Assembly: GCA_965224705.1 (NCBI GenBank)
Contig: OZ245056.1
Coordinates: 1,888,001 to 1,952,000, forward strand
Reading direction: 5' to 3'
Source: Spirochaetaceae bacterium
GTDB lineage: Bacteria > Spirochaetota > Spirochaetia > DSM-2461
DNA length: 64,000 nt
In this document: positions 1-64,000 of the stretch, piece by piece
How the letters are laid out: every line of letters begins with the position of its first letter
How positions within the stretch are numbered: the first letter of the stretch is position 1
Program-made: the position numbers and the translations under genes
The notes under the pieces: model-generated
Told to the model about the DNA's origin: nothing
Database searches by the model: none
The model's input: the letters and a program-made list of their open reading frames with translations, nothing else

Positions 1-111
1 TTTTTTCCCGGGAGGACAGGTGTTCAATTTCCGGGGTTCAGCCGTGCGGGGTTTGATTAACCCGATACCGGATTCTTTGATCTGAGTTAATCGGTCGGCC
101 AGCCTGTTCAT
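1..111 (-). CDS. 5' part of a gene running off the window edge; possibly a YprB/MrfB-type RNase H-like exonuclease
   Basis: ATG at 111 overlaps the helicase TAA stop; the frame is open to base 1 (MNRLADRLTQIKESG...). Identity inferred only from the usual helicase-exonuclease synteny. Confidence 0.45.
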   Translation of the reverse strand, partial: MNRLADRLTQIKESGIGLIKPRTAEPRKLNTCPPGKK

Positions 112-2417
112 TATGAACTCTCTCCGACTCCCTTCATCCAGGTGATCAGGAATTCAATTGTGGCTGTTTTAGGATTATCCTCCAGCCGCTCTCTTTCGTC
201 CAATGGCCCAACACAGGATGGACATCCTTCCTGACAGGAGCATCCCTTTACAAGATCCAATGCTGCCTGAAGCACTTCCTGGAGATGGGTTGAAAATGAT
301 TCGGCCAGTCCCATGCCTCCGGGATAGTTATCATACACATAAATGCCGCATGCACGAAAATGCGGATCAAGAACTCGTCCCGCCACCCCAACATCTCTCG
401 GCTGACTGAGAAGGAATATTGGTGTTATCACCCGGATAAGAGTGGCCACCCGGCCAATAACGGAGGGTTTGAGAGCCAGTGGTACTGCATCCCAGGCCTT
501 ACCGGCAGGTAATTCTCTGCTGAAGGAAAGGAAGACTCCCCGGGTATGCATTTCATCTTCGGGAAGATTAATACTGCCGTAGCCAATGTTCTCATGCGTG
601 CCAAACCGTATCTTTTTGTACTTGGCCACATTGGTACGGACCAGGAGGTCACCAAGATGCTCTTCCAAACCACACACACACTGCCGACTGTCTTCCATCA
701 ATACCTTGATATCACTTTTTGTCAGTGCATCTGTGTAGTAATTGACCTCTGTACATTCAACATGAGCATGATGATTGTCCAGATTGAGATGCTTCACCAT
801 GAATTGTTCTCCCCGGTGCAGATAAATGGCTTCGTCATGAAGGAGTTCCCTGGCAGAATGAGCATCCATCTCACCGATAACAGTGTTCCGGCCGGCCGTG
901 GTATCGATAATCACCACGTTTTCTTCTGTTCCGCCTCTCAGGGAAATCCGTTCGGAGGGATAGGATCGATCGGCCCAGAACCAGCGCCCTGCGGTGTGCC
1001 GGAGAACTCCCTGTTCTTCAAGAAAGTGGAGCATATCCTCTGTATTGCTGCCGAATTCTTCCCCATCTTCAAAAGGCAGTTCAAAGGCAGCACATTTCAT
1101 GTGATCGGCGAGAATGTAGATATTGTCCGGGTCGATATAGGCTGATTCCGGGCTTCTTCCAAGGAAGTATTCAGGATGCTTCACAAGGTATTGATCGGTG
1201 GGATTTGCCGAACCAGCCAATATGGCAACTGAAACATCCCCCGTTCGTCCAGCCCTGCCGACTCTTTGCCAGGCAGAGGAAACCGAAGAGGGCAGTCCAG
1301 CCAATATGGCCGCATCAAGTCCCCCGATGTCAATTCCCAGTTCCAGGGCATTGGTGGATACTACACCCTGAATTGAATTATCCCTCAATCCTTTTTCCAC
1401 AGCTCGCCGTTCTGATGGCAGATAACCACCCCGGTAGGATTCGACTCGAATTCTTTGATTTTCATTGTAAACATTGGCCAGTGAATCATTAATGTATGCT
1501 GAAACCAGTTCAGCTCTCACACGGCTCTGGGTGAAGACAATGGTTTTTACCCCGGAAGTTAAGAGATGCAATGCCAGACGCCGGGATTCAAGAACCACTC
1601 CACGGCGTATACCTTGAATGGGATCCACGAGAGGAGGATTGTAGAGTATGAGATGCTTCTCTCCTGCCGGGGCTCCATTCCCCTCCACTTTAGTAAACGG
1701 TCGGCCTGTCAGCTTTCCAGCCAGTTCTGCCGGGTTTCCAATGGTAGCACTGGCGGCAATAATCGTTGGAGCGGATTCGTAGAAGCGGCAGATTCTTAGA
1801 ACTCTGCGCAGTAGATTGGCCATCTGGGATCCAAATACCCCGGTGTAAGTATGAAGCTCATCCAGTACAATGTATTTCACATTTTGAAAGAAGGATTTCC
1901 ATTTTGTGTGATTGGGTAAAACACCCGTATGCAGCATGTCGGGATTGGTGATAATGATACGGCCATTCTGACGGGAGGCTGTACGGATGGAGGAGGGGGT
2001 ATCTCCATCAAAGGTATACACGGATACCGGAAGTTTACCGGTCAGTAGAAGTTCATTGAGGGCGGATTGCTGATCCTGACTCAGGGCCTTGGTGGGAAAA
2101 AGATAGAGAGCACGGGACGATGTGTCTTCAAGAAGTTTCTGCAGTACGGGCAGATTGTAGCACAGGGTTTTACCTGATGCGGTAGGTGTTATGATAACCG
2201 TATCTTTTCCCTGACGGATATGGTTCCAGCATTCTAACTGATGGGAATACAGCCGGGTAATGCCCAGTGAATTGAGAGATTGAGTGAGAATGGGAGAAAG
2301 ATCCTGGGGGAGTTCGGTCCATGATCCTTTTCGAGGGGGGATAATAGACCACTTTGTCACATTTTTTAGAAAAGTCTCATCCTGGCTCAACTCTTCCAAT
2401 AGCTTGTTTAAACTCAT
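111..2417 (-). CDS. DEAH-box helicase with C-terminal DUF1998 (MrfA/YprA/Hrq1-like)
   Basis: TPTASGKT Walker A, DELH motif, STNALELGIDIG, QRVGRAGR, C-terminal CSCQEGCPSC zinc motif. Confidence 0.92.
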   Translation of the reverse strand: MSLNKLLEELSQDETFLKNVTKWSIIPPRKGSWTELPQDLSPILTQSLNSLGITRLYSHQLECWNHIRQGKDTVIITPTASGKTLCYNLPVLQKLLEDTSSRALYLFPTKALSQDQQSALNELLLTGKLPVSVYTFDGDTPSSIRTASRQNGRIIITNPDMLHTGVLPNHTKWKSFFQNVKYIVLDELHTYTGVFGSQMANLLRRVLRICRFYESAPTIIAASATIGNPAELAGKLTGRPFTKVEGNGAPAGEKHLILYNPPLVDPIQGIRRGVVLESRRLALHLLTSGVKTIVFTQSRVRAELVSAYINDSLANVYNENQRIRVESYRGGYLPSERRAVEKGLRDNSIQGVVSTNALELGIDIGGLDAAILAGLPSSVSSAWQRVGRAGRTGDVSVAILAGSANPTDQYLVKHPEYFLGRSPESAYIDPDNIYILADHMKCAAFELPFEDGEEFGSNTEDMLHFLEEQGVLRHTAGRWFWADRSYPSERISLRGGTEENVVIIDTTAGRNTVIGEMDAHSARELLHDEAIYLHRGEQFMVKHLNLDNHHAHVECTEVNYYTDALTKSDIKVLMEDSRQCVCGLEEHLGDLLVRTNVAKYKKIRFGTHENIGYGSINLPEDEMHTRGVFLSFSRELPAGKAWDAVPLALKPSVIGRVATLIRVITPIFLLSQPRDVGVAGRVLDPHFRACGIYVYDNYPGGMGLAESFSTHLQEVLQAALDLVKGCSCQEGCPSCVGPLDERERLEDNPKTATIEFLITWMKGVGESS

Positions 2418-2489
2418 AGTTGTTATTATGCGGTATTAGGGTAGAGCAATCTACCCGATGAGCAATACTATCAATAAGAGGTGCATTTT

Positions 2490-3761
2490 ATGAAAAACAT
2501 ACTGACAATCATTCTTGGAGGCGGCAAGGGAACCCGTCTCTACCCACTGACCGCCAAAAGAGCAAAACCGGCCTGTCCCTTTGGCGGAAAATATCGCCTG
2601 GTCGATATTCCTGTCAGCAACAGCATAAATTCCGGCTTCCGCCGCATTTATGTTTTAACACAGTTCAACTCAGCCAGTCTCCATCTTCACATAAGGCGAA
2701 CGTACAATTTCGATTCCTTCAGTGGTGATTATTGTGAAATACTGGCAGCCGAACAAACTCCGCGCAGCAGCGATTGGTACAGTGGAACAGCCGATGCGGT
2801 AAGAAAAAATCTTGAGCACTTCAGGGTTCAGAAACCAAGTCACTACATCATCCTGTCCGGCGATCAGCTTTACCGTATGGATCTCAGGGATTTCCTTCAG
2901 CAGCACATTGAATCGGGAATGCAGGTATCCATTGCAGCAACTCCTGTTACCCGTGAAGATGCCAGCGGTCTTGGCATACTTAAAATCAATCGGCAAAATA
3001 AAATAGAAGAATTTCTGGAAAAACCGGAACCGGACCGGGATATTGAAGAGTATAGAATGCAGGAACAAAGAGCTGAAGATAAGGAGAATAGAAAGGATTT
3101 CCTTGCCTCCATGGGTATTTATATATTTGATGCCGATGTAATGGAAAAGATGCTTGACAACGATAAAACGGATTTTGGTAAGGAAGTCATTCCTGATGCC
3201 ATTGGGAAGGTGGGTGTAAGGGCCTATATTCACCATGGTTTCTGGGAGGATATAGGTACTATCAAGAATTTCTATGAAGTCAACATCCACATGGGTGACC
3301 CCTTTCCTGAGTTTAATCTGTATGATCAGGACTATCCTCTTTACACGCACAGAAGAGATCTTCCTCCGACGAAAATAAATTCCAGCACATTGACGAACAG
3401 TATTGCCTCCGAGGGGTCCATCCTCACCAATACCGTTATCACACGCAGCCTTATTGGTATAAGAAGCATCATTGGATCTGGTTCTACACTCGATGGTGTT
3501 TACACAATGGGTGCCGATTACTATGAATCCCATGAGCAAAAAGAAGAGAATCGCAGGAAGAATATTCCCGATTTCGGGATAGGTGAAAACACCCGGATAT
3601 CCAGGGCTATCATCGATCGAAATGCAAGAATCGGCAAGAATTGCCGAATCGGTGTTGATCAGATGGAGAGATTTGATGATGACTATGAGGGATATGTTAT
3701 ACGGGATGGTATTATAATAATTCTCAAAGGAGCCTTCATACCGGATGACACAGTTATATAG
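2490..3761 (+). CDS. glgC: Glucose-1-phosphate adenylyltransferase
   Basis: GGGKGTRLYPLT..RAKPA, GTADAVR, LSGDQLY, WEDIGT motifs; ATG at 2490 (GTG at 2481 also possible). Confidence 0.97.
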   Translation: MKNILTIILGGGKGTRLYPLTAKRAKPACPFGGKYRLVDIPVSNSINSGFRRIYVLTQFNSASLHLHIRRTYNFDSFSGDYCEILAAEQTPRSSDWYSGTADAVRKNLEHFRVQKPSHYIILSGDQLYRMDLRDFLQQHIESGMQVSIAATPVTREDASGLGILKINRQNKIEEFLEKPEPDRDIEEYRMQEQRAEDKENRKDFLASMGIYIFDADVMEKMLDNDKTDFGKEVIPDAIGKVGVRAYIHHGFWEDIGTIKNFYEVNIHMGDPFPEFNLYDQDYPLYTHRRDLPPTKINSSTLTNSIASEGSILTNTVITRSLIGIRSIIGSGSTLDGVYTMGADYYESHEQKEENRRKNIPDFGIGENTRISRAIIDRNARIGKNCRIGVDQMERFDDDYEGYVIRDGIIIILKGAFIPDDTVI

Positions 3762-3776
3762 GGAAGGTGCGATGTT

Positions 3777-4283
3777 GTGATCAATAAATCCTGGAATACA
3801 ACATGCATGGAAACAGTGGATGAGGTTCACTTCAAGATACAATGGTCTCCATGGGGAGTTATGAGTAAATGGGTAATCAACTGGATTGTGCCTTCCGAAT
3901 CCGGTATATTTCAATTCTGGGTCAAAAAGGGACGTGGTATTGAGTTATTGCACACAGAAACAACATATTATGGCGGATTGAGGAACACCCTTCGGGAGGT
4001 CATCGATCTCATGGCACCATCAGGGAGTCGGCTTCGAGAAATCATAGGGAACAGGGAAATCTGGTTCCGATACAGCATCCTTGCCAGTCGAAGTCAACTG
4101 GAATTACTGCAGGAATGGTATAATCAAACCCGGAACGACCCGATCAGTGACAGCCGTGAGATATACCTGAAAGAGCTGGAAACTCTTAAGAGATTTCCTC
4201 TTCCCCCACCAGATATCGTCATAAATGAAGGAAAGAGGATGGCGGATCAGGAGTTTGGGGCGATCATACCGAACCCGGAGTAG
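3777..4283 (+). CDS. Hypothetical protein (weak GIY-YIG-like N-terminus)
   Basis: 168-aa ORF directly downstream of glgC; PSESGIF...YYGGLRNTL. Confidence 0.6.
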   Translation: MINKSWNTTCMETVDEVHFKIQWSPWGVMSKWVINWIVPSESGIFQFWVKKGRGIELLHTETTYYGGLRNTLREVIDLMAPSGSRLREIIGNREIWFRYSILASRSQLELLQEWYNQTRNDPISDSREIYLKELETLKRFPLPPPDIVINEGKRMADQEFGAIIPNPE

Positions 4284-4324
4284 CACGGCAATCGCATCTA
4301 AAATCCACTAGCCAGAGTGTTCTT

Positions 4325-4603
4325 CAAAGCCTTATTCATGGGTTTTTAACCGCAGAGGACGCAGAGAGCGCAGAGTGTTCAAGATAAATGTTGACCAATC
4401 TGTTTATGCTATAGAGACGAAAAAACCCGGACTAAAGTAAGACTTTTTCTCCATTTTTGGGCGTTTTGCCCAAAATGTGGGTGCGTCCATGCGCCCACGG
4501 GCAGCTCTAAGCGGTTTTAAGAGCTCCCCTATATCTCTCTGCGTACCTCTGCGTTCTCTGCGGTTTAATGCCGCTTTGAGGAGATTCCATATTCTTTGAG
4601 ACA
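4325..4603. repeat. CGCAGAG palindromic element (inverted copy of the 56-63 kb unit element) with an insertion of about 120 bp in its loop
   Basis: Arms AACCGCAGAGGACGCAGAGAGCGCAGAG (from 4348) and CTCTGCGTACCTCTGCGTTCTCTGCGGTT (to 4565); flanks match the reverse complement of the flanks at 61790-61955. Confidence 0.85.
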
Positions 4604-4772
4604 CGAGATAAAAATTTCCATTGACTCCAAAAATCAGTGTTTTTCATTTTTTTTTTGGGACAGAATTAGATGCAATTACCCTGATGGATCATCCGCCTGT
4701 TTTGGGTGCTTGCCTTTATCAATCAGAGATGCTAAGTATTACGGGTCTCAATGTGGAGTTGATGTTTTATCG

Positions 4773-6461
4773 ATGAATAGTGTTCTACAGGTTTTAAATC
4801 TTATTGGCGGGCTTGGCGTTTTCCTGGTTGGGATGCGTATCATGAGTGATGGAATTCAAAAGAGATCGGGAGATCGATTGAAGTCAGTTCTCTACATTCT
4901 GACGGAGAATCGTTTCAGCGGAGTACTGACCGGCATTGGGGTAACTTCCATTATTCAGTCATCTTCAGCGACCACCGTTATACTTGTCAGTCTGGTCAAT
5001 GCGGGTTTGGTAACCTTAAAGCAATCCATTGGTGTGATTATGGGAGCAAACATAGGCACGACTCTCACCGCATGGGTTGTTTCGATTATTGGATTCAAGT
5101 TTAGAATCACATCGTTTGCTTTGCCGGCTATAGCCATTGCCATACCCTTTTATTTCTCAAGCCATTCAAAGCGCAAGGAAACGGCCGATATTCTCATTGG
5201 ATTTGGACTCCTTTTTCTGGGATTGAGTTTCATGAAAGAATCTGTTCCCGATATTAGGAATAATCCAGAAGTTTTAAATTTCCTGTCGGATTGGAGTCAG
5301 TGGGGCTTTGGTTCCATCCTTCTTTTTGTCTTTATAGGAACGATACTCACAATTGTAGTGCAGTCTTCCTCAGCGGCCATGACGATTACCCTCACAATGG
5401 CATTCAAGGGCTGGATTAGTTTCCCTGTGGCTGCTGCCGTTGTCCTGGGAGAGAACATCGGAACAACAATAACCGCTTTTATTGCATCCATGCCGATGAA
5501 TGCAACGGCAAGACGTGCGGCCCGGGCTCATATGCTGTTTAATCTCATTGGAATAATCTGGATGCTTACCGTGTTTACACCATTCACCAATTTGATTGAC
5601 CGCATGATTCCCGGCAGTGATACGGATGTTTCATCCATACCTATACAGCTTTCCGTGTTTCATTCACTCTTTAACCTCATGAATACAATGCTGTTGCTGG
5701 GATTTGTTTCCCCCCTTACCAGCATAGTTGAGAAAATGGTCAAAACAGATCCGGCCAAAATAGAAGATGCTCCTTTTCAGCTGCAATTGGTGCCCGGAAA
5801 CCTGGATGATGCTGTTGATGCCAATTTGATTACAATTCGCTCAAAACTTGCGGAAATGTCAGAAGTCACTTTGAGGATGCTGAGAAATATACTGGAAGGC
5901 AGCAAAAACAGTAAGGAATTCTCCACAGTCATAGCATCACTGACTGATGATGAGAAACGTGCTGACGATATGCAGGAGCAGATAATTCACTATCTCACAA
6001 AATGTACCCAGCGGCCATTGGGAAGAGATAAGGCAATAACAGTTGCATCCCAGAGACGAATAACCAATGAACTTGAATCCATCGCAGATTCTATTTTCAG
6101 CATAGGACTTTTAAGGAACAGGCTTCATACAAAAGGACTTGGCTTCCACAAACAGGGGGAAGATGAGCTTACAGAGTATTCCAGGTATGTAATGGAATTT
6201 CTTGAGTACAATCAGAGTTTTCTCAGCCACGATCTTGAAAATTACAACCTGAAGACACCCCTGAACATGGAAGCCAGAATCAATAAAATGCGTGATGAAC
6301 TCCGTAAGCGGTCACGCAAAATCATTGAATATGAATCTGATGTTGACGTAAAAGGAGAGCTCATTTTCATGGATATCGTCCGCCATCTGGAGCACATGGG
6401 TGACAGTTCCCTCAATGTTTCTGAAGCGATTGCAGAACTCCCGGAACTGGTTCAAAGCTGA
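4773..6461 (+). CDS. Na+/phosphate cotransporter with PhoU-like C-terminal domains
   Basis: Two QSSSA repeats, GANIGTT and GENIGTT; start moved to ATG 4773. Confidence 0.93.
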   Translation: MNSVLQVLNLIGGLGVFLVGMRIMSDGIQKRSGDRLKSVLYILTENRFSGVLTGIGVTSIIQSSSATTVILVSLVNAGLVTLKQSIGVIMGANIGTTLTAWVVSIIGFKFRITSFALPAIAIAIPFYFSSHSKRKETADILIGFGLLFLGLSFMKESVPDIRNNPEVLNFLSDWSQWGFGSILLFVFIGTILTIVVQSSSAAMTITLTMAFKGWISFPVAAAVVLGENIGTTITAFIASMPMNATARRAARAHMLFNLIGIIWMLTVFTPFTNLIDRMIPGSDTDVSSIPIQLSVFHSLFNLMNTMLLLGFVSPLTSIVEKMVKTDPAKIEDAPFQLQLVPGNLDDAVDANLITIRSKLAEMSEVTLRMLRNILEGSKNSKEFSTVIASLTDDEKRADDMQEQIIHYLTKCTQRPLGRDKAITVASQRRITNELESIADSIFSIGLLRNRLHTKGLGFHKQGEDELTEYSRYVMEFLEYNQSFLSHDLENYNLKTPLNMEARINKMRDELRKRSRKIIEYESDVDVKGELIFMDIVRHLEHMGDSSLNVSEAIAELPELVQS

Positions 6462-6510
6462 GAACTATGCCTCCTTTTCAGTGTATAATTTCAAACAGGA
6501 GGAGAAATCC

Positions 6511-7680
6511 ATGTTACCACGTAGAATGACAGCAAAACAGGCACTTATCGTCCTGACCACAGTATTTTTAGGAATCAGCATACCAGTCCATTCTCAGCAG
6601 TATATCAGAGAAAGATCCGAGCGGGAGAATTTCATCGCCAGACGCATTATCGGCGGTTTATCATATCCCTGGGGGATGGCCATTCTTCCAGATGGCAGGA
6701 TTCTTGTAACAGAAAAAACAGGCAGCTTGCTCCTGGTGGATGGTAAATCCGCGAAGAAGGTCAGGGGAGTGCCCAGAGTTGCAGTCATTGGACAGGGCGG
6801 CCTTCTGGATGTGGTTATTTCCCCTGATTACAGCAAAAACTCATTGGTCTACCTGAGTTTTGCCGAGGAAAAATCCGGTCTTTACGGCACCGCTGTTGCC
6901 CGTGGACGACTCGACGGTGTTTTAAGCCCTTCACCGGAGTTGAAAGAGATGGAAGTAATCTACAGTGCCTACCCTAAAAGTACAGGAGGACTTCATTTCG
7001 GTTCCCGATCAACTTTTGACAATAAGGGGTATCTCTATATTACTCTGGGTGAGCGCGGCACCATGAACAGGGCTCAGAATCCTTTCGATCCTGCTGGAAG
7101 CGTGCTTCGACTCAACCCCGACGGTTCGATTCCCAGAGACAACCCTTTTGCTCCCGGCACCACCGGTGAAGGCAGGGGGGCTCCGGAAGTGTGGAGCTAC
7201 GGTTCCCGAAATGCTCAGGGCATGGCAAAGCATCCTGTGACCGGAAAAATATGGCTGCATGAACACGGTCCAAAAGGAGGCGATGAAGTTAACATCGTGA
7301 TGAAGGGAGCCAATTACGGCTGGCCGAAAGTGACACATGGAATCAATTATGATGGCAGTATCATCAGTCCTCACACCACAGCCGAGGGTTTTACTGACCC
7401 TGTTATCTACTGGGTGCCTTCCATTGCTCCGTCAGGGTTATCATTCTACACAGGAACCTTATTTCCTGAGTGGAAAGGCAATCTTTTTGCAGGTGCCCTG
7501 GCCGGTCAGCATCTACGCCGTCTGGTTTTGAAGGGAGACAGAGTTGTCCATCAGGAAGAATTGCTTAAAAACCGCATAGGCCGAATCCGGGATGTCCGCA
7601 GCAGTTTCGATGGTTACATCTATGTGCTGACTGATTCGAAAAAGGGAGCATTATACCGGCTGGAACCTGATGCTGATTAA
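6511..7680 (+). CDS. PQQ-dependent sugar dehydrogenase (YliI/soluble GDH family), secreted
   Basis: PWGMAILPDG, GQGGLLDV, HFGSR, HEHGPKGGDE, GANYGWP, GRIRDV; GGAG RBS before 6511; signal peptide. Confidence 0.92.
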   Translation: MLPRRMTAKQALIVLTTVFLGISIPVHSQQYIRERSERENFIARRIIGGLSYPWGMAILPDGRILVTEKTGSLLLVDGKSAKKVRGVPRVAVIGQGGLLDVVISPDYSKNSLVYLSFAEEKSGLYGTAVARGRLDGVLSPSPELKEMEVIYSAYPKSTGGLHFGSRSTFDNKGYLYITLGERGTMNRAQNPFDPAGSVLRLNPDGSIPRDNPFAPGTTGEGRGAPEVWSYGSRNAQGMAKHPVTGKIWLHEHGPKGGDEVNIVMKGANYGWPKVTHGINYDGSIISPHTTAEGFTDPVIYWVPSIAPSGLSFYTGTLFPEWKGNLFAGALAGQHLRRLVLKGDRVVHQEELLKNRIGRIRDVRSSFDGYIYVLTDSKKGALYRLEPDAD

Positions 7681-8594
7681 CACCAGCCGTGCAGATCCGA
7701 GATCTTATTAAATCCCTCCCCTTCCATGTATTTCGTTATTCCATCCAGAACTCTGGCCGGAGCATCAGGTTCAGAGAAAAGTGCCGTCCCAATCTGCACA
7801 GCCGACGCACCGGCCAAAAAATATTCAAGGGCATCATCAGCACAGGCAATGCCTCCTGTGCCGATAACAGGAGCATCAACGGCCCGGGCCACCCTCCATA
7901 CAGCACCAACGCCCACAGGACGAATCGCCGGACCGGACAGACCGCCCGTCCCCCCTGGAATAATGGGTTGGCGCCGCTGAATATCAATCTTCATTCCAAC
8001 AAGAGTATTGATACAGGAGAGAGCATCGGCACCCGTACCAACAGCCACCCTTGCCAGCTCGGCAATATCTGTTACATTGGGTGAAAGCTTGACAATAAGG
8101 GGTTTGGCGATGACTTTCCGTACAGCCCTGACCAGTTTTTCCAGCACTTCGGGATCGGTTCCAAAGGCCATTCCTCCATGTTTCACATTGGGACAGGACA
8201 CATTGAGTTCTACTCCCCACACAGAATCACATTCATTCATGGCTTCACACACAAGGACGTAATCGGATTCAACAGCCCCGGCAACATTGACGATAACCGG
8301 GCATGGCAGGTTTTGAATAATTGGAATCTTCTCCTGCAGAAAAGCTTTCAGGCCAGGATTGGCCAGTCCGATTGCATTGATTAATCCCGCCGGAGTTTCA
8401 GTCAATCGAGGCGGCCTGTTGCCGACACGGGGTTCAGGGGTTACAGCCTTGGTAAAAATGCCGCCAAGGGAACTATAATCAATCAGGGAAGCATATTCCT
8501 CACCGAAACCAAAGACGCCTGATGCAGCTGTGACGGGATTCGGGAGGATTTTGTCTGAGATCTGCACACTGAGATCTATCGGGGGATTCACCAT
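7677..8594 (-). CDS. pyrD: Dihydroorotate dehydrogenase family 1B, catalytic subunit
   Basis: ASGVFGFG, NAIGLANPG, NVSCPNV, KLSPN, GGLSGPAI. Confidence 0.95.
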   Translation of the reverse strand: MVNPPIDLSVQISDKILPNPVTAASGVFGFGEEYASLIDYSSLGGIFTKAVTPEPRVGNRPPRLTETPAGLINAIGLANPGLKAFLQEKIPIIQNLPCPVIVNVAGAVESDYVLVCEAMNECDSVWGVELNVSCPNVKHGGMAFGTDPEVLEKLVRAVRKVIAKPLIVKLSPNVTDIAELARVAVGTGADALSCINTLVGMKIDIQRRQPIIPGGTGGLSGPAIRPVGVGAVWRVARAVDAPVIGTGGIACADDALEYFLAGASAVQIGTALFSEPDAPARVLDGITKYMEGEGFNKISDLHGWC

Positions 8595-9367
8595 TTTACG
8601 ATCCTGGAATCAAAGACGGACCCCTCCAGGCAGGCCCGTTTATACGCCGTCTGGTTATTCTGATCGACCACCGGAACGGCACAGCCCTGGCATGCGCCGA
8701 CTCCGCACGCCATCATCTCTTCCATAGAAACCCATGACGGCCGGTTTGAATCCACGGCAAGGTGATGAATTGCGGTCATCATGGGCAAAGGACCGCAGCT
8801 GTAGAAAGCCGCATTACCCACATCGGCCTGCGACACCCCATCAAGAACAGTGCCGGTGATGCCGGTGCTTCCATCTTCTGTGCACAGCCGTAATTCAACT
8901 TCCGGAGGCCAGTTCAGAGAGGGCAGAAAGTCTGCACTTCGGTTTCCCACAATCACCAGAGGAGTGAATCCACGCTGCACAAGGTCAACAGAAAAAAAGT
9001 ACATCGGTCCGATTCCAGCCCCGCCAGCGACAAGAATGGGCCGTTGATCCAGATCCGGCAGGGGGAAAAATGAACCCAGAGGACCGATCCAGTTAACCTC
9101 GCCGCCGCTATTCATAGAAGCCAGATCCCTGGTGGCAGAACCTCTGATTTCATAGATAAAAGCAACACTTGATTCCCCGACATCGGAGTACGCAAAGGGA
9201 CGGCGCAGAAGAGTCAATGGGTAGCTGTCAGGTAATATAGTAAGGAACTGACCAGGTCTGGGTGTTGGTCCTGTACCATCCCAATGGATATGAATTTCCT
9301 TGCAGTCATGGGCAATAGTTTCATTGGAGAGAATTTCTCCGGTCTGTTGAATGCAGTTGGGGGTCAT
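8588..9367 (-). CDS. pyrK: Dihydroorotate dehydrogenase electron transfer subunit
   Basis: PGQF, LRRPF, GPLG, AGGAGIGP, CGP, MACGVGACQGC..C [2Fe-2S] motif; overlaps pyrD. Confidence 0.93.
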   Translation of the reverse strand: MTPNCIQQTGEILSNETIAHDCKEIHIHWDGTGPTPRPGQFLTILPDSYPLTLLRRPFAYSDVGESSVAFIYEIRGSATRDLASMNSGGEVNWIGPLGSFFPLPDLDQRPILVAGGAGIGPMYFFSVDLVQRGFTPLVIVGNRSADFLPSLNWPPEVELRLCTEDGSTGITGTVLDGVSQADVGNAAFYSCGPLPMMTAIHHLAVDSNRPSWVSMEEMMACGVGACQGCAVPVVDQNNQTAYKRACLEGSVFDSRIVKW

Positions 9368-9792
9368 TTTTGAGATATGACGGTTCCAGGAGTTATACCT
9401 TTGGCGTTAGCCTGCAGCCAGCGAGTCAGATTGACGATTCGATCCGTTGTTTCCTGAGTGATGATGTGTTCGATCCGGCAGGATTGTTCCACAATTTCTT
9501 TCCCTTCCAGATCCAGGGCTGTTTTGAAGAATTCAGTTAGAACTTCATGGCGCTTGAATACTTCTCTGGCCTGTATCATTCCTTTCGGTGTAAGATTGAT
9601 GTATGAGTTTTTTTCATATTCTACTAAACCGTGAGATTTCAGAGTCTTCAATGCCCCGGTTACCGATGGCATCTGTACACCCATGTGTGCCGCAATATCC
9701 TTTACCCTGGCGACTCTATTCGCCTCTTCAAGAATAAGAATGGTTTCCAGATAGTCTTCCATGCTCGGGGTAAGTTTCTCTAATTCTCTCAT
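9364..9792 (-). CDS. DtxR/MntR (TroR-like) metal-dependent transcriptional regulator
   Basis: SMEDYLETI, ARVKDIA, PSVTGAL, RHEVL, CRIEH. Confidence 0.92.
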   Translation of the reverse strand: MRELEKLTPSMEDYLETILILEEANRVARVKDIAAHMGVQMPSVTGALKTLKSHGLVEYEKNSYINLTPKGMIQAREVFKRHEVLTEFFKTALDLEGKEIVEQSCRIEHIITQETTDRIVNLTRWLQANAKGITPGTVISQK

Positions 9793-9822
9793 GATGATGG
9801 CAAGGTAGCAGAATCAACAGAG

Positions 9823-10392
9823 TTAGGCAAGCAAGTTCTTATTCTGTGGGGCGCGGGGGAGCCTGCGTCTCCATTCTTCCCGCCAGTATGTTGAAAGAAA
9901 CCACAACCGTTCAGGATTATATCTGATTGAAAAACATGCAAGGTTGAGTGATCGCCAGTTCACTGTCTCGATGGGCTGGGTAATCGGAAGATTGTTATCG
10001 GGTTGTGAATTGTAGGCTATAGGAATACCTTCCAGCAGCGGGAAAAGACTGTCAGGAAGGTTGGATGGAAACTCTTTGAAGAGGGTCTTCTGCAGAGTAG
10101 TGAACCAGGTACCGGCATTCACAGGCCATATAATCCATTGGGCATTGGAGATGAGTTTCAGCGATGAGTGCAGGACAATGGGGTGTTTGCATCCAGGAAG
10201 TAACCCAGGAACGGGGGGAGATGGCAGACTGGATGAATAAAGAATGGGGAGTAGGGGAGGTAGGGGGGCCGGGATTCGTCCCAGAATAAAATGTTCCTTC
10301 TGTAGTTTCTGTACGGGGATATTGACAGCCTGGGGTGTAAGAAGACATGTGCAATAGAGTTCTCCTGAGGGTGACGGCTGATTGGATTTCAT
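9823..10392 (-). CDS. Hypothetical protein
   Basis: 189-aa ORF co-oriented with the downstream operon; no recognised motif. Confidence 0.5.
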   Translation of the reverse strand: MKSNQPSPSGELYCTCLLTPQAVNIPVQKLQKEHFILGRIPAPLPPLLPILYSSSLPSPPVPGLLPGCKHPIVLHSSLKLISNAQWIIWPVNAGTWFTTLQKTLFKEFPSNLPDSLFPLLEGIPIAYNSQPDNNLPITQPIETVNWRSLNLACFSIRYNPERLWFLSTYWREEWRRRLPRAPQNKNLLA

Positions 10393-10438
10393 GCTAGACT
10401 TATACTTGATTCTATATCACTAATGGTAAGGATGGAAT

Positions 10439-11218
10439 ATGAAAACGAAAGTGAGTCACAATGTTTCTGAAATCGTTGAAGTAATCAGCACCTGGAGCGG
10501 TGTGAGAGCTGTTATACTGCAGCACTTTGTTGAACGAGATGTGTATGATCCCAATTTCTCCATCACCATGGATGTGTTCCGTGATGGAAGCATTCCAGAC
10601 GATGATGAGCGAGCCCGTCTGTTTCCCGATGCACAGTATTATGAATCCTCCCATACCGGAGAGAAAGACCGCTTTGTTCTCAACGATATGCCTGTTCGTA
10701 TTTCCTATAAAGATTGCCATCGAGTTGAAGAAATTCTTGATTCATTGAATAGTGATAAATGGCTTTCGATGGAACAGGGGACTTATTTCTTTCACCGTCT
10801 GGCAACTGGAACTGTGGTTTGGGCTCGTGATGAATGGATTACTGATGTCAGGCAAACACTTGATACCCTTCCGGAATCCTTCTGGACTGTGTGGATAGAA
10901 TCCTGCCACAGCAAAATTGACCATTATTTCGGTGATCTTGCGGCAAGCTCATTTAAGGCTGATGCTCTCTATTTTCATCTTTCGATGACTGGATTTTTGA
11001 AATCTGTTGCAGAACTTCTTTTTGCCCTGAATCATGTTTTTCTGCCGGGCCCGCGCGATCTGACAGCTTCACTTTTCCTGCTGGATCTTCTTCCTGAGGG
11101 ATTTGAAGCTAGCTGGGCAAGCCTTCTCAGGGAAGATCCTGAACTTCCATTTGAACGAAAGCGCGAAATTGCCGAATTACTGGCCTCCGGAGTATTTGCA
11201 CTGAAATCGGAAGAATAG
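10439..11218 (+). CDS. Conserved hypothetical protein, nucleotidyltransferase-like (DUF4037-like)
   Basis: 259-aa ORF; LFALNHVFLPG and FERKREIAEL resemble spirochaete DUF4037-type proteins. Confidence 0.6.
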   Translation: MKTKVSHNVSEIVEVISTWSGVRAVILQHFVERDVYDPNFSITMDVFRDGSIPDDDERARLFPDAQYYESSHTGEKDRFVLNDMPVRISYKDCHRVEEILDSLNSDKWLSMEQGTYFFHRLATGTVVWARDEWITDVRQTLDTLPESFWTVWIESCHSKIDHYFGDLAASSFKADALYFHLSMTGFLKSVAELLFALNHVFLPGPRDLTASLFLLDLLPEGFEASWASLLREDPELPFERKREIAELLASGVFALKSEE

Positions 11219-11271
11219 ACTTTACAAATATCTGAGATATGACTAGGATACATCCTTTGAAAGGTGAATAA

Positions 11272-11499
11272 ATGTCCAGGAAATGTGTAATATGCGGAAA
11301 AGGTACAATCTCAGGGAACAATGTCCCAAGGAAAGGTTTGCCAAAGAAACAGGGGGGTGCGGGTCAGCACATAGGTGTAAAAACAAAGCGTTTGTTTAAA
11401 CCTAATTTGATGAAGGTAAAGGCCCTGGTGGAAGGGAAGCCCAGGTCCATCAAGATATGTGCCCGCTGTCTTAAAACCGGGAAAATTGTCAAGGCCTGA
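11272..11499 (+). CDS. rpmB: 50S ribosomal protein L28 (Cys-containing form)
   Basis: MSRKCVICGK...RLFKPNL...ICARCLK. Confidence 0.96.
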   Translation: MSRKCVICGKGTISGNNVPRKGLPKKQGGAGQHIGVKTKRLFKPNLMKVKALVEGKPRSIKICARCLKTGKIVKA

Positions 11500-12717
11500 T
11501 CAATCGACCTGTGTTCTCAGGGATGAAGCCAGTGTACGCAGGAAGAACCCCACATCACTGACAACTCCAACAGTATGATTGCTTCCTCTGTCTGCAAGTT
11601 TGGTAACGACAGCAGGATTGATATCAATACAGACGGTTTTAATCCAGCTTGGTGTCATGTTGCCTGTTCCAATAGAATGGAGCATGGTTGACAGCATCAT
11701 AATCATGTCAGCATCGGCAATAATATCAGCATAGGCATTCTGAGCCTTGATCATGTCCATCTCAGTTTCCGGCAGGGGTCCATCATCCCTGATGGAACCA
11801 GCCAGACAAAATGGAATACGGGCCTGAAGAAGTTCGTACATCAATCCGGAAGTCAGTACTCCAGCATCCATCATTTTCCTGATAGAACCATAGCTGTAAA
11901 CTTTGTTTATAGCCATCATATGGTGTTTATGTCCCTCATGAGTGGGCTGTCCTGTAACAAGATCCACCCCAAGTGATGTGCCGTAAAGCTGAGATTCCAG
12001 ATCATGGACGGCAATGGCGTTTCCGCCCAGAAAAGCATTTATCCATCCCTTCCGCACAAGTGCTGCCAGGGCATCAGTTCCGCCCGTATGCACCACGACC
12101 GGTCCGGCAACAGCAACGATTTTACCACCATTCGATCGAATTTCCTGCATCTGTTCAGCGATTTTCTCTGCGGATTGAGTGGCGTTTCTTTCTGATGAGA
12201 CATCGTTCGCCATGAAGGAAAAGGAGTCACTGGCACCTGCAATCTCCGGAGGATGAACCCGGACCGAGTCCGATCCGGTTAGAACACAATCGCCCCTTAT
12301 CAACTCCCTGAGTTTTACACATTCGGGTCCGTTCTTCCTCAGTACAATGGAAGCATCCATACGCTGTTTTCTGACCTCGGCCCACTGACCTCCTGTATAG
12401 ATCTCGGTACGGTGGTTTGTTGTCGAATAAAAGCCTTCGGGAGCGGCTTTGTCTCGAATCACCTCAACCCAGACTGCTTCACTTTCCCCCTCGACCTGCA
12501 CGCCCAGCGCCGTCAGTTTTCTCGCAACAGTTTCCAGAAGGTTGTTATCCCCAGCTTTCAGCATCATCTGAAGAGATGATTCCTGGTCTGGAACCTTGCC
12601 TATATTGAAGTGTGTAATCTCGTAGTCGGCCCCTTCATCAAGAATGATGGCAAGAATTCTTGAAAGTAATCCTGAGTCGATGAGATGTCCCTTGCAGAGC
12701 AGTGATTTTGTCACCAT
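11500..12717 (-). CDS. TIGR00300-family protein (LOR/SDH-like, ornithine cyclodeaminase type)
   Basis: GHLIDSG, FYSTTNHRT, GPVVVHTGG, LAGSIRDDGPLP, MLHSIGTGNM, VTKLADRG. Confidence 0.9.
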   Translation of the reverse strand: MVTKSLLCKGHLIDSGLLSRILAIILDEGADYEITHFNIGKVPDQESSLQMMLKAGDNNLLETVARKLTALGVQVEGESEAVWVEVIRDKAAPEGFYSTTNHRTEIYTGGQWAEVRKQRMDASIVLRKNGPECVKLRELIRGDCVLTGSDSVRVHPPEIAGASDSFSFMANDVSSERNATQSAEKIAEQMQEIRSNGGKIVAVAGPVVVHTGGTDALAALVRKGWINAFLGGNAIAVHDLESQLYGTSLGVDLVTGQPTHEGHKHHMMAINKVYSYGSIRKMMDAGVLTSGLMYELLQARIPFCLAGSIRDDGPLPETEMDMIKAQNAYADIIADADMIMMLSTMLHSIGTGNMTPSWIKTVCIDINPAVVTKLADRGSNHTVGVVSDVGFFLRTLASSLRTQVD

Positions 12718-12727
12718 GAAGTAGATA

Positions 12728-13402
12728 TTAACCTGCCGGATGTAGTTTGTCGATGTAAAGTTGAATAAATTTGTTCAGCTGCCTGCGATTATACTGCATA
12801 ATCCACCGGGGATGCGGAAGGGGTTCAATTTGTTCGAAAAAACGGTGACGTTCATTGAAGTCCCTGAGGTACCTGAAGTTGGTTCCCTGCCCCATGCAGA
12901 ATGCAACCGATCTATTTGCTCCAGCGGCAATCTGCTTCTCCATGACAGCGGCCATCCACTTATCCAGTTGTGTCGGCAGTCCTTTCACATCATAGTAATT
13001 AAGATTTTTACCGTTTCGAATAAATCCTACAGGACTCAATGCCGTGATGTAGAAACGCTGGTAAAAGGCAGAGACACCGCCGAAGGCGGAGATCATCCTA
13101 TATACGAAATCACTTGAAAGCTCCCGCCCGCCGATTATGGAATGATCTATACTGCAATCCCCGGCCAGGCGAATTGGATCCGTGAAACAGATTCCGGTTA
13201 CCCCTGCACCAAAGCGGCCTGGATTTATACCGATGAGAAATATCCGTTTGCCGGTATCATTGAAAAAACTGGAATAGAAATGCTGCATTACCCTTTTGAC
13301 TTCCGGGTTACCGTAAGGCCAGAGAATTTCCACATCGTCGGGGATATTCTCCGGTGGAGTAAGGGTTTCAAAGAAATTGAGAATGTATGCGCCAAAACTC
13401 AT
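12728..13402 (-). CDS. SMUG2/DUF4918 uracil-DNA glycosylase family
   Basis: GINPGRFGAGVTG, FTDP, ELSSDF, NLNYYD, LPHPRWIMQY. Confidence 0.88.
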   Translation of the reverse strand: MSFGAYILNFFETLTPPENIPDDVEILWPYGNPEVKRVMQHFYSSFFNDTGKRIFLIGINPGRFGAGVTGICFTDPIRLAGDCSIDHSIIGGRELSSDFVYRMISAFGGVSAFYQRFYITALSPVGFIRNGKNLNYYDVKGLPTQLDKWMAAVMEKQIAAGANRSVAFCMGQGTNFRYLRDFNERHRFFEQIEPLPHPRWIMQYNRRQLNKFIQLYIDKLHPAG

Positions 13403-13461
13403 CAATAGTTCCAGAAAGAATCTTAGTGTCAGAAAGCTTGTTAATGCAACAAAAATCCATG

Positions 13462-13572
13462 TTCCGGGAGTGGAATCTGGCCGTTATGATCCGTTGTATG
13501 TGAAGGTTCAGTATGAGATTGGACTCCCGAGATGGGTTGAAGGAGGTTTTACAGGCTTTCTGACACCCGGTA
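13462..13572. ncRNA. Candidate structured RNA in a divergent intergenic region (partial 6S-like features)
   Basis: The ends can pair (CCGGGAGTG...CACCCGG); alternative stem CGGGAGTGGAATCT/AGATTGGACTCCCG; CTGAACC on the minus strand; only about 110 nt. Confidence 0.25.
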
Positions 13573-13720
13573 AGGAAGACCTTAACCACAATAGTTCTTG
13601 ACTTGAACTTTTGTTACGGTGTTGTCAAAATACCCACACAGCCCGGCTGTACGCAGGCGAAAATCTCTTCGTCAACTCCCTGAAGCTGTTTTCCAGAGGT
13701 ACTCTGAGGATGAAGCCTCC

Positions 13721-14299
13721 ATGTTAAAGATCTACCTGGACTGCTGGAATTTATCGACAGAGACTCATTTCCAGTCAGCCAGAAACCGCAATGCCGGTAT
13801 TGAACAGCGCATAGCCTCCCTGTCCATGAATTCCAGGGTAGAAATCAGCCTTGAGTCATCAGGAAAGCCCGTGGTCCTTCAGCCGGAGGGCTGGTATTTC
13901 AATCTTTCCCATAGTGGAGATTTCGCCTTCTGTGCCTACTCCACCGCAGCGATTGGATTGGATCTGGAGTTGCATAAGAAACGGAACTTCAGTTTGATAA
14001 TGGAATCGTGGTTCCAAAAAAAGGAGCGGATTCTACTGAAGGATTCAATGTGTTTTCAGAACTTCTATACAATCTGGACTAGAAAAGAAGCCTGGCTGAA
14101 GATGCATGGAAAAAGTATCTGGAACCTGGGTGAAACGCCTGATATGACTGAAGTCCCTCCAGGCATTCAAAGCTATGAACTTGAGTGGAATGAAAAACTC
14201 TACAGCTTATCCTGGTCGCTGGACAATCCCGATCATCAGAAAACAGAACTCATCCCATTTTTCTCCAGCCCGGAACTTATACCTATTACCCATTTCTGA
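13721..14299 (+). CDS. 4'-phosphopantetheinyl transferase (Sfp family)
   Basis: GKP, FNLSHSG, IGLDLE, WTRKEAWLK. Confidence 0.9.
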   Translation: MLKIYLDCWNLSTETHFQSARNRNAGIEQRIASLSMNSRVEISLESSGKPVVLQPEGWYFNLSHSGDFAFCAYSTAAIGLDLELHKKRNFSLIMESWFQKKERILLKDSMCFQNFYTIWTRKEAWLKMHGKSIWNLGETPDMTEVPPGIQSYELEWNEKLYSLSWSLDNPDHQKTELIPFFSSPELIPITHF

Positions 14300-14360
14300 A
14301 ACTCAGTAGACAATACTTGACCTTACAGCCAAGTAGACTTATAACCTTGTCACAAGAGGC

Positions 14361-15152
14361 ATGATGAAAACAGTTCTGGAGTTTAAGAAGCAGAAAGAAA
14401 GAGGTGAAAAGATTACCGTAGTAACGGCGTATGACTATACAATAGCAAGTGTGTTCAATGATTCTTTGATTGACTGCCTGCTGGTAGGAGACAGCCTTGC
14501 CATGGTAATGCATGGATTCCCTTCCACTGTTTATGCCACAAATGAACTGATGGCCCTACATACAGCAGCCGTTACCCGAGGTGCTCCGGACAAGCTCACT
14601 GTTTCTGACATGCCATTTTTGAGTTACCGAAAAGGTGAGATAGAAGCAATGAAAGCTGTGGATGCCCTGATGAAAGCCGGGGCATCGGCGGTAAAAGTTG
14701 AGGGGGTAACAGGTCATCAGGAAATTATAACTCACATTGTGGAGTCTGGAATTCCAGTGATGGGACATTTAGGCCTAACCCCGCAATCAGTCCATGCCCT
14801 GGGGGGCTACAGAGTTCAGGGCAGAAAGGAAGATATGGCCGAAATCATCTTTGCCCAGGCCCTGGAATTGGAGGAACTGGGTTGTTTTTCCATGGTACTG
14901 GAATGTATCCCCCATGAACTGGCTGCCCGTATCTCCAAAAAACTGGGCATACCGACAATAGGAATTGGTGCGGGTCCCGGTGTGGATGGACAGGTCCTGG
15001 TTTGGCAGGATATGTTGGGCTTAACCGGTATGAATCCGAAATTCTTGAAACATTATCTTGATGGAAAAGAGATTTTCAGAGACGCCATCAAATCCTTTTG
15101 CAGTGAGGTTAAAAACGGAGTGTATCCCCAGTTGGAGCACAGCTATCAGTAG
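14361..15152 (+). CDS. panB: 3-methyl-2-oxobutanoate hydroxymethyltransferase
   Basis: TAYD, LVGDSL, DMPFLSY, GHLGLTPQS, IGIGAG, GQVLV. Confidence 0.97.
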   Translation: MMKTVLEFKKQKERGEKITVVTAYDYTIASVFNDSLIDCLLVGDSLAMVMHGFPSTVYATNELMALHTAAVTRGAPDKLTVSDMPFLSYRKGEIEAMKAVDALMKAGASAVKVEGVTGHQEIITHIVESGIPVMGHLGLTPQSVHALGGYRVQGRKEDMAEIIFAQALELEELGCFSMVLECIPHELAARISKKLGIPTIGIGAGPGVDGQVLVWQDMLGLTGMNPKFLKHYLDGKEIFRDAIKSFCSEVKNGVYPQLEHSYQ

Positions 15153-15160
15153 GGGATAAG

Positions 15161-15916
15161 ATGGAAGTTGTACACAATATTGAGGATTGGCAGACAATCA
15201 GACGCAGTTTCTCATCTGTAGACCTTGGACTGGTGCCCACCATGGGGGCACTTCACCAGGGACACCTCTCACTTTTGTCGCATGCCTTGAGAGATAATAA
15301 GTTTACAGTCGTCAGTATTTTTATAAATCCAACTCAGTTCAACGATCCCGGTGATCTAAGCCGATATCCTCGTAATCTGGACAGGGATCTGGAACTTCTC
15401 AGAGCCGAAGGTACCCACTATGTGTTTGTTCCTCAGGCAGAGGAAATCTATCAGGATAACTACCGCTACCGGGTAACCGAAACGGAATTGACCTCCCAGC
15501 TTTGCGGAATGAATCGTCCCGGTCATTTTACCGGAGTGTTGACAGTTGTTCTTAAGCTTTTTAACATTATCAGTCCTCAGCGAGCTTATTTCGGCGAGAA
15601 GGATTATCAGCAGTTTCTACTCATTCAGGGGATGGTAAAAAACCTGTTCCTGCCGATTGAAATCGTCCCTGTTCCCACTGTCCGGGAGAGCGATGGCCTG
15701 GCGTTGAGTTCACGGAATCTTCTTTTAAACTCTGAAGAACGAATTCTCGCTGGTCGATTCCCCGAAATTCTCCGGGAATCGGCCACAGCTCCTGAAGCAA
15801 AAAAACGGCTGCTTGCCAATGGTATAGAAGTGGATTACGTTGAAGAACTGTACAATCGCCGTTTTGGAGCGGTAAAGATAGGTAAGGTGAGGTTGATAGA
15901 CAATGTCCCGATATAA
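15161..15916 (+). CDS. panC: Pantoate-beta-alanine ligase (short C-terminal domain)
   Basis: PTMGALHQGH, RPGHF, FGEKDYQQ, DGLALSSRN, RLIDN. Confidence 0.96.
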   Translation: MEVVHNIEDWQTIRRSFSSVDLGLVPTMGALHQGHLSLLSHALRDNKFTVVSIFINPTQFNDPGDLSRYPRNLDRDLELLRAEGTHYVFVPQAEEIYQDNYRYRVTETELTSQLCGMNRPGHFTGVLTVVLKLFNIISPQRAYFGEKDYQQFLLIQGMVKNLFLPIEIVPVPTVRESDGLALSSRNLLLNSEERILAGRFPEILRESATAPEAKKRLLANGIEVDYVEELYNRRFGAVKIGKVRLIDNVPI

Positions 15917-16451
15917 GGTTTTGCTGAGTTTGACCGGATCCATTGCCTGCTACAAAAGCTGTTCTGTTATTTCAGAACTTATGCAGAACAATGTGGATGT
16001 TCAGGCTGCATGTACTCAATCCTCTCTCAGATTTATTGGTAAAGCGACATTGGAAGGTTTAACCCGAAGGGATATTTACTCCGATATGTTTGATTCTTCC
16101 GGGAATATAGAACATGTGAACCTCACAAACTGGTATGATTTAGCCATAATTTGTCCTGCTACCGGAAATATGATCAACAAAATTGCTGCAGGAATCGCCG
16201 ATGATCCGGTGTCCTGTCTTTTTCTGGCTCATGATTTCAAACTCCCCTGCATAATTGCACCGGCAATGAACGCCAGAATGTATGAGCATCCGCGGACTCA
16301 AGAATCCATTCGCACTCTGAAGAGTTGGGGAATCAATGTTCTTGGGACTGAAACGGGATACCAGGCCTGCGGAACAATTGGCCCCGGCAGGCTGTTACCG
16401 CCTGAAACCATTGTAAAAATCATAATGAAAGAGTTGAACGGCGGTCAATGA
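15903..16451 (+). CDS. coaC: Phosphopantothenoylcysteine decarboxylase (stand-alone)
   Basis: TGSIACYK, PATGN, PAMNARMY, QACG..GPGRL. Confidence 0.9.
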   Translation: MSRYKVLLSLTGSIACYKSCSVISELMQNNVDVQAACTQSSLRFIGKATLEGLTRRDIYSDMFDSSGNIEHVNLTNWYDLAIICPATGNMINKIAAGIADDPVSCLFLAHDFKLPCIIAPAMNARMYEHPRTQESIRTLKSWGINVLGTETGYQACGTIGPGRLLPPETIVKIIMKELNGGQ

Positions 16452-17128
16452 GAATCCTGATTACTTCCGGTGCAACTCAGGAGCCTGTCGACGGGGTAAG
16501 GCATCTCACAAACTTCAGCAGCGGCAAAACTGGTGCTGGACTCTCAGAAATTCTGGCAGCAAAGCATCAGATTACATTCCTATATGGCAGAAACAGTGTG
16601 CTGCCGAATACTCCCGTCATCAGCCAGGAGTATCAAACATTTCAAGAACTCAACCAGATTCTAATTGAAGTGCTGAGAAATAATTCCTACAGTCTCATCA
16701 TACATGCCGCTGCGATAAGTGATTATTCAATCTCCCATATTGAGCTGAATGGAAAAACATATCAGCCATCAAAACTTCTCAAGATACAATCCGGAGTTAA
16801 TCTTTCAATTCATACACGAAGCAATTTCAAGATAATAGACAGGCTGAAAGAATACGCACTCTCCAATCCCAGCGTGACAGAGCCGCCCATACTTGTGGGA
16901 TTCAAGCTTACCAATACTGATGATAAGGAAATTCAGAAAAAGGAAGTCGCCAGGCTGGCATCTCATGCCCCTGTTGATTTCATTGTTCATAACGATCTCC
17001 ATGAGATACAATCTCAGGGAATTCATCTCTATAATCTCTATAAAGGCGAGAACACATTGAAAACAAATATTACAATGGAAGAATTGGGATTACTGCTCCC
17101 TCAACTGTCCGATGGAAATGACGTATGA
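16448..17128 (+). CDS. coaB: Phosphopantothenate-cysteine ligase (stand-alone)
   Basis: ITSGATQEPVDGVR, NFSSGKTG, HAAAISDY, VGFKL. Confidence 0.88.
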   Translation: MRILITSGATQEPVDGVRHLTNFSSGKTGAGLSEILAAKHQITFLYGRNSVLPNTPVISQEYQTFQELNQILIEVLRNNSYSLIIHAAAISDYSISHIELNGKTYQPSKLLKIQSGVNLSIHTRSNFKIIDRLKEYALSNPSVTEPPILVGFKLTNTDDKEIQKKEVARLASHAPVDFIVHNDLHEIQSQGIHLYNLYKGENTLKTNITMEELGLLLPQLSDGNDV

Positions 17129-17898
17129 CCCTGGCTCTTGACGTCGGTAACAGTCATATATTCGGCGGAGTTATCCACAGGAAAACAATGCTGATTCAGT
17201 TTCGAAAATCCTCCCGTGTCAGTGTAACTTCTGATGAAATCGGAGTATTCCTCAGAGGTGTCCTGGGGGAAAACAATGTTGCTTCCAGAGATATAAAACA
17301 TATTGCGATATGCTCAGTGGTCCCCGATCTTGTTCACACTCTCAATAATACCTGTATAAAGTATTTTGGCATTACTCCCTTTATCTTAAATTCTGATGTA
17401 CAGACCGGATTGATTATCAAGTATAGAAACCCCCAGGAATTGGGAGCAGACCGCATTGCAAATGCTATTGAAGGAATTCATCTCTTTCCCAATCAAAACA
17501 TTATTATTGTTGACTTCGGGACAGCCACGACTATTTGTGCCATCAACAAAAATAAAGAATACCTTGGCGGGTTGATTTTGCCGGGATTGCGGATCTCCAT
17601 GCAGGCACTGTCATCGGAAACGGCAAAACTTCCCATTGTTGAGATTAAACCGCCCGGAGACCTTATTGGGCAATCAACAGTCGAAAGCATTCAGTCTGGC
17701 CTGTACTATGGCAACATGGCCATTATTGAAACAATTTGTAAATCAATAAAAACTCAGTCCTTCAACGATGAGGATTCCGTAGTGATTGGAACCGGGGGGT
17801 TTGTCCGGCTTTTCGAACGGGAGACTCTTTTTGATGTCGTCATCCCGGACCTGGTTCTGACGGGACTGTGCAGGGCTGTAGAGTTAAATCTTCCATAA
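17125..17898 (+). CDS. coaX: Type III pantothenate kinase
   Basis: LDVGNS, LGADR, VDFGTATT, GGLILPG, GTGG. Confidence 0.95.
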   Translation: MTLALDVGNSHIFGGVIHRKTMLIQFRKSSRVSVTSDEIGVFLRGVLGENNVASRDIKHIAICSVVPDLVHTLNNTCIKYFGITPFILNSDVQTGLIIKYRNPQELGADRIANAIEGIHLFPNQNIIIVDFGTATTICAINKNKEYLGGLILPGLRISMQALSSETAKLPIVEIKPPGDLIGQSTVESIQSGLYYGNMAIIETICKSIKTQSFNDEDSVVIGTGGFVRLFERETLFDVVIPDLVLTGLCRAVELNLP

Positions 17899-18003
17899 TG
17901 TCAGTAAGCTTGTAAGTTAATTCCCAATCACATCCTGAAGAGGATTCTCCCTCACAGCTCTGTACGGATCTGTTTCACTTCATGCTGTGTAATGAATGGG
18001 GAT

Positions 18004-18867
18004 CTACTCTTCATCTTTGCCATAGGGAATACCATCTGCGGCAGGGGCCCTGGTTTTGCCCGTCATTCCGGCCAGTACTACCACGGCGAGGATGTAGGGA
18101 AGCATCTGTACAAATTGACCCGGGATTGGAATTCTTGTTTCAAACATGATGCGAAAAGTATCAGCGTAGCCGAAGAGAAAAGCTGCCAGAACTGCCCCGA
18201 CAGGATGCCACCGTCCGAATATCATGGCTGCCAGAGCTATGAAACCCCGTCCGCCGGTCATGCCGCTGATCCATTGGGAAGGATAGAGAGTAGCCGCTGC
18301 CAGTCCACACATTCCGCCGGAGATTAAAACTCCTGCGTATCGCATCAGGTAGACATTGACTCCCAGAGTATCAGCCGCACCAGGATTCTCGCCCACCGAA
18401 CGCAATCTCATTCCAAAAACTGTTTTGTAGAGAACAAACCATGAGATCAGTGTTATGGGAATAAGGGCGAAAGCAAAAACACTCACACCCATGTACTGAG
18501 GAAACAGATAGGCATTGATCTCCGACTGAGTTTCCTGGGCATAGATTTCCTGACTCAAAAAGCGTGCAATTCCAAATGCCAGAATATTCAGCGCAACACC
18601 TGAAACAATCTGATCGACCTTGAACGTGATGGCTGCTACAGCATGAATCAATGCAATCAGCATACCGGCTATAACAGCGGTCAGAAGTCCGAGAGCGATG
18701 CTTTGAAAGACCATGGCCCCGAACACAATGAAGAAACAGGTAATAATCATGATGCCTTCAAGAGCGATGTTCACCACTCCGCTCCGTTCGGAAAAAACGG
18801 CTCCAATGGCGGCAAATGCTATGGGAGAAGACATTTCAAGACCATTTAGAATAAAATCAAGAAACAT
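18004..18867 (-). CDS. Nucleoside/sugar ABC transporter permease
   Basis: SERSGVVNIALEG, RLRSVGENP, GRGFIALAA. Confidence 0.93.
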   Translation of the reverse strand: MFLDFILNGLEMSSPIAFAAIGAVFSERSGVVNIALEGIMIITCFFIVFGAMVFQSIALGLLTAVIAGMLIALIHAVAAITFKVDQIVSGVALNILAFGIARFLSQEIYAQETQSEINAYLFPQYMGVSVFAFALIPITLISWFVLYKTVFGMRLRSVGENPGAADTLGVNVYLMRYAGVLISGGMCGLAAATLYPSQWISGMTGGRGFIALAAMIFGRWHPVGAVLAAFLFGYADTFRIMFETRIPIPGQFVQMLPYILAVVVLAGMTGKTRAPAADGIPYGKDEE

Positions 18868-18872
18868 ACTTA

Positions 18873-19973
18873 TTACACCACCTCCTTCTTCCGTCGAGCT
18901 ATGATGTCTCTCATTACAACCTCATTGGAAACAACAATGACCAGAATCATCAAACCAGTAATAACGTAAATAACCGAGTTGGGGACCGATGTATAGAGTT
19001 GAAGACCATATCCGGCCTGCCTCAAGAATGCAAATACAATGGATGAAAATACAACTCCAAGGGGTGAATTCCGACCAATGAGAGCAATGGCAATTCCATC
19101 AAATCCTATACCCGAGGCGATTTCAAATGTGTAGAAGCCCCTGATAGCAAATATTTCCTGCAATCCAATGAGTCCTGCCAGCGACCCACTGAATAGAAAT
19201 GCTCCGATTTGAACCTGACCCACCTTCACTCCGGCATATTTCGCAACATCCACCGCCGTTCCCACAGCTCTGATCTCGAATCCATAGCGAAGTCTATACA
19301 GAAGAAACCAAACAAGGAAACCCATTATTACAGCAACTATCAGACTGTAATCAAGATAAACATAATCTGGAATATTTAATCCAATGGCCCTGAAAATATG
19401 ATTGAACGTACCAAACAAAGCTGTATCCCGTATCTGCCGGGTTTGAGCTTCCAGATTGACACCCGATTCCACACCTGAAAGAGGTCCATTAACAAGGTAA
19501 TTCATCAGGGCCAGAGCAATGCTGTTAAACATTATGGTTGTTATAACCTCATGGACGCCTTTTCGGACCTTCAGGAAAGCAGGAATTGCTGCCCAGAGAG
19601 CTCCTCCCAGCATACTGGCCAGTACAATGACAGGAAGATGTAGAAAGGTGGGTAATTTCAGGTAGATGCCGGCCAGAGCCCCCACAAGACCGCCCACAAA
19701 GTACTGTCCCTCAACCCCAATGTTAAAAATACCTGCCTTGAAGGCAAAGGACACAGCCAGTCCCGCAAGAAAAAGAGGAATCGCAATTGAAAAAACCGTA
19801 GCCAGCCTGGGAGTTGTGCTCAGAATGAATTTGTAGATTGCGACAAAGACCTTGCCAGGGCTTTCACCCACAACCAGTGTAACAATCAGCAGGATTATCA
19901 GAGATGCAGCAAATCCAAACAGAGGTGCGGTCAATTCCAGTAATTTGTACTTATCAATTCCTGGTTTCTTCAT
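18873..19973 (-). CDS. Nucleoside/sugar ABC transporter permease
   Basis: FNIGVEGQ, EVITTIM, GFDGIAIALIG. Confidence 0.93.
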   Translation of the reverse strand: MKKPGIDKYKLLELTAPLFGFAASLIILLIVTLVVGESPGKVFVAIYKFILSTTPRLATVFSIAIPLFLAGLAVSFAFKAGIFNIGVEGQYFVGGLVGALAGIYLKLPTFLHLPVIVLASMLGGALWAAIPAFLKVRKGVHEVITTIMFNSIALALMNYLVNGPLSGVESGVNLEAQTRQIRDTALFGTFNHIFRAIGLNIPDYVYLDYSLIVAVIMGFLVWFLLYRLRYGFEIRAVGTAVDVAKYAGVKVGQVQIGAFLFSGSLAGLIGLQEIFAIRGFYTFEIASGIGFDGIAIALIGRNSPLGVVFSSIVFAFLRQAGYGLQLYTSVPNSVIYVITGLMILVIVVSNEVVMRDIIARRKKEVV

Positions 19974-21480
19974 GTCCGCTTCCTCCCATCATGGCAATCC
20001 CCACCTCTTCCTTTGATGCATTATCCCGATTAAACTCCCTGGAAATCCTGCCCTTGTAAATAACCCCGATTCGATCGGAGAGAGCAAGAACCTCATCAAG
20101 GTCAGCGGATACCAGCAGTACAGCTCTCTTTTCAATTTTAGCTGTTACTATCTGTTTGTAGATGAACTCGGTCGCACCAATATCAACACCCCTTGTGGGC
20201 TGACATGCCAGAAGAAGAATCGGGTCGGCTTTCATTTCCCGGGCAATAACGATTTTCTGCTGATTTCCGCCGGAGAGGGTGTTGGCAGGAACAGTTTCAG
20301 AAGGGGTTCTTACATCGTATTCCTCAATGGCTTTCCGTGTGAATTCCAATATCTCCCTGCTTCTAATCATCTGATAGCGAGTAACGAAAGGGGGGCGGTG
20401 GTGCCTTCCGAGAGTCATGTTGTCCATCAGAGAATAGGGGAGCAGTAAGCCGTACTTGTGCCTGTCCTCAGGAATGTGACTTATTCCAGCCTCTCTTCGG
20501 GTTCGGATATCCCATCCATGTATATGACTGCCATTCAGCCGTATTTCTCCTGATTCGAAAGGTATTTTATCAGCTATGGCCTGAATGAGTTCTGTCTGTC
20601 CATTGCCTTCGACTCCAGCTATTCCATATATTTCGCCTGCGTCCACATGAAGACTTATGTCGTCAAGTACTCTCTGCCCATGGGATCCTTTTACGCAAAG
20701 ATTTTCTATTTCCAGAACAGGATCGCCCGGGATTATTGCAGGATTATCCACTTTTAACAGAACAGGTTTACCGACCATCAATTCAGCTAACATGGATTTT
20801 GTGGCACCTTCTCTGGGAAGCGTTTGAATTATTCTTCCGTACCGGATAACGGTAATACTGTCAGAAATCTCCAGCACTTCATCCAATTTGTGACTGATGA
20901 AGACTATCCCCTTACCCTGTTGTTTCAGGAAGCGAAACGTCTTGAACAGTTCTTCAACCTCCTGAGGTGTGAGAACAGCCGTAGGTTCATCAAAGACAAG
21001 AACTTCTGCGCCGCGGTAAAGAATTTTGAGTATTTCTACTCTCTGCTGCAAGCCAACCGACAGGTCCTCCACTTTAGTCATGGGGTCAAGAAACATGTGG
21101 TTCTCTTCCATTAACTTATTGATTTTCTCTATTGGTTTTTTGAAATTCAGGACTCCAGCTCTGTGAGTTTCCTCACCGAGTACGATGTTTTCTGCCACTG
21201 TAAAGGGAGGAACCAGCATGAAGTGTTGATGAACCATACCTATCCCCTGGTGAATGGCGCTTTTTGGATTTTTTATAGTGACTTTTTTGCCCTTAATCCG
21301 TATCTGTCCTGCATTTGGCTTATACAAACCATAGAGGATCTTCATGAGCGTTGTTTTTCCAGCACCATTTTCACCGACAAGAGCATGTATCTCACCCTTT
21401 TTCAGGGTGAGGTTTATGTCGTCGTTTGCTTTGACGCCAGGAAATACTTTGGTTATGCCTTTCATTTCCAGGAGCGACAT
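19954..21480 (-). CDS. Nucleoside/sugar ABC transporter ATP-binding protein (two NBDs)
   Basis: GENGAGKT, HQHFML, DEPTAVL, LSGGNQQK, QPTRGVD. Confidence 0.95.
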   Translation of the reverse strand: MSLLEMKGITKVFPGVKANDDINLTLKKGEIHALVGENGAGKTTLMKILYGLYKPNAGQIRIKGKKVTIKNPKSAIHQGIGMVHQHFMLVPPFTVAENIVLGEETHRAGVLNFKKPIEKINKLMEENHMFLDPMTKVEDLSVGLQQRVEILKILYRGAEVLVFDEPTAVLTPQEVEELFKTFRFLKQQGKGIVFISHKLDEVLEISDSITVIRYGRIIQTLPREGATKSMLAELMVGKPVLLKVDNPAIIPGDPVLEIENLCVKGSHGQRVLDDISLHVDAGEIYGIAGVEGNGQTELIQAIADKIPFESGEIRLNGSHIHGWDIRTRREAGISHIPEDRHKYGLLLPYSLMDNMTLGRHHRPPFVTRYQMIRSREILEFTRKAIEEYDVRTPSETVPANTLSGGNQQKIVIAREMKADPILLLACQPTRGVDIGATEFIYKQIVTAKIEKRAVLLVSADLDEVLALSDRIGVIYKGRISREFNRDNASKEEVGIAMMGGSGHEETRN

Positions 21481-21496
21481 GTGTTTCCCTTAAGAA

Positions 21497-21523
21497 GTGC
21501 CCGGCCGAATATCGACCGGGCAC
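21497..21523 (-). terminator. Intra-operon hairpin after the BMP gene
   Basis: GTGCCCGGTCGA-TAT-TCGGCCGGGCAC followed by TTCTT on the minus strand. Confidence 0.6.
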
Positions 21524-21548
21524 CATATGATTTTACTTCAAAGAATTT

Positions 21549-22667
21549 CTAAAGCTGATCCTCGTGATCAGGGACAGTGATTTCACCGCCGATGATTTTC
21601 TGGGCGACCTGATTCACCTGAGCCGTTATACCGCTGAGTTTGTCCCGGTTGTAGGCATTCATTGCATAACCGACACCTTCGTCAGCCAGGTTAAATGTTT
21701 TGTATCCACCCTCAATACTGCCAGTGTCGATGAAGGTTTTTCCCATCTGGAAAACAGCATTATCAACTTTCTTAACCATTGAAGTAAGGATGAATTCACC
21801 GATGGCCTTTTCTTCATTCGTATTGCCCTCAGAGTACACAAGGCCCTGGTCGGAATCGACACCGATGGCCAGTTTATTCATATCCTTTGCCGCCTTGAAC
21901 AGTCCTGTACCGGACGCACCTGAAGCATGATAAATAACTTCAGCTCCCTGATTGTACATGTTTACGGCTATACTTTCAGCCGTTTTTGGATCATTGAATG
22001 CACTGCCATCCTGACCAATGTACTGCCCCATCAGCATACCATCATCTGTGTAAGCCGGATCGGCATGGATTGCACCGGCAAAGAAACCAGCATGAAATTT
22101 GTGAATGAGGGGCATGTCCATTCCACCGATGAATCCCAGTTTCTTACCATCGGCTGACAATGCGGCAATATAACCAACCATGAACGATCCTTCATGTTCC
22201 GCAAAGCTGAGGCAGGTTATATTGCTGTCAGGGGAAAGGTCACCTATGTAGCCATCAATCAGCCCGAAATGAACTTCGGGGAACTCACCTGCAACTTTGG
22301 CCAGGGAGTCCGTAAACATGAACCCGACACCGAAGATAAGTGAATACCCATCTTCCGCAAGAACACGCAGAAGCTGTTCCCGATCCTGTCCGCCCTGCTT
22401 GGGTTCAAGGTACTTAAGCTCGATTTCTCGGCCAAAATCGACGTTGTCCGGGTCATCCTTGATATACCCGGAGTACTCTTCGGCCAGCATGGCAAGGCCG
22501 TTATATGCCGAATCATTGAAGGATTTGTCACCCTTACCACCGACATCAAAAACGATACCGATTTTCACAACATCCTCTTCTGACTCTTTATTACAACCGA
22601 CCCAGAGTGTACTCACACTGATTAACAATAATCCAAAGATAAGAATTCGCCAAACGCATTTTTTCAT
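21549..22667 (-). CDS. BMP-family (PnrA/TmpC-like) lipoprotein, ABC substrate-binding protein
   Basis: Lipobox-like WVGC, GGKGDKSFN, EHEGSF, AIGVDSDQ, TSMVKKVD. Confidence 0.93.
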   Translation of the reverse strand: MKKCVWRILIFGLLLISVSTLWVGCNKESEEDVVKIGIVFDVGGKGDKSFNDSAYNGLAMLAEEYSGYIKDDPDNVDFGREIELKYLEPKQGGQDREQLLRVLAEDGYSLIFGVGFMFTDSLAKVAGEFPEVHFGLIDGYIGDLSPDSNITCLSFAEHEGSFMVGYIAALSADGKKLGFIGGMDMPLIHKFHAGFFAGAIHADPAYTDDGMLMGQYIGQDGSAFNDPKTAESIAVNMYNQGAEVIYHASGASGTGLFKAAKDMNKLAIGVDSDQGLVYSEGNTNEEKAIGEFILTSMVKKVDNAVFQMGKTFIDTGSIEGGYKTFNLADEGVGYAMNAYNRDKLSGITAQVNQVAQKIIGGEITVPDHEDQL

Positions 22668-22819
22668 TTACTCTCCTCCTGATTCCTTTCCGTTTACACG
22701 ATACTTCAATGAATCAATAAAAGAAAAACCCTCCTATCGATTCATTGTCGTCATAATACAATGAATCCTGTTTTCTGGGAAGTGGATTGTAAACTAATCC
22801 AGATGATACAGCGGAAAAA

Positions 22820-24058
22820 TCAAAGATCAGGAATCAAATGGATCCTCACGAATGACAGTTCCCGGATTCCAAAGGCATCCCTTTCATTGAATCTATGATC
22901 AAGAACGATTTTTTTGTTGACTGTGTGTATTATATCTGCCTTCAACAATGCCAGTGCCCGGTCAGCTTCCATTGAGTTATTGGAATCAACGAGGTATAAG
23001 TCTTGAGAGTTCATGTTCGAGATGTATGCTCTGAAATGATCCGAAAGCCAGTCCTTATGCTGATTGAGCCAGGTTTGTGTCAGCGTATCCTGGAATGTAT
23101 ACCCTATATTAACCTTGAAGAAAAAAAACGTGGGCTGATCATCCTGAACCTGACCTGTCAACTCGGGAATATTCTTGAAGAAGGAAAAGTCAGGAGTCCA
23201 TCGTAAACTGTAATCATCTAAACGGCTGGAAGACGAACCCGCATCCTGGACTGATCTCATAATATCCATGCTGCGCCGATAAAGGTCTCCGGCCAGTACT
23301 GAAACTGTCAATTCACTGAGTTCGTCGGCGAGTGACGGATCGTACCGAACGGCAAAATTCCAATTCTCATTCAGTGTCAGATTGTACAGGATTGAGATAC
23401 TTGTACGCCAGGCTGCATCCAGGCGTTTCATCGCCCTGTTAAACCGACGATTTTTTTTCAAATAGCTGTGAATTTTCTGTTTATCAGTCTTATATGATAA
23501 ATGAGTCTCTCCATAGGGTATCCAGACTCTGCTGAACTGACTGATTGCCATTTCCATCATTTCAGCGGCAGACTTCATTCCAGAGGAATTATTCTGAACG
23601 GTATCATTTTGTGTATCCGTGCCGATAGCAATCGCAGTGACATCCTGTCTGGCTTTTTCAAACAAGGCTCTGGTGGTCGCAAGAAATTCTGGTATCCATT
23701 CCATACCAATGCCTGAGTAATCATTGCTGTAACGCTCGATTTCAGTGGAGAGAAGTCCGGAATAAGCCTCGAATCGGCGTTGATCGGTTCTTTTTCTGAA
23801 CTTTATTCTTATAGAATCCCTGGAAAGATAGTGTACCAGATTGGATAAACTTCCATTCTCAAGATATAGATCGGTAACAGATGCGGTGATCGAATTCAGG
23901 CTGCCATCAGATCCTGCCAGAGTTCTCACTGCTGTTCGCCGACTTCTCTCCGAAATTCTATTGGAAGGTGTGAAAAACAATATGATAATGAGTATCAGAA
24001 GAACAAGAATCAGTACAGTAATGCTGATTTTAATTAAAGGTGAGATTAAGCGATTCAT
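22820..24058 (-). CDS. Membrane-anchored protein with C-terminal FliL-like domain
   Basis: N-terminal TM helix; last about 120 aa (IPELTGQVQDDQPTFFFFKVNIGY...LSDHFRAY...IRELSF) resemble spirochaete FliL. Confidence 0.55.
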   Translation of the reverse strand: MNRLISPLIKISITVLILVLLILIIILFFTPSNRISERSRRTAVRTLAGSDGSLNSITASVTDLYLENGSLSNLVHYLSRDSIRIKFRKRTDQRRFEAYSGLLSTEIERYSNDYSGIGMEWIPEFLATTRALFEKARQDVTAIAIGTDTQNDTVQNNSSGMKSAAEMMEMAISQFSRVWIPYGETHLSYKTDKQKIHSYLKKNRRFNRAMKRLDAAWRTSISILYNLTLNENWNFAVRYDPSLADELSELTVSVLAGDLYRRSMDIMRSVQDAGSSSSRLDDYSLRWTPDFSFFKNIPELTGQVQDDQPTFFFFKVNIGYTFQDTLTQTWLNQHKDWLSDHFRAYISNMNSQDLYLVDSNNSMEADRALALLKADIIHTVNKKIVLDHRFNERDAFGIRELSFVRIHLIPDL

Positions 24059-24130
24059 ACACTTTCTATTATCGGATGCAGTGCATCCAGGTTTGACGTG
24101 AGAAGAAATATTTGATATACTGTTGGAGCT

Positions 24131-24727
24131 ATGTCAAAAAAATTTGAAACCGGGCAGCAAGTTGTTTACCCCCTGCAGGGAGTAGGGATTATTCAGGATA
24201 TTGAAGAGCGTTTATTCAATGGCACAATGGTGCCATACTATGTTATATACTTTCATGTTTCTGATATGACGATCCGTATACCTGCTGCTTCTGCTGTTAC
24301 TCAGGGAATTAGAGCCATTGTACAGAAGGAACGGGCAGAAGAAGCTCTGGATATTATTACATCAAATTATGAACCTGTTCCTACAGACTGGAAACTTCGC
24401 TACCAGATGAATCTGAGTCTCCTTCGCAAAGGGGATATAACGGATATTGCAACAGTAGTAACCAGGCTTTATCATCGCAGCAAGGTGAAGGAACTGCCAA
24501 TTCTGGAGCGTAAGCTGTATGACAGTGCATTAAACCTGCTTGTCGATGAAGTGGCTTTCTCTTTTGGAATAGAAAAAGATGAAGTTGAGCAGATGATTTT
24601 CATGAAGCTGGAGGCAGAAAATGCTTCATCGACGGGATCTGAGGACATTGCCGAAAAAATCTCCGATGCACTTCCAATAATGCCGGAGCATGATTTAGTA
24701 CAGGATGATGCAGAGGAAGAGAATTGA
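24131..24727 (+). CDS. carD: CarD-family transcriptional regulator with acidic tail
   Basis: VVYPLQGVG, GIRAIV, WKLRY, ERKLY. Confidence 0.9.
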   Translation: MSKKFETGQQVVYPLQGVGIIQDIEERLFNGTMVPYYVIYFHVSDMTIRIPAASAVTQGIRAIVQKERAEEALDIITSNYEPVPTDWKLRYQMNLSLLRKGDITDIATVVTRLYHRSKVKELPILERKLYDSALNLLVDEVAFSFGIEKDEVEQMIFMKLEAENASSTGSEDIAEKISDALPIMPEHDLVQDDAEEEN

Positions 24728-24749
24728 TCAGGAAGGCACTGAAATAAGA

Positions 24750-26339
24750 TTATTCTGTCGGCAGTCTTCTGCGGTCAAACCGGGCAAAAGTCAGGGGATG
24801 ACCCTTCCTATCATAGGACCAGCGAGCTAATGCTGCACCAGAATTGTTGTCAACCGGTCTTTCATCCACTCCGAAATGTCTTTGTTCGGTCGTTCTGCCG
24901 TATCCATCGTAGTGCCATGTATAGATAGCCACCCCATCGGGATCCGATCTAAGCTGATCAAAAAGTCCATATTGCCTCTGTTCCACACGCCGACTTTCCG
25001 TATCATAGGTCCAGTGATATTCGGCGATACCCCTGAAGTCTTCCACAATTGCATCATTTTCATCGTAATGACGCTCCAGGCTTCGGTTTCCCAGGGCGTC
25101 ATATTCCCAACGGTATGTAACAACACCGGAACTATCCATGGCCAGGGTTTCCCAGTCGTTGTAACTGGTGGCCTCAACAAGTTGCCGCAGGTCGTTATAG
25201 GTATATTTATAGCGGGAAATTCCCCATAGGTCCTCTTTGGGTTGATCATTCGTATCAAAACTCATTGATGAAACAATTAATCCTCGATGATCGTACTCCC
25301 AGCGATACGACGCCATTCCGGCATCGTCCTGGGTAAGAATCCCGTTTTCATCAAGATTCAGCTGTTCAAGTTCATTGCCCTGGGGATAATGAATCCATTG
25401 ATAGGTAACAACACCCGCAATGTCCCGGGTTGGTTTGCCCTGGGCATTGTAGTGGGTTTGACCGATTAAATTTCCAGCGTGGTCGTAGGTGTACTGGTAA
25501 CGTGCGACTCCTTCAGCATTTTCCAGAGCACGATTGTCGGCTCCAAGACGCCATTCAGAAGTTGGCAGGCCTCTTGAATCCCTTTCCCATTGCACAGCCG
25601 CAGAACCATCTGATGCTGTAATCAGTTCAAGATCCACACCGTATCGCTCTTCTCTGACAATATCTCCAGCACTGTTTCTGATCCATCGATAAAGAAAAAC
25701 ACCTTCATCTCTGGATAATGCTGCCTCTCCGTGAATATCAAAATTGTGAAGCTCTATGAGATGATCCTTGTTATCCCATATGTAATGGACTTCCGCTACA
25801 TTGTTTGATACGACCTGGGCTCCCGCCTCATCGAAAAAACGCTCCAGAGTTTTCCGTCCGGCCTTATCCAGCTTCCAGAGTCGTTGAGCAATTCCATCCT
25901 TATTGGGGATGACATTCCCATAGGCATCGTAGAATATAACTCCACGGGCCCTGCCATGGGAATCCAGGGGCACCCGATGTCCCCATATGCCATTTTCATC
26001 GGGCATTAGTTTTCCGGTATCATCAGTAAACCATCGGTGCACATAGTTTTCCGTATAGGCGATCTCTATCCGCTGCACACCATATCGGGGAACTGGCAGT
26101 GATCTCCCGGATTGATGATAAACCACCTTCTCCAATTGTCCGGCATCGTTATATGTGAACCTATAGGCATTCACCTCGGTTGCTTCGGCTGCATTTATCT
26201 GGTAACGGCCAACCAGATTTTCATAAGCATCAATGTCAAGCTGCCTGAACCAGATTTCAATGGCACCAACATCGACAATGGCAGCAATAAGCAGGATAAA
26301 TGTAAAAACAAATATTCTATGTATCATGATCTTCATCAT
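24750..26339 (-). CDS. Secreted YD-like repeat protein
   Basis: Signal peptide followed by about 15 repeats of about 32 aa (G-V-x-x-Y-x-W-x-Y-D-x-x-G). Confidence 0.8.
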   Translation of the reverse strand: MMKIMIHRIFVFTFILLIAAIVDVGAIEIWFRQLDIDAYENLVGRYQINAAEATEVNAYRFTYNDAGQLEKVVYHQSGRSLPVPRYGVQRIEIAYTENYVHRWFTDDTGKLMPDENGIWGHRVPLDSHGRARGVIFYDAYGNVIPNKDGIAQRLWKLDKAGRKTLERFFDEAGAQVVSNNVAEVHYIWDNKDHLIELHNFDIHGEAALSRDEGVFLYRWIRNSAGDIVREERYGVDLELITASDGSAAVQWERDSRGLPTSEWRLGADNRALENAEGVARYQYTYDHAGNLIGQTHYNAQGKPTRDIAGVVTYQWIHYPQGNELEQLNLDENGILTQDDAGMASYRWEYDHRGLIVSSMSFDTNDQPKEDLWGISRYKYTYNDLRQLVEATSYNDWETLAMDSSGVVTYRWEYDALGNRSLERHYDENDAIVEDFRGIAEYHWTYDTESRRVEQRQYGLFDQLRSDPDGVAIYTWHYDGYGRTTEQRHFGVDERPVDNNSGAALARWSYDRKGHPLTFARFDRRRLPTE

Positions 26340-26495
26340 TACGATAATCGGAAATTGTAACGGGATTACTGAGAATCTCTTATAAAAGGTTATTCTGAGG
26401 TTCCAGAATTTACGGGGTATCGAAAATGATGTTCATAAAAGAATGAGTCTTTATCAGAAAAAATCGTCTGGAAGTCTCAGCTGGTTATGAGGCGG

Positions 26496-27254
26496 CTAAT
26501 CCAACTCCATTTCAATTGGACAATGATCGCTGCCCATGATATCTGAATGGATGATTGATGAACGGACTCTGTCAATGGATGTGTCGTTTACACAGAAATA
26601 ATCAAGTCTCCATCCAATATTCCTGGCTCGGGCTCCCCCCCTGTATGTCCACCAGGTATAGTGCTCCGGGCCTTTCTCAAAAATACGGAATGTATCTGTC
26701 CAGCCATTGCTGATAAAGGAATCCATCCACTCCCTTTCTTCCGGCAGATAACCAGGGTTCTTTTCGTTTTCTTTCGGACGAGCCAGGTCTATTGGTTTGT
26801 GGGAGACATTAAAATCTCCAGTTATCGCAACGGTTTTTCCCTGTCCCACCAATGTATCGCCGCAATCCTTGACTGCTTTATTGAATCGCAGCTTGTAGTC
26901 CAGCCGAACTCCTTCAGGCTGGGAATTGGGGAAGTAACCATTCATGATGACCAGGCTGCCAAAATGGACAATCTGCATGCGTCCCTCGGTATCAAATTCA
27001 TCGATTCCCAGAATTTCTACTTTATCCGGTGTTTTCTTAGACCAGATGGCCGTACCACTGTAACCTTTCTTTTCAGCACTGTTCCAGCAGGATTGATATC
27101 CGGAAGGAGCTCGAATCTCCCGAATAACTTGATCAGGCTGGGCTTTGGTTTCCTGCACACAGAAAACATCCGCATCAGCCTGAGTGAGGTAATCGACGAA
27201 GCCTTTTTTATGGGCGGCTCTGATCCCATTCACATTCCAGGATATGATTCTCAT
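26496..27254 (-). CDS. xth: Exodeoxyribonuclease III
   Basis: SWNVNGIRA, QETK, GYSG, GDFN, GWRLDYF, SDHCP. Confidence 0.96.
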   Translation of the reverse strand: MRIISWNVNGIRAAHKKGFVDYLTQADADVFCVQETKAQPDQVIREIRAPSGYQSCWNSAEKKGYSGTAIWSKKTPDKVEILGIDEFDTEGRMQIVHFGSLVIMNGYFPNSQPEGVRLDYKLRFNKAVKDCGDTLVGQGKTVAITGDFNVSHKPIDLARPKENEKNPGYLPEEREWMDSFISNGWTDTFRIFEKGPEHYTWWTYRGGARARNIGWRLDYFCVNDTSIDRVRSSIIHSDIMGSDHCPIEMELD

Positions 27255-27423
27255 ACTTAATTGTACAGCAGTGCCGTCTTTTATGAGAAGAGGCTTTCCG
27301 ATAATGCCAGCGAAAATAACGGAACGCAGCAGGGATTCGCAAGTATTCTTTCAGCCATGACCAGAATGGATGGCTTTCAGAGATGCCCTGATGATTAAAG
27401 TATCTAAAACACCGTCCGGGGCG

Positions 27424-27452
27424 TTGACATAAATCGCAACCGGGAGTAGATT
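27424..27452 (+). promoter_or_regulatory. Sigma70 promoter of the tRNA pair
   Basis: TTGACA-N17-TAGATT, 11 nt upstream of tRNA-Lys. Confidence 0.75.
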
Positions 27453-27463
27453 TTTTCTCTTAC

Positions 27464-27536
27464 GGGCCGCTAGCTCAGTTGGCAGAGCAACGCCCTTTTA
27501 AGGCGTGGGTCAATGGTTCGAATCCATTGCGGCTCA
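27464..27536 (+). tRNA. tRNA-Lys(UUU)
   Basis: Cloverleaf; anticodon arm ACGCC-CTTTTAA-GGCGT; GGTTCGAATCC T-arm. Confidence 0.96.
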
Positions 27537-27559
27537 TAATCAGTTATTCTGATTCATTT

Positions 27560-27631
27560 GTCTCCATAGTATAGGGGTTAGTACACCGGGTTTTCATCCC
27601 GGCAACGGGGGTTCGATTCCCCCTGGAGATG
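27560..27631 (+). tRNA. tRNA-Glu(UUC)
   Basis: Cloverleaf; CCGGG-TTTTCAT-CCCGG; GGTTCGATTCC T-arm. Confidence 0.95.
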
Positions 27632-27658
27632 ATATTGCTCTCGGGCATCTTCTTGTTT

Positions 27659-28945
27659 TCAATAGCGAAACAGCAATCGAGTATAGTAGTTGTCATTCGC
27701 AGAATTTCTTCTCAGGTCGGATGTCGAAGGATCCAGCAGACGGATATCTGCCCCAACCTCAAATTGCCAGTGATCGGAGATATTGTAAGAAACGCGTGGA
27801 CCAAAGTAGATGGCCGGTGAGAAGAAATACCCAACATTGAGGGTTGTTTTCATTTTTTCCCTTAGAAATGTTTTCTCAAAATGGGCGATAATATAGGCTA
27901 TGTGCTGTCGGGGCTGGGTATGAAATGTCTGGATTTCCCTGGAAAGATAATCAGCACCTTCACCTTCCTCACTGTGATTACTGTGATTTGGAAAAAAGGC
28001 ATAGTTTAAGTTGAACTGACTCAAGATATTCCATGGCAGCTGTACGAGCACCTGGGTATTGATGGAAATATCAGAATTCTGAGCCCCGATGTCGGTCCCG
28101 GCAAAGTCTGATGTCAGGTTAAAGGCAAAATCCTGGGACAGGGTTAATGTCCAGAGTTTCAATGAATATGCAAATCCAAATGTATGCTTCTTCCGATAAA
28201 TCGGTTCTATGATTGATGGATGAGTTGTAGAAGTCTCCGGTACAACAAAATCAGGTGTATGCTCTGTATACCAGCCATAGAAAATTTGAAAATCCATCTT
28301 CTCTCCATAGTGATTGTAATTGACAAATATTGAGTGGAGGCTTTCCGAAGTTGTCAGGAAAGAATCAGGACCCCATTCAAGAGTATCATTGGAATCGGTC
28401 AGCATGATGGGTCCCTGTCGTTCTTTGTCCGGCCTGGTTATCGGGATGTATGTTAACTCAATGGTATCCTCAAATGTTGGGTAAAACTTTAACTGCATTA
28501 AAGGATCAGGACGTCGGCTGTCAAAGTACTCATCAAGGCTCAGGGTATTGCTGTTCGTACTGTGCGGGGCATTGAGCGGACTTCTTATATCAGAAAACCC
28601 ATACGTAATAATTTTCTGGCCCAGAGTGATGTCAAAATAATTAAACGGCAGGAACAGGTAGCTCTCATAGAGAACATCCCAGGGATTGATATACATGGAA
28701 TCGCCGAAGGGCTGAATCCATAGATTTGCCGAGATCTGCCACTCAAAACCAGAATTATCATCAATACCACTGAATGTTGGGCGCATGAATATGCGTGACC
28801 TCAAGTTTTGATAACCATCAGATGGTTCAATTCCACCATAGTAATCTACAAATGAAACAAATCTGAAGTTCTGTCCATTCCCAGGAGGGGTCACTGTAAT
28901 CAGCACAAAGAGAAGCAGCAGTAAGTGAATGGATTTCCGTTTCAC
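27659..28945 (-). CDS. Probable outer-membrane beta-barrel protein
   Basis: Signal peptide; aromatic-rich alternating strands; C-terminal LLFRY; in an operon with LolA-like and MMPL genes. Confidence 0.6.
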   Translation of the reverse strand: MKRKSIHLLLLLFVLITVTPPGNGQNFRFVSFVDYYGGIEPSDGYQNLRSRIFMRPTFSGIDDNSGFEWQISANLWIQPFGDSMYINPWDVLYESYLFLPFNYFDITLGQKIITYGFSDIRSPLNAPHSTNSNTLSLDEYFDSRRPDPLMQLKFYPTFEDTIELTYIPITRPDKERQGPIMLTDSNDTLEWGPDSFLTTSESLHSIFVNYNHYGEKMDFQIFYGWYTEHTPDFVVPETSTTHPSIIEPIYRKKHTFGFAYSLKLWTLTLSQDFAFNLTSDFAGTDIGAQNSDISINTQVLVQLPWNILSQFNLNYAFFPNHSNHSEEGEGADYLSREIQTFHTQPRQHIAYIIAHFEKTFLREKMKTTLNVGYFFSPAIYFGPRVSYNISDHWQFEVGADIRLLDPSTSDLRRNSANDNYYTRLLFRY

Positions 28946-29727
28946 TGCAGTGTATTGGATTTCAGGTATCGTGTTGTGAAATAGCGGTCAGGAATCTCCT
29001 CTGTACTCACATCGGTCACCAGTAAAAGAGATTGATGACCTGTTTGCACATTGGTCATGGAGATGTTCGTTGGATAAATGTACTGCCCAAGATTTACGGA
29101 TTCTTCAACCTGATAGATTTTCAGCAGATCCCCATTGAAATCATAGTAGTCCCGTCTCATTAGAAAAAAATTATCTTTACGATAGTAACTCAGGATGTAT
29201 GAATATCCATTATCCTGCTGTAATTTCGGGTTTTTGCCCCAGGCCTTAACAACGTAATACTCAACTCCATCAACGGTCTGATCATCGGCAAGTTCATAGT
29301 CCATTTTACTGTAGTCATTGTTGATTAAGTCGCGGTAGGTAAAATCACTGCCCATGAAATATCCACCGCCTGAACTCTCAAGGGCAATCCTTTTGATTCT
29401 CCGTATCGCAGGTAAATAGATCCACATATTGTTTTTCCTTCCATCAAAAAATGAATGGAGCAGCAATCCCATACCTCTCACGGTGGGAGGAAAATCAAAT
29501 ACAAACAAACGATTGTTCTGCTGGACACCAACATTCTTTTGATAGGCTCTTGCGGTGATTTCCCGGACATCACCATTTGAGGCAATTAACTGAACATGAA
29601 ATGTTCCAGCCAGCACAGGTATGGTGAGACGTTTTGAAAATCCATCCAGTACGTCCTGAACGGTGATGGCCTGCAGCGGCATGGAACAACAAAGCAGCAG
29701 CACTGAATACTTCAGAGTGTTAAGCAT
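28942..29727 (-). CDS. LolA-like outer membrane lipoprotein-sorting protein
   Basis: FDFPPTVRGMGLL, WIYLPAIRRIKRI, FMGSDFTYRDL, YYDFNGDLLK. Confidence 0.85.
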   Translation of the reverse strand: MLNTLKYSVLLLCCSMPLQAITVQDVLDGFSKRLTIPVLAGTFHVQLIASNGDVREITARAYQKNVGVQQNNRLFVFDFPPTVRGMGLLLHSFFDGRKNNMWIYLPAIRRIKRIALESSGGGYFMGSDFTYRDLINNDYSKMDYELADDQTVDGVEYYVVKAWGKNPKLQQDNGYSYILSYYRKDNFFLMRRDYYDFNGDLLKIYQVEESVNLGQYIYPTNISMTNVQTGHQSLLLVTDVSTEEIPDRYFTTRYLKSNTLQ

Positions 29728-31960
29728 GATAATTCTCCTTCTTTAATCGAATGGGTAAAATAACCAATGGTATTAAGTATAAGCTCAGGAAGAACGAAAA
29801 AACAAGTGAAAGCAGCAGCAGGAACCCAAGATTTCTCGCCCCGCTGAATGAGGATATGAATAGTATTGAAAATGACAGAATCGATGTAAGGAAACTCAGA
29901 AAAATCGGTATTCCGCTGAATCCAACAATCCTGTTAAAACCTGTTTCAAGGTTTCCAACCTTTTCCAGATGGTTGAGAGCAACCAGTGTATGAATACTGT
30001 AATCGATAACCAGTCCAGTAATAATCGCCACAAAAATGATTGAAAAAACATCGATGCTGATACCTGCCAGATTGATGAATCCCAGGGAAATAAGCATGCT
30101 TATAAAGCCAGGAGCGAGACTCAACAGGGCCAGATTCCACTTTCTGTAAAATATGAGTACGGTGATGAAAATGAGGATTCCTCCGCCGAGGAAGGAAAAA
30201 AGCCAGTTCTGACGAAGAACCGTATGTTCCCTGTTCAACTGTTGGGCCATCCCGTACAGGCTCAAAGTCCAATTCTCGGGGACATTGCTCCGTATACTCT
30301 CCAGCAGTGTTAAAAAATCGTTGAGATCTTTGTAACTCCGGTAGTAAATCAATCCCCGGATGGAGAAAACTCGATAGGAACTGTCCAGCATTGATTCATA
30401 CTCAACAGGGTCAACACTGGATGAGAAATACAGTAGATACTGCTCGACAAGGGCATCATAAAAGGCATCAAACTCAGTGCTGGTTAAGAAAGATTGTTCA
30501 TCGCCATTGAAGTAGAAATTCATTCTCTTGAGAACCGTTAACAGGGAGTAAGAGAAACCGGCCTTGCTTTCATTCATTGTTTTGTGAATCCGATCCAGTT
30601 CCAGCAATGTATTCTTCTTCAAAATGCCATTTTTCTCGCCCGTATCTATTTCAAGAAAGTATGGAACTGTTCCGTAGAATTTATCATTGATTATCCGGTC
30701 AGATTTCTTGATTGTAATGGATTCTGGAAGTTGTTGAACAGGATAGGGTTCAATCTCCAGTTCATTCAACCCAAGGGAACCCCATATGACGGCCGCAGCT
30801 ATAACGGCGAAATATGCGTGCCGGTATCTGGCAATCCGTGCAAACAGCCTACCTTGAAACCGTATGAAACCTTCCAGTAAGGGCTTCTTCGCAGGTTTGT
30901 ACTGCCCGAAGTCAATCCATAAAAACACCCCTGCCCAGGTAACGATTACCCCGGATGCAATTGTTATTCCCACCTGGAGATGCCCGGAACCATTGATAAG
31001 GCAAAGAGACAGGAATCCTGTCAATGTTGAGAGGGCAGTCAGGCTGAGCGGAAACAGGAGAAGTTTTCCAAGACTTCTCCCTTCACCGGGAACCGGGGAA
31101 TGAAGACGGTGATAGAAGTAATGAATAAGATAATCACTGAACAAGCCCAGACAAAAAATCGGAACGAGCAGGAGGAGAGGACTGTCAGGAATCCCTGTAA
31201 ACCGTACCAATCCATAGGAGAACACCATGGCCATGAGAATGAGAGCAAGGGACGCAAGAAGAACTTTTATGCTCCGAAACAGCGAAAAGATTACGATTAT
31301 CACCACGGCGAGAATTGGGAATAGAAGTTTGATGTCCTTCGTAAGGAGAGACTCGGTTGCGGCAATTATGGGTGATCGACCCGTAAAATCAAAGGGAATG
31401 GAATCCTTCCATTTTTTCTGCACCGCTGTCAAACTTCTGTGTATATCCTGAGGTGTGGATTTGTTGGCAAAGTAAATATAAAAGAGAAAAGTATCCTGAG
31501 CCCTGTTGATGTATGGGGACAATTCCGGAAAATCATCAATCTGGACCGACAGATCCTCCAGATACTCATTTGTAATACTGGAATCATCCAGTGGGATGAC
31601 TCTGGCTACAACGATATCATCGTTTTCAGAAATAACTCGGGACACACTGAGAATGGAATCTACCTTCGAACATCCCGGAAGCAGTGTGAAATCTTCCTGA
31701 AGCGACCGTATCTTAAGAATATCCTCTGCCTTCGTGAATGACAGTCCGGCATCATCCAGATCCAGGGTTACAATGGAAACATTTCGCTGAGGGAGGAGGA
31801 GATGGCCTTCACTTTCCATGTATATCTCTTTATCAACATTGGAGTTAAATGGAGACCATAAATAAAAAAGACAGCCTGGAAGAATAATTGCAAACAGAAA
31901 CAAACTGCGCTTGAGGGAGATAATTCCAGATTGATATGTATTCCATGCACGCTTACTCAT
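29720..31960 (-). CDS. MMPL/RND-family exporter
   Basis: Two TM clusters with GLFSDYLIH and GLVIDYSIH, LTALSTLTGF; start moved to ATG 31960. Confidence 0.85.
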   Translation of the reverse strand: MSKRAWNTYQSGIISLKRSLFLFAIILPGCLFYLWSPFNSNVDKEIYMESEGHLLLPQRNVSIVTLDLDDAGLSFTKAEDILKIRSLQEDFTLLPGCSKVDSILSVSRVISENDDIVVARVIPLDDSSITNEYLEDLSVQIDDFPELSPYINRAQDTFLFYIYFANKSTPQDIHRSLTAVQKKWKDSIPFDFTGRSPIIAATESLLTKDIKLLFPILAVVIIVIFSLFRSIKVLLASLALILMAMVFSYGLVRFTGIPDSPLLLLVPIFCLGLFSDYLIHYFYHRLHSPVPGEGRSLGKLLLFPLSLTALSTLTGFLSLCLINGSGHLQVGITIASGVIVTWAGVFLWIDFGQYKPAKKPLLEGFIRFQGRLFARIARYRHAYFAVIAAAVIWGSLGLNELEIEPYPVQQLPESITIKKSDRIINDKFYGTVPYFLEIDTGEKNGILKKNTLLELDRIHKTMNESKAGFSYSLLTVLKRMNFYFNGDEQSFLTSTEFDAFYDALVEQYLLYFSSSVDPVEYESMLDSSYRVFSIRGLIYYRSYKDLNDFLTLLESIRSNVPENWTLSLYGMAQQLNREHTVLRQNWLFSFLGGGILIFITVLIFYRKWNLALLSLAPGFISMLISLGFINLAGISIDVFSIIFVAIITGLVIDYSIHTLVALNHLEKVGNLETGFNRIVGFSGIPIFLSFLTSILSFSILFISSFSGARNLGFLLLLSLVFSFFLSLYLIPLVILPIRLKKENYHA

Positions 31961-32010
31961 ACTCTTGATCAATCGTGTAGATCTCAGTATATTAGCAATG
32001 AGAGGTCGAT

Positions 32011-32328
32011 ATGTATACAGCCACAATGCTCTATCCAGTGAGCATTGATTCCATGAAGGAATTTGTGAAAATCTGGAATGACAGAGTTCTAAAACTTGCA
32101 ATGAAGCAGCCCGGGTTTATCCGCATGCAATTAATATCCCGCAGGGGAGAAGTTCTGGCGATGGGGACCTGGAAGGATAAGGAATCCGCAGAAAAATTCA
32201 TGGCCATGGGTCCATTCAAGCATCTCATGGATGAGGCAAAACTTCTTCTGACCAGTAATCCGACTCCAACTGTCTGGGAACTGGAATCGTTTTGTGAGAT
32301 TCAGGAAGACTCTGAAAATCAATCCTGA
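32011..32328 (+). CDS. Antibiotic biosynthesis monooxygenase (ABM) domain protein
   Basis: 105 aa; QPGF, W-x-D-x-ESAEKF; GAGG RBS. Confidence 0.75.
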   Translation: MYTATMLYPVSIDSMKEFVKIWNDRVLKLAMKQPGFIRMQLISRRGEVLAMGTWKDKESAEKFMAMGPFKHLMDEAKLLLTSNPTPTVWELESFCEIQEDSENQS

Positions 32329-32565
32329 TTCGCCCGCCTCTCCGCAGGAAAGTACATGCAGATCCCTGTTGTCTTACACTGGAAAATCTTCCCAGAATAC
32401 TGAAAAAAGTTTCAGATAGAAAATCTGTCAGACTGGACATCATTTCAATTGGCGGCTAACCTTTTTTGGGATGGTTAACTGTCAGTCGGCAGGTCAGAAA
32501 ACTCAATTCTCAATACCCTCAGAGAATCATCACAACCAATAACCGGGAATATCTCAGGAGTGTAT

Positions 32566-33129
32566 ATGAAAGATACGACAGTTCGATCCGTTGTTATGGT
32601 TTCCGTTTTCACGGCTCTCATCATAGTTGGTGCCATCTTCAGTTTCCCGGCTCCCTGGAATCCTGCTGTACCGCTCACCCTTGCCACCCTGTTTGTAATT
32701 CTATCCGGTATGATTCTGGGTCCATGGCTCGGTGCGGCTTCAACAGGTCTCTACCTCTTTCTGGGCATCGTGGGACTGCCGGTATTTGCTGGAGGAACAG
32801 GTGGAGCCCAGATCATAGCAGGGCCCACCGGTGGATTTCTTTTTGGTTATGTCCTTGCCGCTGCTGCAGCCGGCATGATTGTGCGTATAAATAAGTCCCT
32901 GCCTGTTCTGATCATTGCGGCCCTGGCGGGCACTGTTTCCATTTACCTCCCTGGATTCCCCTGGATGCATTGGCGTCTTATAGGTATGGTTGAAGATTGG
33001 TCCTGGGTTTCCAGCTGGACAAAATACACCCTGCCCTTTCTTGCCGGTGATGGAGTAAAAGCTATTGCCGCCGTGGCTGTTACCCATTTACTCAGGGATA
33101 GAATCCATACCCGAACAGAGAATGGGTGA
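32566..33129 (+). CDS. bioY: Biotin transporter S component
   Basis: VPLTL, YLFLGIVGLPVFAG, GPTGGFLFG, PFLAGD..K. Confidence 0.93.
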   Translation: MKDTTVRSVVMVSVFTALIIVGAIFSFPAPWNPAVPLTLATLFVILSGMILGPWLGAASTGLYLFLGIVGLPVFAGGTGGAQIIAGPTGGFLFGYVLAAAAAGMIVRINKSLPVLIIAALAGTVSIYLPGFPWMHWRLIGMVEDWSWVSSWTKYTLPFLAGDGVKAIAAVAVTHLLRDRIHTRTENG

Positions 33130-33874
33130 CACTTCTCTTCTCCAGATACGAAATCTCTCCCATCGTTTTTCAAACGGATTTCTGGGATTGAACAACGTGT
33201 CCATGGATATTGATCACGGCGATTTCATGGTTCTGGCCGGGCCGAATGGCAGCGGTAAAACTGTATTGATGCGCCATTTAAATGGCCTGGCCCTTCCCAC
33301 TTCCGGTGAAGTATTGTTTGAGAAAGTACCTGTTTCTGCTGACCTCAGACGCGCCCGGAGGAGCATTGGACTTGTTTTTCAGGATGCTGACGCCCAGATT
33401 GTGGGTCAAACTGTAGGCAGGGATACAGCTTTCGGACCTGAGAATCTTAAAATGGATAGAAATGAAATATCCAGACGGGTTGAGAAATCCCTTGAAGCCA
33501 CAGGTCTTGCCGGTTTCAATGACAGGCGGCCCCATACCCTCTCCGGAGGCGAAAAGAGGAGGTTGGCGGTGTCTGGAGTCCTTGCCATGCGTCCGCAGAT
33601 TCTGGTCCTTGATGAACCCTTCACCGGACTCGACTGGGATGGCAGTGCCCGCCTTATTGAAGTTCTCACAAGCCTCCATGCTGACGGAACGGCCATCCTT
33701 GTTATTACCCACGATCTTGAAAAGATTCTTGCTCATGCAAACCGTCTGGTTCTGATGAACCTTGGCCGTATCCATGCCGACAGCCATCCTCTGGATTCGA
33801 TAGACAGAGTGGAAGATCTTGGAATTCGAAGACCACGCTGCAAGATTTCTGAAATGACCTGGAAGTACAGATGA
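33122..33874 (+). CDS. ECF transporter ATPase (BioM-like)
   Basis: GPNGSGKT, VFQDAD, LSGGEKRR, LDEPF. Confidence 0.9.
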   Translation: MGDTSLLQIRNLSHRFSNGFLGLNNVSMDIDHGDFMVLAGPNGSGKTVLMRHLNGLALPTSGEVLFEKVPVSADLRRARRSIGLVFQDADAQIVGQTVGRDTAFGPENLKMDRNEISRRVEKSLEATGLAGFNDRRPHTLSGGEKRRLAVSGVLAMRPQILVLDEPFTGLDWDGSARLIEVLTSLHADGTAILVITHDLEKILAHANRLVLMNLGRIHADSHPLDSIDRVEDLGIRRPRCKISEMTWKYR

Positions 33875-34629
33875 GGGAGATAGATTTTCTCCACTACATT
33901 CCGGGAAACAGCCTGTGGCATAAACACGATCCCCGCTTCAAACTCATGGAGTTGATATTCTGGACTGTCTCCGCCCTGATGGGCTCCATTCCCACTCTGA
34001 TTATGACGGGCATGATTCTCACACTGCTCCACGGGCTGGCTGGAAGCAGAATCAGGAAATTTAGGAAACCCCTGTTTTTCTGGCTGATCATGTCCCTGGC
34101 AATACTGGCTGCTGGCGGTCTTGCCGAACCACAGCCGCCTTTTATTGTTTTTGACTGGCCGACTCCATTCGGCATACCCGGTTTGCTGACCGGAGGACTT
34201 CGCAGCCTGCGGCTTCTGGTTGTATTGATGGCAGGCCAGCTATTGGCATCGACGACAGATCCTGCGGATTTAGCTGATGCCGTTCGCCGAAGTTTTTTTT
34301 TCCTTCCCAGAAGCTGGTCAGGTGTTCTGGCCACAGCTATTACACTTACCCTGACCAGTATTCCCCGGCTGCTGAGTTCAGCCGCCATGATTCAAGATGC
34401 GGCATTCAGCCGGGGGCTTGGCGAGCGAAAATCCATCTTCCGCAGGGCACTCTCCCTCAGCCTTCCTCTCACCACAGAAACTCTCCACCGGGCAGATCTG
34501 ATAACAGAAGCTCTGCTCGCCCGATGCTTCACCTCCAATCCAACACCGGCAATTCTTCATGTGAAACCTGGAGACTGGCTGCTGAGCAGTATGAGCATTC
34601 TTCCTGTTCTCGCATCCCTGCTCTATTGA
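33871..34629 (+). CDS. ECF transporter T component (BioN/CbiQ-like)
   Basis: HKHDPRFK, TTDP, SRG and ARC motifs. Confidence 0.85.
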   Translation: MREIDFLHYIPGNSLWHKHDPRFKLMELIFWTVSALMGSIPTLIMTGMILTLLHGLAGSRIRKFRKPLFFWLIMSLAILAAGGLAEPQPPFIVFDWPTPFGIPGLLTGGLRSLRLLVVLMAGQLLASTTDPADLADAVRRSFFFLPRSWSGVLATAITLTLTSIPRLLSSAAMIQDAAFSRGLGERKSIFRRALSLSLPLTTETLHRADLITEALLARCFTSNPTPAILHVKPGDWLLSSMSILPVLASLLY

Positions 34630-35687
34630 ACACTGACTTCAAAGACACTGATTGAATGATCTCCAATAAGGAAAATTCGGTTTCCCCTGGCTGTAATGGA
34701 TCTAATGCTTTCAGGCAGGCTGGCTTCAAAAACTGACCGTTCACTGTATGTCAGGATATTCAGCTTCGGCTTTGATGGCCCGGACCTCAATATGGCCAGA
34801 GTATCCGTTTCATCTACTAATGCCCATGCGGCCAGAGTCCCTGGGAGTTCCAACTGCCGATAATCACTGCCATCAGCTTCTACAATCGTGATTGTACCGC
34901 TGGATTCATATACAGCCTGTGAGCTGTCATTGATAAACTGGACCAGCACATTGCGCCGAAAATCCGTGTTTGTATCATGGGAAGTAACCAGATGAAATTC
35001 CTTTTTCTGCTCCGCAAGTAGAATGAACTGCTGTGGATCCAGACCGGAAATCAGGGCAATTTTTGTACCGTCTTCAGACAGAGCACCGCCATATATGGCT
35101 TCAACGCGGCTGCCCCCTGGTCTGAAATCAAGAAGAATTTCACCTGTATCATGGATGAGAACACAATGTCCATCCAATAATCCAATGAGAGTTCTGGCGG
35201 CATGAGCATCAAGAAAAGTAATTTCCGAAATGAACTCACGCTGCCACAGAATTTCACCACTGACAGGATTGACCTTCCATACAATTCCCTTGAAGCTGTT
35301 TATAAGAAATAACAGGCCATTTATTGTATACGGCAATGCAGGAGTCTGCATTTTGAACCGCAGGCGTCCATCAGGTTCCCGAATCTCAACAGTGGAGTCT
35401 TGTTCAACCGCCCACCAGTGATTATCAACAGCAATCGATTCTCCTTCCAGATAATGAACCGGATTCCCCTTCTCATCAAAATACATTGCCCTCTGGCCAA
35501 ATTGAATGCCTGTTTCAGGATGTCCGCCGCTGAGAACAACGGAACTGCTGTTATTATCAAAAACACCCACGGGATGGATGATCATTTCCTGACTGGAAAT
35601 CCGGGGAAACAGAAAAAAGTATCCGGTGAAGACCAATATACTTATAAAAAATATACCCAATTGATTATTGTGCTGCATGAGGTCCAA
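34623..35687 (-). CDS. Hypothetical beta-propeller (PQQ-binding-like) membrane-anchored protein
   Basis: N-terminal TM; SGEILWQ, PGGSRVEAIYG; repeated beta-blade patterns. Confidence 0.6.
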   Translation of the reverse strand: MDLMQHNNQLGIFFISILVFTGYFFLFPRISSQEMIIHPVGVFDNNSSSVVLSGGHPETGIQFGQRAMYFDEKGNPVHYLEGESIAVDNHWWAVEQDSTVEIREPDGRLRFKMQTPALPYTINGLLFLINSFKGIVWKVNPVSGEILWQREFISEITFLDAHAARTLIGLLDGHCVLIHDTGEILLDFRPGGSRVEAIYGGALSEDGTKIALISGLDPQQFILLAEQKKEFHLVTSHDTNTDFRRNVLVQFINDSSQAVYESSGTITIVEADGSDYRQLELPGTLAAWALVDETDTLAILRSGPSKPKLNILTYSERSVFEASLPESIRSITARGNRIFLIGDHSISVFEVSVQ

Positions 35688-35739
35688 ACGGCTATTTATC
35701 AGAAAGAATGATACCGGCCGACAGACCGTCCATCATTCA

Positions 35740-35821
35740 ATCGCCATCTTCGGTACCTCCGCCGATAAAGAGAGACATGCTCGGTATGATGCCCGGCATC
35801 ATAACCATTAATACGCTTCAT
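35740..35821 (-). pseudogene. Decayed 5' remnant of a secreted/solute-binding protein gene
   Basis: GAGGAGG RBS + ATG AAG CGT ATT, then a frameshifted MVMMPGIIPSMSLFIGGGTED that resembles spirochaete signal peptides. Confidence 0.35.
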
Positions 35822-35850
35822 TGAAGCCTCCTCTTTAACAAAAAACTAAT

Positions 35851-36002
35851 GGGCACCTCTAAAAAACACTCATTCCGTTTCTGGCTTGATCCTTACCACT
35901 GCGCTGCCAGAATGCTCACGCAGCTACGCTCCGCTTCTGCCGCCTTGTATCAGTGAGAAATCTCTGTGTCAGATTCCGAAAGAGGGTTTTTTAGAGGCGC
36001 CT
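35851..36002. mobile_element. MITE family A (152 bp)
   Basis: TIRs GGGCACCTCTAAAAAA / TTTTTTAGAGGCGCCT; TAAT on both flanks (4-bp TSD); homologous to 54710-55545. Confidence 0.85.
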
Positions 36003-36211
36003 TAATGAATCATTATTTTGAAATCTGTCTACATTATCAATAGATTGAATTCCCCTACATTGAAAAACGGCAGAAGGCTGGAAGTAGATTCCAGTTCTTG
36101 AGGCAATCAGTACCCAGAAGTTCAACCCTGTGTCAGATTTTAAACGATACGACTACAATGATCAGCCGATTCCATGGCCTTCAGCTTGTCAAAAAACCGG
36201 TGTTGAATACA

Positions 36212-36871
36212 ATGGATCGAATCATGAATCAACAACCGGGTAAACAAGCTTCCCTGAACCAGATACTGGACCGCCTGCATACCGAGTTTCCCGATCGAAA
36301 ACCATTACTCAGTTATAAAAATGCCTTTCAGCTGCTTATCGCTGTGGCCCTGTCGGCTCAAACCACCGATGCGGCTGTTGAAAAAGTAACCCCGGAGCTA
36401 TTTGCTCAATGGCCTACCCCGGCCAGCCTTGCCAATGCCGACAGGGAAAAACTGGAAGACACGATCCATTCCCTTGGTTTCTACCGCCAGAAGGCGAAAA
36501 ATCTCATGGCAGCCGCAAGACTTCTGGTCGACAAATATAACTCGGAAGTCCCGAAAGAGATGGAAGAACTCACCGAACTCCCCGGCATAGGCCGGAAGAG
36601 TGCCAACGTTATTCGCTGCCATATATGGAATCTTCCGGGTATCATTGTGGACACGCATTTCGGGCGAGTCTGCCGCCGACTTGGTTTGACCCGGCATACT
36701 GACCCCATGAAGGTGGAACGGGAACTCTCCAGTATCATTCCTGTTGAAAGGCAAATGGAGTTCTCCATGACAGCCAATTATCATGGACGGAAATACTGCA
36801 TGTCCCGTAAACCGGACTGCACAGCCTGTCCGCTCAATGATCTTTGTGAGTTCAGGCAACCGGACGCTTAA
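36212..36871 (+). CDS. nth: Endonuclease III
   Basis: LSAQTTD, LPGIGRKSAN HhH, VDTH, C-x6-C-x2-C-x5-C. Confidence 0.95.
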   Translation: MDRIMNQQPGKQASLNQILDRLHTEFPDRKPLLSYKNAFQLLIAVALSAQTTDAAVEKVTPELFAQWPTPASLANADREKLEDTIHSLGFYRQKAKNLMAAARLLVDKYNSEVPKEMEELTELPGIGRKSANVIRCHIWNLPGIIVDTHFGRVCRRLGLTRHTDPMKVERELSSIIPVERQMEFSMTANYHGRKYCMSRKPDCTACPLNDLCEFRQPDA

Positions 36872-37623
36872 TCAGCCCCATGCAGCAGGATAACAGGCAC
36901 ATTTCTTTCATCGATCCAGACCTCAGCGACAGTTCCGTCAGATGGCCGTATGAACTGGTGCAAACCATGTACCATGGATCCGCTCCATCCTGAATCATCG
37001 GCAATGAGGGGGAGATCGGGAGGATAGGAGGAATACCAGATTCCCGCTGGCAGGGGAAGGCCGATGTCCATGGATGCCTGTTGTGTCATACTATACACCC
37101 AGAGAGAGTCGTCTCGAATATCCTCGGCCAGTTTTCGCCTGTCAAGTTTCCATGGTTGGGCATGGCTTCTTGCTGATACCGTGTCTCTGAAACGGTCAAT
37201 GTTGAGCCTTCGAATATCCACTCCGCCCTGAGCAAGTTCCAGCAGGAACTCCGCTGCAAAGCCATCCAGCCAATTCAGCTCAATTGCTTCATGGACATGG
37301 GCCGTTCCCTGCACGAAACCTGCCGGTTTGCAGTGCCAGAACTGGAAAATACCAGAAAAATGCGGCCATGCAGCCACAATGAGGGGGATTTCCCGGGGGA
37401 TGGAGAGTGATAATTCTCCACTCCCACTCACCTGTGAACTCTTTACTTCACCGGATTCGGCAAGCCAGTGAATTGTCCACGAAGCCTGTTCTGGTATTTC
37501 TGATGCAGCAGGAAACTCCTCGGGCCATTTAACCGGAATATCATCGCTGGCGGAGAACAGGGAACAGGAGGAAAACAGAATGGAAAACACCCCGGCGATT
37601 GATGATACCTGCTTCAATGTCAT
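36868..37623 (-). CDS. Hypothetical lipoprotein
   Basis: MTLKQVSSIAGVFSILFSSC lipobox from ATG 37623. Confidence 0.65.
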   Translation of the reverse strand: MTLKQVSSIAGVFSILFSSCSLFSASDDIPVKWPEEFPAASEIPEQASWTIHWLAESGEVKSSQVSGSGELSLSIPREIPLIVAAWPHFSGIFQFWHCKPAGFVQGTAHVHEAIELNWLDGFAAEFLLELAQGGVDIRRLNIDRFRDTVSARSHAQPWKLDRRKLAEDIRDDSLWVYSMTQQASMDIGLPLPAGIWYSSYPPDLPLIADDSGWSGSMVHGLHQFIRPSDGTVAEVWIDERNVPVILLHGAD

Positions 37624-37757
37624 ACTGTTTATAACTGTTCCAGAAAGCAGAATAATTGAGAGATCCGATAGTTTTTCATCAGAAGATTTCAGGAGCCCTT
37701 TATTCAGACTTGACCCCGCCTCCAGATCTCCGTAATCATCAATGGATGATAAAGACC

Positions 37758-39041
37758 ATGAACGGCCGACAGCCTGGACAGAATCCCCCCATTGTATCCG
37801 GCAGAATAACAATACCGGCATCGAAATCGCATACAATCAGAGCACTGCTGATTGCTGCATTTGCAGAAGGAGAAAGCCGCCTGCAAAAACCATTGCACTG
37901 CAATGATACATTGAGCTGCCGTGAGGCCATTGAAGCCCTGGGTGCAGAAGTCAGAGATGAGGGAGAAGACTGGTTTGTCCGGGGCTTCGGAAGCAGGCCG
38001 AACGCTGTCCGTTCTCACATAGATGTCGGGAACTCAGGCACGACACTCTACCTGACAGCGGCTCTGGCAGCCCTGTCGGAAAACAGAATCAGTTTTGATG
38101 GGGATCATCAGATCCGCAGGCGTTCAGCCGCACCCCTTCTGGATGCCTTGAAGAATCTGGGGGCCTGTGTTGACTCGGAACAGGCAGGCTGTACCCCATT
38201 TTCAGTTAAGGGTCCCCTATCGCCCGGCAAGACAGAAGTTGATTGTCCTGTCAGTCAATACCTGTCCGGTCTTCTTCTGGCGGTTCCCCTGATTCAGGCT
38301 CCTGGTGGCAATGAGTCGACTCACATCAAGGTCAGCAGTCTTAACGAAGCTCCCTATGTGGACATAACACTGGATTGGCTTGACTTCCAGGGGATTGAGT
38401 ATAAGAGACAGGATTGGGCATGGTTTCAGATACCGGCAGGTCAGCAGTATCGAAGTTTTGACAGAATGATTCCTGGAGACTGGTCGTCGGCGACATTTTT
38501 TCTTGCCGCTGCGGCGATCAGCGGCGGGACACTCATCCTGGACGGCGTTGATGTCCATGACTCTCAGGGAGACAGGGCTGTTCTGGATATGCTGAAATCG
38601 ATGGGATGTGAATGGGAAGAAGTTCCAGGTGGTGTGATGCTGAAAGGTCAACCCCTGACGGGATGTACGATTGATTTGAACTCGACTCCGGATGCCCTGC
38701 CGGCCATGGCCGTTACAGCCTCCTTCGCTCAGGGGGAAACCCGGCTGATCAATGTTCCCCAGGCTCGTGTGAAGGAAACCGACCGCATTGCCATTATGGC
38801 CGCCGAACTCCGTAAACTTGGTGTCACTGTAGAAGAACTTGCCGATGGGATGGTTATTCAAGGGACTCGAAATCCATCCTTTCCATCCTGTGTGTTAAAT
38901 GGGCATGGGGATCACAGAGTTGTCATGGCTCTGGCCCTGGCATCTTCTGGATGTGTTGGAAATCTATCGATTGAAGAGGCAGAAGCGGTGAATGCTACTT
39001 TCCCGGATTTTTTCAGCCTGATGGAACAGGCACTGAAGTAG
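37758..39041 (+). CDS. aroA: EPSP synthase
   Basis: PASKSHTIR, GNSGTT, SQYLSG, GDWSSA, RVKETDR, DHRVVM, TFPDF. Confidence 0.96.
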   Translation: MNGRQPGQNPPIVSGRITIPASKSHTIRALLIAAFAEGESRLQKPLHCNDTLSCREAIEALGAEVRDEGEDWFVRGFGSRPNAVRSHIDVGNSGTTLYLTAALAALSENRISFDGDHQIRRRSAAPLLDALKNLGACVDSEQAGCTPFSVKGPLSPGKTEVDCPVSQYLSGLLLAVPLIQAPGGNESTHIKVSSLNEAPYVDITLDWLDFQGIEYKRQDWAWFQIPAGQQYRSFDRMIPGDWSSATFFLAAAAISGGTLILDGVDVHDSQGDRAVLDMLKSMGCEWEEVPGGVMLKGQPLTGCTIDLNSTPDALPAMAVTASFAQGETRLINVPQARVKETDRIAIMAAELRKLGVTVEELADGMVIQGTRNPSFPSCVLNGHGDHRVVMALALASSGCVGNLSIEEAEAVNATFPDFFSLMEQALK

Positions 39042-39045
39042 TATT

Positions 39046-39858
39046 ATGCGGAAGTGCATTGCGTTGCTCATGCTGCTGGCAGGAATAATGCTCAGTGCTC
39101 AGGAGACTCTCATGGATGTACTCCCCTCCCTGGCCGATGCGGATATAAGGACATTGCTGGAGAAGGAACAGCTGCTTCGTTTCCATGGAGAGGGGGTCTC
39201 TCCCAACCTGCTTCCGGATACTCAGATCTCGGCCAATATTGCAAGGCAACTGAGTGGAGGCGATCTGAACCTGGGAATAGAGGGACTTTTTTACATAAAA
39301 TCGGATGCGATGCCCTCCGGGTATACATCCCTGCCCCGGGAAGAAAGAACTCTGAGACTGTACAATATACTGCGGTCAGTCAGCACACTGACCGGTTTGG
39401 AGTACTACTCTGCATCGCGGAAAAAGATGCGTCTGCTCTTTGAGGAATCCTGGGTGATTCCCCGGTTAACGTCTCCCCGAACCTCCCTTCCCGATCCCCT
39501 GGTTCGAACTGTTCCTGCACAGGAGAGCATCTTCATTCACCAGAAGGACAGGAGCTTTGCAACACATGAATCCATCATCACCTACCTGGCTCATGAGGGA
39601 GTACTCTCGGCCGCCATCATTAATCAAACGCCTCTGAGATACAAAGGACTTATCCGGGTTGTGAACCCGGGGAATATGCAAACCCACCTCATAGTTATTC
39701 CCGTTGAAGAGGGCTTGCTCATGTATGGGACTATTTCAGCAAAGACAAAGGATGTGAAGCTGTTTCTCAGCAGGGCGGAAGCCTCGTTCACAAACAGGGT
39801 TATCGCTCTGACCGGTTGGTACAGAACACGCTTGCAGGAAGAATTCAGCGAGCAATAG
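39046..39858 (+). CDS. Conserved secreted spirochaete protein (DUF6675-like)
   Basis: Signal peptide; LRSVSTLTGLEYYSASR, SFTNRVIAL..W. Confidence 0.65.
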   Translation: MRKCIALLMLLAGIMLSAQETLMDVLPSLADADIRTLLEKEQLLRFHGEGVSPNLLPDTQISANIARQLSGGDLNLGIEGLFYIKSDAMPSGYTSLPREERTLRLYNILRSVSTLTGLEYYSASRKKMRLLFEESWVIPRLTSPRTSLPDPLVRTVPAQESIFIHQKDRSFATHESIITYLAHEGVLSAAIINQTPLRYKGLIRVVNPGNMQTHLIVIPVEEGLLMYGTISAKTKDVKLFLSRAEASFTNRVIALTGWYRTRLQEEFSEQ

Positions 39859-40127
39859 TGTGCTGCACCAGGAATTGACTGTTTGCTCCTCAGGCTGTTT
39901 TTCAATTGAATCTTCTCCCACTTCTTGCCGTAATATTGAAACCTTTCGGAGTGTCAGAAAGCTTGTAGAGGTCTAATCCTATTTTATCCCGGTCAGGTGA
40001 AGATTCTTGATCAGAATAGTGGTTTTATACTATTTCTACTGGAATTTGAGAAGTTAGAGTTTTATATAATTCGGATCCATACCGAGATGGAAGCTTGTAA
40101 TTGTTTTTCTATATGGTATTATCTGCA

Positions 40128-40296
40128 CTAGGAGCCTGTCGGATTTACGTCTCACGGCTCGATTTTTGCCCTTTTTCCCTGCTGCTGCGTTGCCAAAATA
40201 CTCACGTAGCCCAGCTACGCTCCGTTTTTGTCGCCTTGCATCAGGAAAAAATCATCAAAAATCGCCTCGAAGCCTTAAAATCCGACAGACTCCTAG
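40128..40296. mobile_element. MITE family B (IS5-like ends)
   Basis: Inverted ends CTAGGAGCCTGTCGGATTT / AAATCCGACAGACTCCTAG; internal core shared with family A. Confidence 0.85.
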
Positions 40297-40362
40297 ATGG
40301 GGTCACTGCCCATTAACAAGCTTCCTGACGCTAAGAAATTTTTTTCACAGGAGAAAATCATT

Positions 40363-40947
40363 ATGAATTTAACAATTACATTGCAGGAGAGGAATTCCCG
40401 AGGGGAACTCCTTCTGCGAACACTATTTGGATGGATTTACATCCTGGTGCCTCATCTCTTTCTTCTCGTTTTTATTTCGATATGGAATTCCATCCTGGAT
40501 TTCGTAAAGTTCTGGGTTGTGTTGTTTACTGGCAAGATCCCCCAGAGTATCTATGAATTTCAGAAGAAACTATGGCAGTGGAAAATCCGCCTCATGGCTT
40601 CAGTACTCAATATGCGCGACGGTTACCCGGCCATTGGCATAGGCGCAAATAATCCGGATGCCACTATAGAGTTTGAGAATCCGGAAAAGGTGAGCCGCAG
40701 CCTTGTGTTGATTAGAGTCCTGTTCGGTTCAATCTATGTTGGCTTCCCTCATGGGATTCTTTTAAGCATCATTGGAATCGCTGTCAATTTCGTCGTTTTC
40801 ATTTCCTGGTGGATTATTCTTTTTGCGGGTGTATTTCCCTCGAATATGCATGACTTCCTGATGTACTATATCCGATGGAGTATCAGAGTGGAGCTCTACA
40901 TGTCTTACTACAGTGATGATTACCCTCCATTCCATGGCCGTGAGTAG
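40363..40947 (+). CDS. DUF4389 domain membrane protein
   Basis: Duplicated SR..LLR..PH...W..LF.G..P...DxYP pattern. Confidence 0.8.
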   Translation: MNLTITLQERNSRGELLLRTLFGWIYILVPHLFLLVFISIWNSILDFVKFWVVLFTGKIPQSIYEFQKKLWQWKIRLMASVLNMRDGYPAIGIGANNPDATIEFENPEKVSRSLVLIRVLFGSIYVGFPHGILLSIIGIAVNFVVFISWWIILFAGVFPSNMHDFLMYYIRWSIRVELYMSYYSDDYPPFHGRE

Positions 40948-40964
40948 CCGACAGGGAGCTAACC

Positions 40965-41462
40965 ATGAATGAAGGAACAACGATTACATTGCCGCAGCCC
41001 GAGGAAATAAGCCGCCGAGAGAAAGAAGATGCCATGGGTGCCTATTTCATGATGTTTGCGGCCTGGGGTATGGGTTTACCCTTCCCGTTTCTTAATCTGG
41101 TCGCCGCATTCATTTATTATGGACTACACAGAAGAAAATCCCGATTTGTAGCCTTCCATGCCCTTCAATCACTCACTTCCCAGTTTCCGGTTACGGCTGT
41201 CAACGCTGGACTCCTCTTCTGGTTACTTCGGACTATTGTCAAAGAACATTCCTACAGCCAGGAGTTTTGGGCATACACAGCATTCGCCATTATGCTGAAT
41301 CTGGCCTATATCATCACTTCCCTGGTGGCTCTGACCAGAGCATACAAAGGCAATTTCTTTTATTTTCCAATCTTCGGGCGGTGGGCATTCAATCGGTGGT
41401 ACGGGGCAAATTCCTCATCCAGGGAAAATGTGCCGCCCAAACCAAATCTTCCACCACGCTGA
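40965..41462 (+). CDS. DUF4870 domain membrane protein
   Basis: SRFVAFHALQS, AYKGNFFYFP. Confidence 0.75.
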   Translation: MNEGTTITLPQPEEISRREKEDAMGAYFMMFAAWGMGLPFPFLNLVAAFIYYGLHRRKSRFVAFHALQSLTSQFPVTAVNAGLLFWLLRTIVKEHSYSQEFWAYTAFAIMLNLAYIITSLVALTRAYKGNFFYFPIFGRWAFNRWYGANSSSRENVPPKPNLPPR

Positions 41463-42307
41463 TGATGGGATTTCGTCCGTCTGTTCTCTGGCTCAAAGAT
41501 GCTGCTATATTAGCGGCAGTTTTGCTTCTTATGGCAGCAGCAGGTTTGGGCTTTTCTCGACTAATGGAGAGAGGGCAGGTTCCTGGAGAAACCTTCATAG
41601 ATAAAACGATACAATCCTTCCTCGACTCCATAGAGACTTCCATCCGTGCCGTGTCGGATATACGCAATGATTCGGAAATTAGACATCTTGTAACCGTATT
41701 GCAAAACCGCCTCGGGACTGGCCTTGCAGAAATGGAGCCTGATTTGAAAATATCGGATATCCGGGTTCTGGTCGTGGAATCCGATGCAGTCAATGCTCTG
41801 GCCTTACCCGGAAATCTGATAATCCTCTTTACCGGTCTTATCAAGCATATGGACAATCCGGAAAATCTTGCCAGTATACTGGCCCACGAAATAGGGCACT
41901 GTGTCAATAATGATTCTCGCAATGCCCTGCTGCGGGATCTGGGGATCTCGTTATTAACCGGAGTCACCGGAACAGGAAATGTTGATAGAGTGGCCGGAGA
42001 ACTTTTCCGTGGTGCTGTTCGTTTGAACTATGGTCGGAAAGCCGAGAAGAGGGCCGATCATTTCGCTGTCGATCTCCTTGCGGCCTCAAGAATAGATCCT
42101 TTTTCTTTTGTTGATGCTCTAAGAAGCCTTGAAAATCTTTCAAATGCCCCGGAATGGTCTCAATATATAGACGAACATCCACGGATGGAGAAGCGTATAA
42201 GAGACGCACAGCGCCGGGGTGAAATGGCCTCCCTGTACCGGAAAGAGTTTACCCCCATTGCCATCGACTGGCTTGCCATCCAGGAAGCCCTTGATTATTC
42301 GGAATGA
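41462..42307 (+). CDS. M48-family metallopeptidase
   Basis: NALALPG, LAHEIGH, AEKRAD, HP...RI; N-terminal TM. Confidence 0.88.
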   Translation: MMGFRPSVLWLKDAAILAAVLLLMAAAGLGFSRLMERGQVPGETFIDKTIQSFLDSIETSIRAVSDIRNDSEIRHLVTVLQNRLGTGLAEMEPDLKISDIRVLVVESDAVNALALPGNLIILFTGLIKHMDNPENLASILAHEIGHCVNNDSRNALLRDLGISLLTGVTGTGNVDRVAGELFRGAVRLNYGRKAEKRADHFAVDLLAASRIDPFSFVDALRSLENLSNAPEWSQYIDEHPRMEKRIRDAQRRGEMASLYRKEFTPIAIDWLAIQEALDYSE

Positions 42308-42405
42308 AATCCGGGACTTGAATCAATGCTGGAAAACCAGTACAATGCCATTCATATAATTTTTTATTATTTACAAAGATGAATAATTCACCAAGGAGGC
42401 CTTCA

Positions 42406-43434
42406 ATGGCTAAAGTTAGAGTTGCTTTTAATGGCATGGGCCGCATAGGCAAAAATGTTATGCGCATCATCACTTCCCAATACAACGATGAGATTGAAAT
42501 CGTTGCGGGAAACGATCTGGTATCCGCATCTCAAATTGCAGCAGGTTTGCCAAAAGATTCTATTCATGGAAGATTCCCTGTCGATGTGAAGCTGATCAGT
42601 GACAATGTCATTCAAATCGGAACTCACAGGGTAACCGTTTACGCAGAAAAGGATGCGGGAGACATCCCATGGGCAAAACACAATGTTGATGTGGTTCTGG
42701 AATGCACCGGATTCTATCTCACTACGGACAAGGCCCAGGCTCATATCAAGGCGGGAGCCAGAAAAGTAATCATATCTGCTCCATGCAAGGATGATACCAA
42801 AACCGTTGTCATCGGTGTGAATCACGATTCCCTCACTTCCAGTGACAGAATTATTTCCAATGCATCATGCACAACCAACTGCCTGGCGCCGCTTACCAAG
42901 GCTGTTGACGACAGTTTCAAAGTTGTGTCAGGTCTGATGTGCACCACACATGCCGCTACTGCAACGCAGCGCGTACAGGATTTCTTTGGCGGAGGCAAGA
43001 ACCGGGCGACCATGAACAACATTATCCCGGCCTCCACAGGTGCAGCAATTGCGGTGGGTAAGGTTCTTCCTCACCTTAACGGCAAACTCAATGGAACAGC
43101 TCTCAGAGTTCCTACTGACACTGGTTCGGTTACTGAAGTTGTTTACCTTGTTGAAGGAAAGCACAGTGTTGACGAGATAAACAAAGCCGTGACTGAGAAT
43201 GCGAAAAAAATCAATGCCATGTCTCTTTCAGGAAAAATTCTGGATGTGAGTGATTACTATGAATGCTCCCGTGACTGTGTCGGAGAGGCATGGAGTTCCA
43301 TGGCAATTCCCGGGAATACCCGTGTGGCTGAGGCTGGAGCAAACACCATGGTGAAGATGACCAGTTTCTATGACAATGAAATGGGGTACTCAGCCAGAAT
43401 GGCCGAGTTGACTCAAATCTTTGCCGCCATCTAA
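42406..43434 (+). CDS. gap: Type I glyceraldehyde-3-phosphate dehydrogenase (divergent)
   Basis: NGMGRIG, ECTG, SNASCTTNCLAP, PASTGAA, RVPT, YDNE; AAGGAGG RBS. Confidence 0.92.
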   Translation: MAKVRVAFNGMGRIGKNVMRIITSQYNDEIEIVAGNDLVSASQIAAGLPKDSIHGRFPVDVKLISDNVIQIGTHRVTVYAEKDAGDIPWAKHNVDVVLECTGFYLTTDKAQAHIKAGARKVIISAPCKDDTKTVVIGVNHDSLTSSDRIISNASCTTNCLAPLTKAVDDSFKVVSGLMCTTHAATATQRVQDFFGGGKNRATMNNIIPASTGAAIAVGKVLPHLNGKLNGTALRVPTDTGSVTEVVYLVEGKHSVDEINKAVTENAKKINAMSLSGKILDVSDYYECSRDCVGEAWSSMAIPGNTRVAEAGANTMVKMTSFYDNEMGYSARMAELTQIFAAI

Positions 43435-45012
43435 CTGTTTCCGAACAACTCCGGGGATGGTGTAGCCGGGAATTGAAGTCAGGTTCTTAAAAGGATGTAT
43501 ATCCAGGACATTGGAGAACCATCCATCAAAGAAACGAAGGTCGATGAGATTGATCGCCGGGTTATGCGCAATGGGCATAACCTGCCCGGAATAGAGTAGA
43601 ATCTCTTCGGCCTCACTTAATTTTTCCAATCGGTCCCTGTAGGGGAGAAGTGCTGCCTCTCTGAGAAGGGAGTCATATCGAGTATTGGAGAATCCTGATT
43701 CATTGAAGCTACTGTCTGTCAGCCACATCCCCAGGAATGTCCAGGGGTCTGCGTAATCCCCCGTCCACGTAAGGGTGGCAATGTCGTACCCGCCAAGTTT
43801 TACGGAATTATAGTAATTGGGATAGGGGACGCTTTCGATAAAAACATCCAGTCCCAGTTCCTTCTGCCAGATGGACACCATGTAATCGACAGCAATATCC
43901 TCTGATGGAATCTTGATTGTAAGGGATGGCAGTCCCTGTCCTTCAGGATAACCGGCTTCATCCAGAAGATTCATTGCCTGCATTCTGCGTTCATCGACCG
44001 GGGGGTAGTCGGCGTCAGCAGTTGGGTAGTCCGGGATGGGGGGAACAAGACTCGTCCCTGGAATGAGCTGCTGACTGCGGATTTCTTCCCAGGGCAAAAG
44101 GAGTGACAGGGCCCGGCGGACTTTTCCATTCGACCAGGCGTCATTCCTGTTTGAAAAATAATAATAAGTAGTAGAAAACAGGGGTGAAGTTACAAGAGAA
44201 TCCTGTTTTCCGAGAGCCGATAGATTGATACCGGATACAACCCAATCTATTTCAAACCGGTTAAATTCAGCCATTATTTCATCAGAATCATCGTTGAACA
44301 GAAGATGCAGTTCATCAATTCCAATGTTTTCGGCATCCCAGTAATATGGGTTTTTCGTCAGGATGACTTCCTCAGAATTTCGAGTTTCAATTACATACGG
44401 ACCATTCACCGGTACTGAGGTAACTTTCGACCAGTCAACTGTATTTCGATAAACTTTGTGGACGGGAGCGAAACTGAAATGGCATAGAATGGACAGAAAT
44501 TGAGGTGATGGGTGCTTGAGTTTGACGATCAGGGTCTGACTGTCAGGTGTTTCAATTCCAATCCCATCAGGCCCGGCAATGCCTGTCCGGTATTCGTACG
44601 CTCCTGCAAGGTCGTCCAGCAATGATGCATACTCAGCCCTGGTGTCAGGCGATAGTAAATGAATCCATGATTCTTTGAACTCATTCGAGGTGATAATCTC
44701 ACCATGACTCCATTGCAATCCATTTCTCAGATGGAATGTGATGGTTAAGCCGTCTTCAGAAATTGACCACGACTCGGCCGCACCCGGGACGGGCTTCAAA
44801 GTAGCTGGATGGAAAATTGTTAAACCTTCATACAGAGCCGTAAAGATCTGGGCTTCAGAAGTTGTATAGGCATGATGGGGATTCCAACTGATCTGGTGAG
44901 TGCTGAACTGCACAGAAAAACTCGTTGAGTCCGACCAGATGCTGTGAGAAATGCACCAGAACACTGAAAGCACGAAAAAAAATCTTTTCATTGGAAGGAA
45001 CAATGTTGCCAT
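43390..45012 (-). CDS. Oligopeptide ABC transporter substrate-binding protein (OppA family)
   Basis: LYEGL, PGAAESW, NGPY, KNPYYW, VRRALS, WTGDYADP. Confidence 0.9.
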   Translation of the reverse strand: MATLFLPMKRFFFVLSVFWCISHSIWSDSTSFSVQFSTHQISWNPHHAYTTSEAQIFTALYEGLTIFHPATLKPVPGAAESWSISEDGLTITFHLRNGLQWSHGEIITSNEFKESWIHLLSPDTRAEYASLLDDLAGAYEYRTGIAGPDGIGIETPDSQTLIVKLKHPSPQFLSILCHFSFAPVHKVYRNTVDWSKVTSVPVNGPYVIETRNSEEVILTKNPYYWDAENIGIDELHLLFNDDSDEIMAEFNRFEIDWVVSGINLSALGKQDSLVTSPLFSTTYYYFSNRNDAWSNGKVRRALSLLLPWEEIRSQQLIPGTSLVPPIPDYPTADADYPPVDERRMQAMNLLDEAGYPEGQGLPSLTIKIPSEDIAVDYMVSIWQKELGLDVFIESVPYPNYYNSVKLGGYDIATLTWTGDYADPWTFLGMWLTDSSFNESGFSNTRYDSLLREAALLPYRDRLEKLSEAEEILLYSGQVMPIAHNPAINLIDLRFFDGWFSNVLDIHPFKNLTSIPGYTIPGVVRKQLDGGKDLSQLGHSG

Positions 45013-45072
45013 GAAGAGCTATTTCTGGCAACAGGTATGACACGATAGCGGAAAATTTGTTAGCATAGGCGC

Positions 45073-46971
45073 ATGATTATTGTACTGAAAAACAATATTA
45101 CTGATAAAGAAAAAGATTTCCTTACTCATTTTCTCAATGAGAATGATTTTCGGGTACGAGAGATTACAGAGGAAAATGAAACAATTCTAGGTGCCGTCGG
45201 GAATTTAGATATTGATCATCAGGCTGTGGCAAATATTCCAGGTGTTGCCCAGGTCATCCCCATAAGTAAACCATATAAAATGGCTTCCCGGCAATTTCAT
45301 CCCCAGGATTCCATCATCAGTGTGAAGTCCCTGAAGATTGGCGGCTCCCGCATAGTCATCACAGGAGGGCCATGTGCTGTGGAATCCAGGGAACAGATAG
45401 TGGAATCAGCATGGGCAGTAAAAAAAGCCGGCGGCGTGATGCTTCGGGGGGGAGCATATAAACCGCGTACTTCACCATATTCATTCCAGGGTCTTGGAGT
45501 GGAAGGATTGGAGTATTTGAAGGAAGCTGGTGAAGTAACAGGTTTGCCAACCGTTTCTGAAGTTGTGTCTCTCAACGATGTTGAGCGAATGAGCCGGTTC
45601 ATTGATGTTTTTCAAATTGGCACCCGGAATATGCAGAATTTTGAATTGCTCAAGGCGGTGGGATCAGCTGGAATGCCAGTGATTCTGAAGCGTGGATTAG
45701 CCTCAACCATTGAAGAATGGCTTATGGCGGCTGAATACCTGCTGGCATCGGGAACTGATGATGTGATTCTCTGCGAACGGGGAATACGAACCTTTGGGCG
45801 GAGCACCCGCAACACTCTGGATATTTCCGCCATTCCCGTTATTCGGGAACTCACTCATCTGCCAATCATTGTTGACCCCTCCCATGCGACAGGGATACGA
45901 GACAAAGTTCCTTCCATGGCCCTGGCCAGTATTGCTGCCGGAGCACATGGCCTGATAGTGGAAGTCCACCCCGATCCGGATAAGGCAATAAGTGATGGAG
46001 CGCAAACTCTCTGGCCGCAACAATTTGATAAACTGCTAAGAGATGTGGAAGCTCTGTGCCCTACAGTGGGGAAGGAACTCGCCCGGCTGCCGGAACGACA
46101 TCAAAAAGATCTTTTTCGGTCTCATGAGGATAGAACAGGCAGGGGTAAACTGCCTGAAGTTGTCTTTCAGGGTGAACGGGGAGCCCACAGCGAACGGGCC
46201 ATCATGAACTACTTCCCGGAGGGAGATGTGCAGCCAGTGGCCCTGCCCACATTTGAAGAAGTCTTCAACTCCGTTCTGTCCAGAAAAGCTTCCTGGGGGA
46301 TGATACCTGTTGAGAACTCCCTGGCAGGCAGTGTCCTGGAGAATTATGATTTGCTGACCCGATACCCGGATGTAAAAATTGTTGGGGAAATAAAAGTCAG
46401 GATTCAGCACAACCTCATTGTTCTACCCGATGGCAGTGAATCACAGATCAAAAAAGTCTACTCCCATCCCCAGGCTCTTTCACAGTGCGAAAAATTTCTC
46501 CATGAGAAAAAATGGGAAGTCATTCCCTACTTTGACACGGCCGGGGCTGCGGCCATGGTGCGCCGTGAGCAGAATGCCTCTCTGGCTGCCATCGCCAGCA
46601 GGGAAGCTGCGGACTACCACAAATTGAAAATTCTTTCTGAAAACATTGAAACCAATCCGCGCAATTACACCCGGTTTGCCATTATTGCTCATCTGGATAC
46701 CCCTGTGCCAGAGCATACGGACAAAGTATCCTTTATATTTACATTGAAGAGTCATGTCGGTTCTCTCATAGACGGCCTTGACATCCTCAAGAAATATGGG
46801 GTCAACATGACCAAGCTGGAATCCAGACCCATTGCCGGCCAACCCTGGAACTACATGTTCTATATTGATGCCATGCTTCCGGAAAATCCTGTCGATTTTG
46901 GAAAAGTTGAAAAAGCACTCCAGGAAGTAACAGAGGATTATCGCTGTCTTGGGGTATACCGGGCCGTTTAG
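45073..46971 (+). CDS. Fusion of DAHP synthase (type I-beta, N-terminal regulatory domain) and prephenate dehydratase with ACT domain
   Basis: GPCAVES, RGGAYKPRTSPYSFQG, CERGIR, DPSH; then QGERGAHSE, PVENS, SHPQAL.QC, NYTRF, KLESRP. Confidence 0.93.
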   Translation: MIIVLKNNITDKEKDFLTHFLNENDFRVREITEENETILGAVGNLDIDHQAVANIPGVAQVIPISKPYKMASRQFHPQDSIISVKSLKIGGSRIVITGGPCAVESREQIVESAWAVKKAGGVMLRGGAYKPRTSPYSFQGLGVEGLEYLKEAGEVTGLPTVSEVVSLNDVERMSRFIDVFQIGTRNMQNFELLKAVGSAGMPVILKRGLASTIEEWLMAAEYLLASGTDDVILCERGIRTFGRSTRNTLDISAIPVIRELTHLPIIVDPSHATGIRDKVPSMALASIAAGAHGLIVEVHPDPDKAISDGAQTLWPQQFDKLLRDVEALCPTVGKELARLPERHQKDLFRSHEDRTGRGKLPEVVFQGERGAHSERAIMNYFPEGDVQPVALPTFEEVFNSVLSRKASWGMIPVENSLAGSVLENYDLLTRYPDVKIVGEIKVRIQHNLIVLPDGSESQIKKVYSHPQALSQCEKFLHEKKWEVIPYFDTAGAAAMVRREQNASLAAIASREAADYHKLKILSENIETNPRNYTRFAIIAHLDTPVPEHTDKVSFIFTLKSHVGSLIDGLDILKKYGVNMTKLESRPIAGQPWNYMFYIDAMLPENPVDFGKVEKALQEVTEDYRCLGVYRAV

Positions 46972-46981
46972 GATCAAATCA

Positions 46982-48856
46982 ATGACACTGCTGAAAAACA
47001 GTCTGGTTCTCTACAAACAAGCCCCCGCACTCATCATTGAAACTGGGGAAAAGCTTGAGCTGGCCCTTAATGGGGGCAAGAGCCGGAGTGTTCGGATAAA
47101 AGATGTTGTGCTGCTTCACCCAGGGCCTGTTCCTGCATTTCCAGATCTGGAAAAAGAAGCACCTGAAGGACAACCCGAAGAGGCATGGAAACTGCTTCAA
47201 GATGAATCGCCCAGCCTGAGTGAGCTGGCGGAACTTGTCTATGGGGAGTTTACACCATCCACGGCCTGGCTGTCATTCAAACTTCTCAATCGGACTCCCT
47301 GGTTCAGGGGAACACCGGAGTCCATTGAAGTTGTTGACGCAGAAAGTGTTGCGCAGCGTATTCGAATGGAGGAAGAAAAAAAAGAAGCAGAGCAGCAGTG
47401 GACGGACTTCATTGAACGGTTCAAGCAAAAGAAGATCAATCCTGAAACGGATGAACTCTTCCTGAGAGATCTGGAAATGTTTGCCCTGGGCCGAAGCAAG
47501 GGCTCTCGCATTCTTAAAACTCTTAAAAAAACTCAAACCCCTGAAAATGCCCACAGAGTTATGATCGACTACCATGTAAAGACTGACATCTGGAATCCTC
47601 ATCCCCTGAGGCTTGAATTACCTATGGATGTTCCAGATTACTCTCTTGGAGAACTTCCCTCCGATGAACGCATGGATCTTACCAATATGGAAGCTTTTGC
47701 TATTGACGATGAGGAAACTGAGGATCCAGACGATGCCCTGGCCTGGGATGGAACAAAACTATGGGTTCATGTTGCTGATGTTGCTGCATTATTCCCCCCT
47801 GATTCCCCTGCCGATCAGGCTGCCCGGGAAAGGGGAAGCAGTCTCTACCTGCCGGAAGTTACGATTCCAATGCTTCCACCGAAAGCGGCGAAACTCCTCG
47901 GGTTGGGACAGAATGAGACATCACCTGCAATGTCGTATGCTTTTTCATTTGACAGCAGCTTCAATGTTACTGATTTTTCTGTCCATCTTACGACGATACG
48001 AGTTACCAGACTCTCATATGCTGAGGCGGATAAACGCATGTCCAGAGAACCTTTTAGAACGATGAAAAAGATCACCGATGCGGCTGCCAGACGCCGATAT
48101 GATTCAGGTGCAATATCCATCAACATGCCGGAAGTCAAGGTTAGAGTTGATGGCAATGGTGAGATTAACATAACGCCCATTCCTGAACTGGCCAGCAGTC
48201 ACATGGTAGCAGAAGCCATGATACTTGCCGGTTCGTATGCGGCCAAACTGTGTCTGGAGCATGATATCCCCATCCCCTTTGCAGTTCAGGTTAAAGGTGA
48301 TTTTCCAGAAGATGAAAATCCCCGTTCTGAAAATCAATACGAGGGGAACAGCGATTCGAAATATGCTGACTACCTTTCTGAATTCAACCGACGCCGCGGT
48401 ATGAAACGAAGCCGGATGACTCTGAAATGTGCCCCCCATGCTGGACTGGGTCTGGAGGCGTATACCCGGGTCACCAGCCCTCTGCGCCGCTACCCCGACC
48501 TTGTCACTTCCAGACAGATTCGCCAGTTCATTCTGGACCGGGAGATTGAATCTGAGGAATCAGTTCTTGAAGGTTTGGCTGCCTTTGAATCCCGTATTGG
48601 CAGTCTGGTTCAAGGAGAACGGCGATCTAACTTCTTCTGGAAACTTCTCTGGCTGAAAAGGCAGAACAAATTCAGTACTGATGCATGGCTGCTTGATAAA
48701 CGGGAACGGCAGGGTTATTTCCTGATTCCAGAAATCGCCATGGAAACCCGTGTACCATTGAAGGAAGAGATGAAGCTTGGCAGTCGTGTTAAATTGAGTC
48801 TTCACAAGGTGGATGTACCAGAATCTTCTGTGCTGTTCAGGATTGAGGAAACTTAG
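46982..48856 (+). CDS. RNB-domain exoribonuclease (RNase II family)
   Basis: AIDDEETEDPDDA, VHVADV, HAGLGL..YTRVTSPLRRYPDL. Confidence 0.92.
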   Translation: MTLLKNSLVLYKQAPALIIETGEKLELALNGGKSRSVRIKDVVLLHPGPVPAFPDLEKEAPEGQPEEAWKLLQDESPSLSELAELVYGEFTPSTAWLSFKLLNRTPWFRGTPESIEVVDAESVAQRIRMEEEKKEAEQQWTDFIERFKQKKINPETDELFLRDLEMFALGRSKGSRILKTLKKTQTPENAHRVMIDYHVKTDIWNPHPLRLELPMDVPDYSLGELPSDERMDLTNMEAFAIDDEETEDPDDALAWDGTKLWVHVADVAALFPPDSPADQAARERGSSLYLPEVTIPMLPPKAAKLLGLGQNETSPAMSYAFSFDSSFNVTDFSVHLTTIRVTRLSYAEADKRMSREPFRTMKKITDAAARRRYDSGAISINMPEVKVRVDGNGEINITPIPELASSHMVAEAMILAGSYAAKLCLEHDIPIPFAVQVKGDFPEDENPRSENQYEGNSDSKYADYLSEFNRRRGMKRSRMTLKCAPHAGLGLEAYTRVTSPLRRYPDLVTSRQIRQFILDREIESEESVLEGLAAFESRIGSLVQGERRSNFFWKLLWLKRQNKFSTDAWLLDKRERQGYFLIPEIAMETRVPLKEEMKLGSRVKLSLHKVDVPESSVLFRIEET

Positions 48857-48870
48857 ATTAAGGAATGAAA

Positions 48871-48892
48871 GACCGTTCCCAAAGGAACGGTC
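48871..48892. terminator. Hairpin terminator between the convergent RNB gene and tRNA-Phe
   Basis: GACCGTTCC-CAAA-GGAACGGTC. Confidence 0.7.
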
Positions 48893-48898
48893 AATGCC

Positions 48899-48971
48899 TG
48901 CCACCGAAGAGATTTGAACTCTTGACACATGGATTTTCAGTCCACTGCTCTACCAACTGAGCTACAGTGGC
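48899..48971 (-). tRNA. tRNA-Phe(GAA)
   Basis: Reverse complement GCCACTGTAGCTCAGTTGGTAGAGCAGTGGACTGAAAATCCATGTGTCAAGAGTTCAAATCTCTTCGGTGGCA. Confidence 0.96.
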
Positions 48972-48983
48972 ACATCGGATGTG

Positions 48984-49012
48984 AAACTACTACAACGAAC
49001 TGGCTTTGTCAA
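48984..49012 (-). promoter_or_regulatory. Sigma70 promoter of tRNA-Phe
   Basis: TTGACA-N17-TAGTTT on the minus strand. Confidence 0.7.
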
Positions 49013-49233
49013 GCAATTGCTTTCGGAATTAGTACTGAAAAGAAGGATGTGGTTTCCTCCCCGGGCTGATCGCTCACATCAATTGACAACAGTTGACACG
49101 GAAATCCTCCATTTTCCAGGTACCAGTTCTGACCGTTACTGACACAGCCTCAGTTTTGGATTGTCGGCGGGATACCATAACTGAAAGTGCCGCCTTGCCT
49201 TGCGTCCAGAACCAGGCTAAACTGAAAGTCATC

Positions 49234-50997
49234 GTGAAAAAGAAACTGGAACAGGGCATTACCGATTTCAAGGAATTCATCAGTGAAAGCTGCTATTTTG
49301 TCGATAAAACCCGTCTCATAGCGCACCTCATCGACCATCCCAGCAAAGTGCATCTCATCACCCGTCCCCGGCGCTTCGGCAAAACCCTGAACCTGAGCAT
49401 GATCCGCTACTTCTTTGAGGCCCCCCCACCGGGCGGAGATAGTGACGGCGTGCCGCCCAATGCCGCCCTGTTTGACGACATGTCCATCGCGGAACATCCC
49501 CGGTGCCGCGAATACATGGGGCAGTATCCGGTGATTGTGCTAAGTTTCAAGGATGCCAAGGGGGCCTCGCATACGGAGTGCATGGAAATCATCAGGGATA
49601 TGCTCTCCGCGGAATATCAACGACATGAATACTTGCAAAACTGTGGAGTACTGCGCGAAGCTGATAAAGAGTTGTTTGTCAAAATATCGAATAGAAAAGG
49701 TACGGATCAGGACTGCGCGCAATCGATAAAACATCTTTCCTCCTGGCTGAAGCGCGCCTACAACCAACCGGTTTACATCCTGCTGGACGAGTACGACACC
49801 CCCCTGCATGCCGCCTACACCGGCAGCTTCTACGATGAAATGATTGCCTTCATCCGCAGCTTCATGGTGCAGACCTTCAAGGACAACCCCAATTTGAAGC
49901 AGGCGGTGGTCATCGGGATACTGAAGGTGGCGCAGGAGAGCATCTTCAGCGACTTCAACAATCCGGCGGTGTCCACCTTGCTTGATCCCGACATGGAGGA
50001 CTGTTTTGGCTTCACGGAAGCCGAAGTAGAGACCATGGCCGCCCACTTCGACATGGAAGACCGGATGGACGGCATCCGGGAGTGGTACAACGGCTACATC
50101 TTCGGGGGGGACACGGTCATCTACAACCCCTGGAGCATCGTCAATTACCTGCGAAAGCCTTCCGCCGGACTGCGCCCCTACTGGGTGCACACCAGCGACA
50201 ACAGACTCATCAAGAAAGTACTGCATCTGGATAAGAGGAACAGCCGGGAAGTCGTTGAAAAACTGATCCGGGGAGAGGAAGTCAGGCGGGAGGTGGCGCT
50301 CAACATTGCCTATCCGCAGATAGAAAGAAACACGGATGCCGTGTGGAGCTTTCTGCTCCACGGAGGCTATCTTAAGGCCGACGAGCGGCAGCAGCTCCAC
50401 ACCTTCATCACCTACCGGCTTGCCATCCCCAATCTGGAAGTGAAGGTGGTCTACGAAAAGGTTATCCGGGACTGGCTGGAGGAGGACGTGGAGATAAGCG
50501 ATTCCTTTCAGTCCTTCATCCGCGGCATTCGCGAGGGAGATACCGGTCTGATCGAAGAGGGACTCGGAGACATCCTCTTCGGCCTCGCCAGTTATCACGA
50601 TACGGCATCGCGGGACAGGAGGGAGGAAAGGAAACGGACGGAGGGCTTCTATCACGGTCTGGTGCTGGGTATGCTGGCCTATCTGGGCGGTGAATACATG
50701 GTGGAGAGCAACCGCGAATGCGGCATGGGGCGCCCCGACATCGTCTTGATCCGGCGCGATACCGGCTCCGGGCGGCCCGGCAGGGTTCTTCTCTTTGAGT
50801 TCAAGCGGGAGGATGCTGGTGGAACGACGCCCCTGGAGCAGTTGGCGGGGGAGGCGTATTGCCAGGCGGAGCAAAAATACCTTGAGGGCCTGAGGAAGAA
50901 GTGGGAGCCGGGGGAAATCCTTGTTCTGGGGGTGGGCTTTCGGGGCAGGGAACTGGCACTGGAGGGGGGAGCGAATCTCCCCGGTTTTGAGTCATGA
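49234..50997 (+). CDS. AAA-ATPase-like + PD-(D/E)xK nuclease protein, copy 1
   Basis: GITDF, FVDKT, RPRRFGKTLNLSM, LDEYD, WYNGY, YNPWS, EGFYHG, SNRE.G.GRPDI..FEFK; GTG start. Confidence 0.9.
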   Translation: MKKKLEQGITDFKEFISESCYFVDKTRLIAHLIDHPSKVHLITRPRRFGKTLNLSMIRYFFEAPPPGGDSDGVPPNAALFDDMSIAEHPRCREYMGQYPVIVLSFKDAKGASHTECMEIIRDMLSAEYQRHEYLQNCGVLREADKELFVKISNRKGTDQDCAQSIKHLSSWLKRAYNQPVYILLDEYDTPLHAAYTGSFYDEMIAFIRSFMVQTFKDNPNLKQAVVIGILKVAQESIFSDFNNPAVSTLLDPDMEDCFGFTEAEVETMAAHFDMEDRMDGIREWYNGYIFGGDTVIYNPWSIVNYLRKPSAGLRPYWVHTSDNRLIKKVLHLDKRNSREVVEKLIRGEEVRREVALNIAYPQIERNTDAVWSFLLHGGYLKADERQQLHTFITYRLAIPNLEVKVVYEKVIRDWLEEDVEISDSFQSFIRGIREGDTGLIEEGLGDILFGLASYHDTASRDRREERKRTEGFYHGLVLGMLAYLGGEYMVESNRECGMGRPDIVLIRRDTGSGRPGRVLLFEFKREDAGGTTPLEQLAGEAYCQAEQKYLEGLRKKWEPGEILVLGVGFRGRELALEGGANLPGFES

Positions 50998-51078
50998 GTT
51001 TTAGAGTGTCGGCGGGATACCATAACTGAAAGTGCCGCCTTGCCTTGCGTCCAGAACCAGGCTAAACTAAAAGTCATC

Positions 51079-52842
51079 GTGAAAAAGAATCTGACTCAGG
51101 GCATCACCGATTTCAAGAAATTCATCGACAATGATTGCTACTTTGTCGATAAAACTCATCTCATTGGGCATCTTATCAATGACCCCAGTGAGGTACACCT
51201 GATCACCCGCCCCCGGCGCTTCGGCAAAACCCTGAACCTGAGCATGATCCGCTACTTCTTCGAGGCCCTCCCACCGGGCGGAGATAGCAGCGATCCACCA
51301 CCCAATGAACCCTTGTTCAATGGTATGTCCATCGCGGAACATCCCCAATACCGCGAATACATGGGGAAATACCCTGTGATATACTTAAGTTTCAAGGACG
51401 TGAAAAAATCGACATATCAAGATTGCATGACTCTTATCAGGAACATGCTCTCTGCGGAATATCAACGGCATGAGTATTTACAAGATTGTGGTGTCTTGAA
51501 TGACAGAGAACGGGTACAATTTGAGAAAATATTGTGCAATAAGGGCAGCGATCAGGATTGCGAACAATCCATAGCCTTTCTGTCTATATGGCTCAAACGC
51601 GCCTACAACCAACCGGTCTACATCCTGCTGGACGAGTACGACACCTCCCTGCATGCCGCCTACACCGGCAGCTTCTACGATGAAATGATTGCCTTCATCC
51701 GCAGCTTCATGGTGCAGACCTTCAAGGACAACCCCAATTTGAAGCAGGCGGTGGTCATCGGGATACTGAAGGTGGCCCAGGAGAGCATCTTCAGCGACTT
51801 CAACAATCCGGCGGTGTCCACCTTGCTCGATCCCGAAATGGAGGACTGTTTTGGCTTCACGGAAGCCGAAGTAGAGACCATGGCCGCCCACTTCGACATG
51901 GAAAACAGGATGGACGGCATCCGGGAGTGGTACAACGGCTACATCTTTGGCGGAGACACGGTCATCTACAATCCCTGGAGCATCGTCAATTACCTGCGAA
52001 AGCCTTCCGCCGGACTGCGCCCCTACTGGGTGCACACCAGCGACAACAGACTCATCAAGAAAGTACTGCATCTGGATAAGAGGAACAGCCGGGAAGTTAT
52101 TGAGAAACTGATCCGGGGAGAGGAGGTCAGGCGGGAGGTGGTGCTCAACATTGCCTATCCGCAGATAGAAAGAAACACGGATGCCGTGTGGAGCTTTCTT
52201 CTCCACGGAGGCTATCTCAAGGCTGACGAGCGGCAGCAGATCCACACCTTCATCACCTACCGGCTTGCCATCCCCAATCTGGAAGTGAAGGTGGTCTACG
52301 AAAAGGTTGTCCGCGACTGGCTGGAGGAGGACGTGGAGATAAGCGATTCCTTTCAGTCCTTCATCCGCGGCATTCGCGAGGGAGATACCGGTCTGATTGA
52401 AGAGGGTCTCGGAGACATCCTCTTCGGCCTTGCCAGCTATCACGATACGGCATCACGAGGCAGGAGGGAGGAAAGGAAACGGACGGAGGGCTTCTATCAC
52501 GGTCTGGTGCTGGGAATGCTGGCCTACCTGGGCGGTGAATACATGGTGGAGAGCAACCGCGAATGCGGCATGGGCCGTCCCGACATCGTCTTGATCCGGC
52601 GCGATACCGGCTCCGGACGGCCTGCCAGGGTTCTTCTCTTTGAGTTCAAACGGGAGGATGCCGGTGGAACAACGCCTCTGGAGCATCTGGCGCGGGAGGC
52701 ATATTGCCAGGCGGAGCAAAAATACCTTGCGGGCCTGAGAAAGAAGTGGCAGCCGGAGGAAATCCTTGTTCTGGGGGTGGGCTTTCGGGGCAGGGAACTG
52801 GCTCTGGAGGGGGGAGGGGAACTCCCCGGTTTTGAGTCGTGA
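51079..52842 (+). CDS. AAA-ATPase-like + PD-(D/E)xK nuclease protein, copy 2
   Basis: Same motifs; near-identical to copy 1 over the C-terminal two-thirds. Confidence 0.9.
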   Translation: MKKNLTQGITDFKKFIDNDCYFVDKTHLIGHLINDPSEVHLITRPRRFGKTLNLSMIRYFFEALPPGGDSSDPPPNEPLFNGMSIAEHPQYREYMGKYPVIYLSFKDVKKSTYQDCMTLIRNMLSAEYQRHEYLQDCGVLNDRERVQFEKILCNKGSDQDCEQSIAFLSIWLKRAYNQPVYILLDEYDTSLHAAYTGSFYDEMIAFIRSFMVQTFKDNPNLKQAVVIGILKVAQESIFSDFNNPAVSTLLDPEMEDCFGFTEAEVETMAAHFDMENRMDGIREWYNGYIFGGDTVIYNPWSIVNYLRKPSAGLRPYWVHTSDNRLIKKVLHLDKRNSREVIEKLIRGEEVRREVVLNIAYPQIERNTDAVWSFLLHGGYLKADERQQIHTFITYRLAIPNLEVKVVYEKVVRDWLEEDVEISDSFQSFIRGIREGDTGLIEEGLGDILFGLASYHDTASRGRREERKRTEGFYHGLVLGMLAYLGGEYMVESNRECGMGRPDIVLIRRDTGSGRPARVLLFEFKREDAGGTTPLEHLAREAYCQAEQKYLAGLRKKWQPEEILVLGVGFRGRELALEGGGELPGFES

Positions 52843-54596
52843 GTTTTGTGAAAAAGAAACTGGAACAGGGCATCACCGATTTCAAGAAATTCATCGACAA
52901 TGATTGTTACTTTGTCGATAAAACTCGTCTTATCGCATATCTTATTGACCATCCCAGCGAGGTGCATCTCATCACCCGCCCCCGGCGCTTCGGCAAAACC
53001 CTGAACCTAAGCATGATCCGCTACTTCTTCGAGGCCCCGCCACCGGGCGGAGATAGCAGCGATCCACCACCCAATGCGCCTTTGTTCAATGGCATGTCCA
53101 TCGCGGAACATCCCCAATACCGTGAATACATGGGGCAGTATCCGGTGATTGCGCTAAGTTTCAAGGATGCCAAGGGGGCCTCGCATACGGAGTGCATGGA
53201 AGTCATCAGGGAAATGCTGTCGGCGGAATATCAACGACATGAATACCTGCAAAACTGTGAAGTGCTGCACGAAGCCGATAAAGAGTTGTTTTTTAACATA
53301 TCGAATAGAAAAGGCACGGATCAGGACTGTGCGCAATCGATAAAACATCTCTCCTCCTGGCTCAAGCGCGCTTACAACCAACCGGTCTACATCCTTCTGG
53401 ACGAGTACGACACCCCGCTGCACGCCGCCTACACCGAAAACTTCTACGATGAAATGATCGCCTTCATCCGCAGCTTCATGGGGCAGAGCTTCAAGGACAA
53501 CCCCAATTTGAAACAGGCGGTGGTCATCGGGATACTGAAAGTGGCACAGGAAAGCATCTTCAGCGACTTCAACAATCCGGCAGTGTCCACCGTGCTGAAT
53601 GATTCCATGAAGGATTGTTTTGGTTTCACCGAGGCGGAGGTGGAGGCCATGGCCTCCCATTTCGGGCAGGAATCCCGGCTGGACGGCATAAGGGAGTGGT
53701 ACAACGGCTACATCTTCGGCGGCGACACGGTCATCTACAATCCCTGGAGTCTCGTGAGCTATTTCAGAAACATCAAGGACGGGCTTCTGCCCTACTGGGT
53801 GCACACCAGCGATAACAAACTGGTAAAAGAAGTGCTGCATCTGGACAGAAGGAACAGCAGGGAAGTCGTTGAGAAACTGATCCGGGGAGAGGAAGTCAGG
53901 CGGGAGGTGGTGCTCAACATTGCCTATCCGCAGATAGAAAGAAACACGGATGCCGTGTGGAGCTTTCTGCTCCACGGAGGCTATCTCAAGGCTGACGAGC
54001 GGCAGCAGCTCCACACCTTCATCACCTACCGGCTTGCCATCCCCAATCTGGAAGTGAAGGTGGTCTACGAAAAGGTTGTCCGGGACTGGCTGGAGGAGGA
54101 CGTGGAGATAAGCGATTCCTTTCAGTCCTTCATTCGCGGCATTCGCGAGGGAGATACCGGACTGATCGAAGAGGGACTCGGAAACATCCTCTTCGGCCTT
54201 GCCAGTTATCACGATACGGCATCGCGGGGCAGAAGGGAGGAAAGGAAACGGACGGAGGGCTTCTATCACGGCCTAGTGCTGGGAATGCTGGCCTACCTGG
54301 GCGGTGAATACATGGTGGAGAGCAACCGCGAATGCGGCATGGGCCGTCCCGACATTGTCTTGATCCGCCGCGATACCGGCTCCGGTCGGCCCACCAGGGT
54401 TCTTCTCTTTGAGTTCAAGAGGGAGGATGCCGGTGGAACAACGCCTCTGGAGCAGCTGGCACGGGAGGCGTATTGCCAGGCGGAGCAAAAATACCTTGAG
54501 GGCCTGAGGAAGAAGTGGCAGCCGGGGGAAATCCTTGTTCTGGGGGTGGGCTTTCGAGGCAGGGAACTGGCTCTGGAAACAGGCCGTGATGAATGA
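52839..54596 (+). CDS. AAA-ATPase-like + PD-(D/E)xK nuclease protein, copy 3
   Basis: Same motifs; GTGA overlap with the copy 2 stop. Confidence 0.9.
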   Translation: MSFVKKKLEQGITDFKKFIDNDCYFVDKTRLIAYLIDHPSEVHLITRPRRFGKTLNLSMIRYFFEAPPPGGDSSDPPPNAPLFNGMSIAEHPQYREYMGQYPVIALSFKDAKGASHTECMEVIREMLSAEYQRHEYLQNCEVLHEADKELFFNISNRKGTDQDCAQSIKHLSSWLKRAYNQPVYILLDEYDTPLHAAYTENFYDEMIAFIRSFMGQSFKDNPNLKQAVVIGILKVAQESIFSDFNNPAVSTVLNDSMKDCFGFTEAEVEAMASHFGQESRLDGIREWYNGYIFGGDTVIYNPWSLVSYFRNIKDGLLPYWVHTSDNKLVKEVLHLDRRNSREVVEKLIRGEEVRREVVLNIAYPQIERNTDAVWSFLLHGGYLKADERQQLHTFITYRLAIPNLEVKVVYEKVVRDWLEEDVEISDSFQSFIRGIREGDTGLIEEGLGNILFGLASYHDTASRGRREERKRTEGFYHGLVLGMLAYLGGEYMVESNRECGMGRPDIVLIRRDTGSGRPTRVLLFEFKREDAGGTTPLEQLAREAYCQAEQKYLEGLRKKWQPGEILVLGVGFRGRELALETGRDE

Positions 54597-54709
54597 TGAG
54601 GAATGGGCCATGGAAAAGTCTCTGCTTCAACATTAAATCAATATTTGGAAAGGATCTACACCTGGAAACCAGGCTGTAGCAAGCTTCCTGACACGGAATT
54701 TGATTTTGA

Positions 54710-55545
54710 GGGCACCTCTAAAAAACCCGCTTTCGGAATCTGGCGCAGAGATTTTTCACTGATACAAGGCGACAAAAACGGAATGTGCCCGGCATGAACA
54801 ATATCCAGCGGGTGAGAATCCCGCCAAGGCCCTGAAAGGCGGAAATTTGTAGAAAAAGACAAGGGTGTCCGAAGAAAGATAGACAACGCATTGAGAGTAT
54901 GCCTGCTCACCAGATGGAGATTGTCTTTCCCAATGAGGAATCTGAAGGAAGTCTAAGTCAAAATATTCGCCTGAACGAGAGTGAACCTTTGAAAGGCAGT
55001 TATGGAGGATGAGATACCTTCGGCTATTGAAGTCCCATATCCTTTACGTAAAATCCATAATTGTGCAGAAGGCAGGCGGGATATGAAATGGAGATTGGTC
55101 TTACCCGGGGAGGGCCTGTGGAATGGAAACTGTGGAACAGCGCCATAAGATTTCCTAAGCCGTGCAGGGATGCAGGGTAATCTTCCACCGGCAGTCAGAA
55201 GAACCCAGGCCGATCAGACGGGTGGAGATCCCGAAACCGGGAGGAGGAGTGAGACTTCTGGACAACTTCAAGGAGCCCGGCTATGCACAAAGCCTTTCCC
55301 AATCGGTATTTCATTGAAGAACTCGGGCAGTTTATCTATTCAGCCTGAGACTGAAAGAAATTGGACACATGCATGAGGAGCCGTGTACGGACCCGTACGC
55401 ACGGTTCTGTGAGAGGACGGCATCCCTGCTTCCGCAAGGTGCCTCCTAACTCGATGCGTAGCTGGGCTACGTGAGCATTTTGGCAACGCAGTAGCAGTGG
55501 TAAAGATCAAACCAGAAACGGAATGGGTGTTTTTTAGAGGTGCCC
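54710..55545. mobile_element. MITE family A copy interrupted by a group II intron
   Basis: TIRs GGGCACCTCTAAAAAA / TTTTTTAGAGGTGCCC; removing 54783-55455 restores a sequence collinear with the reverse complement of 35851-36002. Confidence 0.88.
54783..55455 (+). mobile_element. Internally deleted (non-autonomous) group IIC intron, 673 nt
   Basis: 5' ATGTGCCCGGCATG; IIC domain I blocks GGGTGAGAATCCCG, CAAGGGTGTCCG, GGAATCTGAAGGAAG, TCTTACCCGGGGAGG; domain V GAGCCGTGTACGGACCCGTACGCACGGTTC (55378-55407); domain VI ending CTCCTAACTCGAT; RT remnants. Confidence 0.9.
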
Positions 55546-55546
55546 T

Positions 55547-55916
55547 TTGTATTCCCGGATGAATTTCCTGGGAGTTCTGGAACAGATGAGTGTGATGGTG
55601 GTATTGCCGTAATTGGCTTCCGGGTTTTCTCTGAGGTAGAGATTTGTGTATATGGAAAGATCGTAAATATCCTGTGCTCTTACGGCATCGCCATATGATT
55701 TGTAGCTGACCAGATTGTACGGCGCGAAATAGTTGAAGATGTCGAATTCTACGCTGGCAGTGTTTTGTTTGATAAGGAGGACATCCAGCCTCTTGGGCTT
55801 TTGAGCATTTCATGTTCCGTTTCAACCAGATATCCGCAAGAGCCGAAAAATTCCCTTGCCTGTCTTTTGAAAAAGGTGTCCAGGGTAATCTGGGCTCTGG
55901 GAAGTGTCTTTTCCAT
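55547..55916 (-). pseudogene. Rpn-like gene copy A, frameshifted and 3'-truncated at the MITE
   Basis: Near-identical to the 5' part of copy E (62029-62829); 1-nt deletion near 55791; homology stops at the MITE end. Confidence 0.85.
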
Positions 55917-56077
55917 CGTTTGCAGGATAGCATGATTCTGAAGACCTATCCATACCGGGTTTTTCAATCAAACAGCGTTGCCGTTCATCACCAGGCCCCG
56001 TGCGAAAGCCCCCCTGCATTTTGAGCTTCCCACCTCCGTTGTCTCAAAAAATGTGAAATTTCCTGAAAACGGCACTA

Positions 56078-56174
56078 AACCGCAGAGGACGCAGAGGTAC
56101 GCAGAGAAATATGAGATAAAAATCTGGTCAATAATCACCTAAAACACTCTGCGCTCTCTGCGTTCTCTGCGGTT
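56078..56174. repeat. CGCAGAG palindrome, unit A
   Basis: AACCGCAGAGGACGCAGAGGTACGCAGAG...CTCTGCGCTCTCTGCGTTCTCTGCGGTT. Confidence 0.9.
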
Positions 56175-56565
56175 AAAAAAGCATGGATAGCACAAAAAAG
56201 CTGGATGGGATAATGACTATCGACTTGAAGTCCTTAGTAGGTTTTAGATGCGATTGCCCTGTCGGTTCTCACAAATTGGCCCGAACATTTTGGGGGATAG
56301 CGATAAATTCACCATCAATTTCCATTACGATGACAGGGAATGGCCCGAGATTCCTGTTTTTGGGGAAAAGTATGTCCAGAACATAGAAAAATGGCTTTTT
56401 TTGTGAAAGGCTTGACAAAAGCTTCATTTTCAATAAAAAGTTGGTTGAGGTAGCATCAGAAGTAGCAACATACCTCCTCTGACTGATACTTTCATGGAAA
56501 GTTTTTGGATTAGCTTTATTGTGTGATACAATCAATTGTATGCTAGGGTAGGAGAGTACGTATTC

Positions 56566-56772
56566 ATGGAGAAAAAAAGTACATTGATTCTTTCGGATGA
56601 GCAGATTGCCTATCTGAGAGACAAGCCGGTTGTAGGCAATGATGAAACTCCCACAGAGGAGGAACAATGGCGTAGGAATGCCAAAATCAATGCCGAATCT
56701 GCGGCAAAAATGGCTCAGGATGCCGTGGAGGCCTTGATGACAGGCTATGATTCACGTAGATGCACGAAGTAA
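56566..56772 (+). CDS. Small hypothetical protein (68 aa), possible antitoxin
   Basis: GGAG RBS; overlaps the next ORF; upstream palindrome ATACAAT-CA-ATTGTAT. Confidence 0.5.
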   Translation: MEKKSTLILSDEQIAYLRDKPVVGNDETPTEEEQWRRNAKINAESAAKMAQDAVEALMTGYDSRRCTK

Positions 56773-57295
56773 ATGCCTGGTCGATGTTGTCGATGAATTT
56801 CTGAATGCATTATTTCGAGATTTATTTCGATCAGAATTATCGCTAACAGGGACATATCTGGATTACTTCAGAGCCAATCGCCGAACAATCAAATCGGCAC
56901 AAGAAGAGTATTACAAAAATCTGGAAAAGTGGAGAGATTGGTTTTCCCTTACCAACAGGGTGGATAGGCATAAGGTGGCAGCGATAACTGCGCATTATTT
57001 GATAAAGCATTTCCCCATAGTAACAATTGAAAATCGTCCTGAATTAAAGAATGTTGGAATACTGCAAATTATCGATGAATTGTCCACTTTATTTGTAGCC
57101 TTAAGCCGCTTGAAAAATGAAGGAGTTGCGTATGATCCAGAAAAGTCTCTTATAGGCAGTTTTATTCAAACATTTAGAAGGCATTCCCTGGTATTGGGGG
57201 AATTTGACAATTATGCAATCTCAGTTGAATCCATGGCAAGAAATTTCTATCTGCTGGAAGAAGCACATAGAGTGAAGGCAACAAAGCCTTCCTGA
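56747..57295 (+). CDS. Hypothetical helical protein (182 aa, DRHKVAA motif)
   Basis: Long ORF in an AT-rich segment. Confidence 0.6.
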   Translation: MIHVDARSKCLVDVVDEFLNALFRDLFRSELSLTGTYLDYFRANRRTIKSAQEEYYKNLEKWRDWFSLTNRVDRHKVAAITAHYLIKHFPIVTIENRPELKNVGILQIIDELSTLFVALSRLKNEGVAYDPEKSLIGSFIQTFRRHSLVLGEFDNYAISVESMARNFYLLEEAHRVKATKPS

Positions 57296-57533
57296 ATATG
57301 TCTCTATGCTGATTATTTCTTCCACTGTTTTGAAGCCTGATACACCAAACTTTGTTGTGTAGATTTATACAAAACGCCTGTCGGCGATACAAACCTCCCC
57401 CCAAGGCTGACGAATCGCACTCCCCGGCAGCGTTGCCGTTCATCACCAGGCCCCGCATGAAAGCCCCTCAGCCATTTTGAGCTTCCCACCTCCGTTGTCT
57501 CAAAAAATGTGAAATTTCCTGAAAACGGCACTA

Positions 57534-57630
57534 AACCGCAGAGGACGCAGAGGTACGCAGAGAAATATGAGATAAAAATCTGGTCAATAATCACCTAAAA
57601 CACTCTGCGCTCTCTGCGTCCTCTGCGGTT
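57534..57630. repeat. CGCAGAG palindrome, unit B
   Basis: Same element; unit homology spans about 57428-57732. Confidence 0.9.
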
Positions 57631-57732
57631 AAAAAAGCATGAATAAGACTTTCATAATGTCTCAAAGAATGCGTTAGAATTTTCTATCATGATTTATGAA
57701 GCGTAATGTTTTGCGAAAGAATACCTCTTAGA

Positions 57733-59702
57733 CCGAAGTTTTTGGCGAAGAAGTTAGTAATTCTCTATCAAAAAAAGATTTACAAATAAATTCTGTGTTG
57801 TTTACTGCTTACACCTCCCTATTCGCATGGGATTGTACTGTACGTTTAGCAACTCAAATACCTTTGTATGAAAAGGATTTAACTCACTTCCCTGCGAGTA
57901 GCAGGGGGCGTTATCCACGGCAGGTCGAATGTCGATGATGGCTACAGCCGAAAGAGAATCAATAAGGGATCGAAAGCTCATCACGGGATATCCTTCTTCG
58001 TTAACTTTATGTTCTGCTTTGTGATTGCCATGAGGTGAACGCAAAGCCTTCCTCACCGGTGAGCTTTGCCTGCTTCTGTCTTGATACTCATCCATAAACA
58101 GCAGAGGTTTGAGTTTTTCCCTCATAGCAAACTCTACGTAATAGGCAAGCAAGCACAGATAAAAGTGCCCTTTAACCCGACTTGCAAGACGATGATGAAT
58201 GGGACGGGCCTGTAGTCCGGCTATTTTCAAGCAGCGAAACACTTCCTCCACTCGTTGAAGATTTTTGTAGTTCTCCACACATTCTGGTGTTTGCATTCTA
58301 TCGCTTTCCACATTGGTACGCAGGATATAAATACCGTCACAGGCCTCTTCCTGTCCGATGGATTCTTCGTTTCGAGAAAACAAAAAGTCATCGTCCCTGA
58401 TCTCTACATTGAAATGCTTGCCCATTTTATACTTTCCAATAATTCGGCCATAGCGTTCGGCAATCTTCACTTTGCCCCGTAAAGCTCTTTTTCCCCTTCT
58501 TGCGGCTTTCTGGATGGCCCATAATTTATCTTCTGCTGCACTCAACAGTTCCCGCCGTTTGTTCCTGCGTTCCTGAGCAAGATAAGGATTGCGGCACACG
58601 ATAAGCCGTTCGCCGGGAAAGTCTTCGCTGTGTATTTCCCATAAATCCGTTTCATCAAAGAGTTCCGGGGTAATACTCTGGGCAGTAACCAATTTCTTGA
58701 CCGCTGGAGCACTCAAGGCTCCAAGCCATCTTATCCAATCCCCATTGTCAAGCATCTCTTCTTTAATGTTTTTGGCTGTAACCATTCCCCGATCACCGAC
58801 AAACACTATTGATTTGCCCAGCTTCCTTAACTTTTCAAGCTGCTCTGCTACGGTAGTGCCGTCACTTCTATTGCCCTTAAATACTTGAGCTCCAACCGGA
58901 ACGCCGTATCGATTTGTCATGACACCTAACTCTATTTGCCGTTTACCCCTTTTCCCGTCCCGGCTATATCCGTATTCGGCAAGTGAACAGTGAGAACCTT
59001 CATACCAAAAGGAACTCAAGTCGTACAGCAAGATCGTATCATCCTTGAGATGACGGTTTCTTAATCGCTGTTCAATACTTCCCCACTGCTCTTCCAGATT
59101 ATCAAGTGCTCCGTAAAGATCAGCAGGCTTGACTTCTCCCAGACCAAGAATGCGGTTCAAAGAGCTATGTGTATTCTTTTCATCAAGAGCATAAGCGGTC
59201 GCAAGCTTTGATGCAGGGTGAATAATCCTCTGGGCGATCATTGCCTTAATCAGCATCAGGTTATCAGGAGACACACCTTTAAGAAGACTCTCTATGTTGA
59301 GTTGTTTCATGGTTTGAATGATGGCCAGAGAGTGTCCGTGGGCGTAGGATCGTTCAATCGTGAACATTTTATCCGGAGAGATAATTCTTGCTCCCTTAAG
59401 CAGAGCATGAAATCCTTCTCTAATTTCTGCCGGCCAATCAGTGAGATTGGCTATTGTTGTAGTCGTGGGTTTTCCATTGACGCGGGTTGATTTTCGAAGG
59501 AGCCAGCAGCCTGGAGAGTTTCTATTTTTGATATACTGGATATACATGTGCTGTATTATAGCATGTATTATTTATATTTCAAGCTATTAGTAATAGAAAA
59601 ACCCGTATTACATGCGTACATTTTCCGTCTTTTTCAGTGGTATACTCTTGTAACTTTTTTTCAGAAAAAGAAATTAACTGGATTTTGCGCCAAAAACTTC
59701 GG
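57733..59702 (-). mobile_element. IS1634-family insertion sequence (1970 bp)
   Basis: Perfect 15-bp TIR CCGAAGTTTTTGGCG; 6-bp TSD CTTAGA at 57727-57732 and 59703-59708. Confidence 0.92.
57802..59547 (-). CDS. IS1634-family DDE transposase
   Basis: PASKLAT, LYDLSS.WYEG, GYSRDGK, VGDRGM, DGIYILRT, Y..L..VE..FR.LK. Confidence 0.92.
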   Translation of the reverse strand: MYIQYIKNRNSPGCWLLRKSTRVNGKPTTTTIANLTDWPAEIREGFHALLKGARIISPDKMFTIERSYAHGHSLAIIQTMKQLNIESLLKGVSPDNLMLIKAMIAQRIIHPASKLATAYALDEKNTHSSLNRILGLGEVKPADLYGALDNLEEQWGSIEQRLRNRHLKDDTILLYDLSSFWYEGSHCSLAEYGYSRDGKRGKRQIELGVMTNRYGVPVGAQVFKGNRSDGTTVAEQLEKLRKLGKSIVFVGDRGMVTAKNIKEEMLDNGDWIRWLGALSAPAVKKLVTAQSITPELFDETDLWEIHSEDFPGERLIVCRNPYLAQERRNKRRELLSAAEDKLWAIQKAARRGKRALRGKVKIAERYGRIIGKYKMGKHFNVEIRDDDFLFSRNEESIGQEEACDGIYILRTNVESDRMQTPECVENYKNLQRVEEVFRCLKIAGLQARPIHHRLASRVKGHFYLCLLAYYVEFAMREKLKPLLFMDEYQDRSRQSSPVRKALRSPHGNHKAEHKVNEEGYPVMSFRSLIDSLSAVAIIDIRPAVDNAPCYSQGSELNPFHTKVFELLNVQYNPMRIGRCKQ

Positions 59703-59703
59703 C

Positions 59704-59892
59704 TTAGAGCTTCTTGATTTCCGCTTCGCTCAGGCCGGTGGCCTTGATGATGAGTTTCATATCGGCTCCGGCAGCCTTGAAGTTTTTGGCTGTTTGCGTT
59801 TTGCCTTTTTCCATACCTTTTTCCATACCATCATCCCAGGCCTTTTCAAGCTGAGGTCTCATGAGTTCGGTTACATCGGCAACGGGTACCAT
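59704..59892 (-). CDS. Predicted intragenic in-frame small protein (62 aa) of copy C
   Basis: AAGGAGG-N5-ATG with an upstream TTGACA-N16-TATAAT. Confidence 0.65.
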   Translation of the reverse strand: MVPVADVTELMRPQLEKAWDDGMEKGMEKGKTQTAKNFKAAGADMKLIIKATGLSEAEIKKL

Positions 59893-60516
59893 GTTATCCT
59901 CCTTGCCCTCAAAGATTGATATTCTCATTATAGTCCCCTTAAGCAGCTTGTCAACAATCTGCCTGGGAAAACCGGACTCCTTGATTTCATCCTGGCCGGA
60001 TAAACGGTCAATATTCCGACAGAATTCGGATAGAAACACACCATCTGGCCCCGATAGCCGGATGATTTCTATGTTGATGATGTGAATTCTGTACATTCCA
60101 TAGTCGCCGATGAAGTGACCGGGACATGTTTCGGTGAAAGACCCTTTATATTCCCGGATGAATTTTCTGGGGGTTCTGGAACAGATTAACGTGATGGTGG
60201 TATTGCCGTAATTGGCATCCGGGTTTTCTCTGAGGTAGAGATTTGTGTATATGGAGAGGTCGTAGATATCCTGTGCTCTTACGGCATCGCCGTACGATTT
60301 GTAGCTGACCAGATTGTACGGCGCGAAATAGTTGAAGATATCAAATTCTACGCTGGCGGTGTTTTGCTTGATAAGGAGGACATCCAGTTTTTTCGGGTTT
60401 TTGAGCATTTCATGTTCCGTTTCAACCAGATATCCGCAGGAGCCAAAAAATTCCCTTGCCTGTCTTTTGAAAAAGGTGTCCAGGGTAATCTGGGCTCTGG
60501 GGAGTGTCTTTTCCAT
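59704..60516 (-). CDS. Rpn-like PD-(D/E)xK-family protein, copy C (intact)
   Basis: PKKLDVLLIK...NLVSYKS; C-terminal GMEKG..TAKNFK..G.D...IIKATGLS..EI..L typical of Rpn/YhgA-like tails; ATG 60516 (TTG 60567 also possible). Confidence 0.75.
   Translation of the reverse strand: MEKTLPRAQITLDTFFKRQAREFFGSCGYLVETEHEMLKNPKKLDVLLIKQNTASVEFDIFNYFAPYNLVSYKSYGDAVRAQDIYDLSIYTNLYLRENPDANYGNTTITLICSRTPRKFIREYKGSFTETCPGHFIGDYGMYRIHIINIEIIRLSGPDGVFLSEFCRNIDRLSGQDEIKESGFPRQIVDKLLKGTIMRISIFEGKEDNMVPVADVTELMRPQLEKAWDDGMEKGMEKGKTQTAKNFKAAGADMKLIIKATGLSEAEIKKL
59927..59954 (-). promoter_or_regulatory. Intragenic consensus sigma70 promoter, copy C (also at 61083-61110 and 62240-62267)
   Basis: TTGACA AGCTGCTTAAGGGGAC TATAAT. 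Confidence 0.7.
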
Positions 60517-60677
60517 CGTTGACAGGATAACATGATTTCGAAGACCTATCCATACCGGATTTTTCAATCATACAGCGTTGCCGTTCATCACCAGGCCCCG
60601 CATGAAAGCCCCCCTGCATTTTGAGCTTCCCACCTCCGTTGTCTCAAAAAATGTGAAATTTCCTGAAAACGGCACTA

Positions 60678-60774
60678 AACCGCAGAGGACGCAGAGGTAT
60701 GCAGAGAAATATGAGATAAAAACCTGGTCAATAATTACCTTGAACACTCTGCGCTCTCTGCGTCCTCTGCGGTT
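60678..60774. repeat. CGCAGAG palindrome, unit C
   Basis: Same element. Confidence 0.9.
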
Positions 60775-60871
60775 AAAAAAGCATGAATAAGACTTTCATA
60801 ATGTCTCAAAGAATGCGTTAGAGTTTTCTATCGTGATTTGTGAAACGTAACGTTTTGGGAAAGAATACCCC

Positions 60872-61048
60872 TTAGAGCTTCTTGATTTCCGCTTCGCTCA
60901 GGCCGGTGGCCTTGATGATGAGTTTCATATCGGCTCCGGCGGCCTTGAGGCCTTTAGCTGTTTGCGCTACACCTTCACGCTTACCATCATCCCAGGCCTT
61001 TTCAAGCTGAGGTCTCATGAGTTCGGTTACATCGGCAACAGGTACCAT
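60872..61048 (-). CDS. Predicted intragenic small protein (58 aa) of copy D, intact
   Basis: Same promoter/RBS/ATG; variant tail GKREGVAQTAKGL. Confidence 0.6.
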   Translation of the reverse strand: MVPVADVTELMRPQLEKAWDDGKREGVAQTAKGLKAAGADMKLIIKATGLSEAEIKKL

Positions 61049-61673
61049 GTTATCCTCCTTGCCCTCAAAGATTGATATTCTCATTATAGTCCCCTTAAGC
61101 AGCTTGTCAACAATCTGCCTGGGAAAACCGGACTCCTTGATTTCATCCTGGCCGGATAAACGGTCAATATTCCGACAGAATTCGGATAGAAACACACCAT
61201 CTGGCCCCGATAGCCGGATGATTTCTATGTTGATGATGTGAATTCTGTACATTCCATAGTCGCCGATGAAGTGACCGGGACATGTTTCGGTGAAAGACCC
61301 TTTATATTCCCGGATGAATTTTCTGGGGGGTTCTGGAACAGATTAACGTGATGGTGGTATTGCCGTAATTGGCATCCGGGTTTTCTCTGAGGTAGAGATT
61401 TGTGTATATGGAGAGGTCGTAGATATCCTGTGCTCTTACGGCATCGCCGTACGATTTGTAGCTGACCAGATTGTACGGCGCGAAATAGTTGAAGATATCA
61501 AATTCTACGCTGGCGGTGTTTTGCTTGATAAGGAGGACATCCAGTTTTTTCGGGTTTTTGAGCATTTCATGTTCCGTTTCAACCAGATATCCGCAGGAGC
61601 CAAAAAATTCCCTTGCCTGTCTTTTGAAAAAGGTGTCCAGGGTAATCTGGGCTCTGGGGAGTGTCTTTTCCAT
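60872..61673 (-). pseudogene. Rpn-like gene copy D, +1 frameshift in a G run
   Basis: G6 at 61325-61330 versus G5 in copy C; otherwise near-identical to C except in the tail. Confidence 0.8.
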
Positions 61674-61834
61674 CGTTGACAGGATAACATGATTTCGAAG
61701 ACCTATCCATACCGGATTTTTCAATCATACAGCTTTGCCGTTCATCGCCAGGCCCCGTGCGAAAGCCCCCCTGCATTTTGAGCTTCCCACCTCCGTTGTC
61801 TCAAAAAATGTGAAATTTCCTGAAAACGGCACTA

Positions 61835-61931
61835 AACCGCAGAGGACGCAGAGGTACGCAGAGAAATATGAGATAAAAATCTGGTCAATAATCACCTAAA
61901 ACACTCTGCGCTCTCTGCGTCCTCTGCGGTT
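61835..61931. repeat. CGCAGAG palindrome, unit D
   Basis: Same element. Confidence 0.9.
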
Positions 61932-62028
61932 AAAAAAGCATGAATAAGGCTTTCATAATGTCTCAAAGAATGCGTTAGAATTTTCTATCGTGATTTGTGA
62001 AGCGTAACGTTTTGCGAAAGAATACCTC

Positions 62029-62205
62029 TTAGAGCTTCTTGATTTCCGCTTCGCTCAGGCCGGTGGCCTTGATGATGAGTTTCATATCGGCTCCGGCAGC
62101 CTTGAAGTTTTTTGCTGTTTGCATTTTGCCTTTTTCCATACCATCATCCCAGGCCTTTTCAAGCTGAGGTCTCATGAGTTCGGTTACATCGGCAACGGGT
62201 ACCAT
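62029..62205 (-). CDS. Predicted intragenic small protein (58 aa) of copy E
   Basis: Same promoter/RBS/ATG. Confidence 0.6.
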   Translation of the reverse strand: MVPVADVTELMRPQLEKAWDDGMEKGKMQTAKNFKAAGADMKLIIKATGLSEAEIKKL

Positions 62206-62829
62206 GTTATCCTCCTTGCCCTCAAAGATTGATATTCTCATTATAGTCCCCTTAAGCAGCTTGTCAACAATCTGCTTTGGAAAACCGGACTCCTTAATTT
62301 CAGCCTGGCCGGATAAACGGTCAATATTCCGACAGAATTCGGATAGAAACACACCATCTGGCCCCGATAATCGGATGATTTCTATGTTGATGATGTGAAT
62401 TCTATACATTCCATAGTTGCCGATGAAGTGCCCGGAGCATGCTTCGGTGAAAGATTCTTTGTATTCCCGGATGAATTTCCTGGGAGTTCTGGAACAGATG
62501 AGTGTGATGGTGGTATTGCCGTAATTGGCATCCGGGTTTTCTCTGAGGTAGAGATTTGTGTATATGGAAAGATCGTAGATATCCTGTGCTCTCACGGCAT
62601 CGCCGTATGATTTGTAGCTGATCAGATTGTACGGCGCAAAATAGTTGAAGATGTCGAATTCTACGCTGGCAGTCTTTTGCTTGATAAGGAGGACATCCAG
62701 CCTTTTTGGGCTTTTGAGCATTTCGTGCTCCGTTTCAACCAGATATCCGCAGGAGCCGAAGAACTCCCTTGCCTGTCTTTTGAAAAAGGTGTCCAGGGTA
62801 ATCTGGGCTCTGGGGAGTGTCTTTTCCAT
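62029..62829 (-). CDS. Rpn-like PD-(D/E)xK-family protein, copy E (intact)
   Basis: Paralog of C with scattered substitutions. Confidence 0.75.
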   Translation of the reverse strand: MEKTLPRAQITLDTFFKRQAREFFGSCGYLVETEHEMLKSPKRLDVLLIKQKTASVEFDIFNYFAPYNLISYKSYGDAVRAQDIYDLSIYTNLYLRENPDANYGNTTITLICSRTPRKFIREYKESFTEACSGHFIGNYGMYRIHIINIEIIRLSGPDGVFLSEFCRNIDRLSGQAEIKESGFPKQIVDKLLKGTIMRISIFEGKEDNMVPVADVTELMRPQLEKAWDDGMEKGKMQTAKNFKAAGADMKLIIKATGLSEAEIKKL

Positions 62830-62991
62830 CGTTGACAGGATAACATGATTTCGAAGACCTATCCATACCGGATTTTTCAATCAAACAGCGTTGCCATTCA
62901 TCTCCAGGCCCCGCATGAAAGCCCCCCAGCCATTTTGATCTTCCCACCTCCGTTGTCTCAAAAAATGTGAAATTTCCTGAAAACGGCACTA

Positions 62992-63088
62992 AACCGCAGA
63001 GGACGCAGAGGTACGCAGAGAAATATGAGATAAAAATCTGGTCAATAATCACCTAAAACACTCTGCGCTCTCTGCGTCCTCTGCGGTT
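62992..63088. repeat. CGCAGAG palindrome, unit E
   Basis: Same element; unit homology ends near 63170. Confidence 0.9.
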
Positions 63089-63642
63089 AAAAAAGCATGA
63101 ATAAGGCTTTCATAATGTCTCAAAGAATAAGGTAAAATTTTCTATCGTGATTTGTGAAGCGTAACGTCTTGTCCAGCGGGGCAGTTTCGGCCAATACGGT
63201 GATAGCGATAAATTCACTATCAATTTCCACTACGATGACAATGTTCTTCTTCCCACAATACCTGCGGGAACAACCTGTATCAAAGGGAATGTTCTTAGAA
63301 GCACATTTCCTACGGAACTATTCATAAATACGCCTCCAACAGGCACAACCGCACAAACGAGTAAGGAAACAGTTTTTGAATTCGCAACTCAATAATTGTC
63401 GGGTTGAATAAGCCAGTATAACAGTATTTCTGAAATCTCCGGATAATCCCGGCTTGGTTTTACTGAGTTGGGATTTTTCACCGATGATGGAAGGGCCTCT
63501 TGCTTGCAGCAGGGGTGCCTCCTCCCGGTTGGATCGGAGTGGCCTGCTGCTTCAACGGCTTTTTCAGTTGACGATCACATTTCACGGCATTATTTTAGGA
63601 TGGAATGCTTTGGTTATACATTTCTTTAAGAAGGAGCACATT

Positions 63643-64000
63643 GTGAGTAATTCAAAAAAAAGAAATTTCGTCTTCATCGGAATAACAGCCGTCCTGATGG
63701 CAGTAACCTTACTGGCCTGCCCATCACCAGCAAAACCGGATCCTCCAGTTGTTGATACGACAAGCCCGGTTGTCGCGGGAACACCGGAACAGGAACCCAG
63801 GGAGAGTGATTCCACATACAAGGTAGCTCTCAGATTCGCCATTACAGAAGAGAATGCTGTTTCCTATGTGTCCGGTGTCACCGACGCAACATTGAAGGCG
63901 GATCTGGGCACCATCACAGTGGGAGGCACAAATCCCTCGAGTGAGGTGCCGACAATTGACTCGGCCACCCTGGATACTGCCAATAAGAAAATCGTCATTA
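63643..64000 (+). CDS. Lipoprotein, 5' part (runs off the window)
   Basis: AAGGAG RBS, GTG start, MSNSKKRNFVFIGITAVLMAVTLLAC lipobox; frame open to the window end. Confidence 0.75.
   Translation, partial: MSNSKKRNFVFIGITAVLMAVTLLACPSPAKPDPPVVDTTSPVVAGTPEQEPRESDSTYKVALRFAITEENAVSYVSGVTDATLKADLGTITVGGTNPSSEVPTIDSATLDTANKKIVI

Follow-up and report, generated by a model that had tools for sequence, protein, structure and literature searches.

Full-length siblings and insertion sites of a 673-nt group II intron copy in the core of a spirochaete MITE

The window, the insert and its host element

The window analysed in this work, a stretch of 64 kb of the genome designated G000 (G000:C1:1888001-1952000), contains at 49093-54596 on the plus strand three tandem, near-identical AAA-ATPase / PD-(D/E)XK genes, the third of which matches PF09820 and PF08011. 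On the minus strand lie tandem Rpn-like genes (55546-55967 and 59704-60567, with more copies to about 62900; the TIGR01784 matches are weak and below the cut-off) and an IS1634-family transposase gene with an open frame (57802-59547). Between the ATPase genes and the Rpn-like genes there is a MITE divided by an insert of 673 nt (Table 1). The Rpn-like gene that adjoins this MITE is truncated at the MITE end, and the remainder of it is absent from the other side. A 30-nt sequence ending in AAGCTTCCTGACAC at 54665-54694, possibly the end of another repeat, recurs at at least 8 other places, some of them beside tRNA-like sequence. The cumulative GC skew of the genome is ragged. The best-matching named public runs are mollusc metagenomes, from which we infer that the host is probably an animal-associated spirochaete.

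The insert splits the sequence CAAAAACGGA|GCGTAGCTGGG without target duplication, and its limits, its 5' ATGTG and its 3' CTCGAT are exactly those given by an earlier, sequence-only reading of this DNA. Rfam group II models, a check which that reading had proposed, recognised the insert in two parts, group-II-D1D4-3 at 54924-55099 (86.6 bits, gathering threshold 32) and Intron_gpII at 55376-55455 (42.5 bits, gathering threshold 40); the match to RF02001 covers all 170 positions. The loop TTCG pairs with the exon end CGGA, one of the pairs being G-U, as had been claimed, and the 32-nt domain V is in register with that of Oceanobacillus and has the distal stem, shorter by 2 bp, of group IIC.

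The host element belongs to family 1 (ends GGGCACCTCTAAAAA), which has the features of a MITE in that it lacks an ORF, is bounded by terminal inverted repeats and is repeated, with about 10 near-full copies and 4-bp duplications in several of them. The window copy is without such a duplication; its outer flanks are mismatched (TTGA / TTTG), and a truncated Rpn-like gene is present at the right only. No transposase for this family was found between paired ends in G000. The two empty sites that the sequence-only reading had located, one intact and one degenerate, are both there, the intact one within a MITE of another family (family 2). A complete IS1182 element with the same ends as family 2 is present in G000 (G000:C1:1526964-1528570, L230); its ends match about 100 family 2 MITEs, and it is likely the mover of these. 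One folded core (CAAGGCG ... GAG hairpin TGAG ... CAACGC) is common to MITE families with unrelated ends (40132-40292, 35851-36001 and 54710-55545 in the window; L112-L118 in the same-genus genome G001) and occurs in 10 of the 14 genus genomes searched, G000 included. The empty core had no match in Rfam at E up to 5, and no description of it was found in a literature search. In the window MITE its hairpin, GCGTAGC-TGG-GCTACGT, begins at +1 of the insertion site, on the 3' side. Genome-wide, G000 has 129 right core halves, 59 preceded by GACAAAAACGGA and 3 by an intron 3' end, and one of the approximately 129 cores carries a whole intron.

Table 1. Coordinates of the insert, its host element and related features (window positions unless a genome is named)
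Feature	Position	Strand	Remarks
Left half of host MITE (family 1), 5' exon	54710..54782	+	
Right half of host MITE, 3' exon	55456..55545	+	G55456 is IBS3
Terminal inverted repeats of host MITE	54709-54743 / 55512-55546		35 nt, 83%
Empty core in family 2 MITE	40132..40292	-	site 40221/40220; IS1182-type ends, CTAG duplication
Empty degenerate family 1 MITE	35851..36001	-	site 35930/35929
Group II intron, apparent relic, 673 nt	54783..55455	+	96-97% identical to full-length siblings over nt 1-425, 94-96% over last 198 aligned nt
IBS1, CGGA	54779..54782	+	pairs with EBS1, one G-U; CGAA in sibling copies
Domain I, IIC type	54783..55108	+	AGGAA bulge, no EBS2 subdomain; Rfam and alignment
EBS1, TTCG, loop positions 3-6	55019..55022	+	column pairs with exon end at positions 1-4 in 28, 29, 28 and 9 of 29 relatives
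EBS3, C	55066	+	pairs with G55456; column pairs with first 3'-exon base in 25/32 relatives; A with T in G001
Domain II, intact	55111..55196	+	approximate limits; consensus fold of alignment
J2/3 linker AGA	55197..55199	+	gamma is A, pairing with last base; gamma-gamma' in 32/33 relatives; AGA or GGA (RGA) in 34/34
Domain III stub, 5' strand only	55200..55207	+	alignment with full-length relatives
RT ORF relic 1	55209..55261	+	sibling nt about 876-928; sibling comparison
RT ORF relic 2, C-terminus and stop	55257..55348	+	sibling comparison
Domain V, 32 nt (IIC length)	55377..55408	+	triad AGC at 55379-55381; Rfam and alignment
Domain VI	55411..55453	+	two mismatches to siblings and extra A beside branch A
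Full-length sibling A	G000 1071337-1073373		2,035-2,037 nt class; RT frame with internal stop
Full-length sibling B	G000 1652440-1654474		2,035-2,037 nt class; open 426-codon RT frame
Full-length sibling C	G000 331775-333809		2,035-2,037 nt class; open 426-codon RT frame
G001 copies with antisense MITE in domain I	G001:C1:462043, 1498693, 1505762, 1524256, 2694447, 3241704, 3285181		
G001 copies with second MITE relic	G001:C1:459975, 572214, 576478, 2387859		
Other sites of the 30-mer ending in AAGCTTCCTGACAC	G000:C1:396520, 1399470, 1984297, 2255882, 2566993		

Origin of the 673-nt form

A BLAST search of the genome revealed three full-length copies (A, B and C), the RT-encoding siblings that the sequence-only reading had suggested looking for, together with copy D, which has an internal deletion, copy E, of which the 3' half is left, and three short fragments. 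The RT of siblings B and C matches TIGR04416 with 353 bits, and the best PDB match of the sibling RT is the GsI-IIC RT, with 323 bits vs 122 for IIA/IIB proteins. The parent element, as represented by B and C, has six RNA domains, a GUGYG start, an AY end and an RT/maturase in domain IV, and is thus a group II intron.

Relative to these siblings, the window copy consists of nt 1-425, a 52-nt RT relic and the last 199 nt, with joints at short microhomologies. The first deletion, of about 450 nt, covers the remainder of domain III, the 5' strand of the domain IV stem and the RT start, its break lying 8 nt into domain III in an alignment with 34 full-length relatives, and in the second, of about 910 nt, a TCTGG microhomology joins RT relics 1 and 2. 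There are 14 differences from the sibling majority within nt 1-425, and the fold of domains V-VI is weaker than in the siblings (-36.4 vs -44.9 kcal/mol). Two points had been regarded as atypical, the first base A and the AGC triad of domain V. Both are present, but the A is a lesion private to the window copy, since all 5 other 5' ends in G000 have G, while AGC is a trait of the whole lineage. Domain III and G1 are needed for efficient group II splicing. The sequence-only reading had taken the insert for a miniature intron. Its small size, however, results from two internal deletions with loss of domain III, so that the six domains are not all intact, and the deletion form is a single copy in G000 and was not seen when looked for in G001. 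These comparisons of sequence indicate that the window copy arose by deletion from a 2,035-nt RT-encoding intron and survives as a solitary relic, not as a working miniature intron; most probably it can neither splice nor move.

Public DNA and RNA runs contain a joint from which exactly these 673 nt are missing, but we rejected it as evidence of splicing, because the joined exons are identical to the empty core of other MITE copies. None of the public-run contigs listed spans the deletion joints of the window copy, and the letters read are those of full-length siblings.

Among 60 relatives, the intron is present at length only in G001, whose sister intron is 71-81% identical in pieces. An ORF-less form of 935 nt in that genome (G001:C1:1202573-1203507 and relatives) retains domains I-III and V-VI, with one deletion joint in 14 of the 16 3' ends listed; a search for the RT in G001 found only broken pieces. 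ORF-less introns have been described as rare and helped in trans (PMC4424553, PMC12584367, PMC8643678), and ORF-less TeI3 of Thermosynechococcus elongatus (PMC2882425) resembles the present case in its ORF deletion, its RT remnants and the full-length siblings alongside. TeI3 keeps six domains and is multi-copy, whereas the window copy is single, lacks domain III and is more like the "fragments" of TeI3. The TeI3 pattern of a joint in common at many sites is fitted by the 935-nt form, and on sequence this form makes a stronger candidate than the window copy for a mini-intron mobilised in trans. Two direct-orientation ORF-less introns lie 6.7 kb apart at G001:C1:1195828-1203507, where the 5' flank of the first is a left MITE half and the 3' flank of the second is the right half, as if a 7.7-kb block had entered one MITE by recombination between intron copies.

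Affiliation and flanks of the wider lineage

The insert had been assigned to group IIC. IIC introns are defined (PMC1702495) by the absence of EBS2, an AGGAA bulge, an EBS3 as in IIB and an EBS1-IBS1 pairing of 3-4 bp, and also by a domain V distal stem 2 bp shorter, a CGC triad and a 5'-exon terminator or similar stem-loop. The lineage is without EBS2 and has the AGGAA bulge, EBS3 and a pairing of 3-4 bp, so the IIC-type domain I and the short EBS1 pairing stand, but not the CGC triad: wherever domain V is readable in the G000 and G001 copies, the triad is AGC. Further members were picked from metagenomes with the exact domain V pattern, which yielded 75 loci, 34 with a 5' end at full-length distance and 71 with a 3' end; as they were selected on a motif containing AGC, they do not constitute a test of the triad. 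The same pattern had no match besides G000 in 400 genomes of the phylum. The pairings of EBS1, EBS3 and gamma are maintained across relatives (Table 1), that of EBS1 being scored on 29 of the 34 rows (left out were 2 with too little flank and 3 with an intron-like flank end).

Several features separate these introns from class C (B.h.I1, GsI-IIC, IIC-attC), with which they share, besides domain I, the 32-nt domain V, an endonuclease-less RT and 5' exons that tend to fold. The lineage has an AGC triad and an RGA J2/3, in contrast to CGC and AGC in class C, and its RT has 36-45% identity with those full-length class C RTs that entered the comparison. The inner part of domain III measures 79-91 nt in 6 lineage members vs 14-24 nt in 3 class C loci (those matched by the pattern among 13 tried), and RF01998 matched 2 of 2 class C loci but 0 of 4 lineage loci. 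In a quick maximum-likelihood tree with SH-aLRT supports and no bootstrap, the lineage RTs formed a clade (99; selection by a common domain V favours such monophyly) that was sister to 16 class C-type rows (92; joint node 98) and not inside them, although a broad definition of class C could include it. The 120 best protein matches are all at least 58% identical, a Desulfonema limicola protein among them.

The g6 introns lie outside class C and have a similar RNA, according to Toro and Nisa-Martinez (PMC4244168). D.p.I1 of Desulfotalea psychrophila, a g6 intron, resembles the lineage in its IIC-like RNA, its AGC triad and a long domain III with similar motifs (by eye), but it follows a T-tailed terminator, which the lineage does not. 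We rejected membership in g6, because the RT is 39% identical to that of D.p.I1 and falls in a separate clade (SH-aLRT 99). A placement with the IEP clusters U1-U3 of Miura et al. (PMC8919778) was examined through three introns labelled "Unclassified", the plasmid ones among 90 of the 221 rows with that label, and all three lie outside the lineage clade. Classes E and F were set aside by description: their RNAs are IIB-like with EBS2 (PMC3753933), while the lineage RNA has no EBS2 subdomain. The AGC, long-domain-III introns thus appear, from sequence and phylogeny, to be a little-described sister branch of group IIC. No description of an AGC, long-domain-III, repeat-targeting sister of class C was found in the literature, a weak negative as the coverage was mostly of papers outside subscription.

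Known targets of IIC introns are terminators and attC sites, as described in PMC4424553, PMC12584367 and PMC8643678. After short, duplicate and tandem flanks had been dropped, 28 5' flanks and 55 3' flanks of the lineage remained for comparison. None of the 28 5' flanks is a T-tailed terminator, and TTTT is absent from all 28 of their last-30-nt windows vs 15% of windows further out; a T-tract precedes the site in 5 of the 6 class C 5' ends listed. Stem-loops are enriched lineage-wide, the 5' flanks folding better than shuffles (-4.2 vs -2.6 kcal/mol, p 0.001). At the MITE core, unlike this trend, there is no hairpin 5' of the site; the 45-nt 5' flank stands at the 64th percentile of background folding, and the hairpin is 3' of the site. 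A lineage-wide requirement for a hairpin on the 3' side was unsupported, since the 55 3' flanks are no more folded than shuffles (p 0.15).

The motif CGNAG occurs in 13 of the 28 5' flanks vs 6.3 expected from dinucleotide shuffles (p 0.002) and in 9% of windows further upstream, and in 16 of the 55 3' flanks vs 8.5 expected (p 0.004); the code of the G000 intron, CGRA|G, is itself this motif. Its reverse complement, CTNCG, is weakly raised in 5' flanks (5/28, p 0.05) and occurs in 8 of the 55 3' flanks (p 0.10). Hairpins with C-GNA-G caps are unusually stable in DNA. In one sub-branch of metagenome loci (L139, L152, L189, L191, L194), several records show insertion at GGAG|CGTAGCG inside palindromic repeats, the same letters as the G000 core within a different element.

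Insertion sites in two genomes and their interpretation

In G000, the 5' exons of A, B, C, D and fragment F end in CGAA, which EBS1 TTCG matches perfectly, and only that of the window copy ends in CGGA, so that the CGGA of the core would be a wobble-tolerated second choice. All 7 3' exons start with G. The core position is used at 3 of the 7 3' junctions (window copy, D and E, in three different MITE variants) and at 1 of the 6 5' junctions. In copy D the 5' flank is attC-like and the 3' flank is the core, and E is without a 5' side. The 3' junction of sibling B lies at another position within a long MITE variant that has about 35 empty copies, and a contig from another sample has the intron 3' end at a further position of the long MITE. 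Sibling C has its 3' junction inside a palindrome. The 3' junctions of A and fragment G are in repeats which we take to be attC-like, a label given by eye from their GTTRRRY-type ends. The three full-length copies are therefore all away from the core, with a perfect CGAA match.

The G001 intron, for which 25 5' ends and 20 3'-end matches were found (18 with a readable end; 2 degenerate ones were dropped), has the EBS1 loop CTCT and EBS3 A, and its exons end mostly in GAG. Its junctions fall at CGGAG|TGTACA of the MITE core of that genome, which has about 197 empty sites, in 4 of the 25 5' ends and 5 of the 18 3' ends. This core folds like the G000 core (z -2.9) with a different terminal hairpin sequence, and the site is 1 nt away from the G000 position. 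Only one G001 copy has both flanks at the core, the flanks of the others being shuffled. The 10 exact sites of the G000 type in G001 were not seen at an intron junction.

We favour, with a probability of about 0.7, the explanation that the intron is a generalist, reading a code of 4+1 nt and favouring folded repeats, for which the MITE core is an abundant hotspot, and that the window copy decayed after insertion. By analogy with class C, a full-length, endonuclease-less 2,035-nt RT intron would have reverse-spliced into single-stranded DNA at CGGA|G of a MITE core, at a fork and with RT-assisted reading of the DNA stem, the target being read by EBS1 (UUCG, one wobble) and EBS3 (C), and the inserted intron would have been reverse-transcribed by its own RT. 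Decay in place would have followed, in which two microhomology-type deletions took domain III, the base of domain IV and most of the RT gene, and G1 mutated. The family code would consist of a pairing of 3-4 nt plus 1 nt together with a preference for folded repeat DNA, with MITE cores, attC-like sites and other palindromes as landing sites, though not positions behind T-tailed terminators. The core could be a hotspot because it is abundant (>100 copies) and intergenic, folds into a long stem and presents the code in an internal loop immediately beneath the terminal hairpin.

A preference for structure might be unnecessary if the intron reads its 4+1-nt code only, insertions into genes are removed by selection and no other intergenic sequence carries the code as often as the core. 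Cores indeed account for 67 of 1,474 CGRA|G sites outside crude ORF calls in G000 and for about 197 of 1,479 CGGAG|T sites in G001, and intergenic DNA is palindrome-rich anyway. In G001, cores make up 4 of 6 exons ending in CGGAG vs 13% of such sites (P 0.004), but the significance is lost when genes are discounted by taking only 12-25% of the non-core sites to be tolerated (P 0.46-0.15). The enrichment in G000, however, survives the correction: P(>=3 of 7) is 1.5e-4 over all 11,180 CGRA|G sites (184 core by a loose pattern) and 0.003 over the intergenic ones, counts that are small and come from copies that are not independent, two of the three core junctions being fragments without the left MITE half. 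Furthermore, CGNAG is found in 46% of lineage 5' flanks vs 9% of windows further upstream and the folding of these flanks beats shuffles, which makes a code-only intron unlikely.

The sequence-only reading had proposed a lineage that targets a multi-copy MITE and had expected most copies to share one position in it; a lineage specialised in the core in this way would have a functional ORF-less mini-intron that owes its spread to a sibling RT or to carriage by the MITE. Introns that differ in EBS1 and EBS3 do use this core position repeatedly in two genomes, and G001 has its multi-copy ORF-less form with domain III. Most junctions are off the core in both genomes, however, and a whole intron occurs in 1 of about 129 cores, as the single copy without domain III; the full-length G000 copies have their perfect CGAA sites elsewhere, and among the metagenome 3' flanks listed, checked by eye, none is the G000 core. 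The part of the claim that survives is thus the repeated use of a multi-copy MITE, and the junction tables largely refute specialisation, which we consider very improbable. The converse possibility, a one-off insertion by an intron that otherwise follows ordinary terminators, did not materialise either, as no G000 copy lies behind a T-tailed terminator. Self-spreading by MITE carriage received no support, since no two MITE::intron units with matching flanks were found. Homing of introns into IS sequences is already known: RmInt2 sits in the inverted repeats of ISRm17 and RmInt1 in ISRm2011-2, according to PMC4615759. These share with the present lineage the use of a multi-copy mobile element as a harmless landing site, but they are class D introns with a IIB RNA, EBS2 and one dedicated target, in contrast to a short code and many target types. 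Dedicated homing of the RmInt2 kind, with most copies at one position of one element, was not what we observed.

One could also suppose that each genome had a single original insertion at the core, from which all its core junctions arose as intron and MITE copies recombined or underwent gene conversion with one another. Mismatched flanks are common, as in copy D and at the outer ends of the window MITE, and in G001 a stretch of about 80 nt is the same in two of the 3' flanks. Nevertheless, three variants of the host MITE in G000 and at least four in G001 can be told apart by sequence that reaches as far as the junction, and separate events are needed for the two genomes in any case; we give this explanation hardly any weight.

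A wider reading of the generalist intron, which is tentative and in our view rather doubtful, is that these introns form a large undescribed lineage between g6 and class C, with AGC and a long domain III, whose RT reads folded single-stranded repeat DNA with GNA-triloop hairpins instead of terminators. The stem would span the site at the MITE core, re-coding of EBS1/EBS3 would track diverging cores, and MITEs would insert back into domain I. If this were true, IIC would have acquired its CGC triad and small domain III secondarily, the 3' position of the hairpin at the MITE core would reverse the known IIC geometry, and re-coding would let sister introns follow the same structural position in diverging cores. 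The window copy itself is ordinary debris, and the lineage is of greater importance. It is IIC that serves as the structural model of group II introns, and it is frequently described as their most primitive form. A sister branch whose triad is the standard AGC, whose domain III is larger and whose targets are not terminators would be a natural comparison for derived IIC traits and for how an RT reads a DNA hairpin, and with the intact copies B and C and their known filled and empty targets both questions are testable.

Nesting was observed in both directions in the two genomes, with introns lodged in MITE cores and MITEs lodged in domain I of introns. A MITE of the end family of the window host lies antisense inside domain I of the G001 intron (nt about 131-135) with a TAGA duplication, in 7 of the 18 5' ends listed and partially in 2 more; the carrying copies have different flanks, which suggests that this passenger either travelled along with the intron or was spread through conversion. 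In 4 G001 copies, the relic of another MITE takes the place of part of domain I (nt about 104), and 2 more copies are cut there.

Follow-up and report, generated by a model that had tools for sequence, protein, structure and literature searches.

A 64-kb stretch of a spirochaete genome, called the window below, carries on its negative strand a tandem array of genes for predicted nucleases with a candidate second promoter and start inside the coding sequence. Does each intact unit encode a toxin together with its own antitoxin? This intragenic toxin-antitoxin design is already published for RpnL-RpnS of E. coli (RpnA-E and RpnP2; PF04754, COG5464) (Zhong et al. 2023, PMC10400941), and a commentary on the Rpn paper asks if internal-start antitoxins occur outside Rpn (PMC10400984). 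A sequence-only reading of this DNA proposed that the array is an analogous system in a divergent family.

The array and its candidate internal gene

The units are head-to-tail repeats of 1156-1157 bp, in agreement with the proposed tandem amplification. The features are as follows (window coordinates):

62029..62829, - strand: copy E, intact long form P0001, 266 aa (translation and predicted structure)
62837..62865, - strand: copy E, long-form promoter TGGATA-N17-(TG-n)TATCCT, predicted from sequence, 7 nt before the ATG
62240..62267, - strand: copy E, internal consensus promoter motif TTGACA-N16-TATAAT, in codons V188-D189-K190 and T195-I196-M197
62211..62217, - strand: copy E, internal Shine-Dalgarno (SD) AAGGAGG, dG -11.2 kcal/mol
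62029..62205, - strand: copy E, small ORF, 58 aa, RpnS-like
60872..61673, - strand: copy D, long frame interrupted by a +1 frameshift at the C run (61330-61325)
61083..61110, - strand: copy D, internal promoter motif, intact
60872..61048, - strand: copy D, small ORF, 58 aa, intact, with SD
59704..60516, - strand: copy C, intact long form P0002, 270 aa
59927..59954, - strand: copy C, internal promoter motif
59704..59892, - strand: copy C, small ORF, 62 aa
57733..59702, - strand: IS1634 element inserted at the copy C stop codon, with terminal inverted repeats and a 6-bp target duplicate (TCTAAG)
57428..57713, - strand: copy B remnant, gene lost, upstream spacer alone left
55546..55916, - strand: copy A remnant, residues 1-124, frameshift near residue 42, cut by an IS-like end
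62985..63090, - strand: CGCAGAG palindromic hairpin repeat, one per array unit, fold z = -10
near 61838-61928, 60681-60771, 57537-57627 and 56081-56171, - strand: further CGCAGAG hairpin repeats

Copies C, D and E had each been described as a nuclease gene with an internal mini-protein. This description fits C and E, which are intact, C having one 4-aa repeat more than E. Copy D has no full-length frame: an extra C in its C run, a mutation or an assembly error, splits it into frames of 140 and 126 aa, but leaves its internal promoter and small ORF whole. The remnant of copy A lacks both internal promoter and small ORF.

The motif TTGACA-N16-TATAAT was located at all three proposed sites, each a 12/12 match placed 34 nt upstream of AAGGAGG-ATAAC-ATG. 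The internal ATGs of E, D and C (62205, 61048 and 59892) open ORFs of 58, 58 and 62 aa in the frame of the long gene, as the sequence-only reading had claimed. The 3.0 Mb genome contains 18 perfect sites against 0.54 expected; 14 of these lie in the array nuclease family and the remaining four are promoters of IS1634-type transposases. All 12 perfect promoters located within long same-strand ORFs belong to the array family.

Conservation was scored against synonymous shuffles in 14 lineages of the array family (S-x-K lineages, 30-89% identity to copy E), a check proposed beforehand. Both the promoter (combined p 7.6e-7) and the SD (combined p 1.9e-5) are conserved beyond amino-acid constraint in these diverged homologues, with combined p values that overstate the case because the lineages have common ancestry. 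Individually, the promoter reached p <= 0.05 in only six of the 14. The -35 reads TTGACA in eight lineages, TCGACA in three, and TAGACA, TTGCTA and TTGCAT in one each. Asp189 is written GAC in 12/12 (4.2 expected), whereas codon use is mixed at seven further conserved Asp columns; when 65 columns were compared in a two-sided scan, Asp189 ranked second (p 0.0026). The promoter is weak in G497 (6/12), G515 (7/12) and G495 (8/12), and no signal was present in 11 lineages of E-x-K relatives (p 0.98 fixed, 0.37 free). Between copy E and the copies of G009 and G012, dS runs from 1.7 to saturated in the head versus 0.52-0.69 in codons 186-209. Head dN/dS in the same comparisons is about 0.05-0.12 and, on this codon evidence, the head is under purifying selection.

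The internal SD is the best in-frame SD of its gene in 13 of the 14 lineages (3.2 expected), and it is encoded by differing residues (KEE, RR, WR, WEG, GR, EGE). In most lineages the ATG or GTG with this SD is in frame and 31-46 nt downstream of the -10. A dG of -11 or lower was found at 0.38% of sampled internal in-frame ATG/GTG codons (n=8061). Folding of the small-ORF leader is ordinary (z -0.12). We consider it very probable, from these signals, that the small product is made.

The long forms begin quite differently. Their MEKTL ATGs (62829, 61673, 60516) lie 7 nt downstream of TGTTATCCT and have no SD (dG +1.0 vs -11.2 kcal/mol at the internal ATG), just as had been noticed. None of 13 long-form starts has an SD of <= -5, versus 53% of the frames of the genome, and the TG-extended -10, 5-7 nt upstream of the long start, is present also in G001 and G012. 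The transcript is predicted to be leaderless or to have a short leader; that it is weakly expressed, as was also proposed, does not follow from being leaderless.

In G000, the small ORF is unbroken behind all nine intact heads and survives behind five of seven broken ones; head-less copies retain promoter and small ORF. In G012, a broken tail follows an intact head in 2/12 copies. The order of loss in G000 was rejected as evidence, since it would not be significant once target size is allowed for (about 0.77^7 = 0.16, an estimate).

Contigs from four runs, two of them metatranscriptomes with the label mollusc metagenome and two with no type on record, were mapped to 61900-64000 at 85% likeness. 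RNA depth was 186 and 917 at 62042-62112 and fell to 0 and 146 in the bin that follows; it was near zero at 62184-62254 and 2-20 in the head; loose contig ends represent other genes. It should be noted that the deep signal is unusable for the array small ORF because the tail is common to canonical Rpn genes and contigs cannot rank gene parts.

The predicted nuclease head and the RpnS-like tail

Copy E consists of a PD-(D/E)xK-fold head (residues 12-202), a low-confidence linker (207-214) and an RpnS-like tail; the fall in AlphaFold confidence surrounds Met209. The best Foldseek match of the head is NucS, with probability 1.00 but an E of 8.5e-3; no match reached E <= 0.001. VIA-align gave AF1548 (Z 8.6, rmsd 3.3, 121 aligned), NucS (Z 8.3) and McrC (Z 7.7), its top rows being mostly of the restriction-endonuclease-like fold, and a BFVD fold search gave generic nuclease-like matches alone. 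The predicted structure thus has a PD-(D/E)xK restriction-endonuclease-like core.

The head motif is D13, D45, S71-Y-K73, D86 and Y90. The sequence-only reading was right that S-Y-K (residues 71-73) occupies the E-x-K position, while E. coli RpnA itself has E-x-Q (PMC5350276). D45 and K73 are invariant in 99/99 proteins. The canonical E is missing in all 37 proteins with S or A at 71; residue 86 is D or E in 31 of these, and K or R in 58 of 62 E-x-K relatives. No acid is found at 86 in six of the 37, and at neither 71 nor 86 in two of the 14 lineages, G012 (Ala86) and G535 (Ser86). In the predicted structure, D86 is within helix 81-97, behind strand 67-72. Residues 71 and 86 are associated (Fisher p 1e-18); we rejected this as independent covariation because the swap of E to S and K to D is one event on the tree.

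By sequence, the S-x-K array family is part of a wider unnamed E-x-K family, in which the internal Met is conserved like the initiator (53 vs 52 of 62). A residue-pair count upstream of the Met of this clade was discounted, as it had no control. Atlas clusters of these relatives are named 'hypothetical protein' and '3-isopropylmalate dehydrogenase family protein', the latter an apparent misname.

Neither the two window proteins nor 50 homologues match PF04754 or PF12784, whereas the canonical Rpn genes of the examined genomes do match the Rpn models. TIGR01784 matches the two window proteins in the tail only (20.9 and 27.7 bits, cut-off 52.1) and 52 of 99 family members at E <= 0.01. With hhalign, the head gave <1% probability against both Rpn families, a test of low power in which the positive control (PF12784-type vs PF04754-type heads) itself gave 3.3%. 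The tail DNA is common to the array nuclease genes and canonical Rpn genes of this genome (AU p=0.002). Most probably, the head represents a third, distant branch of the Rpn superfamily that falls under neither PF04754 nor PF12784. Zhong et al. defined Rpn by COG5464 (PMC10400941), and some members of the array family could be assigned to it via the common tail.

The best match of the tail is RpnA-S 7TH0 (Z 7.1, rmsd 1.9, 46/46 residues); lower-scoring matches are the helix-turn-helix folds of TrpR-like proteins and FlhD (Z 4.5-5.2). A profile match of the small product gave E 0.014, and in the models it has the RpnS three-helix domain fold. Tail lengths differ by multiples of four in G000 (13/13), G001 (11/11), G515 (6/6), G497 (3/3) and G012 (10/12); the rule is not followed in G488. 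The hypervariable 4-aa repeats suggest conflict-driven selection.

A complex of small and long form was predicted with a score of 0.65 (best control 0.00), although the model may recall the solved RpnA-S dimer. The mark for this score is reached by 116 of 157 solved pairs and 2 of 215 mismatched pairs; runs agreed in at least 96% of contacts and partner pLDDT was at least 86. The modelling supports binding of the small product to the long form, and there is a good chance that this binding is inhibitory.

Proposed mechanism and competing explanations

We suggest that a PD-(D/E)xK nuclease may be translated from a short-leader mRNA that lacks an SD, and its C-terminal 58-78 residues separately from the conserved internal promoter and SD, with transcription starting about 27 nt before the small-ORF ATG. 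The small product would be in excess over the long one. Catalysis would use D45 and K73, with D86 of the next helix replacing the lost E71 by Cfr10I-type migration. The small protein would inhibit the long form by pairing with its tail helix, and phage infection or stress would release it.

The family has 310 representatives at 50% clustering (E <= 0.001). Atlas look-alike clusters come from Bacillota, Cyanobacteriota and Spirochaetota, and a metagenome scan gave two distant loci only. No relatives were found among 86 pattern matches on viral contigs, and tblastn against plasmids and phages gave no match to the array family. PADLOC did not match the family beyond tail-level matches. Most of the neighbouring genes serve transport or metabolism, or belong to IS elements or further multicopy nucleases; a scan of the neighbours of G000 arrays (79 proteins against Pfam, 41 against PADLOC, no random-locus control) gave one PDC-S01 match. 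The surroundings do not form a clear defence island.

Multicopy arrays occur in G000, G001, G012, G488 and G515, in the company of IS1634, remnants of group II introns and further multicopy nucleases, and many copies are decayed. These observations would fit a selfish recombination or mobility nuclease with no role in phage defence, its internally made tail being a dominant-negative brake. IS50/Tn5 Inh is a precedent for such a tail. RpnA promotes RecA-independent recombination (PMC5350276). We nevertheless regard this explanation as unlikely: the head-to-tail units are not bounded by any of the inverted repeats found, the upstream sequence varies from array to array, the repeats point to conflict, and PD-(D/E)xK Rpn proteins have been argued not to be autonomous transposases (PMC10400941). 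The head might instead be a weak or dead DNA-binding nuclease and the small product a helix-turn-helix transcription regulator or dimer partner. The universal loss of the canonical E in S/A71 proteins, the six without an acid at 86 and the TrpR-like and FlhD likeness would agree with this, but D45 and K73 are invariant, the acid at 86 in most members matches the PD-XXK-E migration of Cfr10I (PMC3424549) and RpnA-S remains the best tail match, so we hold it to be improbable. Slightly more improbable still is that no small protein is made, the promoter serving downstream read-through or the motifs being by-products of the protein sequence. The small product is so far predicted from sequence, and the promoter is weak in 3/14 lineages; against this stand the well-placed in-frame start with the best SD, an SD retained through differing amino acids, the conserved internal Met in E-x-K relatives, and a promoter and small ORF that outlive head loss.

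On balance we favour the reading of the intact unit as an RpnL/RpnS-type gene-within-a-gene toxin-antitoxin on a third nuclease branch. The analogy first proposed fits the sequence signals, fold, RpnS-like tail, variable repeats and predicted complex; it fits less well with the two lineages without candidate acids, the broken copy D and a neighbourhood that is not clearly one of defence genes. For an anti-phage role of the array units we put the chances at even. More tentatively, and with some doubt, we speculate that the RpnS tail serves at least three nuclease families as a portable antitoxin module. The widespread S/E-x-K family would then be a third intragenic toxin-antitoxin class, its active site rearranged and its leaderless toxin paired with a strong-SD antitoxin, and in this genome recombination near the 12-nt repeats would exchange its tails with those of canonical Rpn genes. 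If so, the antitoxin of one nuclease might also inhibit another within the same cell. A literature search found no paper on the array nuclease family or on tail exchange.

An unannotated, broad family thus shows the full sequence signature of the Rpn design on a head missed by the Rpn models. It offers a clean test of three questions: has the acid migrated within the active site, is the toxin-to-antitoxin ratio set by the asymmetry of translation, and do tails common to several nuclease families undo the cognate specificity that RpnS is reported to have?

Comparison with known systems

Like RpnL-RpnS, the array genes have a PD-(D/E)xK-fold head, an internal in-frame start with RBS and a predicted internal promoter, a three-helix tail matching 7TH0 whose long helix contains variable 4-aa repeats, an arrangement in tandem, and small copies standing alone. 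Unlike the E. coli proteins, the head has no PF04754 or PF12784 match, and its motif is D13/D45/S71-x-K73/D86 in place of D11, D63, E82-x-Q84 and R94 in RpnA (PMC5350276). The repeats begin about 22 residues past the internal Met here and 8-20 in RpnL-RpnS (PMC10400941). The array long form is SD-less.

The PDDEXK_2 genes (PF12784/TIGR01784) of the same genome number 13 matches, two of which lie within or next to the arrays, and they too contain an internal AGGAGG with ATG or GTG. Their last 30 codons share a mean of 84% identity with the array genes, up to 96% in DNA, and BLASTP likeness to the array proteins is limited to residues 223-266. Unlike the array genes, they have an E-I-Q...R-x-x-x-Y motif and predicted small products of 75-100 aa, and in their last 330 nt a consensus internal promoter was not found except for one weak site.

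With Cfr10I-type PD-XXK-E enzymes (PMC3424549), the array head in its predicted structure shares a third core strand without an acid and a second core helix with one. It differs in that no methyltransferase partner was seen and no sequence relation exists. The true sequence homologues of the array family are the unnamed E-Y-K-S proteins, in which the internal Met is conserved and carries the best SD in 11/11 spirochaete lineages. Unlike the array proteins, they keep E71 and K86 and are without the conserved internal sigma-70 promoter signal.

The tandem array and its surroundings

The array is made of 1156-1157 bp units repeated head-to-tail on the minus strand, whose intact genes encode an unannotated predicted PD-(D/E)xK nuclease. 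In brief, the whole ORF (the long form) has a predicted nuclease head and an RpnS-like tail, and an internal in-frame ATG, Met209, opens a small ORF covering the tail. The three internal promoter motifs, Shine-Dalgarno (SD) sequences, in-frame ATGs and ORFs of 62, 58 and 58 aa that the sequence-only reading had described were all found. It had also treated copies C, D and E as whole coding sequences; C (270 aa) and E (266 aa) are intact, but the long frame of copy D is broken by one additional C at 61330-61325, and only its small ORF remains intact. The neighbouring features are:

49093-54596, plus strand: three tandem AAA-ATPase_like and PDDEXK_9 genes (PF09820 with PF08011; two of three scanned), adjoining the array
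54709-55546: remnant of an IS-like element whose 35-nt ends are inverted, with group II intron fragments inside (RF02001, RF00029), truncating copy A
56536-56772, plus strand: small ORF, 78 aa, between copies A and B
56747-57295, plus strand: small ORF, 182 aa, overlapping the former
57733-59702: IS1634 at the stop codon of copy C, with a TCTAAG duplication
62985-63090: long palindromic hairpin based on CGCAGAG

Beyond IS1634 lie remnants of copy B and then copy A. The end that truncates copy A also interrupts a canonical Rpn gene at 963558 of the source genome, G000, where its motif occurs 12 times. The CGCAGAG hairpin (fold z -10) is likewise found genome-wide, with 118 half-site matches, and had no Rfam match in the scan of 54000-64000. 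The two small ORFs, which matched nothing in Pfam or PADLOC, could be a further toxin-antitoxin pair. Another AAA-ATPase_like and PDDEXK_9 gene is located at approximately 1.655 Mb of G000, beside Rpn-like remnants. No clear defence island was seen around the nuclease arrays.

A predicted nuclease family with shared tails

The two window proteins matched no Pfam family above cut-off, and TIGR01784 matched their tails only, below cut-off. Homologue searches gave 20 close proteins and 310 representatives (the best 150 of 310 listed); among titled records the closest are from Spirochaetaceae, Leptonemataceae and Leptospirales MAGs. The family is present in 10 of 401 sampled genomes of the phylum and in 16 of 190 genomes of the class of G488, another genome carrying it. 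All 99 full-length proteins selected for an alignment keep D45 and K73. Residue 71 is S/A in 37 proteins, 31 of these having D/E86, and E/D in 62, of which 58 have K/R86. This swap, dividing an S-x-K from an E-x-K branch, is a single change on the tree (support 48). PD-XXK-E migration of the acidic residue is described for Cfr10I (PMC3424549), and the 71/86 pattern appears to match it at the sequence level.

G000 has 13 PF12784 matches, two of them in or beside nuclease arrays at 223 kb and 1003 kb, and no PF04754 match. Protein similarity to PF12784 genes is restricted to residues 223-266. Over the last 30 codons, 13 family tails and 11 PF12784-type tails of G000 share 84% mean identity (up to 96%), against 56-63% between the family tails of G000 and those of G001, G009 and G012, a comparison that took in part of the tail-bearing genes from these three relatives. 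A tree of 72 tails rejected a single clade for the family (AU p 0.00165; 90 columns only). We infer that tails were probably exchanged or converted near 12-nt repeats.

The canonical PF12784 genes of G000 (L111-L116) have -35/-10 motifs 6-10 nt upstream of the ATG, and internally AGGAGG with ATG or GTG, giving predicted small forms of 75-100 aa. In G001 and G012, PF04754-type Rpn genes (L047, L147-L155, L157, L158) carry long runs of 4-aa repeats, and at L047 four of them stand in tandem; the tails of these genes stay apart from those of the nuclease family.

Internal and long-form start signals

Perfect TTGACA-N16-TATAAT occurs 18 times in G000 (0.54 expected), with 14 inside the nuclease family and the remaining four upstream of IS1634-type transposase genes. 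The IS1634 transposase genes (window 57733-59702; G000 1045212, 2894260, 1530551 and 3602) have consensus or near-consensus promoters, and look leaderless since the ATG lies 7 nt past the -10. The internal SD ranks in the top 0.4% among 8061 sampled internal in-frame starts.

Synonymous-site conservation of promoter and RBS, proposed as a check by the sequence-only reading, was borne out in S-x-K lineages. For this, 85 near-full-length DNA copies, fragments excluded, were grouped at 70% identity, which gave 14 S-x-K and 11 E-x-K lineages (25 in all). In the S-x-K lineages the promoter beat synonymous shuffles with a combined p of 7.6e-7 (individual p <= 0.05 in 6/14) and the SD with p 1.9e-5. 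The promoter is weak in lineages G495, G497 and G515. The Asp189 codon is GAC in 12/12 (4.2 expected), seven other Asp columns being mixed; in a two-sided scan of 65 columns it ranked second (p 0.0026) after Ser71, and the Ser71 bias is probably an effect of serine having two separate sets of codons. The SD is the best of the gene in 13 of 14 S-x-K lineages (3.2 expected), and its AGGAG/GGAGG core is common to lineages though written by differing residues and frames. Over codons 186-209, a span of only 24 codons, dS is 0.52-0.69, compared with 1.7 or saturation in the head; the drop is small within G000. Head dN/dS is ~0.05-0.12. In the 11 E-x-K lineages the SD is best of the gene in 11/11 (p 0.007; two G540 picks uncertain) with no promoter signal against synonymous shuffles, and the internal Met is kept in 53 of 62 E-x-K proteins. 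The lineages are related, so the p values given for both branches overstate.

The long-form start does lack an SD, as had been noted: of the 13 S-x-K lineages whose 5' end could be used, none reaches -5 or better (best -1.8), a level found in 53% of 1869 genome frames, 22% having none. A -10-like hexamer lies 4-9 nt upstream in 7/13, a raw count not set against chance, and has the TG extension in G000, G001 and G012. Because leaderless mRNAs are common in Leptospira (PMC5243855), it is plausible from these sequences that the long form is translated from a leaderless mRNA; the weak expression suggested by the sequence-only reading need not follow from that.

Candidate functions and relation to Rpn systems

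In an AlphaFold model of the long form (pLDDT 89) the head is predicted with confidence; confidence is low at 207-214, around Met209, and one long and two short helices follow. Structural comparison matched the head to PD-(D/E)xK nucleases with moderate scores, and residues 220-265 to RpnA-S (Z 7.1, rmsd 1.9, 46/46 residues). The predicted complex between the long form and the small one scored 0.65 (best control 0.00), a mark reached by 116/157 solved pairs and 2/215 mismatched pairs, with at least 96% contact agreement between runs and partner pLDDT of at least 86. The predicted interface consists mostly of tail-helix pairing, to which head residues 193-201 add contacts; the prediction may be a reproduction of the solved RpnA-S dimer.

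The best reading, and a fairly probable one, is an RpnL/RpnS-like intragenic toxin-antitoxin. The internal start motif is found at 16 places in G000: nine copies are intact, five have a broken head with an intact small ORF, two are broken in both, and none combines an intact head with a broken tail. Counter to this, 2/12 copies in G012, whose lineage carries Ala86, pair an intact head with a broken tail. In three of the five broken-head copies of G000 (near 224-232 kb) the CGCAGAG hairpin repeat replaces the first ~20 codons. A selfish nuclease under a dominant-negative brake, for which IS50 Inh offers an analogy, is unlikely. A dead nuclease whose tail is regulatory is quite improbable. That the small product is not made we consider very improbable. 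RNA contigs gave no clear signal either way. At G000 1958708 (L169, about 8700) a head-truncated copy lies within or next to the region of a 2201-aa Ig-repeat gene; a deletion there places the SD straight after the -10, and the 58-aa ORF is intact.

The literature searched did not describe the family, though Dataset S1 of PMC10400941 could list some members under COG5464. By HMM and active-site motif it stands outside PF04754, PF12784 and TIGR01784, and a profile test of remote head homology to Rpn had too little power to decide. The motif order in the head (N-terminal D-x-x-F-K helix, D, S/E-x-K, helix with D/K-x-x-x-Y) parallels that of Rpn heads, and for this reason we prefer a putative distant sister branch of Rpn over an independent graft. 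As far as sequence and models reach, the toxin-antitoxin read here would work as Rpn does; the internal-signal feature is real and is probably a variant on the known Rpn design.
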